Assembly: GCF_964355755.1 (NCBI RefSeq)
Contig: NC_092675.1
Location: forward strand, 14,232,912 to 14,296,911
DNA from: Antedon mediterranea
Lineage: Eukaryota; Animalia; Echinodermata
Direction: 5' to 3'
Length of the DNA: 64,000 bases
A model generated the notes under the pieces. That model made no database searches, had not been told where the DNA came from, and saw only the letters and a program-made list of their open reading frames with translations. The position numbers and the translations under genes were made by a program. Of this stretch, positions 1-64,000 are shown piece after piece; position 1 is the first letter of the stretch; each line of letters begins with the position of its first letter.

Positions 1-3000
1 TTTTGTGATTTTCGAAAAAACTTGTTAACATAAAAACACCAAAGTGCTTAGAATAGCTTCAACTCGCATTTGGAGACGTTTTAGACCATTTTGTGCATTT
101 CGATGAAACTTGGTTACACAAAAATATCAAAGTGCTTAAAATCACATTATAAATCGTTTTAGACCATTTTGAGCATTTTGATAAAACTTTTTCACACAAA
201 ACACCAAAGTGCTTAGAATAGCTTCAAATCGCATTTGGAGACGTTTTAGACCATTTTGTGATTTTTGAAAAAACTTGTTAACATAAAAACACCAAAGTGC
301 TTAGAATAGCTTCAAATCACATTTGGAGACGTTTTAGACCATTTTGTGATTTTTGAAAAAACTTGTTAACATAAAAACACGAAAGTGCTTAGAATAGCTT
401 CAAATCACATTTGGAGACGTTTTAGACCATTTTGTGATTTTCGAAAAAACTTGTTAACATAAAAACACGAAAGTGCTTAGAATAGCTTCAAATCGCATTT
501 GGAAACGTTTTAGACCATTTTGTGATTTTTGAAAAAACTTGTTAAAATAAAAACACGAAAGTGCTTAGAATAGCTTCAAATCGCATTTGGAAACGTTTTA
601 GACCATTTTGTGATTTTCGAAAAAGATTGTTAACATAAAAACACCAAAGTGCTTAGAATCACATTATAAACCGTTTTAGACCATTTTGAGCATTTCGATA
701 ACAATTTTCACAAAAAAACATCAAAGAGCACAAAATAGCTTAATATCGTATTTAAAAATGTTTTAGACCATTTTGAGAATTTAGATAAAACTTTTTCACA
801 CAAAACACCAAAGTGCTTAGAATAGCTTCAAATCGCATTTGGAGACGGTTTAGACCATTTTGTGATTTTAAAAAAACTTGTTAACATAAAAACACCAAAG
901 TGCTTAGAATAGCTTCAAATCGCATTTGGAGACGTTTTAGACCATTTTGTGATTTTCGAAAAAACTTGTTAACATAAAAACACCAAAGTGCTTAGAATAG
1001 CTTCAAATCGTATTTGGAGACGTTTTAGACCATTTTGAGATTTTCGAAAAAACTTGGTTACACAAAAACATCAAAGTGCTTAAAATCACATTATAAACCG
1101 TTTTAGACCATTTTGAGCATTTCGATAACACTTTTCACACAAAAACCTCAAAGAGCACAAAATAGCTTAATATCGTATTTAAAAACGTTTTAGACCATTT
1201 TGAGCATTTCGACAAAACTTTTTCACACAAAACACCAAAGTGCTTAGAATAGCTTCAAATCGCATTTGGAGACGTTTTAGACCAATTTGTGCATTTCAAT
1301 GAAACTTGATTACACAAAAACATCAAAGTGCTTAAAATCACATTATAAACCGTTTTAGACCATTTTGAGCATTTCGATAACACTTTTCACACAAAAACAT
1401 CAAAGAGCACAACATAGCTTAATATCGTATTTAAAAACGTTTTAGACCATTTTGAGCATTTAGACAAAACTTTTTCACACAAAACACCAAAGTGCTTAGA
1501 ATAGCTTCAAATCGCATTTGGAGACGTTTTAGAACATTTTGTGTTTTTCGAAAAAACCTGTTAACATAAAAACACCAAAGTGCTTAGAATAGCTTCAAAT
1601 CGCATTTGGAGACGATTTAGACCATTTTGTGATTTTCGAAAAAACTTGTTAACATAAAAACACCAAAGTGCTTAGAATAGCGTCAAATCGTATTTGGAGA
1701 CGTTTTAGACCATTTTGTGATTTTCGAAAAAACTTGTTAACATAAAAACACCAAAGTGCTTAGAATAGCTTCAAATCACATTTGGAGACGTTTTAGACCA
1801 TTTTGTGCATTTCGATGAAACTTGGTTACACAAAAACATCAAAGTGCTTAAAATCACATTATAAATCGTTTTAGACCATTTTGAGCATTTCGACAAAACT
1901 TTTTCACACAAAATACCAAAGTGCTTAGAATAGCTTCAAATCGCATTTGGAGACGTTTTAGACCATTTTGTGATTTTCGAAAAAACTTTTTAACATAAAA
2001 ACACCAAAGTGCTTAGAATAGCTTCAAATCACATTTGGAGACGTTTTAGACCATTTTGTGATTTTCGAAAAAACTTGTTAACATAAAAACACGAAAGTGC
2101 TTAGAATAGCTTCAAATCGCATTTGGAAACGTTTTAGACCATTTTGTGATTTTCTAAAAAAATTGTTAACATAAAAACACCAAAGTGCTTAGAATCACAT
2201 TATAAACCGTTTTAGACCATTTTGAGCATTTCGATAACAATTTTCACACAAAAACATCAAAGAGCACAAAATAGCTTAATATCGTATTTAAAAATGTTTT
2301 AGACCATTTTGAGCATTTAGATAAAACTTTTTCACACAAAACACCAAAGTGCTTAGAATAGCTTCAAATCGCATTTGGAGACGTTTTAGACCATTTTGTG
2401 ATTTTTGAAAAAACTTGTTAACATAAAAACACCAAAGTGCTTAGAATAGCTTCAAATCACATTTGGAGACGTTTTAGACCATTTTGTGATTTTCGAAAAA
2501 ACTTGTTAACATAAAAACACGAAAGTGCTTAGAATAGCTTCAAATCACATTTGGAGACGTTTTAGACCATTTTGTGATTTTTGAAAAAACTTGTTAACAT
2601 AAAAACACGAAAGTGCTTAGAATAGCTTCAAATCGCATTTGGAAACGTTTTAGACCATTTTGTGATTTTCGAAAAAGATTGTTAACATAAAAACACCAAA
2701 GTGCTTAGAATCACATTATAAACCGTTTTAGACCATTTTGAGCATTTCGATAACAATTTTCACACAAAAACATCAAAGAGCACAAAATAGCTTAATATCG
2801 TATTTAAAAATGTTTTAGACCATTTTGAGCATTTAGATAAAACTTTTTCACACAAAACACCAAAGTGCTTAGAATAGATTCAAATCGCATTTGGAGACGG
2901 TTTAGACCATTTTGTGATTTTGAAAAAACTTGTTAACATAAAAACACCAAAGTGCTTAGAATAGCTTCAAATCGCATTTGGAGACGTTTTAGACCATTTT

Positions 3001-6000
3001 GTGATTTTCGAAAAAACTTGTTAACATAAAAACACCAAAGTGCTTAGAATAGCTTCAAATCGTATTTGGAGACGTTTTAGACCATTTTGAGATTTTCGAA
3101 AAAACTTGGTTACACAAAAACATCAAAGTGCTTAAAATCCCATTATAAACCGTTTTAGACCATTTTGAGCATTTCGATAACACTTTTCACACAAAAACAT
3201 CAAAGAGCACAAAATAGCTTAATATCGTATTTAAAAACGTTTTAGACCATTTTGAGCATTTCGACAAAACTTTTTCACACAAAACACCAAAGTGCTTAGA
3301 ATAGCTTCAAATCGCATTTGGAGACGTTTTAGACCAATTTGTGCATTTCGATGAAACTTGATTACACAAAAACATCAAAGTGCTTAAAATCACATTATAA
3401 ACCGTTTTAGACCATTTTGAGCATTTCGATAACACTTTTCACACAAAAACATCAAAGAGCACAAAATAGCTTAATATCGTATTTAAAAACGTTTTAGACC
3501 ATTTTGAGCATTTAGACAAAACTTTTTCACACAAAACACCAAAGTGCTTAGAATAGCTTCAAATCGCATTTGGAGACGTTTTAGACCATTTTGTGCATTT
3601 CGATGAAACTTGGTTACACAAAAACATCAAAGTGCTTAAAATCACATTATAAATCGTTTTAGACCATTTTGAGCATTTCGACAAAACTTTTTCACACAAA
3701 ATACCAAAGTGCTTAGAATAGCTTCAAATCGCATTTGGAGACGTTTTAGACCACTTTGTGTTTTTCGAAAAAACCTTTTAACATAAAAACACCAAAGTGC
3801 TTAGAATAGCTTCAAATCACATTTGGAGACGTTTTAGACCATTTTGTGATTTTCGAAAAAACTTGTTAACATAAAAACACGAAAGTGCTTAGAATAGCTT
3901 CAAATCGCATTTGGAAACGTTTTAGACCATTTTGTGATTTTCGAAAAAAATTGTTAACATAAAAACACCAAAGTGCTTAGAATCACATTATAAACCGTTT
4001 TAGACCATTTTGAGCATTTCGATAACAATTTTCACACAAAAACATCAAAGAGCACAAAATAGCTTAATATCGTATTTTAAAATGTTTTAGACCATTTTGA
4101 GCATTTAGATAAAACTTTTTCACACAAAACACCAAAGTGCTTAGAATAGCTTCAAATCGCATTTGGAGACGTTTTAGAACATTTTGTGATTTTTGAAAAA
4201 ACTTGTTAACATAAAAACACCAAAGTGCTTAGAATAGCTTCAAATCACATTTGGAGACGTTTTAGACCATTTTGTGATTTTCGAAAAAACTTGTTAACAT
4301 AAAAACACGAAAGTGCTTAGAATAGCTTCAAATCGCATTTGGAAACGTTTTAGACCATTTTGTGATTTTCGAAAAAAATTGTTAACATAAAAACACCAAA
4401 GTGCTTAGAATCACATTATAAACCGTTTTAGACCATTTTGAGCATTTCGATAACAATTTTCACACAAAAACACCAAAGAGCACAAAATAGCTTAATATCG
4501 TATTTAAAAATGTTTTAGACCATTTTGAGCATTTAGATAAAACTTTTTCACACAAAACACCAAAGTGCTTATAATAGCTTCAAATCGCATTTGGAGACGT
4601 TTTAGAACATTTTGTGATTTTTGAAAAAACTTGTTAACATAAAAACACCAAAGTGCTTAGAATAGCTTCAAATCACATTTGGAGACGTTTTAGACCATTT
4701 TGTGATTTTCGAAAAAACTTGTTACCATAAAAACACGAAAGTGCTTAGAATAGCTTCAAATCGCATTTGGAGACGTTTTAGACCATTTTGTGATTTTCGA
4801 AAAAACTTTTTAACAAAAAAACATCAAAGTGTACAGAATAGCTTCAAATCGCATTTGGAGACGTTTTAGACCAATTTGTGATTTTCGAAAAAACTTATTA
4901 ACATAAAAATACCAAAGTGTTTAGAATAGCTTAAAATCGCATTTGGAGACGTTTTAGACCATTTTGTGATTTTCGAAAAAACTTGTTAACATAAAAACAC
5001 CAAAGTGCTTAGAATAGCTTCAAATCGCATTTGGAGACGTTTTAGACCATTTTGTGATTTTTGAAAAAACTTGTTAACATAAAAACACCAAAGTGCTTAG
5101 AATAGCTTCAAATCGTATTTGGAGACGTTTTAGACCATTTTGTGATTTTCGAAAAAACTTGTTAACATAAAAACACCAAAGTGCTTAGAATTGCTTCAAA
5201 TCGCATTTGGAGACGTTTTAGACCATTTTGTGCATTTCGATGAAACTTGGTTACACAAAAACATCAAAGTGCTTAAAATCACATTATAAACCATTTTAGA
5301 CCATTTTGAGCATTTCGATAACACTTTTCACACAAAAACATCAAAGAACACAAAATAGCTTAATATCGTATTTAAAAACGTTTTAGACCATTTTGAGCAT
5401 TTCGACAAAACTTTTTCACACAAAACACCAAAGTGCTTAGAATAGCTTCAAATCGCATTTGGAGACGTTTTAGACCATTTTGTGATTTTCGAAAAAACTT
5501 GTTAACATAAAAACATCAAAGTGTACAGAATAACTTCAAATCGCATTTGGAGACCGTTTTAGGCCAATTTGTGATTTTCGAAAAAACTTGTTAACCTAAA
5601 AATACCAAAGTGTTTAGAATAGCTTCAAATCGCATTTGGAGACGTTTTAGACCATTTTGTGATTTTCGAAAAAACTTGTTAACATAAAAACACCAAAGTG
5701 CTTAGAATAGCTTCAAATCGCATTTGGAGACATTTTAGACCAATTTGTGATTTTTGAAAAAACTTGTTAACATAAAAACACCAAAGTGCTTACAATAGCT
5801 TCAAATCGTATTTGGAGACGTTTTAGACCATTTTGTGATTTTCGAAAAAACTTGTTAACATAAAAACACCAAAGTACTTAGAATAGCTTCAAATCGCATT
5901 TGGAGACGTTTTAGACCATTTTGTGCATTTCGATGAAACTTGGTTACACAAAAACATCAAAGTGCTTAAAATCACATTATAAACCGTTTTAGACCATTTG

Positions 6001-6676
6001 AGCATTTCGACAAAACTTTTTCACACAAAACACCAAAGTGCTTAGAATAGCTTCAAATCGCATTTGGAGACGTTTTAGACCATTTTGTGATTTTCGAAAA
6101 AACTTGTTAACATAAAAACACCAAAGTGCTTAGAATAGCGTCAAATCGTATTTGGAGACGTTTTAGACCATTTTGTGATTTTCGAAAAAACTTGTTAACA
6201 TAAAAACACCAAAGTGCTTAGAATAGCTTCAAATCGCATTTGGAGACGTTTTAGACCATTTTGTGCATTTCGATGAAACTTGGTTACACAAAAACATCAA
6301 AGTGCTTAAAATCACATTATAAATCGTTTTAGACCATTTTGAGCATTTCGATAAAACTTTTTCACACAAAACACCAAAGTGCTTAGAATAGCTTCAAATC
6401 GCATTTGGAGACGTTTTAGACCATTTTGTGAATTTTGAAAAAACTTGTTAACATAAAAACACCAAAGTACTTAGAATAGCTTCAAATCGCATTTGGAGAC
6501 GTTTTAGACCATTTTGTGATTTTCGAAAAAACTTTTTAACATAAAAACATCAAAGTGTACAGAATAGCTTCAAATCGCATTTGGAGACGTTTTAGACCAA
6601 TTTGTGATTTTCGAAAAAACTTATTAACATAAAAATACCAAAGTGTTTAGAATAGCTTAAAATCGCATTTGGAGAC
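1..6676. repeat. Tandem satellite array, ~88-bp monomer with 78/87-bp variants (block 1)
   Basis: Head-to-tail copies of TTTTGTGATTTTCGAAAAAACTTGTTAACATAAAAACACCAAAGTGCTTAGAATAGCTTCAAATCGCATTTGGAGACGTTTTAGACCA (88 bp, e.g. 1-88 with one substitution), interleaved with a 78-bp variant (89-166) and 87-bp variants (167-253). Confidence 0.99.
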
Positions 6677-7606
6677 CACAGTTGTTTCAACTAGTGTTAA
6701 GATATCAGAAAAAGTCAAGCGCCCTCAGTGTTAGCAGACGAGGCTCCCCCGAGTCGCGCGGACATATAATTTTTGTTTACAAACCATTACTTCGCGAACG
6801 CCAAATTAAATTTCGCTATCGTGAGTTTTTATGTAGTAAAAACCTTTTATACAAAACTAAACGATTAAAAAAAGTGTATGTTCAATTAAAAAATAAATAT
6901 TTTATTGTTTCTTTACTATAAATTAATAAATAAACGACGATATTGTCCATTTTACTGAAATACTCTCCTGCACATAAACCAGGAAGTTGAGATAAATTGT
7001 GTAATGAAATAGTAAGCAATCGTAAGTAGAAAATATCATTGTATTCTTTACTTTTTTTGTGGATATAATTCATTTTTTTAGAAAAAGAACGAACTAGAAT
7101 ATAGTCCATCATTATTATATAAACAAAATAATACTAGTTTTGTTAATATAGCCTGGTTCAGTTTTTAGTAAAACTCGCATATTTTGCAACCCTTTTATAC
7201 ATTGTTATTGTTATCGGCGAGAAAACGGTTTGGCGATAGGCTTAGAAAGTTTGTTGACGCCCGCGATGACCGTGACAGTAATGTGGGCCTAGAATGAAGC
7301 TAGGCCGAAAGATAGAAAATTCGTAATAGTTAAACCTTTAATTACCATAATCCTAAATGTAATCATTATAACTGTTACCAAATAATTAATGGCATGTGTT
7401 TATAATAATAATTATTGCTTTCCTGGTGCATTTTTAGGCTAGCTGGTGGGACTGAGTGACAGTCACAGCCTAGGCTAGGCCTTAATATTAATACATTTTT
7501 ACAGCATACTAATGGTTTAATATTTTGGCTATTAGCTCTCTTGTTTGGATTTGTTTGTACACAAAACTGAAGTACTGTAGATTTAAAAATTGATTTATTT
7601 TTAAAG

Positions 7607-8794
7607 GAAAGTACAGTTGCATCTATTGTTTTTGTAATCAAGATGACATCAGAACCAACAATGTTCCTCAAGCCTGTAGATATCTCAAGGCCTACAAGTC
7701 TTTTGTAGACCATGGCAGTGAACAAAAAGAAGCAAAACAATATCGCACAGCGTTGTTAGACCATACCTGGTAGACATTGAATTAAACAGGGTAGGTAAAT
7801 AATCATAACCACCTCTTTAGAAAGTTTAATACACACTCCAAACAATGAAATGTGTGTTTGTACTTCATATTATTTATTAAAGAACAATGTTAGTATAAAA
7901 TAACTGTCGAAACAAACAATTGTTACAGTAATTTATAAATATACCTCTTTTCTTTATTAAATATTCCCTCAATCAACTATTTTTCCAGGTGTCAATATGT
8001 TATAATATTCAACATGGGACAGGATGCTGACATCTTGACTGGTAAATTCAAATGTTGTTTCAACTTTACATTGACATTACATAATAACTCAATTGGTCAA
8101 GTTGCTCTTTAAATATACATTGTCCCTTTGAGCATAGAATTTCAAAATTGTTTATCCTATTTTTATGCATAATAAAGCAAACCTTTGGCTGGAACTTATT
8201 TTCCTATGAATTATCCATATATTATCATTATCTGCTACAAGAAATAGTTGTTGATTGACATTTATTTGGTTGACCAATATTGTTTAATCGCAGGTGATCA
8301 TCTAGCAGAAAGAGAAAATCAGAAGCTGCAGCACATTGACATGCTACAAAGTACAATGATTAAAATCCAGTCTTTAGAAGAGAATCTTGAGCATTTAAGA
8401 AATGAACTCTCAGTGTCACTTGTGACAAAACAGCATAGTAAGATTGCAGAGACTGGCCACAGAATAAATCTAAAAGAACAAGAGGTCAAAGACTTGGTCA
8501 GTCCTACATTATACACCTTTAAAATTATGTCTAAAACATGCAAATACTATAAAAATTAATGCCATATTTCTTTTATATATTTTATATAGCGAACTACTAT
8601 GAACCAAGAGATTTGAAACTGGACCTCTATGTACAAAAATGGACGAGGTATTTAGAAAAAATAAATTCCTCGACAGCAGTACCATGGAAAAAGTTTTGTG
8701 GGAAATCATGAAGTCACATCTGACGTTTATTTCACCTGAGATCCAGCATGAAGTAACTAGGCCGGTAACTAAGTGGAGAAAAGTTGAGGAATAG
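7607..8794 (+). pseudogene. Decayed, intron-containing Chapaev/Transib/RAG1-core-like DDE transposase (C-terminal half)
   Basis: Exon-like segments with AG/GT boundaries. 7607-7790: GKYSCIYCFCNQDDIRT...YKSFVDHGSEQKEAKQY, frameshift, HSVVRPYLVDIELNR. 7989-8041: VSICYNIQHG/QDADILT. 8294-8496: coiled-coil GDHLAERENQKLQ...EQEVKDL, the core of ORF 8248..8559. 8590-8794: FETGPLCTKMDEVFRKNK, frameshift, PRQQYHGKSFVGNH, then IMKSHLTFISPEIQHEVTRPVTKWRKVEE*. Intron phases 0/1/0 are mutually consistent. Several frameshifts and a large deletion are present. Confidence 0.8.
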
Positions 8795-8952
8795 TTTGCT
8801 ATTTCTCAGTTAATTGTTACAGTATTGCATATTATTATGTACAGTATACTGTATGAATGGTAGTATTTTTGTGTGTTATTGCTAGAACAATGATTTTGAA
8901 AATATTTAACAAATGGTATATGAATTGTAATTGAATTTAATTTTTTGGAAGC

Positions 8953-9862
8953 TATTTAATTTTAATTTGGTTTATATATATTATTGATTGATAACGGAAA
9001 TTGATGTTATTTAGTGATTTAGATTGTGATTGCATATATAATACAATACAAATATGAAAGAAATATGCATTTATAATTAAATATCTAATGTCGCAGTACT
9101 CTATAGCTTCTTTCTATTAATATATTACAGATCTTTGACTAAGACATGCTAGGTAGGCTGCTAGTCTTTAACCTGCTGATGATGTAGCCTAGCCTATATA
9201 GTATAGGCCTAGCTAGGCCTGTAACCTGGCCTACTCTGTACTCCTCTCTCCCAATATGAATGATTATTAAAAAAGCTTAGGCCTAGGCTAGGCCTAATTT
9301 TTAATTAGGACCAGGAACAAGTAATTAATCAGCTTTATAACAGGTCAACTGTCACTCAGGCCCCCGAATAGACATGTTTACGTGTTAAAAATAAACAGTT
9401 ATTTTATTTTAATTTGGTTTATATATTAATAATTATTTATTGATAACGGAAATTGATGTTATTTACTGATTTAGATTGTGATTGCATATCAAAATAATAA
9501 AAATACAATACAAATATGAAAGAAATATGCATTTATGATTAAATATCTAATGTCAAAGTACTCTATAGCTTCTTTCTATTAATATATTACAGATCTTTGA
9601 CTAAGACATGCTAGGTAGGCTGCTAGCCTTTAACCTGCTGATGATGTAGCCTAGCCTATTATATAATATAGGCCTAGCTAGGCCTGTAGCCTGGCCTACT
9701 CTGTACTTCTCTCCCAATATGAATGATTATTAAAAAAGCTTAGGCCTAGACTAGGCCTAATTTTTAATTAGGACCAGGAACAAGTAATTAATCAGCTTTA
9801 TAACAGGTCAACTGTCACTCAGGCCCTCCGAATATACATGTTTACGTGTTAAAAATAAACAG
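8953..9862. repeat. Direct tandem duplication (~450 bp x 2) inside element 1
   Basis: About 8953-9398 and about 9400-9862 share long near-identical stretches (GATAACGGAAATTGATGTTATT...CAGATCTTTGACTAAGACATGCTAGGTAGGCTGC...CATGTTTACGTGTTAAAAATAAACAG) with a few SNPs and indels. Confidence 0.95.
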
Positions 9863-10129
9863 CCATTAGTCTTACACAGCTGGTTTTAACCACGCAAGGG
9901 AGCCTGGGCATAGCCTATTATAAGCTAGCATAGGAAAAAATCCAGCCAGGCAATATGAATACGATGCTTGTTAAAACATTCAAGGATAACTAAAGTATCC
10001 AACTAAATCAAAGAATTCAACAGAAAAAATTATTTTTAAACTGATATGGAAAACAACATTTATACCTACTTTTTTAAATGTATCGCTTGAGAAAAAAACT
10101 GGCGTTGGGTGTACAATTTTCAATTACAT

Positions 10130-10250
10130 TACCTCTTAAAATCCACGTGATAAAACGACGACCACATGTTTTTCACCTTCATCCAGAGTTGTTCTAATGA
10201 ATATTCATTATTTTTCTGACTTTCGCGGTCTTTATTTGTTTTTATTGGCT
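10130..10250 (-). promoter_or_regulatory. Putative inward-facing promoter module of element 1 (CCAAT + ATGAATATTCAT palindrome + downstream splice donor)
   Basis: ATTGG at 10244-10248 (CCAAT on -), 16-bp palindrome TAATGAATATTCATTA at 10195-10210, and AG|GTAATG donor at 10132 on -. The module recurs at the same offset in elements 3 and 4. Confidence 0.55.
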
Positions 10251-10394
10251 ATTAAAAACAGTCGTTTTATGCTTGATTGCTTCCGGGTTTCCTCATGTGG
10301 TTTGTATACAATATGTTTTCGGAATCGCTACTCCATAAAACGCTATGAAACGTTGGGGGCGCTGCACTTAATTCATATTTCTGGAACAGCTGTG

Positions 10395-13300
10395 AGACGT
10401 TTTAGACCATTTTGTGATTTTCGAAAAAACTTGTTAACATAAAAACACCAAAGTGCTTAGAATAATTTCAAATCGCATTTGGAGACGTTTTAGACCATTT
10501 TGTGATTTTTGAAAAAACTTGTTAACATAAAAACACCAAAGTGCTTAGAATAGCTTCAAATCGTATTTGGAGACGTTTTAGACCATTTTGTGATTTTCGA
10601 AAAAACTTGTTAACATAAAAACACCAAAGTGCTTAGAATTGCTTCAAATCGCATTTGGAGACGTTTTAGACCATTTTGTGCATTTCGATGAAACTTGGTT
10701 ACACAAAAACATCAAAGTGCTTAAAATCACATTATAAACCATTTTAGACCATTTTGAGCATTTCGATAACACTTTTCACACAAAAACATCAAAGAGCACA
10801 AAATAGCTTAATATCGTATTTAAAAACGTTTTAGACCATTTTGAGCATTTCGACAAAACTTTTTCACACAAAACACCAAAGTGCTTAGAATAGCTTCAAA
10901 TCGCATTTGGAGACGTTTTAGACCATTTTGTGATTTTCGAAAAAACTTGTTAACATAAAAACATCAAAGTGTACAGAATAACTTCAAATCGCATTTGGAG
11001 ACCGTTTTAGGCCAATTTGTGATTTTCGAAAAAACTTGTTAACCTAAAAATACCAAAGTGTTTAGAATAGCTTCAAATAGCATTTGGAGACGTTTTAGAC
11101 CATTTTGTGATTTTCGAAAAAACTTGTTAACATAAAAACACCAAAGTGCTTAGAATAGCTTCAAATCGCATTTGGAGACATTCTAGACCAATTTGTGATT
11201 TTTGAAAAAACTTGTTAACAAAAAAACACCAAAGTGCTTACAATAGCTTCAAATCGTATTTGGAGACGTTTTAGACCATTTTGTGATTTTCGAAAAAACT
11301 TGTTAACATAAAAACACCAAAGTACTTAGAATAGCTTCAAATCGCATTTGGAGACGTTTTAGACCATTTTGTGCATTTCGATGAAACTTGGTTACACAAA
11401 AACATCAAAGTGCTTAAAATCACATTATAAACCGTTTTAGACCATTTGAGCATTTCGATAACACTTTTAACACAAAAACATCAAAGAGCACAAAATAGCT
11501 TATTATCGTATTTAAAAACGTTTTAGACCATTTTGAGCATTTCGACAAAACTTTTTCACACAAAACACCAAAGTGCTTAGAATAGCTTCAAATCGCATTT
11601 GGAGACGTTTTAGACCAATTTGTGCATTTCAATGAAACTTGGTTACACAAAAACATCAAAGTGCTTAAAATCACATTATAAATCGTTTTAGACCATTTTG
11701 AGCATTTTGATAACACTTTTCACACAAAAACATCAAAGAGCACAAAATAGCTTAATATCGTATTTAAAAACGTTTTAGACCATTTTGAGCATTTCGACAA
11801 AACTTGTTAACATAAAAACACCAAAGTGCTTAGAATAGCGTCAAATCGTATTTGGAGACGTTTTAGACCATTTTGTGATTTTCGAAAAAACTTGTTAACA
11901 TAAAAACACCAAAGTGCTTAGAATAGCTTCAAATCGCATTTGGAGACGTTTTAGACCATTTTGTGCATTTCGATGAAACTTGGTTACACAAAAACATCAA
12001 AGTGCTTAAAATCACATTATAAATCGTTTTAGATCATTTTGTGCATTTCGACAAAACTTTTTTCACACAAAATACCAAAGTGCATAGAATAGCTTCAAAT
12101 CGCATTTGGAGACGTTTTAGACCATTTTGTGATTTTCGAAAAAACTTTTTAACATAAAAACACCAAAGTTCTTAGAATAGCTTAAAATCACATTTGGAGA
12201 CGTTTTAGACCATTTTGTGATTTTCGAAAAAACTTGTTAACATAAAAACACGAAAGTGCTTAGAATAGCTTCAAATCGCATTTGGAAGCGTTTTAGACCA
12301 TTTTGTGATTTTCGAAAAAAATTGTTAACATAAAAACACCAAAGTGCTTAGAATCACATTATAAACCGTTTTAGACCATTTTGAGCATTTCGATAACACT
12401 TTTCACACAAAAACATTAAAGAGCACAAAATAGCTTAATATCGTATTTAAAAACGTTTTAGACCATTTTGAGCATTTAGACAAAACTTTTTCAAACAAAA
12501 CACCAAAGTGCTTAGAATAGCTTCAAATCGCATTTGGAGACGTTTTAGAACATTTTGTGTTTTTCGAAAAAAACTGTTAACATAAAAACACCAAAGTGCT
12601 TAGAATAGCTTCAAATCGCATTTGGAGACGTTTTAGAACATTTTGTGTTTTTCGAAAAAACCTGTTAACATAAAAACACCAAAGTGCTTAGAATAGCTTC
12701 AAATCGCATTTGGAGACGCATTAAACCATTTTCTGATTTTTTGAAAAAACTTGTTAACATAAAAACACCAAAGTGCTTAGAATAGCTTCAAATCACATTT
12801 GGAGACTTTTTAGACCATTTTGTGATTTTCGAAAAAACTTGTTAACATAAAAACACCAAAGTGCTTAGAATAGCGTCAAATCGTATTTGGAGACGTTTTA
12901 GACCATTTTGTGATTTTCGAAAAAACTTGTTAACATAAAAACACCAAAGTGCTTAGAATAGCTTCAAATCGCATTTGGAGACGTTTTAGACCATTTTGTG
13001 TTTTTCGAAAAAACTTGGTTACACAAAAACATCAAAGTGCTTAAAATCACATTATAAACCGTTTTAGACCATTTTGAGCATTTCGATAACACTTTTCACA
13101 CAAAAACATCATAGAGCACAAAATAGCTTAATATCGTATTTAAAAACGTTTTAGACCATTTTGAGCATTTCGACAAAACTTGTTAACATAAAAACACCAA
13201 AGTGCTTAGAATGGCTTCAATCGCATTTGGAGACGCTTTAGACCATTTTGTGATTTTCGAAAAAAATTGTTAACATAAAAACACCAAAGTGCTTAGAATC

Positions 13301-16300
13301 ACATTATAAACCGTTTTAGACCATTTTGAGCATTTCGATAACAATTTTCACACAAAAACATCAAAGAGCACAAAATAGCTTAATATCGTATTTAAAAATG
13401 TTTTAGACCATTTTGAGCATTTAGAAAAAACTTTTTCACACAAAACACCAAAGTGCTTAGAATAGCTTCAAATCGTATTTGGAGACGTTTTAGACCATTT
13501 TGAGATTTTCGAAAAAACTTGGTTACACAAAAACATCAAAGTGCTTAAAATCACATTATAAACCGTTTTAGACCATTTTGAGCATTTCGATAACACTTTT
13601 CACACAAAAACATCAAAGAGCACAAAATAGCTTAATATCGTATTTAAAAACGTTTTAGACCATTTTGAGCATTTCGACAAAACTTTTTCACACAAAACAC
13701 CAAAGTGCTTAGAATAGCTTCAAATCGCATTTGGAGACGTTTTAGACCAATTTGTGCATTTCGATGAAACTTGATTACACAAAAACATCAAAGTGCTTAA
13801 AATCACATTATAAACCGTTTTAGACCATTTTGAGCATTTCGATAAAACTTTTCACACAAAAACATCAAAGAGCACAAAATAGCTTAATATCGTATTTAAA
13901 AACGTTTTAGACCATTTTGAGCATTTAGACAAAACTTTTTCACACAAAACTCCAAAGTGCTTAGAATAGCTTTAAATCGCATTTGGAGACGTTTTAGAAC
14001 ATTTTGTGTTTTTCGAAAAAACCTGTTAACATAAAAACACCAAAGTGCTTAGAATAGCTTCAAATCGCATTTGGAGACTATTTAGACCATTTTGTGATTT
14101 TTGAAAAAACTTGTTAACATAAAAACACGAAAGTGCTTAGAATAGCTTCAAATCGCATTTGGAAACATTTTAGACCATTTTGTGATTTTCGAAAAAGATT
14201 GTTAACATAAAAACACCAATGTGCTTAGAATCACATTATACACCGTTTTAGACCATTTTGAGCATTTCGATAACAATTTTCACACAAAAACATCAAAGAG
14301 CACAAAATAGCTTAATATCGTATTTAAAAATGTTTTAGACCATTTTGAGCATTTAGATAAAACTTTTTCACACAAAACACCAAAGTGCTTAGAATAGCTT
14401 CAAATCGCATTTGGAGACGGTTTAGAACATTTTGTGATTTTGAAAAAACTTGTTAACATAAAAACACCAAAGTGCTTAGAATAGCTTCAAATCGCATTTG
14501 GAGACGTTTTAGACCATTTTGTGATTTTCGAAAAAACTTGTTAACATAAAAACACCAAAGTGCTTAGAATAGCTTCAAATCACATTATAAACCGTTTTAG
14601 ACCATTTTGAGCATTTCGATAACACTTTTCACACAAAAACATGAAAGAGCACAAAATAGCTTAATATCGTATTTAAAAACGTTTTAGACCATTTTGAGCA
14701 TTTAGACAAAACTTTTTCACACAAAACACCAAAGTGCTTAGAATAGCTTCAAATCGCATTTGGAGACGTTTTAGACCATTTTGTGCATTTCGATGAAACT
14801 TGGTTACACAAAAACATCAAAGTGCTTAAAATCACATTATAAATCGTTTTAGACCATTTTGAGCATTTCGACAAAACTTTTTCACACAAAATACCAAAGT
14901 GCTTAGAATAGCTTCAAATCGCATTTGGAGACGTTTTAGACCATTTTGTGATTTTCGAAAAAACTTGTTAACATAAAAACACCAAAGTGTTTAGAATAGC
15001 TTCAAATCGCATTTGGAGACGTTTTAGACCAATTTGTGATTTTCGAAAAAACTTATCAACATAAAAACACCAAAGGGTTTAGAATAGCTTCAAATCGCAT
15101 TTTGAGACGTTTTAGACCATTTTGTGATTTTCGAAAAAACTTGTTAACATAAAAACACGAAAGTGCTTAGAATAGCTTCAAATCGCATTTGGAAACGTTT
15201 TAGACCATTTTGTGATTTTCGAAAAAACTTGTTAACATAAAAACACGAAAGTGCTTAGAATAGCTTCAAATCGCATTTGGAAACGTTTTAGACCATTTTG
15301 TGATTTTCGAAAAAAATTGTTAACATAAAAACACCAAAGTGCTTAGAATCACATTATAAACCGTTTTAGACCATTTTGAGCATTTCGATAACACTTTTCA
15401 CACAAAAACATCAAAGAGCACAAAATAGCTTAATATCGTATTTAAAAACGTTTTAGACCATTTTGAGCATTTCGACAAAACTTTTTCACACAAAACACCA
15501 AAGTGCTTAGAATAGCTTCAAATCGCATTTGGAGACGTTTTAGACCATTTTGTGATTTTCGAAAAAACTTGTTAACATAAAAACATCAAAGTGTACAGAA
15601 TAACTTCAAATCGCATTTGGAGACCGTTTTAGGCCAATTTGTGATTTTCGAAAAAACTTGTTAACCTAATAATACCAAAGTGTTTAGAATAGCTTCAAAT
15701 CGCATTTAGAGATGTTTTAGACCATTTTGTGATTTTCGAAAAAACTTGTTAACATAAAAACACCAAAGTGCTTAGAATAGCTTCAAATTGCATTTGGAGA
15801 CATTTTAGACCAATTTGTGATTTTTGAAAAAACTTGTTAACATAAAAACACCAAAGTGCTTACAATAGCTTCAAATCGTATTTGGAGACGTTTTAGACCA
15901 TTTTGTGATTTTCGAAAAAACTTGTTAACATAAAAACACCAAAGTACTTAGAATAGCTTCAAATCGCATTTGGAGACATTTTAGACCAATTTGTGATTTT
16001 TGAAAAAACTTGTAAACATAAAAACACCAAAGTGCTTACAATAGCTTCAAATCGTATTTGGAGACTATTTAGACCATTTTGTGATTTTTGAAAAAACTTG
16101 TTAACATAAAAACACGAAAGTGCTTAGAATAGCTTCAAATCGCATTTGGAAACGTTTTAGACCATTTTGTGATTTTCGAAAAAGATTGTTAACATAAAAA
16201 CACCAATGTGCTTAGAATCACATTATACACCGTTTTAGACCATTTTGAGCATTTCGATAACAATTTTCACACAAAAACATCAAAGAGCACAAAATAGCTT

Positions 16301-17978
16301 AATATCGTATTTAAAAATGTTTTAGACCATTTTGAGCATTTAGATAAAACTTTTTCACACAAAACACCAAAGTGCTTAGAATAGCTTCAAATCGCATTTG
16401 GAGACGGTTTAGAACATTTTGTGATTTTGAAAAAACTTGTTAACATAAAAACACCAAAGTGCTTAGAATAGCTTCAAATCGCATTTGGAGACGTTTTAGA
16501 CCATTTTGTGATTTTCGAAAAAACTTGTTAACATAAAAACACCAAAGTGCTTAGAATAGCTTCAAATCACATTATAAACCGTTTTAGACCATTTTGAGCA
16601 TTTCGATAACACTTTTCACACAAAAACATGAAAGAGCACAAAATAGCTTAATATCGTATTTAAAAACGTTTTAGACCATTTTGAGCATTTAGACAAAACT
16701 TTTTCACACAAAACACCAAAGTGCTTAGAATAGCTTCAAATCGCATTTGGAGACGTTTTAGACCATTTTGTGCATTTCGATGAAACTTGGTTACACAAAA
16801 ACATCAAAGTTCTTAAAATCACATTATAAATCGTTTTAGACCATTTTGAGCATTTCGACAAAACTTTTTCACACAAAATACCAAAGTGCTTAGAATAGCT
16901 TCAAATCGCATTTGGAGACGTTTTAGACCATTTTGTGATTTTCGAAAAAACTTGTTAACATAAAAACACCAAAGTGTTTAGAATAGCTTCAAATCGCATT
17001 TGGAGACGTTTTAGACCAATTTGTGATTTTCGAAAAAACTTATCAACATAAAAACACCAAAGGGTTTAGAATAGCTTCAAATCGCATTTTGAGACGTTTT
17101 AGACCATTTTGTGATTTTCGAAAAAACTTGTTAACATAAAAACACGAAAGTGCTTAGAATAGCTTCAAATCGCATTTGGAAACGTTTTAGACCATTTTGT
17201 GATTTTCGAAAAAACTTGTTAACATAAAAACACGAAAGTGCTTAGAATAGCTTCAAATCGCATTTGGAAACGTTTTAGACCATTTTGTGATTTTCGAAAA
17301 AAATTGTTAACATAAAAACACCAAAGTGCTTAGAATCACATTATAAACCGTTTTAGACCATTTTGAGCATTTCGATAACACTTTTCACACAAAAACATCA
17401 AAGAGCACAAAATAGCTTAATATCGTATTTAAAAACGTTTTAGACCATTTTGAGCATTTCGACAAAACTTTTTCACACAAAACACCAAAGTGCTTAGAAT
17501 AGCTTCAAATCGCATTTGGAGACGTTTTAGACCATTTTGTGATTTTCGAAAAAACTTGTTAACATAAAAACATCAAAGTGTACAGAATAACTTCAAATCG
17601 CATTTGGAGACCGTTTTAGGCCAATTTGTGATTTTCGAAAAAACTTGTTAACCTAATAATACCAAAGTGTTTAGAATAGCTTCAAATCGCATTTAGAGAT
17701 GTTTTAGACCATTTTGTGATTTTCGAAAAAACTTGTTAACATAAAAACACCAAAGTGCTTAGAATAGCTTCAAATTGCATTTGGAGACATTTTAGACCAA
17801 TTTGTGATTTTTGAAAAAACTTGTTAACATAAAAACACCAAAGTGCTTACAATAGCTTCAAATCGTATTTGGAGACGTTTTAGACCATTTTGTGATTTTC
17901 GAAAAAACTTGTTAACATAAAAACACCAAAGTACTTAGAATAGCTTCAAATCGCATTTGGAGACGTTTTAGACCATTT
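10395..17978. repeat. Satellite array (block 2)
   Basis: Same monomer family and orientation as block 1; resumes in register after the TSD. Confidence 0.99.
14078..17970. repeat. 1987-bp tandem block duplication (higher-order repeat) within the satellite
   Basis: Rare variants recur exactly 1987 bp apart: GAGACTATTT (14078/16065), CACCAATGTG (14220/16207), ACCTAATAATAC (15670/17657), CAAATTGCAT (15789/17776). Confidence 0.9.
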
Positions 17979-19951
17979 GTGACCCGATCTGGCAAAACCC
18001 TCTCTTTGTCGGCAATTCAAAATTCACGTAATCAGTCAAAATACGTCCAAATCGACTACCCTGGCAGATTACATGTTTTTGCATTTTCGAAATATTTCAC
18101 TATCTAAGAATACGTCTACCTGATTTAAACTCCCGAAATTTAACTAAAATTATGAAAAAAGAGAGTTTTAAAAACATGTATTTTCCTCAAGCCTAACAAT
18201 TTATTCACGATCTACGCTAAAATTTTGCGTAAATTCAGTTGAAAGTTGCCGAGTTTTACGACATTTTGATCGCCAGTTCGCTGCACAATGTTGAAAGGTC
18301 ACACATCAAAATAAAGCTCATCCATTTGACATTCCAAATATGGAAGTTTTAGGGCGGAGTTTAAAGAAGGAACCAATGAAAACTTTGATTTACTATGACA
18401 TCATTTCAGAAAATTCGGTTCTTCGAAGTTTCTGGAACAGCGAACTGCGTGTGTTGCTATGGCGCATCATCGCAATAACAAACGTTATTGGTCAACGCGC
18501 TAGATGTTATACGCTCTACGCGCGGAAATAAAAAGTTGTTTACATTTTTGTGAGGTTATTTTTATTTTACACACAGCATGTCGTAAATTGGAATAAAAAC
18601 GATTTTAATATTCAAAGTAAAGTGTTCTGCAATAGCTGTAGTGTGTATTTGTTTATTCCATAGTAAAATAGACAAGTCAAAAACAATTCACGTCATAAAT
18701 TCAATTGTATTTTCTATATTTTTTTGGGCTAGTAGGCCCTAGGCCTAATTTTATTATGGTTGTAGGCCTACTACTACTGGGCCTAGCTTTATATTATTGT
18801 CAATAGTTTTATTTATACATTTTATATATCCAATCGGCTCTTAATTATTTATTTAATTTATTATCCATTCCTTTCATATTAAATGTTTTTTTAAATCATT
18901 GGATTCAAGCCCAAACATCACAGCGAATCTTCCACGTTATAAAAAAAAACAAATGTAATCGTCAATACAGTGTAATGTTAGCTTGCAATTAGCTGTGACT
19001 CTGCAAGGCGCCTAACTTGTCTAGACTAACGCTAGCCCCCGTGTCGATGCACCGCTGCCATACACGGCCTGATGAACACCCATCATCAGTAGGTCTTAAT
19101 GCACTTGTCAATTGTATGACCCACTATACGACCCCCGGGAGAGGTGCGTCATTTGTCCGATGTGCGTCATACTTTTGAATACCATGACGCACCCGTGCGT
19201 CAAAAAGGTGACTTACCTTTAGGTGACCATGACGCACCCATTTTGACGCACTGTGACCATGTTGTTTATGATATGGTGGGTGGTAAAGTGACGGACATTG
19301 ACACACCTTGTTCATTGATGTGACGTACCATCTAGGTTTTTTTGACGCACCCCTGCGTCAGTAATTATTTGTAAATGATGCACCCATGACGCACCTCTCC
19401 CGGGGGTCGTATAGTGAGTCATACAATTGACAAGTGCATAATACAGGCGATGACGGCGAAAATCTGAATAGGCGCGCCTAGGCCTAGGCCTGCTTGGTTT
19501 TTTGCCGTTGATATCGTAAACACTTCCGAAACCAGTTAACATTAGCTTGGTAGTTATAATGCTGCTTTTCAATAGTGCAAAATAGTTAATTCGAGTGACT
19601 AAATAGGTTAAAACGGCGTCTGAAATCAGTCAAATTGACCATAGTGTCCACGCTGCTGCTATATCGCACACACTTCCTGGAATTACGTCATTGTGCCTAA
19701 ATAGCGCGTTGCTACGGAGTGAGTTTTCAGCGCGTATCAAAAAGAATTTCATTGCAAACTTCAAACGCGATTTTCTCGTAAACTAATTGAATGATTTGTA
19801 AGTTTTTAAAATATAATAACTTTTTAAATATTTACTCAATTTTTTTGAAATAAATACCATTGCAAAGCTTATGATTCAAATAATCCAAATATATAAAAAA
19901 ATACAAAATGAATATTTCCGACAAAAGTAGGGTTTTGCCAGATCGGGTCAC
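17979..19951. mobile_element. Non-autonomous TIR DNA transposon, Sola1-like, 1.97 kb (element 2)
   Basis: TIR GTGACCCGATCTGGCAAAACCCT is 23 bp perfect and extends to ~34 bp with TTTGTCGG. Flanked by ATTT/ATTT (17975-17978, 19952-19955), fitting the 4-bp AWWT target of Sola1. An alternative reading is TGTGAC..GTCACA with a TT duplication. No transposase is recognisable. Confidence 0.8.
19100..19438. mobile_element. 339-bp MITE nested in element 2 (PIF/Harbinger-like 3-bp TSD)
   Basis: 53-bp TIRs TGCACTTGTCAATTGTATGAC(C/T)CACTATACGACCCCCGGGAGAGGTGCGTCAT with one mismatch (19100-19152 and 19386-19438), flanked by TAA/TAA. The interior has repeated TGACGCA/TGCGTCA motifs. Confidence 0.88.
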
Positions 19952-22900
19952 ATTTTGTGATTTTCGAAAAAACTTGGTTACACAAAAACATCAAAGTGCT
20001 TAAAATCACATTATAAACCGTTTTAGACCATTTTGAGCATTTCGATAACACTTTTCACACAAAAACATCATAGAGCACAAAATAGCTTAATATCGTATTT
20101 AAAAACGTTTTAGACCATTTTGAGCATTTCGACTAAACTTGTTAACATAAAAACACCAAAGTGCTTAGAATGGCTTCAATCGCATTTGGAGACGCTTTAG
20201 ACCATTTTTGTGATTTTCGAAAAAAATTGTTAACATAAAAACACCAAAGTGCTTAGAATCACATTATAAACCGTTTTAGACCATTTTGAGCATTTCGATA
20301 ACAATTTTCACACAAAAACATCAAAGAGCACAAAATAGCTTAATATCGTATTTAAAAATGTTTTAGACCATTTTGAGCATTTAGAAAAAACTTTTTCACA
20401 CAAAACACCAAAGTGCTTAGAATAGCTTCAAATCGTATTTGGAGACGTTTTAGACCATTTTGAGATTTTCGAAAAAACTTGGTTACACAAAAACATCAAA
20501 GTGCTTAAAATCACATTATAAACCGTTTTAGGACATTTTGAGCATTTCGATAACACTTTTCACACAAAAACATCAAAGAGCACAAAATAGCTTAATATCG
20601 TATTTAAAAACGTTTTAGACCATTTTGAGCATTTCGACAAAACTTTTTCACACAAAACACCAAAGTGCTTAGAATAGCTTCAAATCGCATTTGGAGACGT
20701 TTTAGACCAATTTGTGCATTTCGATGAAACTTGGTTACACAAAAACATCAAAGTGCTTAAAATCACAATATAAATCGTTTTAGACCATTTTGAGCATTTC
20801 GATAACACTTTTCACACAAAAACATAAAAGAGCACAAAATAGCTTAATATCTTATTTAAAAACGTTTTAGACCATTTTGAGCATTTAGACAAAACTTTTT
20901 CACACAAAACACCAAAGTGCTTAGAATAGCTTCAAATCGCATTTGGAGACGTTTTAGACCATTTTGTGATTTTCAAAAAAACTTGTTAACATAAAAACAC
21001 CAAAGTGCTTAGAATAGCTTCAAATCGTATTTGGAGACGTTTTAGACCATTTTGTGATTTTCGAAAAAACTTGTTAACATAAAAACACCAAAGTGCTTAG
21101 AATAGCTTCAAATCGCATTTGGAGACATTTTAGACCAATTTGTGATTTTCGAAAAAAACTTGTCAACATAAAAACACCAAAGTGTTTAGAATAGCTTCAA
21201 ATCGCATTTGGAGACGTTTTAGACCAATTTGTGATTTTCGAAAAAACTTATCAACATAAAAACACCAAAGGGTTTAGAATAGCTTCAAATCGCATTTTGA
21301 GACGTTTTAGACCATTTTGTGATTTTCGAAAAAACTTGTTAACATAAAAACACGAAAGTGCTTAGAATAGCTTCAAATCGCATTTGGAAACGTTTTAGAC
21401 CATTTTGTGATTTTCGAAAAAACTTGTGAACATAAAAACACGAAAGTGCTTAGAATAGCTTCAAATCGCATTTGGAAACGTTTTAGACCATTTTGTGATT
21501 TTCGAAAAAAATTGTTAACATAAAAACACCAAAGTGCTTAGAATCACATTATAAACCGTTTTAGACCATTTTGAGCATTTCGATAACAATTTTCACACAA
21601 AAACATCAAAGAGCACAAAATAGCTTAATATCGTATTTAAAAATGTTTTAGACCATTTTGAGCATTTGGATAAAACTTTTTCACACAAAACACCAAAGTG
21701 CTTAGAATAGCTTCAAATCGCATTTGGAGACGTTTTAGACCATTTTGTGATTTTTGAAAAAAATTGTTAACATAAAAACACCAAAGTGCTTAGAATAGCT
21801 TCAAATCACATTTGTAGACGTTTTAGACCATTTTGTGATTTTCGAAAAAACTTGTTAACATAAAAACACGAAAGTGCTTAGAATAGCTTCAAATCGCATT
21901 TGGAAACGTTTTAGACCATTTTGTGATTTTCGAAAAAACTTGTTAACATAAAAACACCAAAGTGCTTAGAATAGCTTCAAATCGCATTTGGAAACGTTTT
22001 AGACCATTTTGTGATTTTCGAAAAAAATTGTTAACATAAAAACACCAAAGTGCTTAGAATCACATTATAAACCGTTTTAGACCATTTTGAGCATTTCGAT
22101 AACAATTTTCACACAAAAACATCAAAGAGCAAAAAATAGCTTAATATCGTATTTAAAAATGTTTTAGACCATTTTGAGCATTTGGATAAAACTTTTTCAC
22201 ACAAAACACCAAAGTGCTTAGAATAGCTTCAAATCGCATTTGGAGACGTGTTAGACCATTTTGTGATTTTTGAAAAAACTTGTTAACATAAAAACACCAA
22301 AGTGCTTAGAATAGCTTCAAATCACATTTGGAGACGTTTTAGACCATTTTGTGATTTTCGAAAAAACTTAACATAAAAACACGAAAGTGCTTAGAATAGC
22401 TTCAAATCGCATTTGGAAACGTTTTAGACCATTTTGTGATTTTCGAAAAAACTTGTTAACATAAAAACACCAAAGTGCTTAGAATAGCTTCAAATCGCAT
22501 TTGGAAACGTTTTAGACCATTTTGTGATTTTCGAAAAAAATTGTTAACATAAAAACACCAAAGTGCTTAGAATCACATTATAAACCGTTTTAGACCATTT
22601 TGAGCTTTTCGATAACAATTTTCACACAAAAACATCAAAGAGCACAAAATAGCTTAATATCGTATTTAAAAATGTTTTAGACCATTTTGAGAATTAGATA
22701 AAACTTTTTCACACAAAACACCAAAGTGCTTAGAATAGCTTCAAATCGCATTTGGAGACGTTTTAGACCATTTTGTGATTTTTGAAAAAACTTGTTAACA
22801 TAAAAACACCAAAGTGCTTAGAATAGCTTCAAATCACATTTGGAGAGGTTTTAGACCATTTTGTGATTTTTGAAAAAACTTGTTAACATAAAAACACGAA

Positions 22901-25900
22901 AGTGCTTAGAATAGCTTCAAATCGCATTTGGAAACGTTTTAGACCATTTTGTGATTTTAGAAAAAAATTGTTAACATAAAAACACCAAAGTGCTTAGAAT
23001 CACATTATAAACCGTTTTAGACCATTTTGAGCATTTCGATAACAATTTTCACACAAAAACATCAAAGAGCACAAAATAGCTTAATATCGTATTTAAAAAT
23101 GTTTTAGACCATTTTGAGAATTAGATAAAACTTTTTCACACAAAACACCAAAGTGCTTAGAATAGCTTCAAATCGCATTTGGAGACGTTTTAGACCATTT
23201 TGTGATTTTTGAAAAAACTTGTTAACATAAAAACACCAAAGTGCTTAGAATAGCTTCAAATCACATTTGGAGACGTTTTAGACCATTTTGTGATTTTTGA
23301 AAAAACTTGTTAACATAAAAACACGAAAGTGCTTAGAATAGCTTCAAATCGCATTTGGAAACGTTTTAGACCATTTTGTGATTTTCGAAAAAACTTAACA
23401 TAAAAACACGAAAGTGCTTAGAATAGCTTCAAATCGCATTTGGAAACGTTTTAGACCATTTTGTGATTTTCGAAAAAACTTGTTAACATAAAAACACCAA
23501 AGTGCTTAGAATAGCTTCAAATCGCATTTGGAAACGTTTTAGACCATTTTGTGATTTTCGAAAAAAATTGTTAACATAAAAACACCAAAGTGCTTAGAAT
23601 CACATTATAAACCGTTTTAGACCATTTTGAGCTTTTCGATAACAATTTTCACACAAAAACATCAAAGAGCACAAAATAGCTTAATATCGTATTTAAAAAT
23701 GTTTTAGACCATTTTGAGAATTAGATAAAACTTTTTCACACAAAACACCAAAGTGCTTAGAATAGCTTCAAATCGCATTTGGAGACGTTTTAGACCATTT
23801 TGTGATTTTTGAAAAAACTTGTTAACATAAAAACACCAAAGTGCTTAGAATAGCTTCAAATCACATTTGGAGAGGTTTTAGACCATTTTGTGATTTTTGA
23901 AAAAACTTGTTAACATAAAAACACGAAAGTGCTTAGAATAGCTTCAAATCGCATTTGGAAACGTTTTAGACCATTTTGTGATTTTAGAAAAAAATTGTTA
24001 ACATAAAAACACCAAAGTGCTTAGAATCACATTATAAACCGTTTTAGACCATTTTGAGCATTTCGATAACAATTTTCACACAAAAACATCAAAGAGCACA
24101 AAATAGCTTAATATCGTATTTAAAAATGTTTTAGACCATTTTGAGAATTAGATAAAACTTTTTCACACAAAACACCAAAGTGCTTAGAATAGCTTCAAAT
24201 CGCATTTGGAGACGTTTTAGACCATTTTGTGATTTTTGAAAAAACTTGTTAACATAAAAACACCAAAGTGCTTAGAATAGCTTCAAATCACATTTGGAGA
24301 CGTTTTAGACCATTTTGTGATTTTTGAAAAAACTTGTTAACATAAAAACACGAAAGTGCTTAGAATAGCTTCAAATCGCATTTGGAAACGTTTTAGACCA
24401 TTTTGTGATTTTCGAAAAAAATTGTTAACATAAAAACACCAAAGTGCTTAGAATCACATTATAAACCGTTTTAAACCATTTTGAGCATTTCGATAACAAT
24501 TTTCACACAAAAACATCAAAGAGCACAAAATAGCTTAATATCGTATTTAAAAATGTTTTAGACCATTTTGAGCATTTAGATAAAACTTTTTCACACAAAA
24601 CACCAAAGTGCTTAGAATAGCTTCAAATCGCATTTGGAGACGGTTTAGACCATTTTGTGATTTAAAAAAAAAAATTGTTAACATAAAAACACCAAAGTGC
24701 TTAGAATAGCTTCAAATCGCATTTGGAGACGTTTTAGACCATTTTGTGATTTTCGAAAAAACTTGTTAACATAAAAACACCAAAGTGCTTAGAAGAGCTT
24801 CAAATCGTATTTGGAGACGTTTTAGACCATTTTGAGATTTTCGAAAAAACTTGGTTACACAAAAACATCAAAGTGCTTAAAATCACAATATAAACCGTTT
24901 TAGACCATTTTGAGCATTTCGATAACACTTTTCACACAAAAACCTCAAAGAGCACAAAATAGCTTAATATCGTATTTAAATACGTTTTAGACCATTTTGA
25001 GCATTTCGACAAAACTTTTTCACACAAAACACCAAAGTGCTTAGAATAGCTTCAAATCGCATTTGGAGACGTTTTAGACCAATTTGTGCATTTCGATGAA
25101 ACTTGATTACACAAAAACATCAAAGTGCTTAAAATCACATTATAAACCGTTTTAGACCATTTTGAGCATTTCGATAACACTTTTCACACAAAAACATCAA
25201 AGAGCACAAAATAGCTTAATATCGTATTTAAAAACGTTTTAGACCATTTTGAGCATTTAGACAAAACTTTTTCACACAAAACACCAAAGTGCTTAGAATA
25301 GCTTCAAATCGCATTTGGAGACGTTTTAGACCAATTTGTGCATTTCGATGAAACTTGATTACACAAAAACATCAAAGTGCTTAAAATCACATTATAAACC
25401 GTTTTAGACCATTTTGAGCATTTCGATAACACTTTTCACACAAAAACATCAAAGAGCACAAAATAGCTTAATATCGTATTTAAAAACGTTTTAGACCATT
25501 TTGAGCATTTAGACAAAACTTTTTCACACAAAACACCAAAGTGCTTAGAATAGCTTCAAATCGCATTTGGAGACGTTTTAGAACATTTTGTGTTTTTCGA
25601 AAAAACCTGTTAACATAAAAACACCAAAGTGCTTAGAATAGCTTCAAATCGCATTTGGAGACGATTTAGACCATTTTGTGATTTTCGAAAAAACTTGTTA
25701 ACATAAAAACACCAAAGTGCTTAGAATAGCGTCAAATCGTATTTGGAGACGTTTTAGACCATTTTGTGATTTTCGAAAAAACTTGTTAACATAAAAACAC
25801 CAAAGTGCTTAGAATAGCTTCAAATCGCATTTGGAGACGTTTTAGACAATTTTGTGCATTTCGATGAAACTTGGTTACACAAAAACATCAAAGTGCTTAA

Positions 25901-28900
25901 AATCACATTATAAATCGTTTTAGACCATTTTGAGCATTTCGACAAAACTTTTTCACACAAAATACCAAAGTGCTTAGAATAGCTTCAAATCGCATTTGGA
26001 GACGTTTTAGACCATTTTGTGATTTTCGAAAAAACTTTTTAACATAAAAACACCAAAGTGCTTAGAATAGCTTCAAATCACATTTGGAGACGTTTTAGAC
26101 CATTTTGTGATTTTCGAAAAAACTTGTTAACATAAAAACACGAAAGTGCTTAGAATAGCTTCAAATCGCATTTGGAAACGTTTTAGACCATTTTGTGATT
26201 TTCGAAAAAAATTGTTAACATAAAAACCCCAAAGTGCTTAGAATCACATTATAAACCGTTTTAGACCATTTTGAGCATTTCGATAACAATTTTCACACAA
26301 AAACATCAAAGAGCACAAAATAGCTTAATATCGTATTTAAAAATGTTTTAGACCATTTTGAGCATTTAGATAAAACTTTTTCACACAAAACACCAAAGTG
26401 CTTAGAATAGCTTCAAATCGCATTTGGAGACGTTTTAGACCATTTTGTGATTTTTGAAAAAACTTGTTAACATAAAAACACCAAAGTGCTTAGAATAGCT
26501 TCAAATCACATTTGGAGACGTTTTAGACCATTTTGTGATTTTCGAAAAAACTTGTTAACATAAAAACACGAAAGTGCTTAGAATAGCTTCAAATCGCATT
26601 TGGAAACGTTTTAGACCATTTTGTGATTTTCGAAAAAACTTGTTAACATAAAAACACGAAAGTGCTTAGAATAAATTCAAATCGCATTTGGAAACGTTTT
26701 AGACCATTTTGTGATTTTCGAAAAAAAATGTTAACATAAAAACACCAAAGTGCTTAGAATCACATTATAAACCGTTTTAGACCATTTTGAGCATTTCGAT
26801 AACAATTTTCACACAAAAACATCAAAGAGCACAAAATAGATTAATATCGTATTTAAAAATGTTTTAGACAATTTTGAGCATTTAGATAAAACTTTTTCAC
26901 ACAAAACACCAAAGTGCTTAGAATAGCTTCAAATCGCATTTGGAGACGTTTTAGAGCATTTTGTGATTTTTGAAAAAACTTGTTAACATAAAAACACCAA
27001 AGTGCTTAGAATAGCTTCAAATCACATTTGGAGACGTTTTAGACCATTTTGTGATTTTTGAAAAAACTTGTTAACATAAAAACACGAAAGTGCTTAGAAT
27101 AGCTTCAAATCACATTTGGAGACGTTTTAGACCATTTTGTGATTTTTGAAAAAACTTGTTAACATAAAAACACGAAAGTGCTTAGAATAGCTTCAAATCG
27201 CATTTGGAAACGTTTTAGACCATTTTGTGATTTTCGAAAAAGATTGTTAACATAAAAACACCAAAGTGCTTAGAATCACATTATAAACCGTTTTAGACCA
27301 TTTTGAGCATTTCGATAACAATTTTCACACAAAAACATCAAAGAGCACAAAATAGCTTAATATCGTATTTAAAAATGTTTTAGACCATTTTGAGCATTTA
27401 GATAAAACTTTTTCTCACAAAACACCAAAGTGCTTAGAATAGCTTCAAATCGCATTTGGAGACGGTTTAGACCATTTTGTGATTTTGAAAAAACTTGTTA
27501 ACATAAAAACACCAAAGTGCTTAGAATAGCTTCAAATCGCATTTGGAGACGTTTTAGACCATTTTGTGATTTTCGAAAAAACTTGTTATCATAAAAACAC
27601 CAAAGTGCTTAGAATAGCTTCAAATCGTATTTGGAGACGTTTTAGACCTTTTTGAGATTTTCGAAAAAACTTGGTTACACAAAAACATCAAAGTGCTTAA
27701 AATCACATTATAAACCGTTTTAGACCATTTTGAGCATTTCGATAACACTTTTCACACAAAAACATCAAAGAGCACAAAAAAGCTTAATATCGTATTTAAA
27801 AACGTTTTAGACCATTTTGAACATTTCGACAAAACTTTTTCACACAAAACACCAAAGTGCTTAGAATAGCTTCAAATCGCATTTGGAGACGTTTTAGACC
27901 AATGTGTGCATTTCGATGAAACTTGATTACACAAAAACATCAAAGTGCTTAAAATCACATTATAAACCGTTTTAGACCATTTTGAGCATTTCGATAACAC
28001 TTTTCACACAAAAACATCAAAGAGCACAAAATAGCTTAATATCGTATTTAAAAACGTTTTAGACCATTTTGAGCATTTAGACAAAACTTTTTCACACAAA
28101 ACACCAAAGTGCTTAGAATAGCTTCAAATCGCATTTGGAGACGTTTTAGAACATTTTGTGTTTTTCGAAAAAACCTGTTAACATAAAAACACCAAAGTGC
28201 TTAGAATAGCTTCAAATCGCATTTGGAGACGATTTAGACCATTTTGTGATTTTCGAAAAAAGTTGTTAACATAAAAACACCAAAGTGCTTAGAATAGCGT
28301 CAAATCGTATTTGGAGACGTTTTAGACCATTTTGTGATTTTCGAAAAAACTTGTTAACATAAAAACACCAAAGTGCTTAGAATAGCTTCAAATCGCATTT
28401 GGAGACGTTTTAGACCATTTTGTGCATTTCGATGACACTTGGTTACACAAAAACATCAAAGTGCTTAAAATCACATTATAAATCGTTTTAGACCATTTTG
28501 AGCATTTCGACAAAACTTTTTCACACAAAATACCAAAGTGCTTAGAATAGCTTCAAATCGCATTTGGAGACGTTTTAGACCATTTTGTGATTTTCGAAAA
28601 AACTTTTTAACATAAAAACACCAAAGTGCTTAGAATAGCTTCAAATCACATTTGGAGACGTTTTAGACCATTTTGTGATTTTCGAAAAAACTTGTTAACA
28701 TAAAAACACGAAAGTGCTTAGAATAGCTTCAAATCGCATTTGGAAACGTTTTAGACCATTTTGTGATTTTCGAAAAAAATTGTTAACATAAAAACACCAA
28801 AGTGCTTAGAATCACATTATAAACCGTTTTAGACCATTTTGAGCATTTCGATAAAAAATTTCACACAAAAACATCAAAGAGCACAAAATAGCTTAATATC

Positions 28901-31900
28901 GTATTTAAAAATGTTTTAGACCATTTTGAGCATTTAGATAAAACTTTTTCACACAAAACACCAAAGTGCTTAGAATAGCTTCAAATCGCATTTGGAGACG
29001 TTTTAGACCATTTTGTGATTTTTGAAAAAACTTGTTAACATAAAAACATCAAAGTGTACAGAATAACTTCAAATCGCATTTGGAGACCGTTTTAGGCCAA
29101 TTTGTGATTTTCGAAAAAACTTGTTAACCTAAAAATACCAAAGTGTTTAGAATAGCTTCAAATCGCATTTAGAGACGTTTTAGACCATTTTGTGATTTTC
29201 GAAAAAACTTGTTAACATAAAAACACCAAAGTGCTTAGAATAGCTTCAAATCGCATTTGGAGACATTTTAGACCATTTTGTGATTTTTGAAAAAAACTTG
29301 TTAACATAAAAACACCAAAGTGCTTACAATAGCTTCAAATCGTATTTGGAGACGTTTTAGACCATTTTGTGATTTTCGAAAAAACTTGTTAACATAAAAA
29401 CACCAAAGTACTTAGAATAGCTTCAAATCGCATTTGGAGACGTTTTTGACCATTTTGTGCATTTCGATGAAACTTGGTTACACAAAAACATCAAAGTGCT
29501 TAAAATCACATTATAAACCGTTTTAGACCATTTGAGCATTTCGATAACACTTTTCACACAAAAACATCAAAGAGCACAAAATAGCTTAATATCGTATTTA
29601 AAAACGTTTTAGACCATTTTGAGCATTTCGACAAAACTTTTTCACACAAAACACCAAAGTGCTTAGAATAGCTTCAAATCGCATTTGGAGACGTTTTAGA
29701 CCAATTTGTGCATTTCAATGAAACTTGGTTACACAAAAACATCAAAGTGCTTAAAATCACATTATAAAACGTTTTAGACCATTTTGAGCATTTAGACAAA
29801 ACTTTTTCACACAAAACACCAAAGTGCTTAGAATAGCTTCAAATCGCATTTGGAGACGTTTTAGACCATTTTGTGATTTTCAAAAAAACTTGTTAACATA
29901 AAAACACCAAAGTGCTTAGAATAGCTTCAAATCGTATTTGGAGACGTTTTAGACCATTTTGTGATTTTCGAAAAAAACTTGTTAACATAAAAACACCAAA
30001 GTGCTTAGAATAGCTTCAAATCGCATTTGGAGACGTTTTAGACCATTTTGTGATTTTTGAAAAAACTTGTAAACATAAAAACACCAAAGTGCTTAGAATA
30101 GCTTCAAATCACATTTGGAGACGTTTTAGACCATTTTGTGATTTTCGAAAAAACTTGTTAACATAAAAACACGAACGTGTTTAGAATATCTTCAAATCGC
30201 ATTTGGAAACGTTTTAGACCATTTTGTGATTTTCGAAAAAACTTGTTAACATAAAAACACGAAAGTGCTTAGAATAGCTTCAAATCGCATTTGGAAACGT
30301 TTTAGACCATTTTGTGATTTTCGAAAAAAATTGTTAAAATAAAAACACGAAAGTGCTTAGAATAGCTTCAAATCACATTTGGAGACGTTTTAGACCATTT
30401 TGTGATTTTTCAAAAAACTTGTTAACATAAAAACACGAAAGTGCTTAGAATAGCTTCAAATCGCATTTGGAAACGTTTTAGACCATTTTGTGATTTTCGA
30501 AAAAGATTGTTAACATAAAAACACCAAAGTGCTTAGAATCACATTATAAACCGTTTTAGACCATTTTGAGCATTTCGATAACAATTTTCACACAAAAACA
30601 TCAAAGAGCACAAAATAGCTTAATATCGTATTTAAAAATGTTTTAGACCATTTTGAGCATTTAGATAAAACTTTTTCACACAAAAAACCAAAGTGCTTAG
30701 AATAGCTTCAAATCGCATTTGGAGACGGTTTAGACCATTTTGTGATTTTGAAAAAACTTGTTAACATAAAAACACCAAAGTGCTTAGAATAGCTTCAAAT
30801 CGCATTTGGAGACGTTTTAGACCATTTTGTGATTTTCGAAAAAACTTGTTAACATAAAAACACCAAAGTGCTTAGAATAGCTTCAAATCACATTTGGAGA
30901 CGTTTTAGACCATTTTGTGATTTTTGAAAAAACTTGTTAACATAAAAACACGAAAGTGCTTAGAATAGCTTCAAATCACATTTGGAGACGTTTTAGACCA
31001 TTTTGTGATTTTCGAAAAAGATTGTTAACATAAAAACACCAAAGTGCTTAGAATCACATTATAAACCGTTTTAGACCATTTTGAGCATTTCGATAACAAT
31101 TTTCACACAAAAACATCAAAGAGCACAAAATAGCTTAATATCGTATTTAAAAATGTTTTAGACCATTTTGAGCATTTAGATAAAACTTTTTCACACAAAA
31201 CACCAAAGTGCTTAGAATAGCTTCAAATCGCATTTGGAGACGGTTTAGACCATTTTGTGATTTTGAAAAAACTTGTTAACATAAAAACACCAAAGTGCTT
31301 AGAATAGCTTCAAATTGCATTTGGAGACGTTTTAGACCATTTTGTGATTTTCGAAAAAACTTGTTAACATAAAAACACCAAAGTGCTTAGAATAGCTTCA
31401 AATCGTATTTGGAGACGTTTTAGACCATTTTGAGATTTTCGAAAAAACTTGGTTACACAAAAACATCAAAGTGCTTAAAATCACATTATAAACCGTTTTA
31501 GACCATTTTGAGCATTTCGATAACACTTTTCACACAAAAACATCAAAGAGCACAAAATAGCTTAATATCGTATTTAAAAACGTTTTAGACCATTTTGAGC
31601 ATTTCGACAAAAGGAGACGGTTTAGACCATTTTGTGATTTTGAAAAAACTTGTTAACATAAAAACACCAAAGTGCTTAGAATAGCTTCAAATCGCATTTG
31701 GAGACGTTTTAGACCATTTTGTGATTTTCGAAAAAACTTGTTAACATAAAAACACCAAAGTGCTTAGAATAGCTTCAAATCGTATTTGGAGACGTTTTAG
31801 ACCATTTTGAGATTTTCGAAAAAACTTGGTTACACAAAAACATCAAAGTGCTTAAAATCACATTATAAACCGTTTTAGACCATTTTGAGCATTTCGATAA

Positions 31901-34900
31901 CACTTTTCACACAAAAACATCAAAGAGCACAAAATAGCTTAATATCGTATTTAAAAACGTTTTAGACCATTTTGAGCATTTCGACAAAACTTTTTCACAC
32001 AAAACACCAAAGTGCTTAGAATAGCTTCAAATCGCATTTGGAGACGTTTTAGACCAATTTGTGCATTTCGATGAAACTTGATTACACAAAAACATCAAAG
32101 TGCTTAAAATCACATTATAAACCGTTTTAGACCATTTTGAGCATTTTGATAACACTTTTCACACAAAAACATCAAAGAGCACAAAATAGCTTAATATCGT
32201 ATTTAAAAACGTTTTAGACCATTTTGAGCATTTCGACAAAACTTTTTCACACAAAACACCAAAGTGCTTAGAATAGCTTCAAATCGCATTTGGAGACGTT
32301 TTAGACCAATTTGTGCATTTCGATGAAACTTGATTACACAAAAACATCAAAATGCTTAAAATCACATTATAAACCGTTTTAGACCATTTTGAGCATTTCG
32401 ATAACACTTTTCACACAAAAACATCAAAGAGCACAAAATAGCTTAATATCGTATTTAAAAACGTTTTAGACCATTTTGAGCATTTAGACAAAACTTTTTC
32501 ACACAAAACACCAAAGTGCTTAGAATAGCTTCAAATCGCATTTTGAGACGTTTTAGACCATTTTGTGATTTTTGAAAAAACTTGTTAACATAAAAACACC
32601 AAAGTGCTTAGAATAGCTTCAAATCACATTTGGAGACGTTTTAGACCATTTTGTGATTTTCGAAAAAACTTGTTAACATAAAAACACCAAAGTGCTTAGA
32701 ATAGCTTCAAATCGCATTTGGAAACGTTTTAGACCATTTTGTGATTTTCGAAAAAACTTGTTAACATAAAAACACGAAAGTGCTTAGAATCACATTATAA
32801 ACCGTTTTAGACCATTTTGAGCATTTCGATAACAATTTTCACACAAAAACATCAAAGAGCACAAAATAGCTTAATATCGTATTTAAAAATGTTTTAGACC
32901 ATTTTGAGCATTTAGATAAAACTTTTAAACACAAAACACCAAAGTGCTTAGAATAGCTTCAAATCGCATTTGGAGACGTTTTAGACCATTTTGTGATTTT
33001 TGAAAAAACTTGTTAACATAAAAACACCAAAGTGCTTAGAATAGCTTCAAATCACATTTGGAGATGTTTTAGACCATTTTGTGATTTTTGAAAAAACTTG
33101 TTAACATAAAAACACGAAAGTGCTTAGAATAGCTTCAAATCGCATTTGGAAACGTTTTAGACCATTTTGTGATTTTCGACAAAACTTGTTAACATAAAAA
33201 CACGAAAGTGCTTAGAATCAAATTATAAACCGTTTTAGACCATTTTGAGCATTTCGAAAACAATTTTCACACAAAAACATCAAAGAGCACAAAATAGCTT
33301 AATATCGTATTTAAAAACGTTTTAGACCATTTTGAGCATTTCGACAAAACTTGTTAACATAAAAACACCAAAGTGCTTAGAATCACATTATAAACCGTTT
33401 TAGACCATTTTGAGCATTTCGATAACACTTTTCACACAAAAACATCAAAGAGCACAAAATAGCTTAATATCGTATTTAAAAACGTTTTAGACCATTTTGA
33501 GCATTTAGACAAAACTTTTTCACACAAAACACCAAAGTGCTTAGAATAGCTTCAAATCGAATTTGGAGACGTTTTAGAACATTTTGTGTTTTTCGGAAAA
33601 AACTGTTAACATAAAAACACGAAAGTGCTTAGAATAGCTTCAAATCGCATTTGGAGACGTTTTAGAACATTTTGTGTTCTTCGAAAAAACCTGTTAACAT
33701 AAAAACACCAAAGTGCTTAGAATAGCTTCAAATCGCATTTGGAGACGTTTTAGACCATTTTGTGATTTTCGAAAAAACTTGTTAACATAAAAACACCAAA
33801 GTGCTTAGAATAGCTTCAAATCACATTTGGAGACGTTTTAGACCATTTTGTGATTTTCGAAAAAACTTGTTAACATAAAAACACCAAAGTGCTTAGAATA
33901 GCGTCAAATCGTATTTGGAGACGTTTTAGACCATTTTGTGATTTTCGAAAAAACTTGTTAACATAAAAACACCAAAGTGCTTAGAATAGCTTCAAATCGC
34001 ATTTGGAGACGTCCATTTTGTGCATTTCGATGAAACTTGGTTACACAAAAACATCAAAGTGCTTAAAATCACATTATAAATCGTTTTAGACCATTTTGAG
34101 CATTTCGACAAAACTTTTTCACACAAAATACCAAAGTGCTTAGAATAGCTTCAAATCGCATTTGGAGACGTTTTAGACCATTTTGTGATTTTCGAAAAAA
34201 CTTTTTAACATAAAAACATCAAAGTGTACAGAATAGCTTCAAATCGCATTTGGAGACGTTTTAGACCAATTTGTGATTTTCGAAAAAACTTATTAACATA
34301 AAAATACCAAAGTGTTTAGAATAGCTTAAAATCGCATTTGGAGACGTTTTAGACCATTTTGTGATTTTCGAAAAAACTTGTTAACATAAAAACACCAAAG
34401 TGCTTAGAATAGCTTCAAATCGCATTTGGAGACGTTTTAGACCATTTTGTGATTTTTTAAAAAACTTGTTAACATAAAAACACCAAAGTGCTTAGAATAG
34501 CTTCAAATCGTATTTGGAGACGTTTTAGACCATTTTGTGATTTTCGAAAAAACTTGTTAACATAAAAACACCAAAGTGCTTAGAATTGCTTCAAATCGCA
34601 TTTGGAGACGTTTTAGACCATTTTGTGCATTTCGATGAAACTTGGTTACACAAAAACATCAAAGTGCTTAAAATCACATTATAAACCATTTTAGACCATT
34701 TTGAGCATTTCGATAACACTTTTCACACAAAAACATCAAAGAGCACAAAATAGCTTAATATCGTATTTAAAAACGTTTTAGACCATTTTGAGCATTTCGA
34801 CAAAACTTTTTCACACAAAACACCAAAGTGCTTAGAATAGCTTCAAATCGCATTTGGAGACGTTTTAGACCATTTTGTGATTTTCGAAAAAACTTGTTAA

Positions 34901-35185
34901 CATAAAAACATCAAAGTGTACAGAATAACTTCAAATCGCATTTGGAGACCGTTTTAGGCCAATTTGTGATTTTCGAAAAAACTTGTTAACCTAAAAATAC
35001 CAAAGTGTTTAGAATAGCTTCAAATCGCATTTGGAGACGTTTTAGACCATTTTGTGATTTTCGAAAAAACTTGTTAACATAAAAACACCAAAGTGCTTAG
35101 AATAGCTTCAAATCGCATTTGGAGACATTTTAGACCAATTTGTGATTTTTGAAAAAACTTGTTAACATAAAAACACCAAAGTGCT
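19952..35185. repeat. Satellite array (block 3)
   Basis: Same monomer family and orientation. Confidence 0.99.
22350..24400. repeat. 1027-bp tandem block duplication within the satellite
   Basis: Variants recur 1027 bp apart: AAACTTAACA deletion (22367/23394), GAGCTTTTCG (22605/23632), GGAGAGGTTTT (22847/23874). Boundaries are approximate. Confidence 0.88.
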
Positions 35186-35319
35186 CACGGCTGTTTCAGA
35201 GCGACATAAAGTAGTGAGCCCTCTATCGGTAAAAGTTAAATATTTTCGAAATTGAGAGCGCTATACAAACGCGGAAACGATTTGTTTTTATTTAGCGAAA
35301 ATAATTACATCATATTTAA

Positions 35320-35448
35320 TCAACGAATCAGAAGCCTTTGGTTGTTGAAATCGTTGAGATTTCTTATGAATATTCATTAGGAATGTCCTGGTTGTTGTGG
35401 GAATCGATTTTGAGACACGAAGCTTGAATACTTTGGTCGTGGTGAGTA
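35320..35448 (+). promoter_or_regulatory. Putative inward-facing promoter module of element 3
   Basis: AACGAATCAG (degenerate CCAAT box) at about 35322, ATGAATATTCAT at 35366-35377, and TG|GTGAGT donor at 35442. Confidence 0.5.
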
Positions 35449-36065
35449 GTTGAAATAATGAGATATTTTAATAGTTTTTTTGTTGCTTTTTGTTATGATT
35501 ACGGCAAAAATTGCACCACGTGTCTGTTGAATTTTTTAAAGAACCAAAATAAACATTTTTGGGTACTTAAATAGTTGTTGAACCTCTAGAATTAAAATAG
35601 TTTTAACGGCAGATCTAGGCCCAGTTTACCACTCATTCAAAGTTTCATGGCTAAACCCACGTGTTTTACGTAGGTGGGTGGGCTTTAAACACACTAGAGC
35701 CTATACTCGGGGGACTGTTGTATCTAGTTACTATGGCCAGGATCTGTTAATTAAATAAGTTCAGGCTTTTGGTGTTCAAGAAAAATAAAAGATTTCTATT
35801 TATAATAATATACAGGCCTAGAAGCGTACTTAACAATAATTAATACATTTATTGAGCCTATATGGTACGATACGAGGTCTATATAGGTACATACTATAGA
35901 GTAGCGCCATATATTATATAGACATCGACTCAAGACTTGGCCTATTTATGTCTTGATTTATAGTCGACAAAGGCAAGGCAAAATCAATATTTTTTTTATT
36001 TTTCCATCACGCATGTTGACCCCTTGTATGCATATTCCAGCACCATCACTGCTTGCGAATTATTA

Positions 36066-36274
36066 TTATAGCGTGCTTAAAATATTTATTAGTTTCAATT
36101 GATTGCGTACAATTTTTTTTATAGGATGAAAACCTTTATTCCTTGGACGTGTGACTTCACTTGACCTTTCACGAATGATTGCAAACTCAAAATGGAACTG
36201 TTTTATCAACTGGTGTTCATGCTTCCAATTACTAATCCATTCATAGAAGAAAGTTCCAATGAAGTCAATAGTGA
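36066..36274 (-). pseudogene. Internally deleted last-exon remnant of the same transposase type
   Basis: After a TTTTCAG acceptor on -, the open frame reads TIDFIGTFFYEWISNWKHEHQLIKQFHFEFAIIRERSSEVTRPRNKGFHP. EVTRP is shared with the C-terminus in element 1, and WxxxW...QxxxxxHxEF resembles the region around the catalytic Glu. Confidence 0.45.
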
Positions 36275-36668
36275 CTGAAAATAGACACGAGACCGGACAT
36301 ATTTCGACTTTAGTTCATCGAATTATGTAAATTTATCTAAGAAAAGATTTACGTTAAAATATAAATATTAATATTTTGAAGCTAATCTAGATTGTGATGA
36401 CATTTTATAATTATTGTTGTAGGCCTATTGTTTTTTAGTTTTAACACAAAATATTAAATTATATTTTTATTAGACTAGAGTAAATATATTATATAAAGTG
36501 ATAATATGTAATTTAAAATATACAATCAACTGGATATTGAATCAATGTTTTTGTTATTTCCAAGTCTACATCTACTTAGTATCATGCTTATCAGCCTAGG
36601 CCCATTATCTATATAAATATAGGGACATACATAGTATAGGTATACTGATACTGTACTTGATGCCTAAA

Positions 36669-37150
36669 CAATTCATTCATTCATTCAGATAATATTTATT
36701 TAGATAATAATGAATGAATATATACAAAATAGAAAAAAGATATTAAAGTGAACATAGATAAAGCAGTAATTGGTAGTCATTATTATCATGGATCCCTTCT
36801 AGAAGTTAAAAACTTGTCTCGTAGGGACCCACAACAAAACACATTACTAAAAAATTAAAAATAACCTAGAATATATAATTATATAATTTAGGATAAAAAA
36901 TTACAGTATAATAACGTAACTAACATCTTCTTTATAAAAATTATTTAAATTATATTTCAATAGTTTCATGATAATTATAAATGAAATAACTACCGATATT
37001 GGTAAATGAAAAAAAAAAAAATATGTATACATAAATTATAATTCCAGTATATATATAGTATATACTATATATACATTATATATAGTATAGATTAAAGATT
37101 CCAATAATAAACAACAACTAATATTTTGTGTAAGACATAAATAGTAAATT
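36669..37150 (-). mobile_element. Possible decayed 3' end of a CR1/L2-clade LINE nested in element 3
   Basis: On -: YYWNL / HLPISV...MKLLKYNLNNFY-like terminal RT motif, a stem-loop GGGTCCCT...ACAAG...CTT...AGGGATCC (about 36789-36830), then AATAAA and a (TGAA)n tail (ATTCATTCATTCATTCA at about 36671-36687 on +). Boundaries are approximate. Confidence 0.4.
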
Positions 37151-37942
37151 AATTTCTATTATAAATAAGTCTAGCCATAAATTTCCTAAAAAATATGGCA
37201 TGTTACAAATTGTAATAATAATGAAAATAAGTATAAGACCTACTTTTATGTTCAAAACACAATTTTTGTATGTAGGCCTAATTAACAAAATGTAGGCCTA
37301 CTTCACTACTATTACTAGCCTAGGTAGGCTACTGTGACCGTGTAAGTCCACCCACCAAGCCTATCAGACCTACACAGTAGGCCTAAGAATCACAAATTGA
37401 TTAAAATAGCCATTTTATATGCTTAATTTTAACATAGTTGCAGGTTTGCCGTTAAACTGGGATTTTGCAGGTTGATAACTAAATAGTTTAAGATTACTAT
37501 TTTCTTAACAAATCTCCGAAAAAAAATTCGACGGACGAACGAGAAGACGATAAATCTGACGAAATTTCTGCCGTAAATTGAGGGCGCTTTAAATATTAAT
37601 TTCGTCGATTGTTTTGTATTGCAAGGCCTTCAAAAAAGTAGCGATATTTTTATCTACAAACACAAATTTCGTAATATGTTTATTATTTTATGTTCTTGAA
37701 AACTTAGTAAAACAAATAATATCAACAATATTAGACATTTTATTAATTATTTTAGAATTCCATGTATAAATATAAAAGCATTATTATGCATTAAGGAAGT
37801 AAACGAACTATGCAGCGTTGCTAAGTATCGGCGGTGCATGGAAACAATGAAAAAGTGTTCGAGAACACGCGGCTAGCGAATAAAAGGAAAAGCGCGTTGT
37901 AAACACTTAGTGTCGCGCATTACGTGCATTGAAACAGCCGTG

Positions 37943-40900
37943 TGCTTACAATAGCTTCAAATCGTATTTGGAGACGTTTTAGACCATTTTGTGATTTTCG
38001 AAAAAACTTGTTAACATAAAAACACCAAAGTACTTAGAATAGCTTCAAATCGCATTTGGAGACGTTTTAGACCATTTTGTGCATTTCGATGAAACTTGGT
38101 TACACAAAAACATCAAAGTGCTTAAAATCACATTATAAACCGTTTTAGACCATTTGAGCATTTCGATAACACTTTTCACACAAAAACATCAAAGAGCACA
38201 AAATAGCTTAATATGGTATTTAAAAACGTTTTAGACCATTTTGAGCATTTCGACAAAACTTTTTCACACAAAACACCAAAGTGCTTAGAATAGCTTCAAA
38301 TCGCATATGGAGACGTTTTAGACCAATTTGTGCATTTCAATGAAACTTGGTTACACAAAAACATCAAAGTGCTTAAAATCACATTATAAATCGTTTTAGA
38401 CCATTTTGAGCATTTTGATAACACTTTTCACACAAAAACATCAAAGAGCATAAAATAGCTTAATATCGTATTTAAAAACGTTTTAGACCATTTTGAGCAT
38501 TTCGACAAAACTTGTTAACATAAAAACACCAAAGTGCTTAGAATAGCGTCAAATCGTATTTGGAGACGTTTTAGACCATTTTGTGATTTTCGAAAAAACT
38601 TGTTAACATAAAAACACCAAAGTGCTTAGAATAGCTTCAAATCGCATTTGGAGACGTTTTAGACCATTTTGTGCATTTCGATGAAACTTGGTTACACAAA
38701 AACATCAAAGTGCTTAAAATCACATTATAAATCGTTTTAGACCATTTTGTTCATTTCGACAAAACTTTTTCACACAAAATACCAAAGTGCTTAGAATAGC
38801 TTCAAATCGCATTTGGAGACGTTTTAGACCATTTTGTGATTTTCGAAAAAACTTTTTAACATAAAAACACCAAAGTGCTTAGAATAGCTTCAAATCACAT
38901 TTGGAGACGTTTTAGACCATTTTGTGATTTTCGAAAAAACTTGTTAACATAAAAACACGAAAGTGCTTAGAATAGCTTCAAATCGCATTTGGAAGCGTTT
39001 TAGACCATTTTGTGATTTTCGAAAAAAATTGTTAACATAAAAACACCAAAGTGCTTAGAATCACATTATAAACCGTTTTAGACCATTTTGAGCATTTCGA
39101 TAACACTTTTCTCACAAAAACATCAAAGAGCACAAAATAGCTTAATATCGTATTTAAAAACGTTTTAGACCATTTTGAGCATTTAGACAAAACTTTTTCA
39201 CACAAAACACCAAAGTGCTTAGAATAGCTTCAAATCGCATTTGGAGACGTTTTAGAACATTTTGTGTTTTTCGAAAAAAACTGTTAACATAAAAACACCA
39301 AAGTGCTTAGAATAGCTTCAAATCGCATTTGGAGACGTTTTAGAACATTTTGTGTTTTTCGAAAAAACCTGTTAACATAAAAACACCAAAGTGCTTAGAA
39401 TAGCTTCAAATCGCATTTGGAGACGTTCTAGACCATTTTGTGATTTTTGAAAAAACTTGTTAACATAAAAACACCAAAGTTCTTAGAATAGCTTCAAATC
39501 GCATTTGGAGACGTTTTAGACCATTTTGTGATTTTCGAAAAATCTTGTTAACATAAAAACACCAAAGTGCTTAGAATAGCGTCAAATCGTATTTGGAGAC
39601 GTTTTAGACCATTTTGTGATTTTCGAAAAAACTTGTTAACATAAAAACACCAAAGTGCTTAGAATAGCTTCAAATCGCATTTGGAGACGTTTTAGACCAT
39701 TTTGTGATTTTCGAAAAAACTTGGTTACACAAAAACATCAAAGTGCTTAAAATCACATTATAAACCGTTTTAGACCATTTTGAGCATTTCGATAACACTT
39801 TTCACACAAAAACATCATAGAGCAAAAAATAGCTTAATATCGTATTTAAAAACGTTTTAGACCATTTTGAGCATTTCGACAAAACTTGTTAACATAAAAA
39901 CACCAAAGTGCTTAGAATGGCTTCAATCGCATTTGGAGACGCTTTAGACCATTTTGTGATTTTCGAAAAAAATTGTTAACATAAAAACCCCAAAGTGCTT
40001 AGAATCACATTATAAACCGTTTTAGACCATTTTGAGCATTTCGATAACAATTTTCACACAAAAACATCAAAGAGCACAAAATAGCTTAATATCGTATTTA
40101 AAAATGTTTTAGACCATTTTGAGCATTTAGAAAAAACTTTTTCACACAAAACACCAAAGTGCTTAGAATAGCTTCAAATCGTATTTGGAGACGTTTTAGA
40201 CCATTTTGAGATTTTCGAAAAAACTTGGTTACACAAAAATATCAAAGTGCTTAAAATCACATTATAAACCGTTTTAGACCATTTTGAGCATTTCGATAAC
40301 ACTTTTCACACAAAAACATCAAAGAGCACAAAATAGCTTAATATCGTATTTAAAAACGTTTTAGACCATTTTGAGCATTTCGACAAAACTTTTTCACACA
40401 AAACACCAAAGTGCTTAGAATAGCTTCAAATCGCATTTGGAGACGTTTTAGACCAATTTGTGCATTTCGATGAAACTTGGTTACACAAAAACATCAAAGT
40501 GCTTAAAATCACATTATAAATCGTTTTAGACCATTTTGAGCATTTCGATAACACTTTTCACACAAAAACATCAAAGAGCACAAAATAGCTTAATATCTTA
40601 TTTAAAAACGTTTTAGACCATTTTGAGCATTTAGACAAAACTTTTTCACACAAAACACCAAAGTGCTTAGAATAGCTTCAAATCGCATTTGGAGACGTTT
40701 TAGACTATTTTGTGATTTTCAAAAAAACTTGTTAACATAAAAACACCAAAGTGCTTAGAATAGCTTCAAATCGTATTTGGAGACGTTTTAGACCATTTTG
40801 TGATTTTCGAAAAAACTTGTTAACATAAAAATACGAAAGTGCTTAGAATAGCTTCAAATCGCATTTGGAAACGTTTTAGACCATTTTGTGATTTTCGAAA

Positions 40901-43900
40901 AAACTTATCAACATAAAAACACCAAAGGGTTTAGAATAGCTTCAAATCGCATTTGGAGACGTTTTAGACCATTTTGTGATTTTCGAAAAAACTTGTTAAC
41001 ATAAAAACACGAAAGTGCTTAGAATAGCTTCAAATCGCATTTGGAAACGTTTTAGACCATTTTGTGATTTTCGAAAAAACTTGTTAACATAAAAACATGA
41101 AAGTGCTTAGAATAGCTTCAAATCGCATTTGGAGACGTTTTAGACCATTTTGTGATTTTCGAAAAAAATTGTTAACATAAAAACACGAAAGTGCTTAGAA
41201 TAGCTTCAAATCGCATTTGGAAACGTTTTAGACCATTTTGTGATTTTCGAAAAAAATTGTTAACATAAAAACACCAAAGTGCTTAGAATCACATTATAAA
41301 CCGTTTTAGACCATTTTGAGCATTTCGATAACAATTTTCACACAAAAACATCAAAGAGCACAAAATAGCTTAATATCGTATTTAAAAATGTTTTAGACCA
41401 TTTTGAGCATTTAGATAAAACTTTTTCACACAAAACACCAAAGTGCTTAGAATAGCTTCAAATCGCATTTGGAGACGTTTTAGACCATTTTGTGATTTTT
41501 GAAAAAACTTTTTAACATAAAAACACCAAAGTGCTTAGAATAGCTTCAAATCACGTTTGGAGACGTTTTAGACCATTTTGTGATTTTCGAAAAAACTTGT
41601 TAACATAAAAACACCAAAGTGCTTAGAATAGCTTCAAATCGCATTTGGAGACGTTTTAGACCATTTTGTGCATTTCGATGAAACTTGGTTACACAAAAAC
41701 ATCAAAGTGCTTAAAATCACATTATAAATCGTTTTAGACCATTTTGAGCATTTCGACAAAACTTTTTCACACAAAATACCAAAGTGCTTAGAATAGCTTC
41801 AAATCGCATTTGGAGACGTTTTAGACCATTTTGTGATTTTCGAAAAAACTTGTTAACATAAAAACACCAAAGTGCTTAGAATAGCTTCAAATCACATTTG
41901 GAGACGTTTTAGACCATTTTGTGATTTTCGAAAAAACTTTTTAACATAAAAACACGAAAGTGCTTAGAATAGCTTCAAATCGCATTTGGAGACGTTTTAG
42001 ACCAATTTGTGATTTTCGAAAAAACTTATTAACATAAAAATACCAAAGTGCTTAGAATCACATTATAAACCGTTTTAGACCATTTTGAGCATTTCGATAA
42101 CAATTTTCACACAAAAACATCAAAGAGCACAAAATAGCTTAATATCGTATTTAAAAATGTTTTAGACCATTTTGAGCATTTAGATAAAACTTTTTCACAC
42201 AAAACACCAAAGTGCTTAGAATAGCTTCAAATCGCATTTGGAGACGTTTTAGACCATTTTGTGATTTTTGAAAAAACTTGTTAACATAAAAACACCAAAG
42301 TGCTTAGAATAGCTTCAAATCACATTTGGAGACGTTTTAGACCATTTTGTGATTTTCGAAAAAACATGTTAACATAAAAACACGAAAGTGCTTAGAATAG
42401 CTTCAAATCGCATTTGGAAACGTTTTAGACCATTTTGTGATTTTCGAAAAAACTTGTTAACATAAAAACACGAAAGTGCTTAGAATAGCTTCAAATCGCA
42501 TTTGGAAACGTTTTAGACCATTTTGTGATTTTCGAAAAAAATTGTTAACATAAAAACACCAAAGTGCTTAGAATCACATTATAAACCGTTTTAGACCATT
42601 TTGAGCATTTCGATAACAATTTTCACACAAAAACATCAAAGAGCACAAAATAGCTTAATATCGTATTTAAAAATGTTTTAGACCATTTTGAGCATTTAGA
42701 TAAAACTTTTTCACACAAAACACCAAAGTGCTTAGAATAGCTTCAAATCGCATTTGGAGACGTTTTAGACCATTTTGTGATTTTTGAAAAAACTTGTTAA
42801 CATAAAAACACCAAAGTGCTTAGAATAGCTTCAAATCACATTTGAAGATGTTTTAGACCATTTTGTGATTTTTGAAAAAACTTGTTAACATAAAAACACA
42901 AAAGTGCTTAGAATAGCTTCAAATCACATTTGGAGACGTTTTAGACTATTTTGTGATTTTTGAAAAAACTTGTTAACATAAAAACACGAAAGTGCTTAGA
43001 ATAGCTTCAAATCGCATTTGGAAACGTTTTAGACCATTTTGTGATTTTCGAAAAAGATTTTTAACATAAAAACACCAAAGTGCTTAGAATCACATTATAA
43101 ACCGTTTTAGACCATTTTGAGCATTTCGATAACAATTTTCACACAAAAACATCAAAGAGCACAAAATAGCTTAATATCGTATTTAAAAATGTTTTAGACC
43201 ATTTTGAGCATTTAGATAAAACTTTTTCACACAAAACACCAAAGTGCTTAGAATAGCTTCAAATCGCATTTGGAGACGGTTTAGACCATTTTGTGATTTT
43301 GAAAAAACTTGTTAAACATAAAAACACCAAAGTGCTTAGAATAGCTTCAAATCGCATTTGGAGACGTTTTAGACCATTTTGTGATTTTCGAAAAAACTTG
43401 TTAACATAAAAACACCAAAGTGCTTAGAATAGCTTCAAATCGTATTTGGAGACGTTTTAGACCATTTTGAGATTTTCGAAAAAACTTGGTTACACAAAAA
43501 GATCAAAGTGCTTAAAATCACATTATAAACCGTTTTAGACCATTTTGAGCATTTCGATAACACTTTTCACACAAAAACATCAAAGAGCACAAAATAGCTT
43601 AATATCGTATTTAAAAACGTTTTAGACCATTTTGAGCATTTAGACAAAACTTTTTCACACAAAACACCAAAGTGCTTAGAATAGCTTCAAATCGCATTTG
43701 GAGACGTTTTAGACCAATTTGTGCATTTCGATGAAACTTGATTACACAAAAACATCAAAGTGCTAAAAATCACATTATAAACCGTTTTAGACCATTTTGA
43801 GCATTTCGATAACACTTTTCACACAAAAACATCAAAGACCACAAAATAGCTTAATATCGTATTTAAAAACGTTTTAGACCATTTTGAGCATTTCGACAAA

Positions 43901-46900
43901 ACTTTTTCACACAAAACACCAAAGTGCTTAGAATAGCTTCAAATCGCATTTGGAGACGTTTTAGACCAATTTGTGCATTTCGATGAAACTTGATTACACA
44001 AAAACATCAAAGTGCTTAAAATCACATTATAAACCGTTTTAGACCATTTTGAGCATTTCGATAACACTTTTCACACAAAAACATCAAAGAGCACAAAATA
44101 GCTTAATATCGTATTTAAAAACGTTTTAGACCATTTTGAGCATTTCGACAAAACTTTTTCACACAAAACACCAAAGTGCTTAGAATAGCTTCAAATCGCA
44201 TTTGGAGACGTTTTAGACCATTTTGTGATTTTTGAAAAAACTTGTTAACATAAAAACACCAAAGTGCTTAGAATAGCTTCAAATCACATTTGGAGACGTT
44301 TTAGACCAATTTGTGATTTTTGAAAAAACTTGTTAACATAAAAACACCAAAGTGCTTACAATAGCTTCAAATCGTATTTGGAGACGTTTTAGACCATTTT
44401 GTGATTTTCGAAAAAACTTGTTAACATAAAAACACCAAAGTACTTAGAATAGCTTCAAATCGCATTTGGAGACGTTTTAGACCATTTTGTGCATTTCGAT
44501 GAAACTTGGTTACACAAAAACATCAAAGTGCTTAAAATCACATTATAAACCGTTTTAGACCATTTGAGCATTTCGATAACACTTTTCACACAAAAACATC
44601 AAAGAGCACAAAATAGCTTAATATGGTATTTAAAAACGTTTTAGACCATTTTGAGCATTTCGACAAAACTTTTTCACACAAAACACCAAAGTGCTTAGAA
44701 TAGCTTCAAATCGCATTTGGAGACGTTTTAGACCAATTTGTGCATTTCAATGAAACTTGGTTACACAAAAACATCAAAGTGCTTAAAATCACATTATAAA
44801 TCGTTTTAGACCATTTTGAGCATTTTGATAACACTTTTCACACAAAAACATCAAAGAGCATAAAATAGCTTAATATCGTATTTAAAAACGTTTTAGACCA
44901 TTTTGAGCATTTCGACAAAACTTGTTAACATAAAAACACCAAAGTGCTTAGAATAGCGTCAAATCGTATTTGGAGACGTTTTAGACCATTTTGTGATTTT
45001 CGAAAAAACTTGTTAACATAAAAACACCAAAGTGCTTAGAATAGCTTCAAATCGCATTTGGAGACGTTTTAGACCATTTTGTGCATTTCGATGAAACTTG
45101 GTTACACAAAAACATCAAAGTGCCTAAAATCACATTATAAATCGTTTTAGACCATTTTGTTCATTTCGACAAAACTTTTTCACACAAAATACCAAAGTGC
45201 TTAGAATAGCTTCAAATCGCATTTGGAGACGTTTTAGACCATTTTGTGATTTTAGAAAAAACTTTTTAACATAAAAACACCAAAGTGCTTAGAATAGCTT
45301 CAAATCACATTTGGAGACGTTTTAGACCATTTTGAGCATTTCGACAAAACTTTTTCACACAAAACACCAAAGTGCTTAGAATAGCTTCAAATCGCATTTG
45401 GAGACGTTTTAGACCAATTTTTGCATTTCGATGAAACTTGATTACACAAAAACATCAAAGTGCTTAAAATCACATTATAAACCGTTTTAGACCATTTTGA
45501 GCATTTCGATAACACTTTTCACACAAAAACATCAAAGAGCACAAAATAGCTTAATATCGTATTTAAAAACGTTTTAGACCATTTTGAGCATTTAGACAAA
45601 ACTTTTTCACACAAAACACCAAAGTGCTTAGAATAGCTTCAAATCGCATTTGGAGACGTTTTAGAACATTTTGTGTTTTTCGAAAAAACCTGTTAACATA
45701 AAAACACCAAAGTGCTTAGAATAGCTTCAAATCGCATTTGGAGACGATTTAGACCATTTTGTGATTTTCGAAAAAACTTGTTAACATAAAAACACCAAAG
45801 TGCTTAGAATAGCGTCAAATCGTATTTGGAGACGTTTTAGACCATTTTGTGAATTTCGAAAAAACTTGTTAACATAAAAACACCAAAGTGCTTAGAATAG
45901 CTTCAAATCGCATTTGGAGACGTTTTAGACCATTTTGTGCATTTCGATGAAACTTGGTTACACAAAAACATCAAAGTGCTTAAAATCACATTATAAATCG
46001 TTTTAGACCATTTTGAGCATTTCGGCAAAACTTTTTCACACAAAATACTAAAGTGCTTAGAATAGCTTCAAATCGCATTTGGAGACGTTTTAGACCATTT
46101 TGTGATTTTCGAAAAAACTTTTTAACATAAAAACACCAAAGTGCTTAGAATAGCTTCAAATCACATTTGGAGACGTTTTAGACCATTTTGTGATTTTCGA
46201 AAAAACTTGTTAACATAAAAACACGAAAGTGCTTAGAATAGCTTCAAATCGCATTTGGAAACGTTTTAGACCATTTTGTGATTTTCGAAAAAAATTGTTA
46301 ACATAAAAACACCAAAGTGCTTAGAATCACATTATAAACCGTTTTAGACCATTTTGAGCATTTCGAAAACAATTTTCACACAAAAACATCAAAGAGCACA
46401 AAATAGCTTAATATCGTATTTAAAAATGTTTTAGACCATTTTGAGCATTTAGATAAAACTTTTTCACACAAAACACCAAAGTGCTTAGAATAGCTTCAAA
46501 TCGCATTTGGAGACGTTTTAGACCATTTTGTGATTTTTGAAAAAACTTGTAAACATAAAAACACCAAAGTGCTTAGAATAGCTTCAAATCACATTTGGAG
46601 ACGTTTTAGACCATTTTGTGATTTTCGAAAAAACTTGTTAACATAAAAACACGAAAGTGCTTAGAATAGCTTCAAATCGCATTTGGAAACGTTTTAGACC
46701 ATTTTGTGATTTTCGAAAAAACTTGTTAACATAAAAACACGAAAGTGCTTAGAATAGCTTCAAATCGCATTTGGAAACGTTTTAGACCATTTTGTGATTT
46801 TCGAAAAAAATTGTTAACATAAAAACACCAAAGTGCTTAGAATCACATTATAAACCGTTTTAGACCATTTTGAGCATTTCGATAACAATTTTCACACAAA

Positions 46901-49900
46901 AACATCAAAGAGCACAAAATAGCTTAATATCGTATTTAAAAATGTTTTAGACCATTTTGAGCATTTAGATAAAACTTTTTCACACAAAACACCAAAGTGC
47001 TTAGAATAGCTTCAAATCGCATTTGGAGACGTTTTAGACCATTTTGTGATTTTGAAAAAACTTGTTAACATAAAAACACCAAAGTGCTTAGAATAGCTTC
47101 AAATCGCATTTGGAGACGTTTTAGACCATTTTGTGATTTTCGAAAAAACTTGTTGACATAAAAACACCAAAGTGCTTAGAATAGCTTCAAATCACATTTG
47201 GAGACGTTTTAGACCATTTTGAGATTTTTGAAAAAACTTGTTAACATAAAAACACGAAAGTGCTTAGAATAGCTTCAAATCGCATTTGGGTACGTTTTAG
47301 ACCATTTTGTGATTTTCGAAAAAGATTGTTAACATAAAAACACCAAAGCGCTTAGAATCACATTATAAACCGTTTTAGACCATTTTGTGATTTTCGAAAA
47401 AACCTTTTAACATAAAAACACCAAAGTGCTTAGAATAGCTTCAAATCACATTTGGAGACGTTTTAGACCATTTTGTGATTTTCGAAAAAACTTGTTAACA
47501 TAAAAACACGAAAGTGCTTAGAATAGCTTCAAATCGCATTTGGAAACGTTTTAGACCATTTTGTGATTTTCGAAAAAAATTGTTAACATAAAAACACAAA
47601 AGTGCTTAGAATCACATTATAAACCGTTTTAGACCATTTTGAGCATTTCGATAACAATTTTCACACAAAAACATCAAAGAGCACAAAATAGCTTAATATC
47701 GTATTTAAAAATGTTTTAGACCATTTTGAGCATTTAGATAAAACTTTTTCACACAAAACACCAAAGTGCTTAGAATAGCTTCAAATCGCATTTGGAGACG
47801 TTTTAGACCATTTTGTGATTTTCGAAAAAACTTGTTAACATAAAAACACCAAAGTGCTTAGAATAGCTTCAAATCGTATTTGGAGACGTTTTAGACCATT
47901 TTGAGATTTTCGAAAAAACTTGGTTGCACAAAAACATCAAAGTGCTTAAAATCACATTATAAACCGTTTTAGACCATTTTGAGCATTTCGATAACACTTT
48001 TCACACAAAAACATCAAAGAGCACAAAATAGCTTAATATCGTATTTAAAAACGTTTTAGACCATTTTGAGCATTTCGACAAAACTTTTTCACACAAAACA
48101 CCAAAGTGCTTAGAATAGCTTCAAATAGCATTTGGAGACGTTTTAGACCAATTTGTGTATTTCGATGAAACTTGATTACACAAAAACATCAAAGTGCTTA
48201 AAATCACATTATAAACCGTTTTAGACCATTTTGAGCATTTCGATAACACTTTTCACACAAAAACATCAAAGAGCACAAAATAGCTTAATATCGTATTTAA
48301 AAACGTTTTAGACCATTTTGAGCATTTAGACAAAACTTTTTCACACAAAACACCAAAGTGCTTAGAATAGCTTCAAATCGCATTTGGAGACGTTTTAGAA
48401 CATTTTGTGTTTTTCGAAAAAACCTGTTAACATAAAAACACCAAAGTGCTTAGAATAGCTTCAAATCGCATTTGGAGACGATTTAGACCATTTTGTGATT
48501 TTCGAAAAAACTTGTTAACATAAAAACACCAAAGTGCTTAGAATAGCGTCAAATCGTATTTGGAGACGTTTTAGACCATTTTGTGAATTTCGAAAAAACT
48601 TGTTAACATAAAAACACCAAAGTGCTTAGAATAGCTTCAAATCGCATTTGGAGACGTTTTAGACCATTTTGTGCATTTCGATGAAACTTGGTTACACAAA
48701 AACATCAAAGTGCTTAAAATCAAATTATAAATCGTTTTAGACCATTTTGAGCATTTCGGCAAAACTTTTTCACACAAAATACCAAAGTACTTAGAATAGC
48801 TTCAAATCGCATTTGGAGACGTTTTAGACCATTTTGTGATTTTCGAAAAAACTTTTTAACATAAAAACACCAAAGTGCTTAGAATAGCTTCAAATCACAT
48901 TTGGAGACGTTTTAGACCATTTTGTGATTTTCGAAAAAACTTGTTAACATAAAAACACGAAAGTGCTTAGAATAGCTTCAAATCGCATTTGGAAACGTTT
49001 TAGACCATTTTGTGATTTTCGAAAAAAATTGTTAACATAAAAACACCAAAGTGCTTAGAATCACATTATAAACCGTTTTAGACCATTTTGAGCATTTCGA
49101 TAACAATTTTCACACAAAAACATCAAAGAGCACAAAATAGCTTAATATCGTATTTAAAAATGTTTTAGACCATTTTGAGCATTTAGATAAAACTTTTTCA
49201 CACAAAACACCAAAGTGCTTAGAATAGCTTCAAATCGCATTTGGAGACGTTTTAGACCATTTTGTGATTTTTGAAAAAACTTGTAAACATAAAAACACCA
49301 AAGTGCTTAGAATAGCTTCAAATCACATTTGGAGACGTTTTAGACCATTTTGTGATTTTCGAAAAAACTTGTTAACATAAAAACACGAAAGTGCTTAGAA
49401 TAGCTTCAAATCGCATTTGGAAACGTTTTAGACCATTTTGTGATTTTCGAAAAAACTTGTTAACATAAAAACACGAAAGTGCTTAGAATAGCTTCAAATC
49501 GCATTTGGAAACGTTTTAGACCATTTTGTGATTTTCGAAAAAAATTGTTAACATAAAAACACGAAAGTGCTTAGAATCACATTATAAACCGTTTTAGACC
49601 ATTTTGAGCATTTCGATAACAATTTTCACACAAAAACATCAAAGAGCACAAAATAGCTTAATATCGTATTTAAAAATGTTTTAGACCATTTTGAGCATTT
49701 AGATAAAACTTTTTCACACAAAACACCAAAGTGCTTAGAATAGCTTCAAATCGCATTTGGAGACGTTTTAGACCATTTTGTGATTTTTGAAAAAACTTGT
49801 TAACATAAAAACACCAATGTGCTTAGAATAGCTTCAAATCACATTTGGAGACGTTTTAGACCATTTTGTGATTTTCGAAAAAACTTGTTAACATAAAAAC

Positions 49901-52900
49901 ACGAAAGTGCTTAGAATAGCTTCAAATCACATTTGGAGACGTTTTAGACCATTTTGTGATTTTTGAAAAAACTTGTTAACATAAAAACACGAAAGTGCTT
50001 AGAATAGCTTCAAATCGCATTTGGAAACGTTTTAGACCATTTTGTGATTTTCGAAAAAACTTGTTAACATAAAAACACGAAAGTGCTTAGAATAGCTTCA
50101 AATCGCATTTGGAAACGTTTTAGACCATTTTGTGATTTTCGAAAAAAATTGTTAACATAAAAACACCAAAGTGCTTAGAATCACATTATAAACCGTTTTA
50201 GACCATTTTGAGCATTTCGATAACAATTTTCACACAAAAACATCAAAGAGCACAAAATAGCTTAATATCGTATTTAAAAATGTTTTAGACCATTTTGAGC
50301 ATTTAGATAAAACTTTTTCACACAAAACACCAAAGTGCTTAGAATAGCTTCAAATCGCATTTGGAGACGTTTTAGACCATTTTGTGATTTTTGAAAAAAC
50401 TTGTTAACATAAAAACACCAATGTGCTTAGAATAGCTTCAAATCACATTTGGAGACGTTTTAGACCATTTTGTGATTTTCGAAAAAGATTGTTAACATAA
50501 AAACACCAAAGTGCTTAGAATCACATTATAAACCGTTTTAGACCATTTTGAGCATTTCGATAACAATTTTCACACAAAAACATCAAAGAGCACAAAATAG
50601 CTTAATATCGTATTTAAAAATGTTTTAGACCATTTTGAGCATTTAGATAAAACTTGTTCACACAAAACACCTAAGTGCTTAGAATAGCTTCAAATCGCAT
50701 TTGGAGACGGTTTAGACCATTTTGTGATTTTGAAAAAACTTGTTAACATAAAAACACCAAAGTGCTTAGAATAGCTTCAAATCGCATTTGGAGACGTTTT
50801 AGACCATTTTGTGATTTTCGAAAAAACTTGTTGACATAAAAACACCAAAGTGCTTAGAATAGCTTCAAATCACATTTGGAGACGTTTTAGACCATTTTGT
50901 GATTTTTGAAAAAACTTGTTAACATAAAAACACGAAAGTGCTTAGAATAGCTTCAAATCGCATTTGGGTACGTTTTAGACCATTTTGTGATTTTCGAAAA
51001 AGATTGTTAACATAAAAACACCAAAGTGCTTAGAATCACATTATAAACCGTTTTAGACCATTTTGTGATTTTCGAAAAAACCTTTTAACATAAAAACACC
51101 AAAGTGCTTAGAATAGCTTCAAATCACATTTGGAGACGTTTTAGACCATTTTGTGATTTTCGAAAAAACTTGTTAACATAAAAACACGAAAGTGCTTAGA
51201 ATAGCTTCAAATCGCATTTGGAAACGTTTTAGACCATTTTGTGATTTTCGAAAAAAATTGTTAACATAAAAACACCAAAGTGCTTAGAATCACATTATAA
51301 ACCGTTTTAGACCATTTTGAGCATTTCGATAACAATTTTCACACAAAAACATCAAAGAGCACAAAATAGCTTAATATCGTATTTAAAAATGTTTTAGACC
51401 ATTTTGAGCATTTATATAAAACTTTTTCACACAAAACACCAAAGTGCTTAGAATAGCTTCAAATCGCATTTGGAGACGTTTTAGACCATTTTGTGATTTT
51501 TGAAAAAACTTGTTAACATAAAAACACCAAAGTGCTTAGAATAGCTTCATATCACATTTGGAGACGTTTTAGACCATTTTGTGATTTTCGAAAAAACTTG
51601 TTAACATAAAAACACGAAAGTGCTTAGAATAGCTTCAAATCGCATTTGGAAACGTTTTAGACCATTTTGTGATTTTCGAAAAAACTTGTTAACATAAAAA
51701 TACGAAAGTGCTTAGAATAGCTTCAAATCGCATTTGGAAACGTTTTAGACCATTTTGTGATTTTCGAAAAAAATTGTTAACATAAAAACACCAAAGTGCT
51801 TAGAATCACATTATAAACCGTTTTAGACCATTTTGAGCATTTCGATAACACTTTTCACACAAAAACATCAAAGAGCACAAAATAGCTTAATATCGTATTT
51901 AAAAACGTTTTAGACCATTTTGAGCATTTCGACAAAACTTTTTCACACAAAACACCAAAGTGCTTAGAATAGCTTCAAATCGCATTTGGAGACGTTTTAG
52001 ACCAATTTGTGTATTTCGATGAAACTTGATTACACAAAAACATCAAAGTGCTTAAAATCACATTATAAACCGTTTTAGACCATTTTGAGCATTTCGATAA
52101 CACTTTTCACACAAAAACATCAAAGAGCACAAAATAGCTTAATATCGTATTTAAAAACGTTTTAGACCATTTTGAGCATTTAGACAAAACTTTTTCACAC
52201 AAAACACCAAAGTGCTTAGAATAGCTTCAAATCGCATTTGGAGACGTTTTAGAACATTTTGTGTTTTTCGAAAAAACCTGTTAACATAAAAACACCAAAG
52301 TGCTTAGAATAGCTTCAAATCGCATTTGGAGACGATTTAGACCATTTTGTGATTTTCGAAAAAACTTGTTAACATAAAAACACCAAAGTGCTTAGAATAG
52401 CGTCAAATCGTATTTGGAGACGTTTTAGACCATTTTGTGAATTTCGAAAAAACTTGTTAACATAAAAACACCAAAGTGCTTAGAATAGCTTCAAATCGCA
52501 TTTGGAGACGTTTTAGACCATTTTGTGCATTTCGATGAAACTTGGTTACACAAAAACATCAAAGTGCTTAAAATCAAATTATAAATCGTTTTAGACCATT
52601 TTGAGCATTTCGGCAAAACTTTTTCACACAAAATACCAAAGTACTTAGAATAGCTTCAAATCGCATTTGGAGACGTTTTAGACCATTTTGTGATTTTCGA
52701 AAAAACTTTTTAACATAAAAACACCAAAGTGCTTAGAATAGCTTCAAATCACATTTGGAGACGTTTTAGACCATTTTGTGATTTTCGAAAAAACTTGTTA
52801 ACATAAAAACACGAAAGTGCTTAGAATAGCTTCAAATCGCATTTGGAAACGTTTTAGACCATTTTGTGATTTTCGAAAAAAATTGTTAACATAAAAACAC

Positions 52901-55900
52901 CAAAGTGCTTAGAATCACATTATAAACCGTTTTAGACCATTTTGAGCATTTCGATAACAATTTTCACACAAAAACATCAAAGAGCACAAAATAGCTTAAT
53001 ATCGTATTTAAAAATGTTTTAGACCATTTTGAGCATTTAGATAAAACTTTTTCACACAAAACACCAAAGTGCTTAGAATAGCTTCAAATCGCATTTGGAG
53101 ACGTTTTAGACCATTTTGTGATTTTTGAAAAAACTTGTAAACATAAAAACACCAAAGTGCTTAGAATAGCTTCAAATCACATTTGGAGACGTTTTAGACC
53201 ATTTTGTGATTTTCGAAAAAACTTGTTAACATAAAAACACGAAAGTGCTTAGAATAGCTTCAAATCGCATTTGGAAACGTTTTAGACCATTTTGTGATTT
53301 TCGAAAAAACTTGTTAACATAAAAACACGAAAGTGCTTAGAATAGCTTCAAATCGCATTTGGAAACGTTTTAGACCATTTTGTGATTTTCGAAAAAAATT
53401 GTTAACATAAAAACACGAAAGTGCTTAGAATCACATTATAAACCGTTTTAGACCATTTTGAGCATTTCGATAACAATTTTCACACAAAAACATCAAAGAG
53501 CACAAAATAGCTTAATATCGTATTTAAAAATGTTTTAGACCATTTTGAGCATTTAGATAAAACTTTTTCACACAAAACACCAAAGTGCTTAGAATAGCTT
53601 CAAATCGCATTTGGAGACGTTTTAGACCATTTTGTGATTTTTGAAAAAACTTGTTAACATAAAAACACCAATGTGCTTAGAATAGCTTCAAATCACATTT
53701 GGAGACGTTTTAGACCATTTTGTGATTTTCGAAAAAACTTGTTAACATAAAAACACGAAAGTGCTTAGAATAGCTTCAAATCACATTTGGAGACGTTTTA
53801 GACCATTTTGTGATTTTTGAAAAAACTTGTTAACATAAAAACACGAAAGTGCTTAGAATAGCTTCAAATCGCATTTGGAAACGTTTTAGACCATTTTGTG
53901 ATTTTCGAAAAAACTTGTTAACATAAAAACACGAAAGTGCTTAGAATAGCTTCAAATCGCATTTGGAAACGTTTTAGACCATTTTGTGATTTTCGAAAAA
54001 AATTGTTAACATAAAAACACCAAAGTGCTTAGAATCACATTATAAACCGTTTTAGACCATTTTGAGCATTTCGATAACAATTTTCACACAAAAACATCAA
54101 AGAGCACAAAATAGCTTAATATCGTATTTAAAAATGTTTTAGACCATTTTGAGCATTTAGATAAAACTTTTTCACACAAAACACCAAAGTGCTTAGAATA
54201 GCTTCAAATCGCATTTGGAGACGTTTTAGACCATTTTGTGATTTTTGAAAAAACTTGTTAACATAAAAACACCAATGTGCTTAGAATAGCTTCAAATCAC
54301 ATTTGGAGACGTTTTAGACCATTTTGTGATTTTCGAAAAAGATTGTTAACATAAAAACACCAAAGTGCTTAGAATCACATTATAAACCGTTTTAGACCAT
54401 TTTGAGCATTTCGATAACAATTTTCACACAAAAACATCAAAGAGCACAAAATAGCTTAATATCGTATTTAAAAATGTTTTAGACCATTTTGAGCATTTAG
54501 ATAAAACTTGTTCACACAAAACACCTAAGTGCTTAGAATAGCTTCAAATCGCATTTGGAGACGGTTTAGACCATTTTGTGATTTTGAAAAAACTTGTTAA
54601 CATAAAAACACCAAAGTGCTTAGAATAGCTTCAAATCGCATTTGGAGACGTTTTAGACCATTTTGTGATTTTCGAAAAAACTTGTTGACATAAAAACACC
54701 AAAGTGCTTAGAATAGCTTCAAATCACATTTGGAGACGTTTTAGACCATTTTGTGATTTTTGAAAAAACTTGTTAACATAAAAACACGAAAGTGCTTAGA
54801 ATAGCTTCAAATCGCATTTGGGTACGTTTTAGACCATTTTGTGATTTTCGAAAAAGATTGTTAACATAAAAACACCAAAGTGCTTAGAATCACATTATAA
54901 ACGGTTTTAGACCATTTTGTGATTTTCGAAAAAACCTTTTAACATAAAAACACCAAAGTGCTTAGAATAGCTTCAAATCACATTTGGAGACGTTTTAGAC
55001 CATTTTGTGATTTTCGAAAAAACTTGTTAACATAAAAACACGAAAGTGCTTAGAATAGCTTCAAATCGCATTTGGAAACGTTTTAGACCATTTTGTGATT
55101 TTCGAAAAAAATTGTTAACATAAAAACACCAAAGTGCTTAGAATCACATTATAAACCGTTTTAGACCATTTTGAGCATTTCGATAACAATTTTCACACAA
55201 AAACATCAAAGAGCACAAAATAGCTTAATATCGTATTTAAAAATGTTTTAGACCATTTTGAGCATTTATATAAAACTTTTTCACACAAAACACCAAAGTG
55301 CTTAGAATAGCTTCAAATCGCATTTGGAGACGTTTTAGACCATTTTGTGATTTTTGAAAAAACTTGTTAACATAAAAACACCAAAGTGCTTAGAATAGCT
55401 TCATATCACATTTGGAGACGTTTTAGACCATTTTGTGATTTTCGAAAAAACTTGTTAACATAAAAACACGAAAGTGCTTAGAATAGCTTCAAATCGCATT
55501 TGGAAACGTTTTAGACCATTTTGTGATTTTCGAAAAAACTTGTTAACATAAAAATACGAAAGTGCTTAGAATAGCTTCAAATCGCATTTGGAAACGTTTT
55601 AGACCATTTTGTGATTTTCGAAAAAAATTGTTAACATAAAAACACCAAAGTGCTTAGAATCACATTATAAACCGTTTTAGACCATTTTGAGCATTTCGAT
55701 AACACTTTTCACACAAAAACATCAAAGAGCATAAAATAGCTTAATATCGTATTTAAAAACGTTTTAGACCATTTTGAGCATTTAGACAAAACTTGTTCAC
55801 ACAAAAAACCAAAGTGCTTAGAATAGCTTCAAATCGCATTTGGAGACGTTTTAGACCATTTTGTGATTTTCGAAAAAACTTGTTAATATAAAAACACCAA

Positions 55901-58900
55901 AGTGCTTAGAATAGCTTCAAATCGCATTTGGAGACGTTTTAGACCATTTTGTGATTTTCGAAAAAACTTGTTAACATAAAAACACGAAAGTGCTTAGAAT
56001 AGCTTCAAATCGCATTTGGAAACGTTTTAGACCATTTTGTGATTTTCGAAAAAACTTGTTAACATAAAAACACAAAAGTGCTTAGAATAGCTTCAAATCG
56101 CATTTGGAAACGTTTTAGACCATTTTGTAATTTTCGAAAAAAATTGTTAACATAAAAACACCAAAGTGCTTAGAATCACATTATAAACCGTTTTAGACCA
56201 TTTTGAGCATTTCGATAACACTTTTCACACAAAAACATCAAAGAGCACAAAATAGCTTAATATCGTATTTAAAAACGTTTTAGACCATTTTGAGCATTTA
56301 GACAAAACTTGTTCACACAAAAAACCAAAGTGCTTAGAATAGCTTCAAATCGCATTTGGAGACGTTTTAGACCATTTTGTGATTTTCGAAAAAACTTGTT
56401 AACATAAAAACACCAAAGTGCTTAGAATAGCTTCAAATCGCATTTGGAGACGTTTTAGACCATTTTGTGATTTTCGAAAAAACTTGTTAACATAACAAAC
56501 CAAAGTTCTTAGAATAGCTTCAAATCGCATTTGGAGACGTTTTAGACCATTTTGTGATTTTCGAAAAAACTTGTTAACATAAATATACCAAAGTGCTTAG
56601 AATAGCGTCAAATCGTATTTGGAGACGTTTTAGACCATTTTGTGATTTTCGAAAAAACTTGTTAACATAAAAACACCAAAGTGCTTAGAATAGCTTCAAA
56701 TAGCATTTGGAGACGTTTTACACCATTTTGTGATTTTCGAAAAAAATTGTTAACATAAAAACACCAAAGTGCTTAGAATCACATTATAAACCGTTTTAGA
56801 CATTTTTGAGCATTTCCATAACAATTTTCACACAACAACATCAAAGAGCACAAAATAGCTTAATATCGTATTTAAAAATGTTTTAGACCATTTTGAGCAT
56901 TTAGACAAAACTTTTTCACACAAAACACCAAAGTGCTTAGTATAGCTTCAAATCGCATTTGGAGACGTTTTAGACCATTTTGTGATTTTCGAAAAAACTT
57001 GTTAAACATAAAAACACCAAAGTGCTTAGAATAGCTTCAAATCGCATTTGGAGACGTTTTAGACCATTTTGTGATTTTTGAAAAAACTTGTTAACATAAA
57101 AACACCAAAGTGCTTAGAATAGCTTCAAATCGTATTTGGAGACATTTTAGACCAATTTGTGATTTTCGAAAAAACTTGTCAACATAAAAACACCAATGTG
57201 CTTAGAATAGCTTCAAATCACATTTGGAGACGTTTTAGACCATTTTGTGATTTTCGAAAAAACTTGTTAACATAAAAACACGAAAGTGCTTAGAATAGCT
57301 TCAAATCACATTTGGAGACGTTCTAGACCATTTTGTGATTTTTGAAAAAACTTGTTAACATAAAAACACGAAAGTGCTTAGAATAGCTTCAAATCGCATT
57401 TGGAAACGTTTTAGACCATTTTGAGCATTTCGATAACACTTTTCACACAAAATCATCAAAGAGCACAAAATAGCTTAATATCGTATTTAAAAACGTTTTA
57501 GACCATTTTGAGCATTTAGACAAAACTTTTTCACACAAAACACCAAAGTGTTTAGAATAGCTTAAAATCGCATTTGGAGACGTTTTAGACCATTTTGTGC
57601 ATTTCGATAACACTTTTCACACAAAATCATCAAAGAGCACAAAATAGCTTAATATCGTATTTAAAAACGTTTTAGACCATTTTGAGCATTTAGACAAAAC
57701 TTTTTCACACAAAACACCAAAGTTCTTAGAATAGCTTCAAATCGCATTTGAAGACGTTTTAGACCATTTTGTGATTTTCGAAAAAACTTGTTAACATAAA
57801 AACACCAAAGTGCTTAGAATAGCTTCAAATCGTATTTGGAGACGTTTTAGACCATTTTGAGATTTTCGAAAAAACTTGGTTACACAAAAACATCAAAGTG
57901 CTTAAAATCACATTATAATCCGTTTTAGACCATTTTGAGCATTTCGATAACACTTTTCACACAAAATCATCAAAGAGCACAAAATAGCTTAATATCGTAT
58001 TTAAAAACGTTTTAGACCATTTTGAGCATTTAGACAAAACTTTTTCACACAAAACACCAAAGTGTTTAGAATAGCTTAAAATCGCATTTGGAGACGTTTT
58101 AGACCATTTTGTGATTTTCGAAAAAAATTGTTAACATAAAAACACCAAAGTGCTTAGAATAGCTTCAAATCGCATTTGGAGACGTTTTAGACCATTTTGT
58201 GCATTTCGACGAAACTTGGTTACACAAAAACATCAAAGTGCTTAAAATCACATTATAAATCGTTTTAGACCATTTTGAGCATTTCGACAAAACTTTTTCA
58301 CACAAAACACCAAAGTGCTTAGAATAGCTTCAAATCGCATTTGGAGACGTTTTAGACCATTTTGGGATTTTCGAAAAAACTTGTTAACATAAAAACACCA
58401 AAGTGCTTAGAATAGCTTCAAATCGCATTTGGAGACGTTTTAGACCATTTTGTGATTTTCGAAAAAACTTGTTAACATAAAAACACCAAAGTGCTTAGAA
58501 TAGCTTCAAATCGTATTTGGAGACGTTTTAGACCATTTTGTGATTTTCGAAAAAACTTAACATAAAAACACCAAAGTGCTTAGAATAGCTTCAAATCGCA
58601 TTTGGAGACGTTTTAGACCATTTTGAGCATTTCGATAACACTTTTCACACAAAAACATCAAAGAGCACAAAATAGCTTAATATCGTATTTAAAAACGTTT
58701 TAGACCATTTTGAGTATTTCGACAAAACTTTTTCACACAAAACACCAAAGTGCTTAGAATAGCTTCAAATCGCATTTGGAGACGTTTTAGACCAATTTGT
58801 GCATTTCGATGAAACTTGGTTACACAAAAACATCAAAGTGCTTAAAATCACATTATAAACCGTTTTAGACCATTTTGAACATTTCGATAACACTTTTCAC

Positions 58901-61838
58901 ACAAAAACATCAAAGAGCACAAAATAGTTTTATATCGTATTTAAAATCGTTTTAGACTATTTTGAGCATTTAGACAAAACTTTTTCACACAAAACACCAA
59001 AGTGCTTAGAATAGCTTCAAATCGCATTTGGAGACGTTTTAGACCATTTTGTGATTTTCGAAAAAACTTGTTAACATAAAAACACCAAAGTGCTTAGAAT
59101 AGCTTCAAATCGCATTTGGAGACGTTTTAGACCATTTTGTGACTTTCGAAAAAACTTGTTAACATAAAAACACCAAAGTTCTTAGAATAGCTTCAATTCG
59201 CATTTGGAGACGTTTTAGACCATTTTGTGATTTTCGAAAAAACTTGTTAACATAAAAACTCCAAAGTGCTTAGAATAGCTTCAAATAGCATTTGGAGACG
59301 TTTTAGACCATTTTGTGATTTTCGAAAAAACTTGTTAACATAAAAACACCAAAGTGCTTAGAATAGCTTCAAATCGCATTTGGAGACGTTTTAGACCATT
59401 TCGTGATTTTCGAAAAAAATTGTTAACATAAAAACACCAAAGTGCTTAGAATCACATTATAAACCGTTTTAGACCATTTTGAGCATTTCGATAACAATTT
59501 TCACACAAAAACATCAAAGAGCTCAAAATAGCTTAATATCGTATTTAAAAATGTTTTAGACCATTTTGAGCATTTAGACAAAACTTTTTCACACAAAACA
59601 CCAAAGTGCTTAGAATAGCTTCAAATCGCATTTGGAGACGTTTTAGACCATTTTGTGATTTTCGAAAAAACTTGTTAACATAAAAACACCAAAGTGCTTA
59701 GAATAGCTTCAAATCGCATTTGGAGACGTTTTAGACCATTTTGTGATTTTCGAAAAAAATTGTTAACATAAAAACACCAAAGTGCTTAGAATCACATTAT
59801 AAACCGTTTTAGACCATTTTGAGCATTTCGATAACAATTTTCACAAAAAAACATCAAAGAGCACAAAATAGCTTAATATCGTATTTAAAAATATTTTAGA
59901 CCATTTAGACAAAACTTTTTCACACAAAACACCAAAGTGCTTAGAATAGCTTCAAATCGCATTTGGAGACGTTTTAGACCATTTTGTGATTTTCGAAAAA
60001 ACTTGGTAACATAAAAACACCAAAGGGCTTAGAATAGCTTCAAATCGCATTTGGAGACGTTTTAGACCATTTTGTGATTTTCGAAAAAACTTGTTAACAT
60101 AAAAACACCAAAGTGCTTAGAATAGAGCACAAAATAGCTTAATATCGTATTTCATTTTGAGCATTTAGACAAAACTTTTTCACACAAAACACCAAAGTGC
60201 TTAGAATAGCTTCAAATCGCATTTGGAGACGTTTTAGAACATTTTGTGTTTTTCGAAAAAACCTGTTAACATAAAAACACCAAAGTGCTTAGAATAGCTT
60301 CAAATCGCATTTGGAGACGATTTAGACCATTTCGTGATTTTCGAAAAAAATTGTTAACATAAAAACACCAAAGTGCTTAGAATCACATTATAAACCGTTT
60401 TAGACCATTTTGAGCATTTCGATAACAATTTTCACACAAAAACATCAAAGAGCTCAAAATAGCTTAATATCGTATTTAAAAATGTTTTAGACCATTTTGA
60501 GCATTTAGACAAAACTTTTTCACACAAAACACCAAAGTGCTTAGAATAGCTTCAAATCGCATTTGGAGACGTTTTAGACCATTTTGTGATTTTCGAAAAA
60601 ACTTGTTAATATAAAAACACCAAAGTGCTTAGAATAGCTTCAAATCGCATTTGGAGACGTTTTAGACCATTTTGTGATTTTCGAAAAAAATTGTTAACAT
60701 AAAAACACCAAAGTGCTTAGAATCACATTATAAACCGTTTTAGACCATTTTGAGCATTTCGATAACAATTTTCACACAAAAACATCAAAGAGCACAAAAT
60801 AGCTTAATATCGTATTTAAAAATATTTTAGACCATTTAGACAAAACTTATTAACATAAAAATACCAAAGTGTTTAGAATAGCTTAAAATCGCATTTGGAG
60901 ACGTTTTAGACCATTTTGTGATTTTCGAAAAAACTTGTTTTCACATAAAAACACCAAAGTGCTTAGAATAGCTTCAAATCGCATTTGGAGACGTTTTGAC
61001 CATTTTGTGATTTTCGAAAAAACTTGTTAACATAAAAACACTAAAGTGCTTAGAATAGCTTCAAATCGCATTTGGAGACGTTTTAGACCGTTTTGTGCAT
61101 TTCGATGAAACTTGGTAACACAAAAACATCAAAGTGCTTAAAATCACATTATAAATCATTTTAGACCATTTTGAGCATTTAGACAAAACTTTTTCACACA
61201 AAACACCAAAGTGCTTAGAATAGCTTCAAATCGCATTTGGAGACGTTTTAGAACATTTTGTGTTTTTCGAAAAAACCTGTTAACATAAAAACACCAAAGT
61301 GCTTAGAATCACATTATAAACCGTTTTAGACCATTTTGAGCATTTCGATAACAATTTTCACACAAAAACATCAAAGAGCACAAAATAGCTTAATATCGTA
61401 TTTCATTTTGAGCATTTAGACAAAACTTTTTCACACAAAACACCAAAGTGCTTAGAATAGCTTCAAATCGCATTTGGAGACGTTTTAGAACATTTTGTGT
61501 TTTTCGAAAAAACCTGTTAACATAAAAACACCAAAGTGCTTAGAATAGCTTCAAATCGCATTTGGAGACGATTTAGACCATTTTTGTGATTTTCGAAAAA
61601 ACTTGTTAACATAAAAACACCAAAGTGCTTAGAATAGCTTCAAATCGCATTTGGAGACGTTTTAGACCATTTTGTGATTTTCGAAAAAAATTGTTAACAT
61701 AAAAACACCAAAGTGCTTAGAATCACATTATAAACCGTTTTAGACCATTTTGAGCATTTCGATAACAATTTTCACACAAAAACATCAAAGAGCACAAAAT
61801 AGCTTAATATCGTATTTAGAAATGTTTTAGACCATTTT
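37943..61838. repeat. Satellite array (block 4)
   Basis: Same monomer family and orientation, with more point variants and truncated monomers after about 56 kb. Confidence 0.99.
47950..55731. repeat. 3854-bp near-identical tandem block duplication within the satellite
   Basis: Rare variants recur exactly 3854 bp apart: TGTGTATTTCG (48158/52012), CAAATTATAA (48721/52575), GGGTACG (50969/54823), TTCATATCAC (51550/55404), AAATACGAA (51701/55555). Confidence 0.92.
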
Positions 61839-61979
61839 CACAGCTGTTTCAAACATACGAATTAAGTCATGCGCCCTCAACGTTACAAGTCGTATCGCTG
61901 GAGTAACAATACATAAACAATTACTTACAAATCCACGTGTGCAGAGTGGAGTCAAACGTCATTTAAAGACATGTTTTAA

Positions 61980-62143
61980 ACAGCCAATGAGAATGAGATA
62001 AAAAAATAAAGGGTCGCTAAAAATATGAATATTCATTAAAGAGTCCCTGGATGAAACAAGCATGTTGTCGTTTTCAGTCGGGCAGCAAAGTGGTTGACCT
62101 CGCGAATTTTTACCAAATCAAAATTTGAATTGCCGCCATCTTG
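61980..62143 (+). promoter_or_regulatory. Putative inward-facing promoter module of element 4
   Basis: AGCCAATGAG (CCAAT at 61984-61988), ATGAATATTCAT at 62025-62036, and YY1-consensus GCCGCCATCTTG at 62132-62143. Confidence 0.55.
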
Positions 62144-62613
62144 GAATCGCGATAAAGCAAGTAGTGCGGAATTACAAAATGCAGCAAAAACATTTTCAAT
62201 AACATTTAAATAGCATATTCATACAATTAAATTTATATTAATAAAATTCAACTAAGGAGTTTACGAAAGATAGGCTACTTTAGAAATACTGCCGAGATCG
62301 GTTCCCCCACACGGCGTAGGGTACCGCAGTGCTAAGGGGCCTAGGTAGGAAAAAATCTGATTTTACCTGTTAAACATGCTTGAACCAAGGCCATTTTAAT
62401 ATATATTATCCAGATTATATATCAAAACAAACTGATAAAAGGATTTGTTGATTTGCTTCTGATGAGAAAAGTGCCGGATTCATTTCGCTGACGGCGAATG
62501 AATACACGAATTTTCGCCATTTTCTAGCACTAGCCTTGGGTACCCAGACAGCTGATAACGATTATATTCGATTGTCCAGACGTCTCTGCTACTGGTGCTC
62601 AATACTACAGTAT

Positions 62614-62647
62614 GTATTACCATGGACCTATAGGTCCATGGTATTAC
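62614..62647. repeat. 20-bp perfect palindrome flanked by a 7-bp direct repeat (probable transposon excision footprint)
   Basis: GTATTAC | CATGGACCTATAGGTCCATG | GTATTAC. Confidence 0.75.
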
Positions 62648-63943
62648 TGTACATATAGTACTGTATGTTTAGTTTTTGCTTTCTTTATGGAAAAATAAAT
62701 ATTTAATTTTTATTATTGCTTATTTTCCTTTAACTTTATCCAAGAAGAAGTACATATTATATATATGCATATTACAGTCAAGTTGCAACTGCCACGAATC
62801 CACTCCACTTTGGTTACTAACTAAATAATTAATAGTATAACATCATAACTAACAAACAAATTAACAAGTTAATAAATTAACCACCATTAAATAATTTTAT
62901 TTACACAAAAGTATTTTACATACAGTATAACATGTAATATCTTGTTTACATCGAAGTAAAATATGCCTATCAAACTATCTTGCTCAGGCTAAAATATCAA
63001 GTTATATATGTCAATATTTGAGTTAAATCATCGCGATAATAAAAATGTTTATTTTTTTTTTATTTTTAAAGACATCTGTTACGTACATCAATTTACAAAT
63101 ATCAAAATAGGATTGTTTTTGCAGCACAAGATGAATCACAAGTCGGATAGTTTATTCTTAGAAACCTGAAAGAAAAAAAAACCAATAATGAGCTATTCAT
63201 AGTTAAATAATTTTAATGTCAACTTTAGTCATCCTAAATTTTGTCGCCATGATCACTACTATACTGTATATATAAATATCATACTATGTACGACCATCCA
63301 AATTACCTAATCCTACCTACAGTCCTTCCTAGCCTAGGCTACATTATTGTCATTATATATTTACAAACCTCCAACATCCACAACATATTTTCTTTTCTTT
63401 GGCAAAGAATTTCCCGTAATATAGTCCTAAATTAATTAAATAAATTAAAAGGTCAAGGCCTAGGACTTTCTTTAAATATCCGACGATATATATCCATAAT
63501 TCAGTGGATATAGATTCAACATTTTAAACATAATATGGCTTCACATTGATTATAATAAGTCGGCGATATGCCACTAAAAACTAGCCTGCGGCCCTCTCTC
63601 TATCCCTCTACAAATAACACTGGGTTTCTGTCAAATGGGCTAGGCCTAGCCTAGGCCTAGATAATACAACAAGTTGGGTACATTTTTTTACAACCAAATA
63701 ATCTACAATTATATTGCAATATTTACCAAACTAGCACCAAATCTAAAATAATAAAGCTACTAATAACATATTTTGGTATATTAACTGGTTTAAAAACGGA
63801 TTGCACATAGTGATTTTGAAGGATTGAAATTACTCAACCACACGGCCTGTACTAAACATACGAATCCAAGATGGAGTCTGCTTAGAATATATCCCCAGCT
63901 TTGAACGGATATTGAATCCGTCCCACAAGCTGAACCAAGCTTA

Positions 63944-64000
63944 GGCCCTGTTCAGACCCATGGCGTTAGACCGTTTTAGCGTACGACGCTAAAAGAATGT
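63944..64000. mobile_element. Possible start of a PIF/Harbinger-type MITE (truncated by the window)
   Basis: TTA followed by GGCCCTGTTCAGAC resembles a TWA target plus a Harbinger terminus. The other end is not visible. Confidence 0.3.

What the first reader, a model, noticed from the sequence alone, without database searches (positions are those of the whole stretch)
6677..10394. RSS-like asymmetric ends: inner block offset by one helical turn (12 vs 22 bp spacer) in a Chapaev-like transposon
Seen: both ends of element 1 consist of a 13-bp CACAG(T/C)TGTT(T/C)CA terminus, a poorly conserved spacer, and a second block AAGTnnnGCGCCCyCAryGTT. The spacer is 22 bp at the left end (AAGT at 6712) and 12 bp at the right end. 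Element 4 reproduces the 12-bp version exactly. The absolute spacer lengths depend on where the blocks are drawn, but the 10-bp difference does not. Established: V(D)J RSSs are CACAGTG plus a 12/23 spacer plus a nonamer, and RAG1 derives from Transib-type transposases with CAC ends. Inference: this 4-bp-TSD family may use a one-turn asymmetric end-pairing rule like RAG, but with a different inner motif.
Basis: partly seen in the sequence, partly recalled or inferred. Interest (0 to 1): 0.85.

Follow-up and report, generated by a model that had tools for sequence, protein, structure and literature searches.

The report
Chapaev-like transposon with long/short ends
This is one copy of a repeated jumping-gene family, without a detectable cutting enzyme, whose two ends carry the same inner DNA motif one helical turn apart (22 versus 12 bases), which likely lets its enzyme pair one long with one short end, as antibody-gene recombination signals and some other transposons do.

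Summary
Element 1 (6677-10394) sits in an 88-bp satellite with a 4-bp target duplication confirmed by empty sites. Its ends share a 13-bp CAC terminus and a 21-bp inner block, offset by 10 bp (p 0.005-0.012). The 22/12 layout recurs in contigs of other samples. Related long ends in two coded organisms keep 21-22 bp although their interiors differ. A dissimilar element (E3) shows a weaker 11-bp offset (p 0.02-0.12).

Limits: no transposase was found, so 'Chapaev' rests on CAC ends plus the 4-bp duplication. Only two elements have both ends in view. Passive inheritance of one old indel is not excluded. Measured from the heptamer, the spacing is 18/28, not 12/23, and there is no RSS nonamer.

One-turn end asymmetry is already published for some Transib, RAG-like elements and the P element. 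My searches found no such report for Chapaev; Repbase and Dfam could not be searched. Verdict: a new variant of a known design. A functional long/short pairing rule is likely (about 0.55) but untested.

The parts
6677..10394 (.). Element 1 (E1): 3718-bp non-autonomous DNA transposon with CAC...GTG ends, inserted in an 88-bp satellite
   Evidence: contigs of other runs begin or end at these boundaries
6673..6676 (+). Left copy of the 4-bp target site duplication (AGAC)
   Evidence: empty site found 152 times exactly
10395..10398 (+). Right copy of the 4-bp target site duplication (AGAC)
6677..6689 (+). Long end: 13-bp terminus
6690..6711 (+). Long end: 22-bp spacer
   Evidence: 21-22 bp in related ends
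6712..6732 (+). Long end: 21-bp inner block (conserved to about 6740 among related long ends); predicted second transposase-binding site
   Evidence: function inferred
10382..10394 (-). Short end: 13-bp terminus
10370..10381 (-). Short end: 12-bp spacer
10349..10369 (-). Short end: 21-bp inner block
7617..8794 (+). Remnant of a spliced gene of unknown family: AG/GT-bounded blocks 7617-7769, 7989-8095, 8294-8496 join in phase to 154 open codons; a fourth block 8590-8794 is out of frame; not recognisable as a transposase
   Evidence: no homologue
8950..9862 (+). Internal tandem duplication of about 460 bp, 93% identical
61839..64000 (+). Element 4 (cut by the window end): short end with 12-bp spacer and inner block at 61864-61884; diverged homologue of E1's short end
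35186..37942 (.). Element 3: same 13-bp terminus type, 4-bp duplication TGCT, interior without similarity to E1. Left end has a weak inner block after 10 bp; a 12-bp block shared by both ends (35201-35212 and 37905-37916) is offset by 11 bp; the right end lacks the GCGCCC motif

Best explanation
E1 is a repeated, non-autonomous cut-and-paste DNA transposon, likely of the Chapaev/CMCT clade, whose two ends carry one inner motif placed one helical turn apart, which likely makes its transposase pair one long with one short end. Shown: the ends, the 10-bp offset, the 4-bp duplication, the recurrence of 22/12 in other samples and of 21-22 bp in related long ends. Inferred: the 13-bp terminus is bound and cut by the catalytic core; the inner block is bound by a second DNA-binding domain; a 10-11-bp difference keeps that block on the same face of the helix, so a hinged, dimeric binding domain could hold one long and one short end together, as the RAG1 nonamer-binding domain does. 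The enzyme would come in trans from an autonomous element not seen here.
For: Offset 10 in E1 (p 0.005-0.012). A contig of another study covers 6677-6968 without gaps; another covers 10092-10394 with its 2 gaps accounted for by listed indels at 10253 and 10288; a contig of a third organism covers 10296-10394 without gaps and leaves into a different flank. Laying the long end on 4 runs gave 24 records: 8 align gaplessly from 6677 across the spacer, one type with 9 mismatches. Three loose-end consensus classes put the terminus 22, 21 and 22 bp from the block, and none at 12. Five unlike continuations follow the block. E3, with no interior similarity to E1, has its best left/right offset at 11 (p 0.022 any offset, 0.003 for offsets of 9-12). 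Precedent in relatives (passages read): Transib 12/23-like ends (PMC1131882), 10-bp asymmetry in PflRAGL-A (bioRxiv 2023.08.20.553239), 13-bp + 4/13 spacer + 10-bp ends in AanRAGL (PMC9435367), and ProtoRAG works better on an asymmetric pair (PMC8289069).
Against: No transposase or homologue for any piece tested. No contig bridges both ends of any other copy, so pairing is seen only in E1 and E3. E3 is weak: p = 0.12 over positions 14-80, its right end scores 0.9 bits on the E1/E4 block profile, and its shared block differs from E1's. Spacer-length conservation alone is weak: at the indel rate between E1-right and E4, a 12-bp spacer stays intact by chance with probability 0.57, and a 22-bp one with 0.36. 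The related long ends share ancestry, and the same types recur across runs, so they are not independent. Short ends of other families were not sampled. RSS-style spacing is 18/28.
Confidence: 0.55

Rival explanations
1. Frozen accident: one 10-bp indel in an ancestral element was inherited by all derived families. The inner block may be bound, but nothing requires unlike ends.
For: E4 is a homologue of E1's short end. Spacers of related ends are still partly alike (9 of 12). Intact spacers are not improbable at the observed indel rate (0.36-0.57). Most Transib families have symmetric ends (PMC1131882, passages).
Against: E3, with an unrelated interior and different spacers, again peaks at 11 bp. 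Long ends with five unlike interiors stay within 21-22 bp.
Confidence: 0.22
2. The elements are Transib or RAG-like (RAGL) elements with an unusual 4-bp duplication, so the asymmetry is the already published one.
For: The terminus matches the RSS heptamer at 5-6 of 7 positions in E1. AanRAGL also has a 13-bp outer block and a 9-bp asymmetry (PMC9435367). Duplication length varies within Transib (3, 5 or 2 bp; bioRxiv 2026.08.26.747230, passages).
Against: Both testable elements have 4-bp duplications, against 5 bp typical of Transib and RAGL (PMC1131882). No A-rich nonamer. No RAG1/RAG2-like piece found.
Confidence: 0.13
3. The inner block is a host-protein site (for example insulator-like or promoter-like), and its spacing reflects helical phasing for that protein, not end pairing.
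For: The GCGCCCTC core resembles a CTCF-type motif (recalled from memory, not tested). A weaker copy lies inside E3 at 37594 (14.6 bits).
Against: In E1 and E4 the three strong copies (34-35 bits) lie only next to termini at fixed distances.
Confidence: 0.1

Closest known systems
Chapaev DNA transposons (CMC/CMCT clade; described in PMC4079192, PMC4411706, PMC12730594, passages read; the 2007 Repbase Reports description was not seen)
   Same: Invariant CAC...GTG termini, short terminal repeat, 4-bp duplication within the stated 3-4-bp range, non-autonomous copies.
   Different: No transposase here to confirm membership. A bipartite end with one-turn asymmetry was not found described for Chapaev in my searches.
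Transib families with RSS12/RSS23-like ends (Transib5, Transib2_AG, TransibN1-3_AG; PMC1131882) and V(D)J RSSs
   Same: CAC terminus, spacer, inner block; the two ends differ by about one turn.
   Different: 5-bp duplication, 7-bp heptamer and A-rich nonamer at 12/23. Here: 4-bp duplication, 13-bp terminus, GC-rich 21-bp block at 18/28 from the heptamer.
RAG-like transposons: PflRAGL-A (10-bp asymmetry, bioRxiv 2023.08.20.553239), AanRAGL (13-bp block, 4/13 spacers, 10-bp block; PMC9435367), ProtoRAG (27/31; PMC8289069)
   Same: Bipartite asymmetric ends; AanRAGL has the same 13-bp outer block length and a 9-bp difference.
   Different: They carry RAG1L and RAG2L genes and make 5-bp duplications; their motifs differ.
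Drosophila P element (PMC7776569, passages)
   Same: Inner transposase site 9 versus 21 bp from the terminal repeat, explicitly likened to 12/23.
   Different: Different superfamily: 31-bp terminal repeats, 8-bp duplication, THAP domain. Shows that such asymmetry is not confined to RAG relatives.

Membership tests
Chapaev | 5'-CAC...GTG-3' termini | tested here: met
   E1 and E3 at both ends, E4 at its one visible end
Chapaev | 3-4-bp target site duplication (PMC4079192) | tested here: met
   4 bp for E1 (AGAC) and E3 (TGCT), confirmed by empty satellite sites
Chapaev | DDE transposase with C(2)C and H(3-4)H motifs and N-terminal Chapa zinc finger | tested here: inconclusive
   No transposase remnant detected in E1, E3 or E4; non-autonomous copies need not carry one; the autonomous partner could not be fetched
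Chapaev | Terminal similarity to curated Chapaev consensus sequences (Repbase/Dfam) | not testable with these tools
   Neither library is available; the terminal motif search in papers gave only unrelated titles among the 40 of 130 listed
Transib / RAGL | 5-bp target site duplication | tested here: not met
   4 bp in 2 of 2 testable elements; exceptions exist in Transib (bioRxiv 2026.08.26.747230)
Transib / RAGL | CAC heptamer plus A-rich nonamer at 12 or 23 bp | tested here: not met
   Heptamer matches 4-6 of 7; inner block is GC-rich and lies 18/28 bp from the heptamer
Transib / RAGL | RAG1-like core (and RAG2-like gene for RAGL) | tested here: inconclusive
   None detected in the pieces tested against Pfam and PDB; element is non-autonomous
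12/23-type pairing rule (works-like claim) | Two end types differing by about one turn, one of each per element | tested here: inconclusive
   Met in E1 (10 bp), weakly in E3 (11 bp); no other element with both ends in view
12/23-type pairing rule (works-like claim) | Cleavage or transposition requires the unlike pair | not testable with these tools
   Needs a biochemical or cell assay

The most novel reading that the evidence does not exclude
Chapaev-type transposases, which share the Chapa and RING domains with RAG1's N-terminal part, obey a one-turn long/short end-pairing rule through a GC-rich inner site unlike the RSS nonamer. The geometry behind the 12/23 rule would then be ancestral to the whole Chapaev-Transib-RAG group and kept while the recognised sequence changed.
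Probability: 0.3. Interest if true: 0.8.

Novelty: new variant of a known kind. Interest (0 to 1): 0.52.

Why it matters
Where the 12/23 rule came from is still debated (a Transib seed versus RAG-like transposons; PMC8355894 and bioRxiv 2023.08.20.553239). One-turn asymmetric ends in the more distant 4-bp-duplication branch would push the geometry back to the common ancestor or show that it arises repeatedly. These high-copy families give natural substrates and, with a full assembly, a direct count of long/short pairs. The value is capped by published precedents in Transib, RAGL and P elements, and by the missing transposase.

Tried and rejected
No whole genome is held, so the copy census could not be run. 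Pattern scans of public collections found no relatives. Metagenomes: 7 loci of 49-59% GC. Prokaryote genomes: 4 loci, none with a partner end of this kind. I take all as chance matches. Protein searches found nothing: Pfam on 14 frames, best E = 0.0005 and below the family cut-off; three homologue searches; two PDB searches; HMMER on 1.84 billion representatives with one 63-aa piece. These are short queries, so the blanks are weak. The ESM Atlas gave no answer. Rfam: 0 matches. No RNA holder was listed; run X3 is only guessed to be RNA, so no expression claim is made. Contig depth was not used as a copy number. Panchin and Moroz 2008 and Yuan and Wessler 2011 were not held. Rejected: that 12 and 22 match RSS 12/23 numerically (18/28 from the heptamer), and that E4 is independent support.

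Full report
Setting. The window is AT-rich (31% GC) and mostly an 88-bp satellite. Masking the satellite leaves four inserts: E1 6677-10394, E2 17978-19952, E3 35186-37942 and E4 from 61839 to the window end. No whole genome is held. GT/AG introns and the satellite point to a eukaryote, probably an animal (inference); I did not try to name it.

Observation. E1's left end has the 13-bp terminus, 22 bp, then AAGT at 6712. Its right end has the terminus, 12 bp, then AAGT at 10369 on the minus strand. E4 has 12 bp. The terminus occurs 5 times in the window against 0.70 expected, always at an insert edge. The two inner blocks of E1 match best at offset 10 (p = 0.012 over positions 14-80; p = 0.0046 over 14-60). 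A profile from the three blocks finds only those three strongly (34-35 bits, by construction); the next hit scores 14.6. The duplication is 4 bp in E1 and E3: removing it restores satellite sites present 152 and 7 times exactly.

Is it a family trait? Fourteen runs from 5 studies hold E1 or part of it, in three coded organisms; sample S1 may be the window's source. I laid 6 of the 14. On the whole element (4 runs), a contig of another study spans 6677-6968 with 4 differences and no gap. Another spans 10092-10394, with two gaps that match indels listed at 10253 and 10288, outside the end. A contig of organism C spans 10296-10394 without gaps and leaves into another flank. So 22/12 is the family's layout, not this copy's accident. 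These tables were cut (102 indel rows and 188 loose ends not shown).

Related long ends. On 6677-6766 (4 runs, 24 records), 8 records align without gaps from 6677 across the spacer, one type with 9 mismatches. Three loose-end consensus classes join at 6707, 6710 and 6698. Counting their letters by hand puts the terminus 22, 21 and 22 bp from the block; for the 21 class the first two letters of the terminus are assumed, as only 30 are shown. Five unlike continuations follow the block, so several families share this end. Selection was on the inner block, not on spacer length, and no 12-bp version appeared. But the same types recur across runs, they share ancestry, two loose ends were not shown, and no record bridges to a partner end.

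E3 and E4. E4's end is a homologue of E1's short end (68% over 241 columns), so it is not independent. With 9 gap openings beyond position 46, a 12-bp spacer would stay intact by chance with probability 0.57. E3 has the same terminus type and no interior similarity to E1. Its left end has a weak block after 10 bp (offset -2 to E4, p = 0.026; 7.8 bits). Its right end has AAGT after 21 bp but no GCGCCC. The best left/right offset is 11 bp, on a different 12-bp block: p = 0.12, 0.022 on the shorter range, or 0.003 if only offsets of 9-12 are allowed. This is suggestive, not firm.

Coding content. No ORF over 126 aa exists in the window. E1 holds three AG/GT-bounded blocks that join in phase to 154 open codons, and a fourth out of frame. 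Pieces gave no significant hit in Pfam, PDB or protein collections. E1 is thus non-autonomous as far as can be told, with an unknown gene remnant.

Mechanism. Shown: bipartite ends, a 10-bp offset, 4-bp duplications, conservation in relatives. Inferred: the terminus is the cut site, the inner block a second binding site, and a one-turn difference lets a hinged dimeric domain hold a long and a short end together. For RAG this is established: the nonamer-binding dimer pivots to take the 12/23 pair (bioRxiv 2023.08.20.553239, passages). I put the functional rule at 0.55, a passively inherited indel at 0.22, a deviant Transib/RAGL at 0.13 and a host-factor site at 0.10.

Comparison. CAC...GTG ends and 3-4-bp duplications are the stated hallmarks of Chapaev (PMC4079192, passages; supplement file 2 passages, file 1 not searchable). 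Chapaev shares the Chapa and RING domains with RAG1 and is distantly related to Transib (PMC4411706, passages; PMC12730594, passages). Membership is likely but unproven, and duplication length is labile in Transib (bioRxiv 2026.08.26.747230, passages). One-turn asymmetry is published for some Transib (PMC1131882, passages; PMC8355894, passages), PflRAGL-A, AanRAGL (PMC9435367, passages and supplement passages) and the P element (PMC7776569, passages). ProtoRAG prefers its asymmetric 27/31 pair (PMC8289069, passages). piggyBat needs unlike ends too (PMC11707139, passages). Measured as an RSS, E1 is 18/28 with no nonamer, so the likeness is in geometry only.

Novelty. A search for Chapaev + asymmetr + terminal inverted repeat + spacer gave 0 papers. 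Chapaev + 4-bp + TIR + RSS + heptamer gave 3 papers; in the passages I read none describes Chapaev end asymmetry. Searches added none by title or passage. PMC3014272, PMC4298943 and PMC6004678 (passages) gave no matching ends. Repbase Reports, Dfam, Panchin and Moroz 2008 and Yuan and Wessler 2011 were not seen, and bioRxiv supplements are closed, so a prior description may exist. Earlier AI notes of this scan report the same idea for Chapaev in two other genomes and for Academ-type elements. I could not test them and do not count them as support; the Academ notes led me to check the P element and to weigh convergence.

Verdict. Real feature, new variant of a known design, mechanism likely but untested. 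Interest 0.52.

Noticed in passing
window 7617-8794 (+): Spliced-gene remnant inside E1: three blocks join in phase to 154 open codons, the third coiled-coil-like; no homologue found. Contigs share 7599-7793 and 8464-8710 and then diverge, so other elements may carry the same exons. It could be a captured host gene or a second gene of the autonomous element.
   Followed up: partly
window 17978-19952: E2, an unrelated element with 39-bp terminal inverted repeats. Boundaries are ambiguous: TGT...ACA with a 2-bp duplication or GTG...CAC with a 4-bp one both restore the satellite. It has an internal 54-bp inverted repeat (19099-19152 / 19386-19439).
   Followed up: partly
window 8950-9862: Tandem duplication of about 460 bp (93%) inside E1.
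   Followed up: no
window 1-64000: 88-bp satellite with longer periods of 428 and 340 bp, hosting four DNA-transposon insertions in 64 kb, three with the same terminus type.
   Followed up: no
window 35209-35229 and 37574-37594: E3's left inner block and an internal site resemble a CTCF-type motif (recalled from memory, not tested).
   Followed up: no
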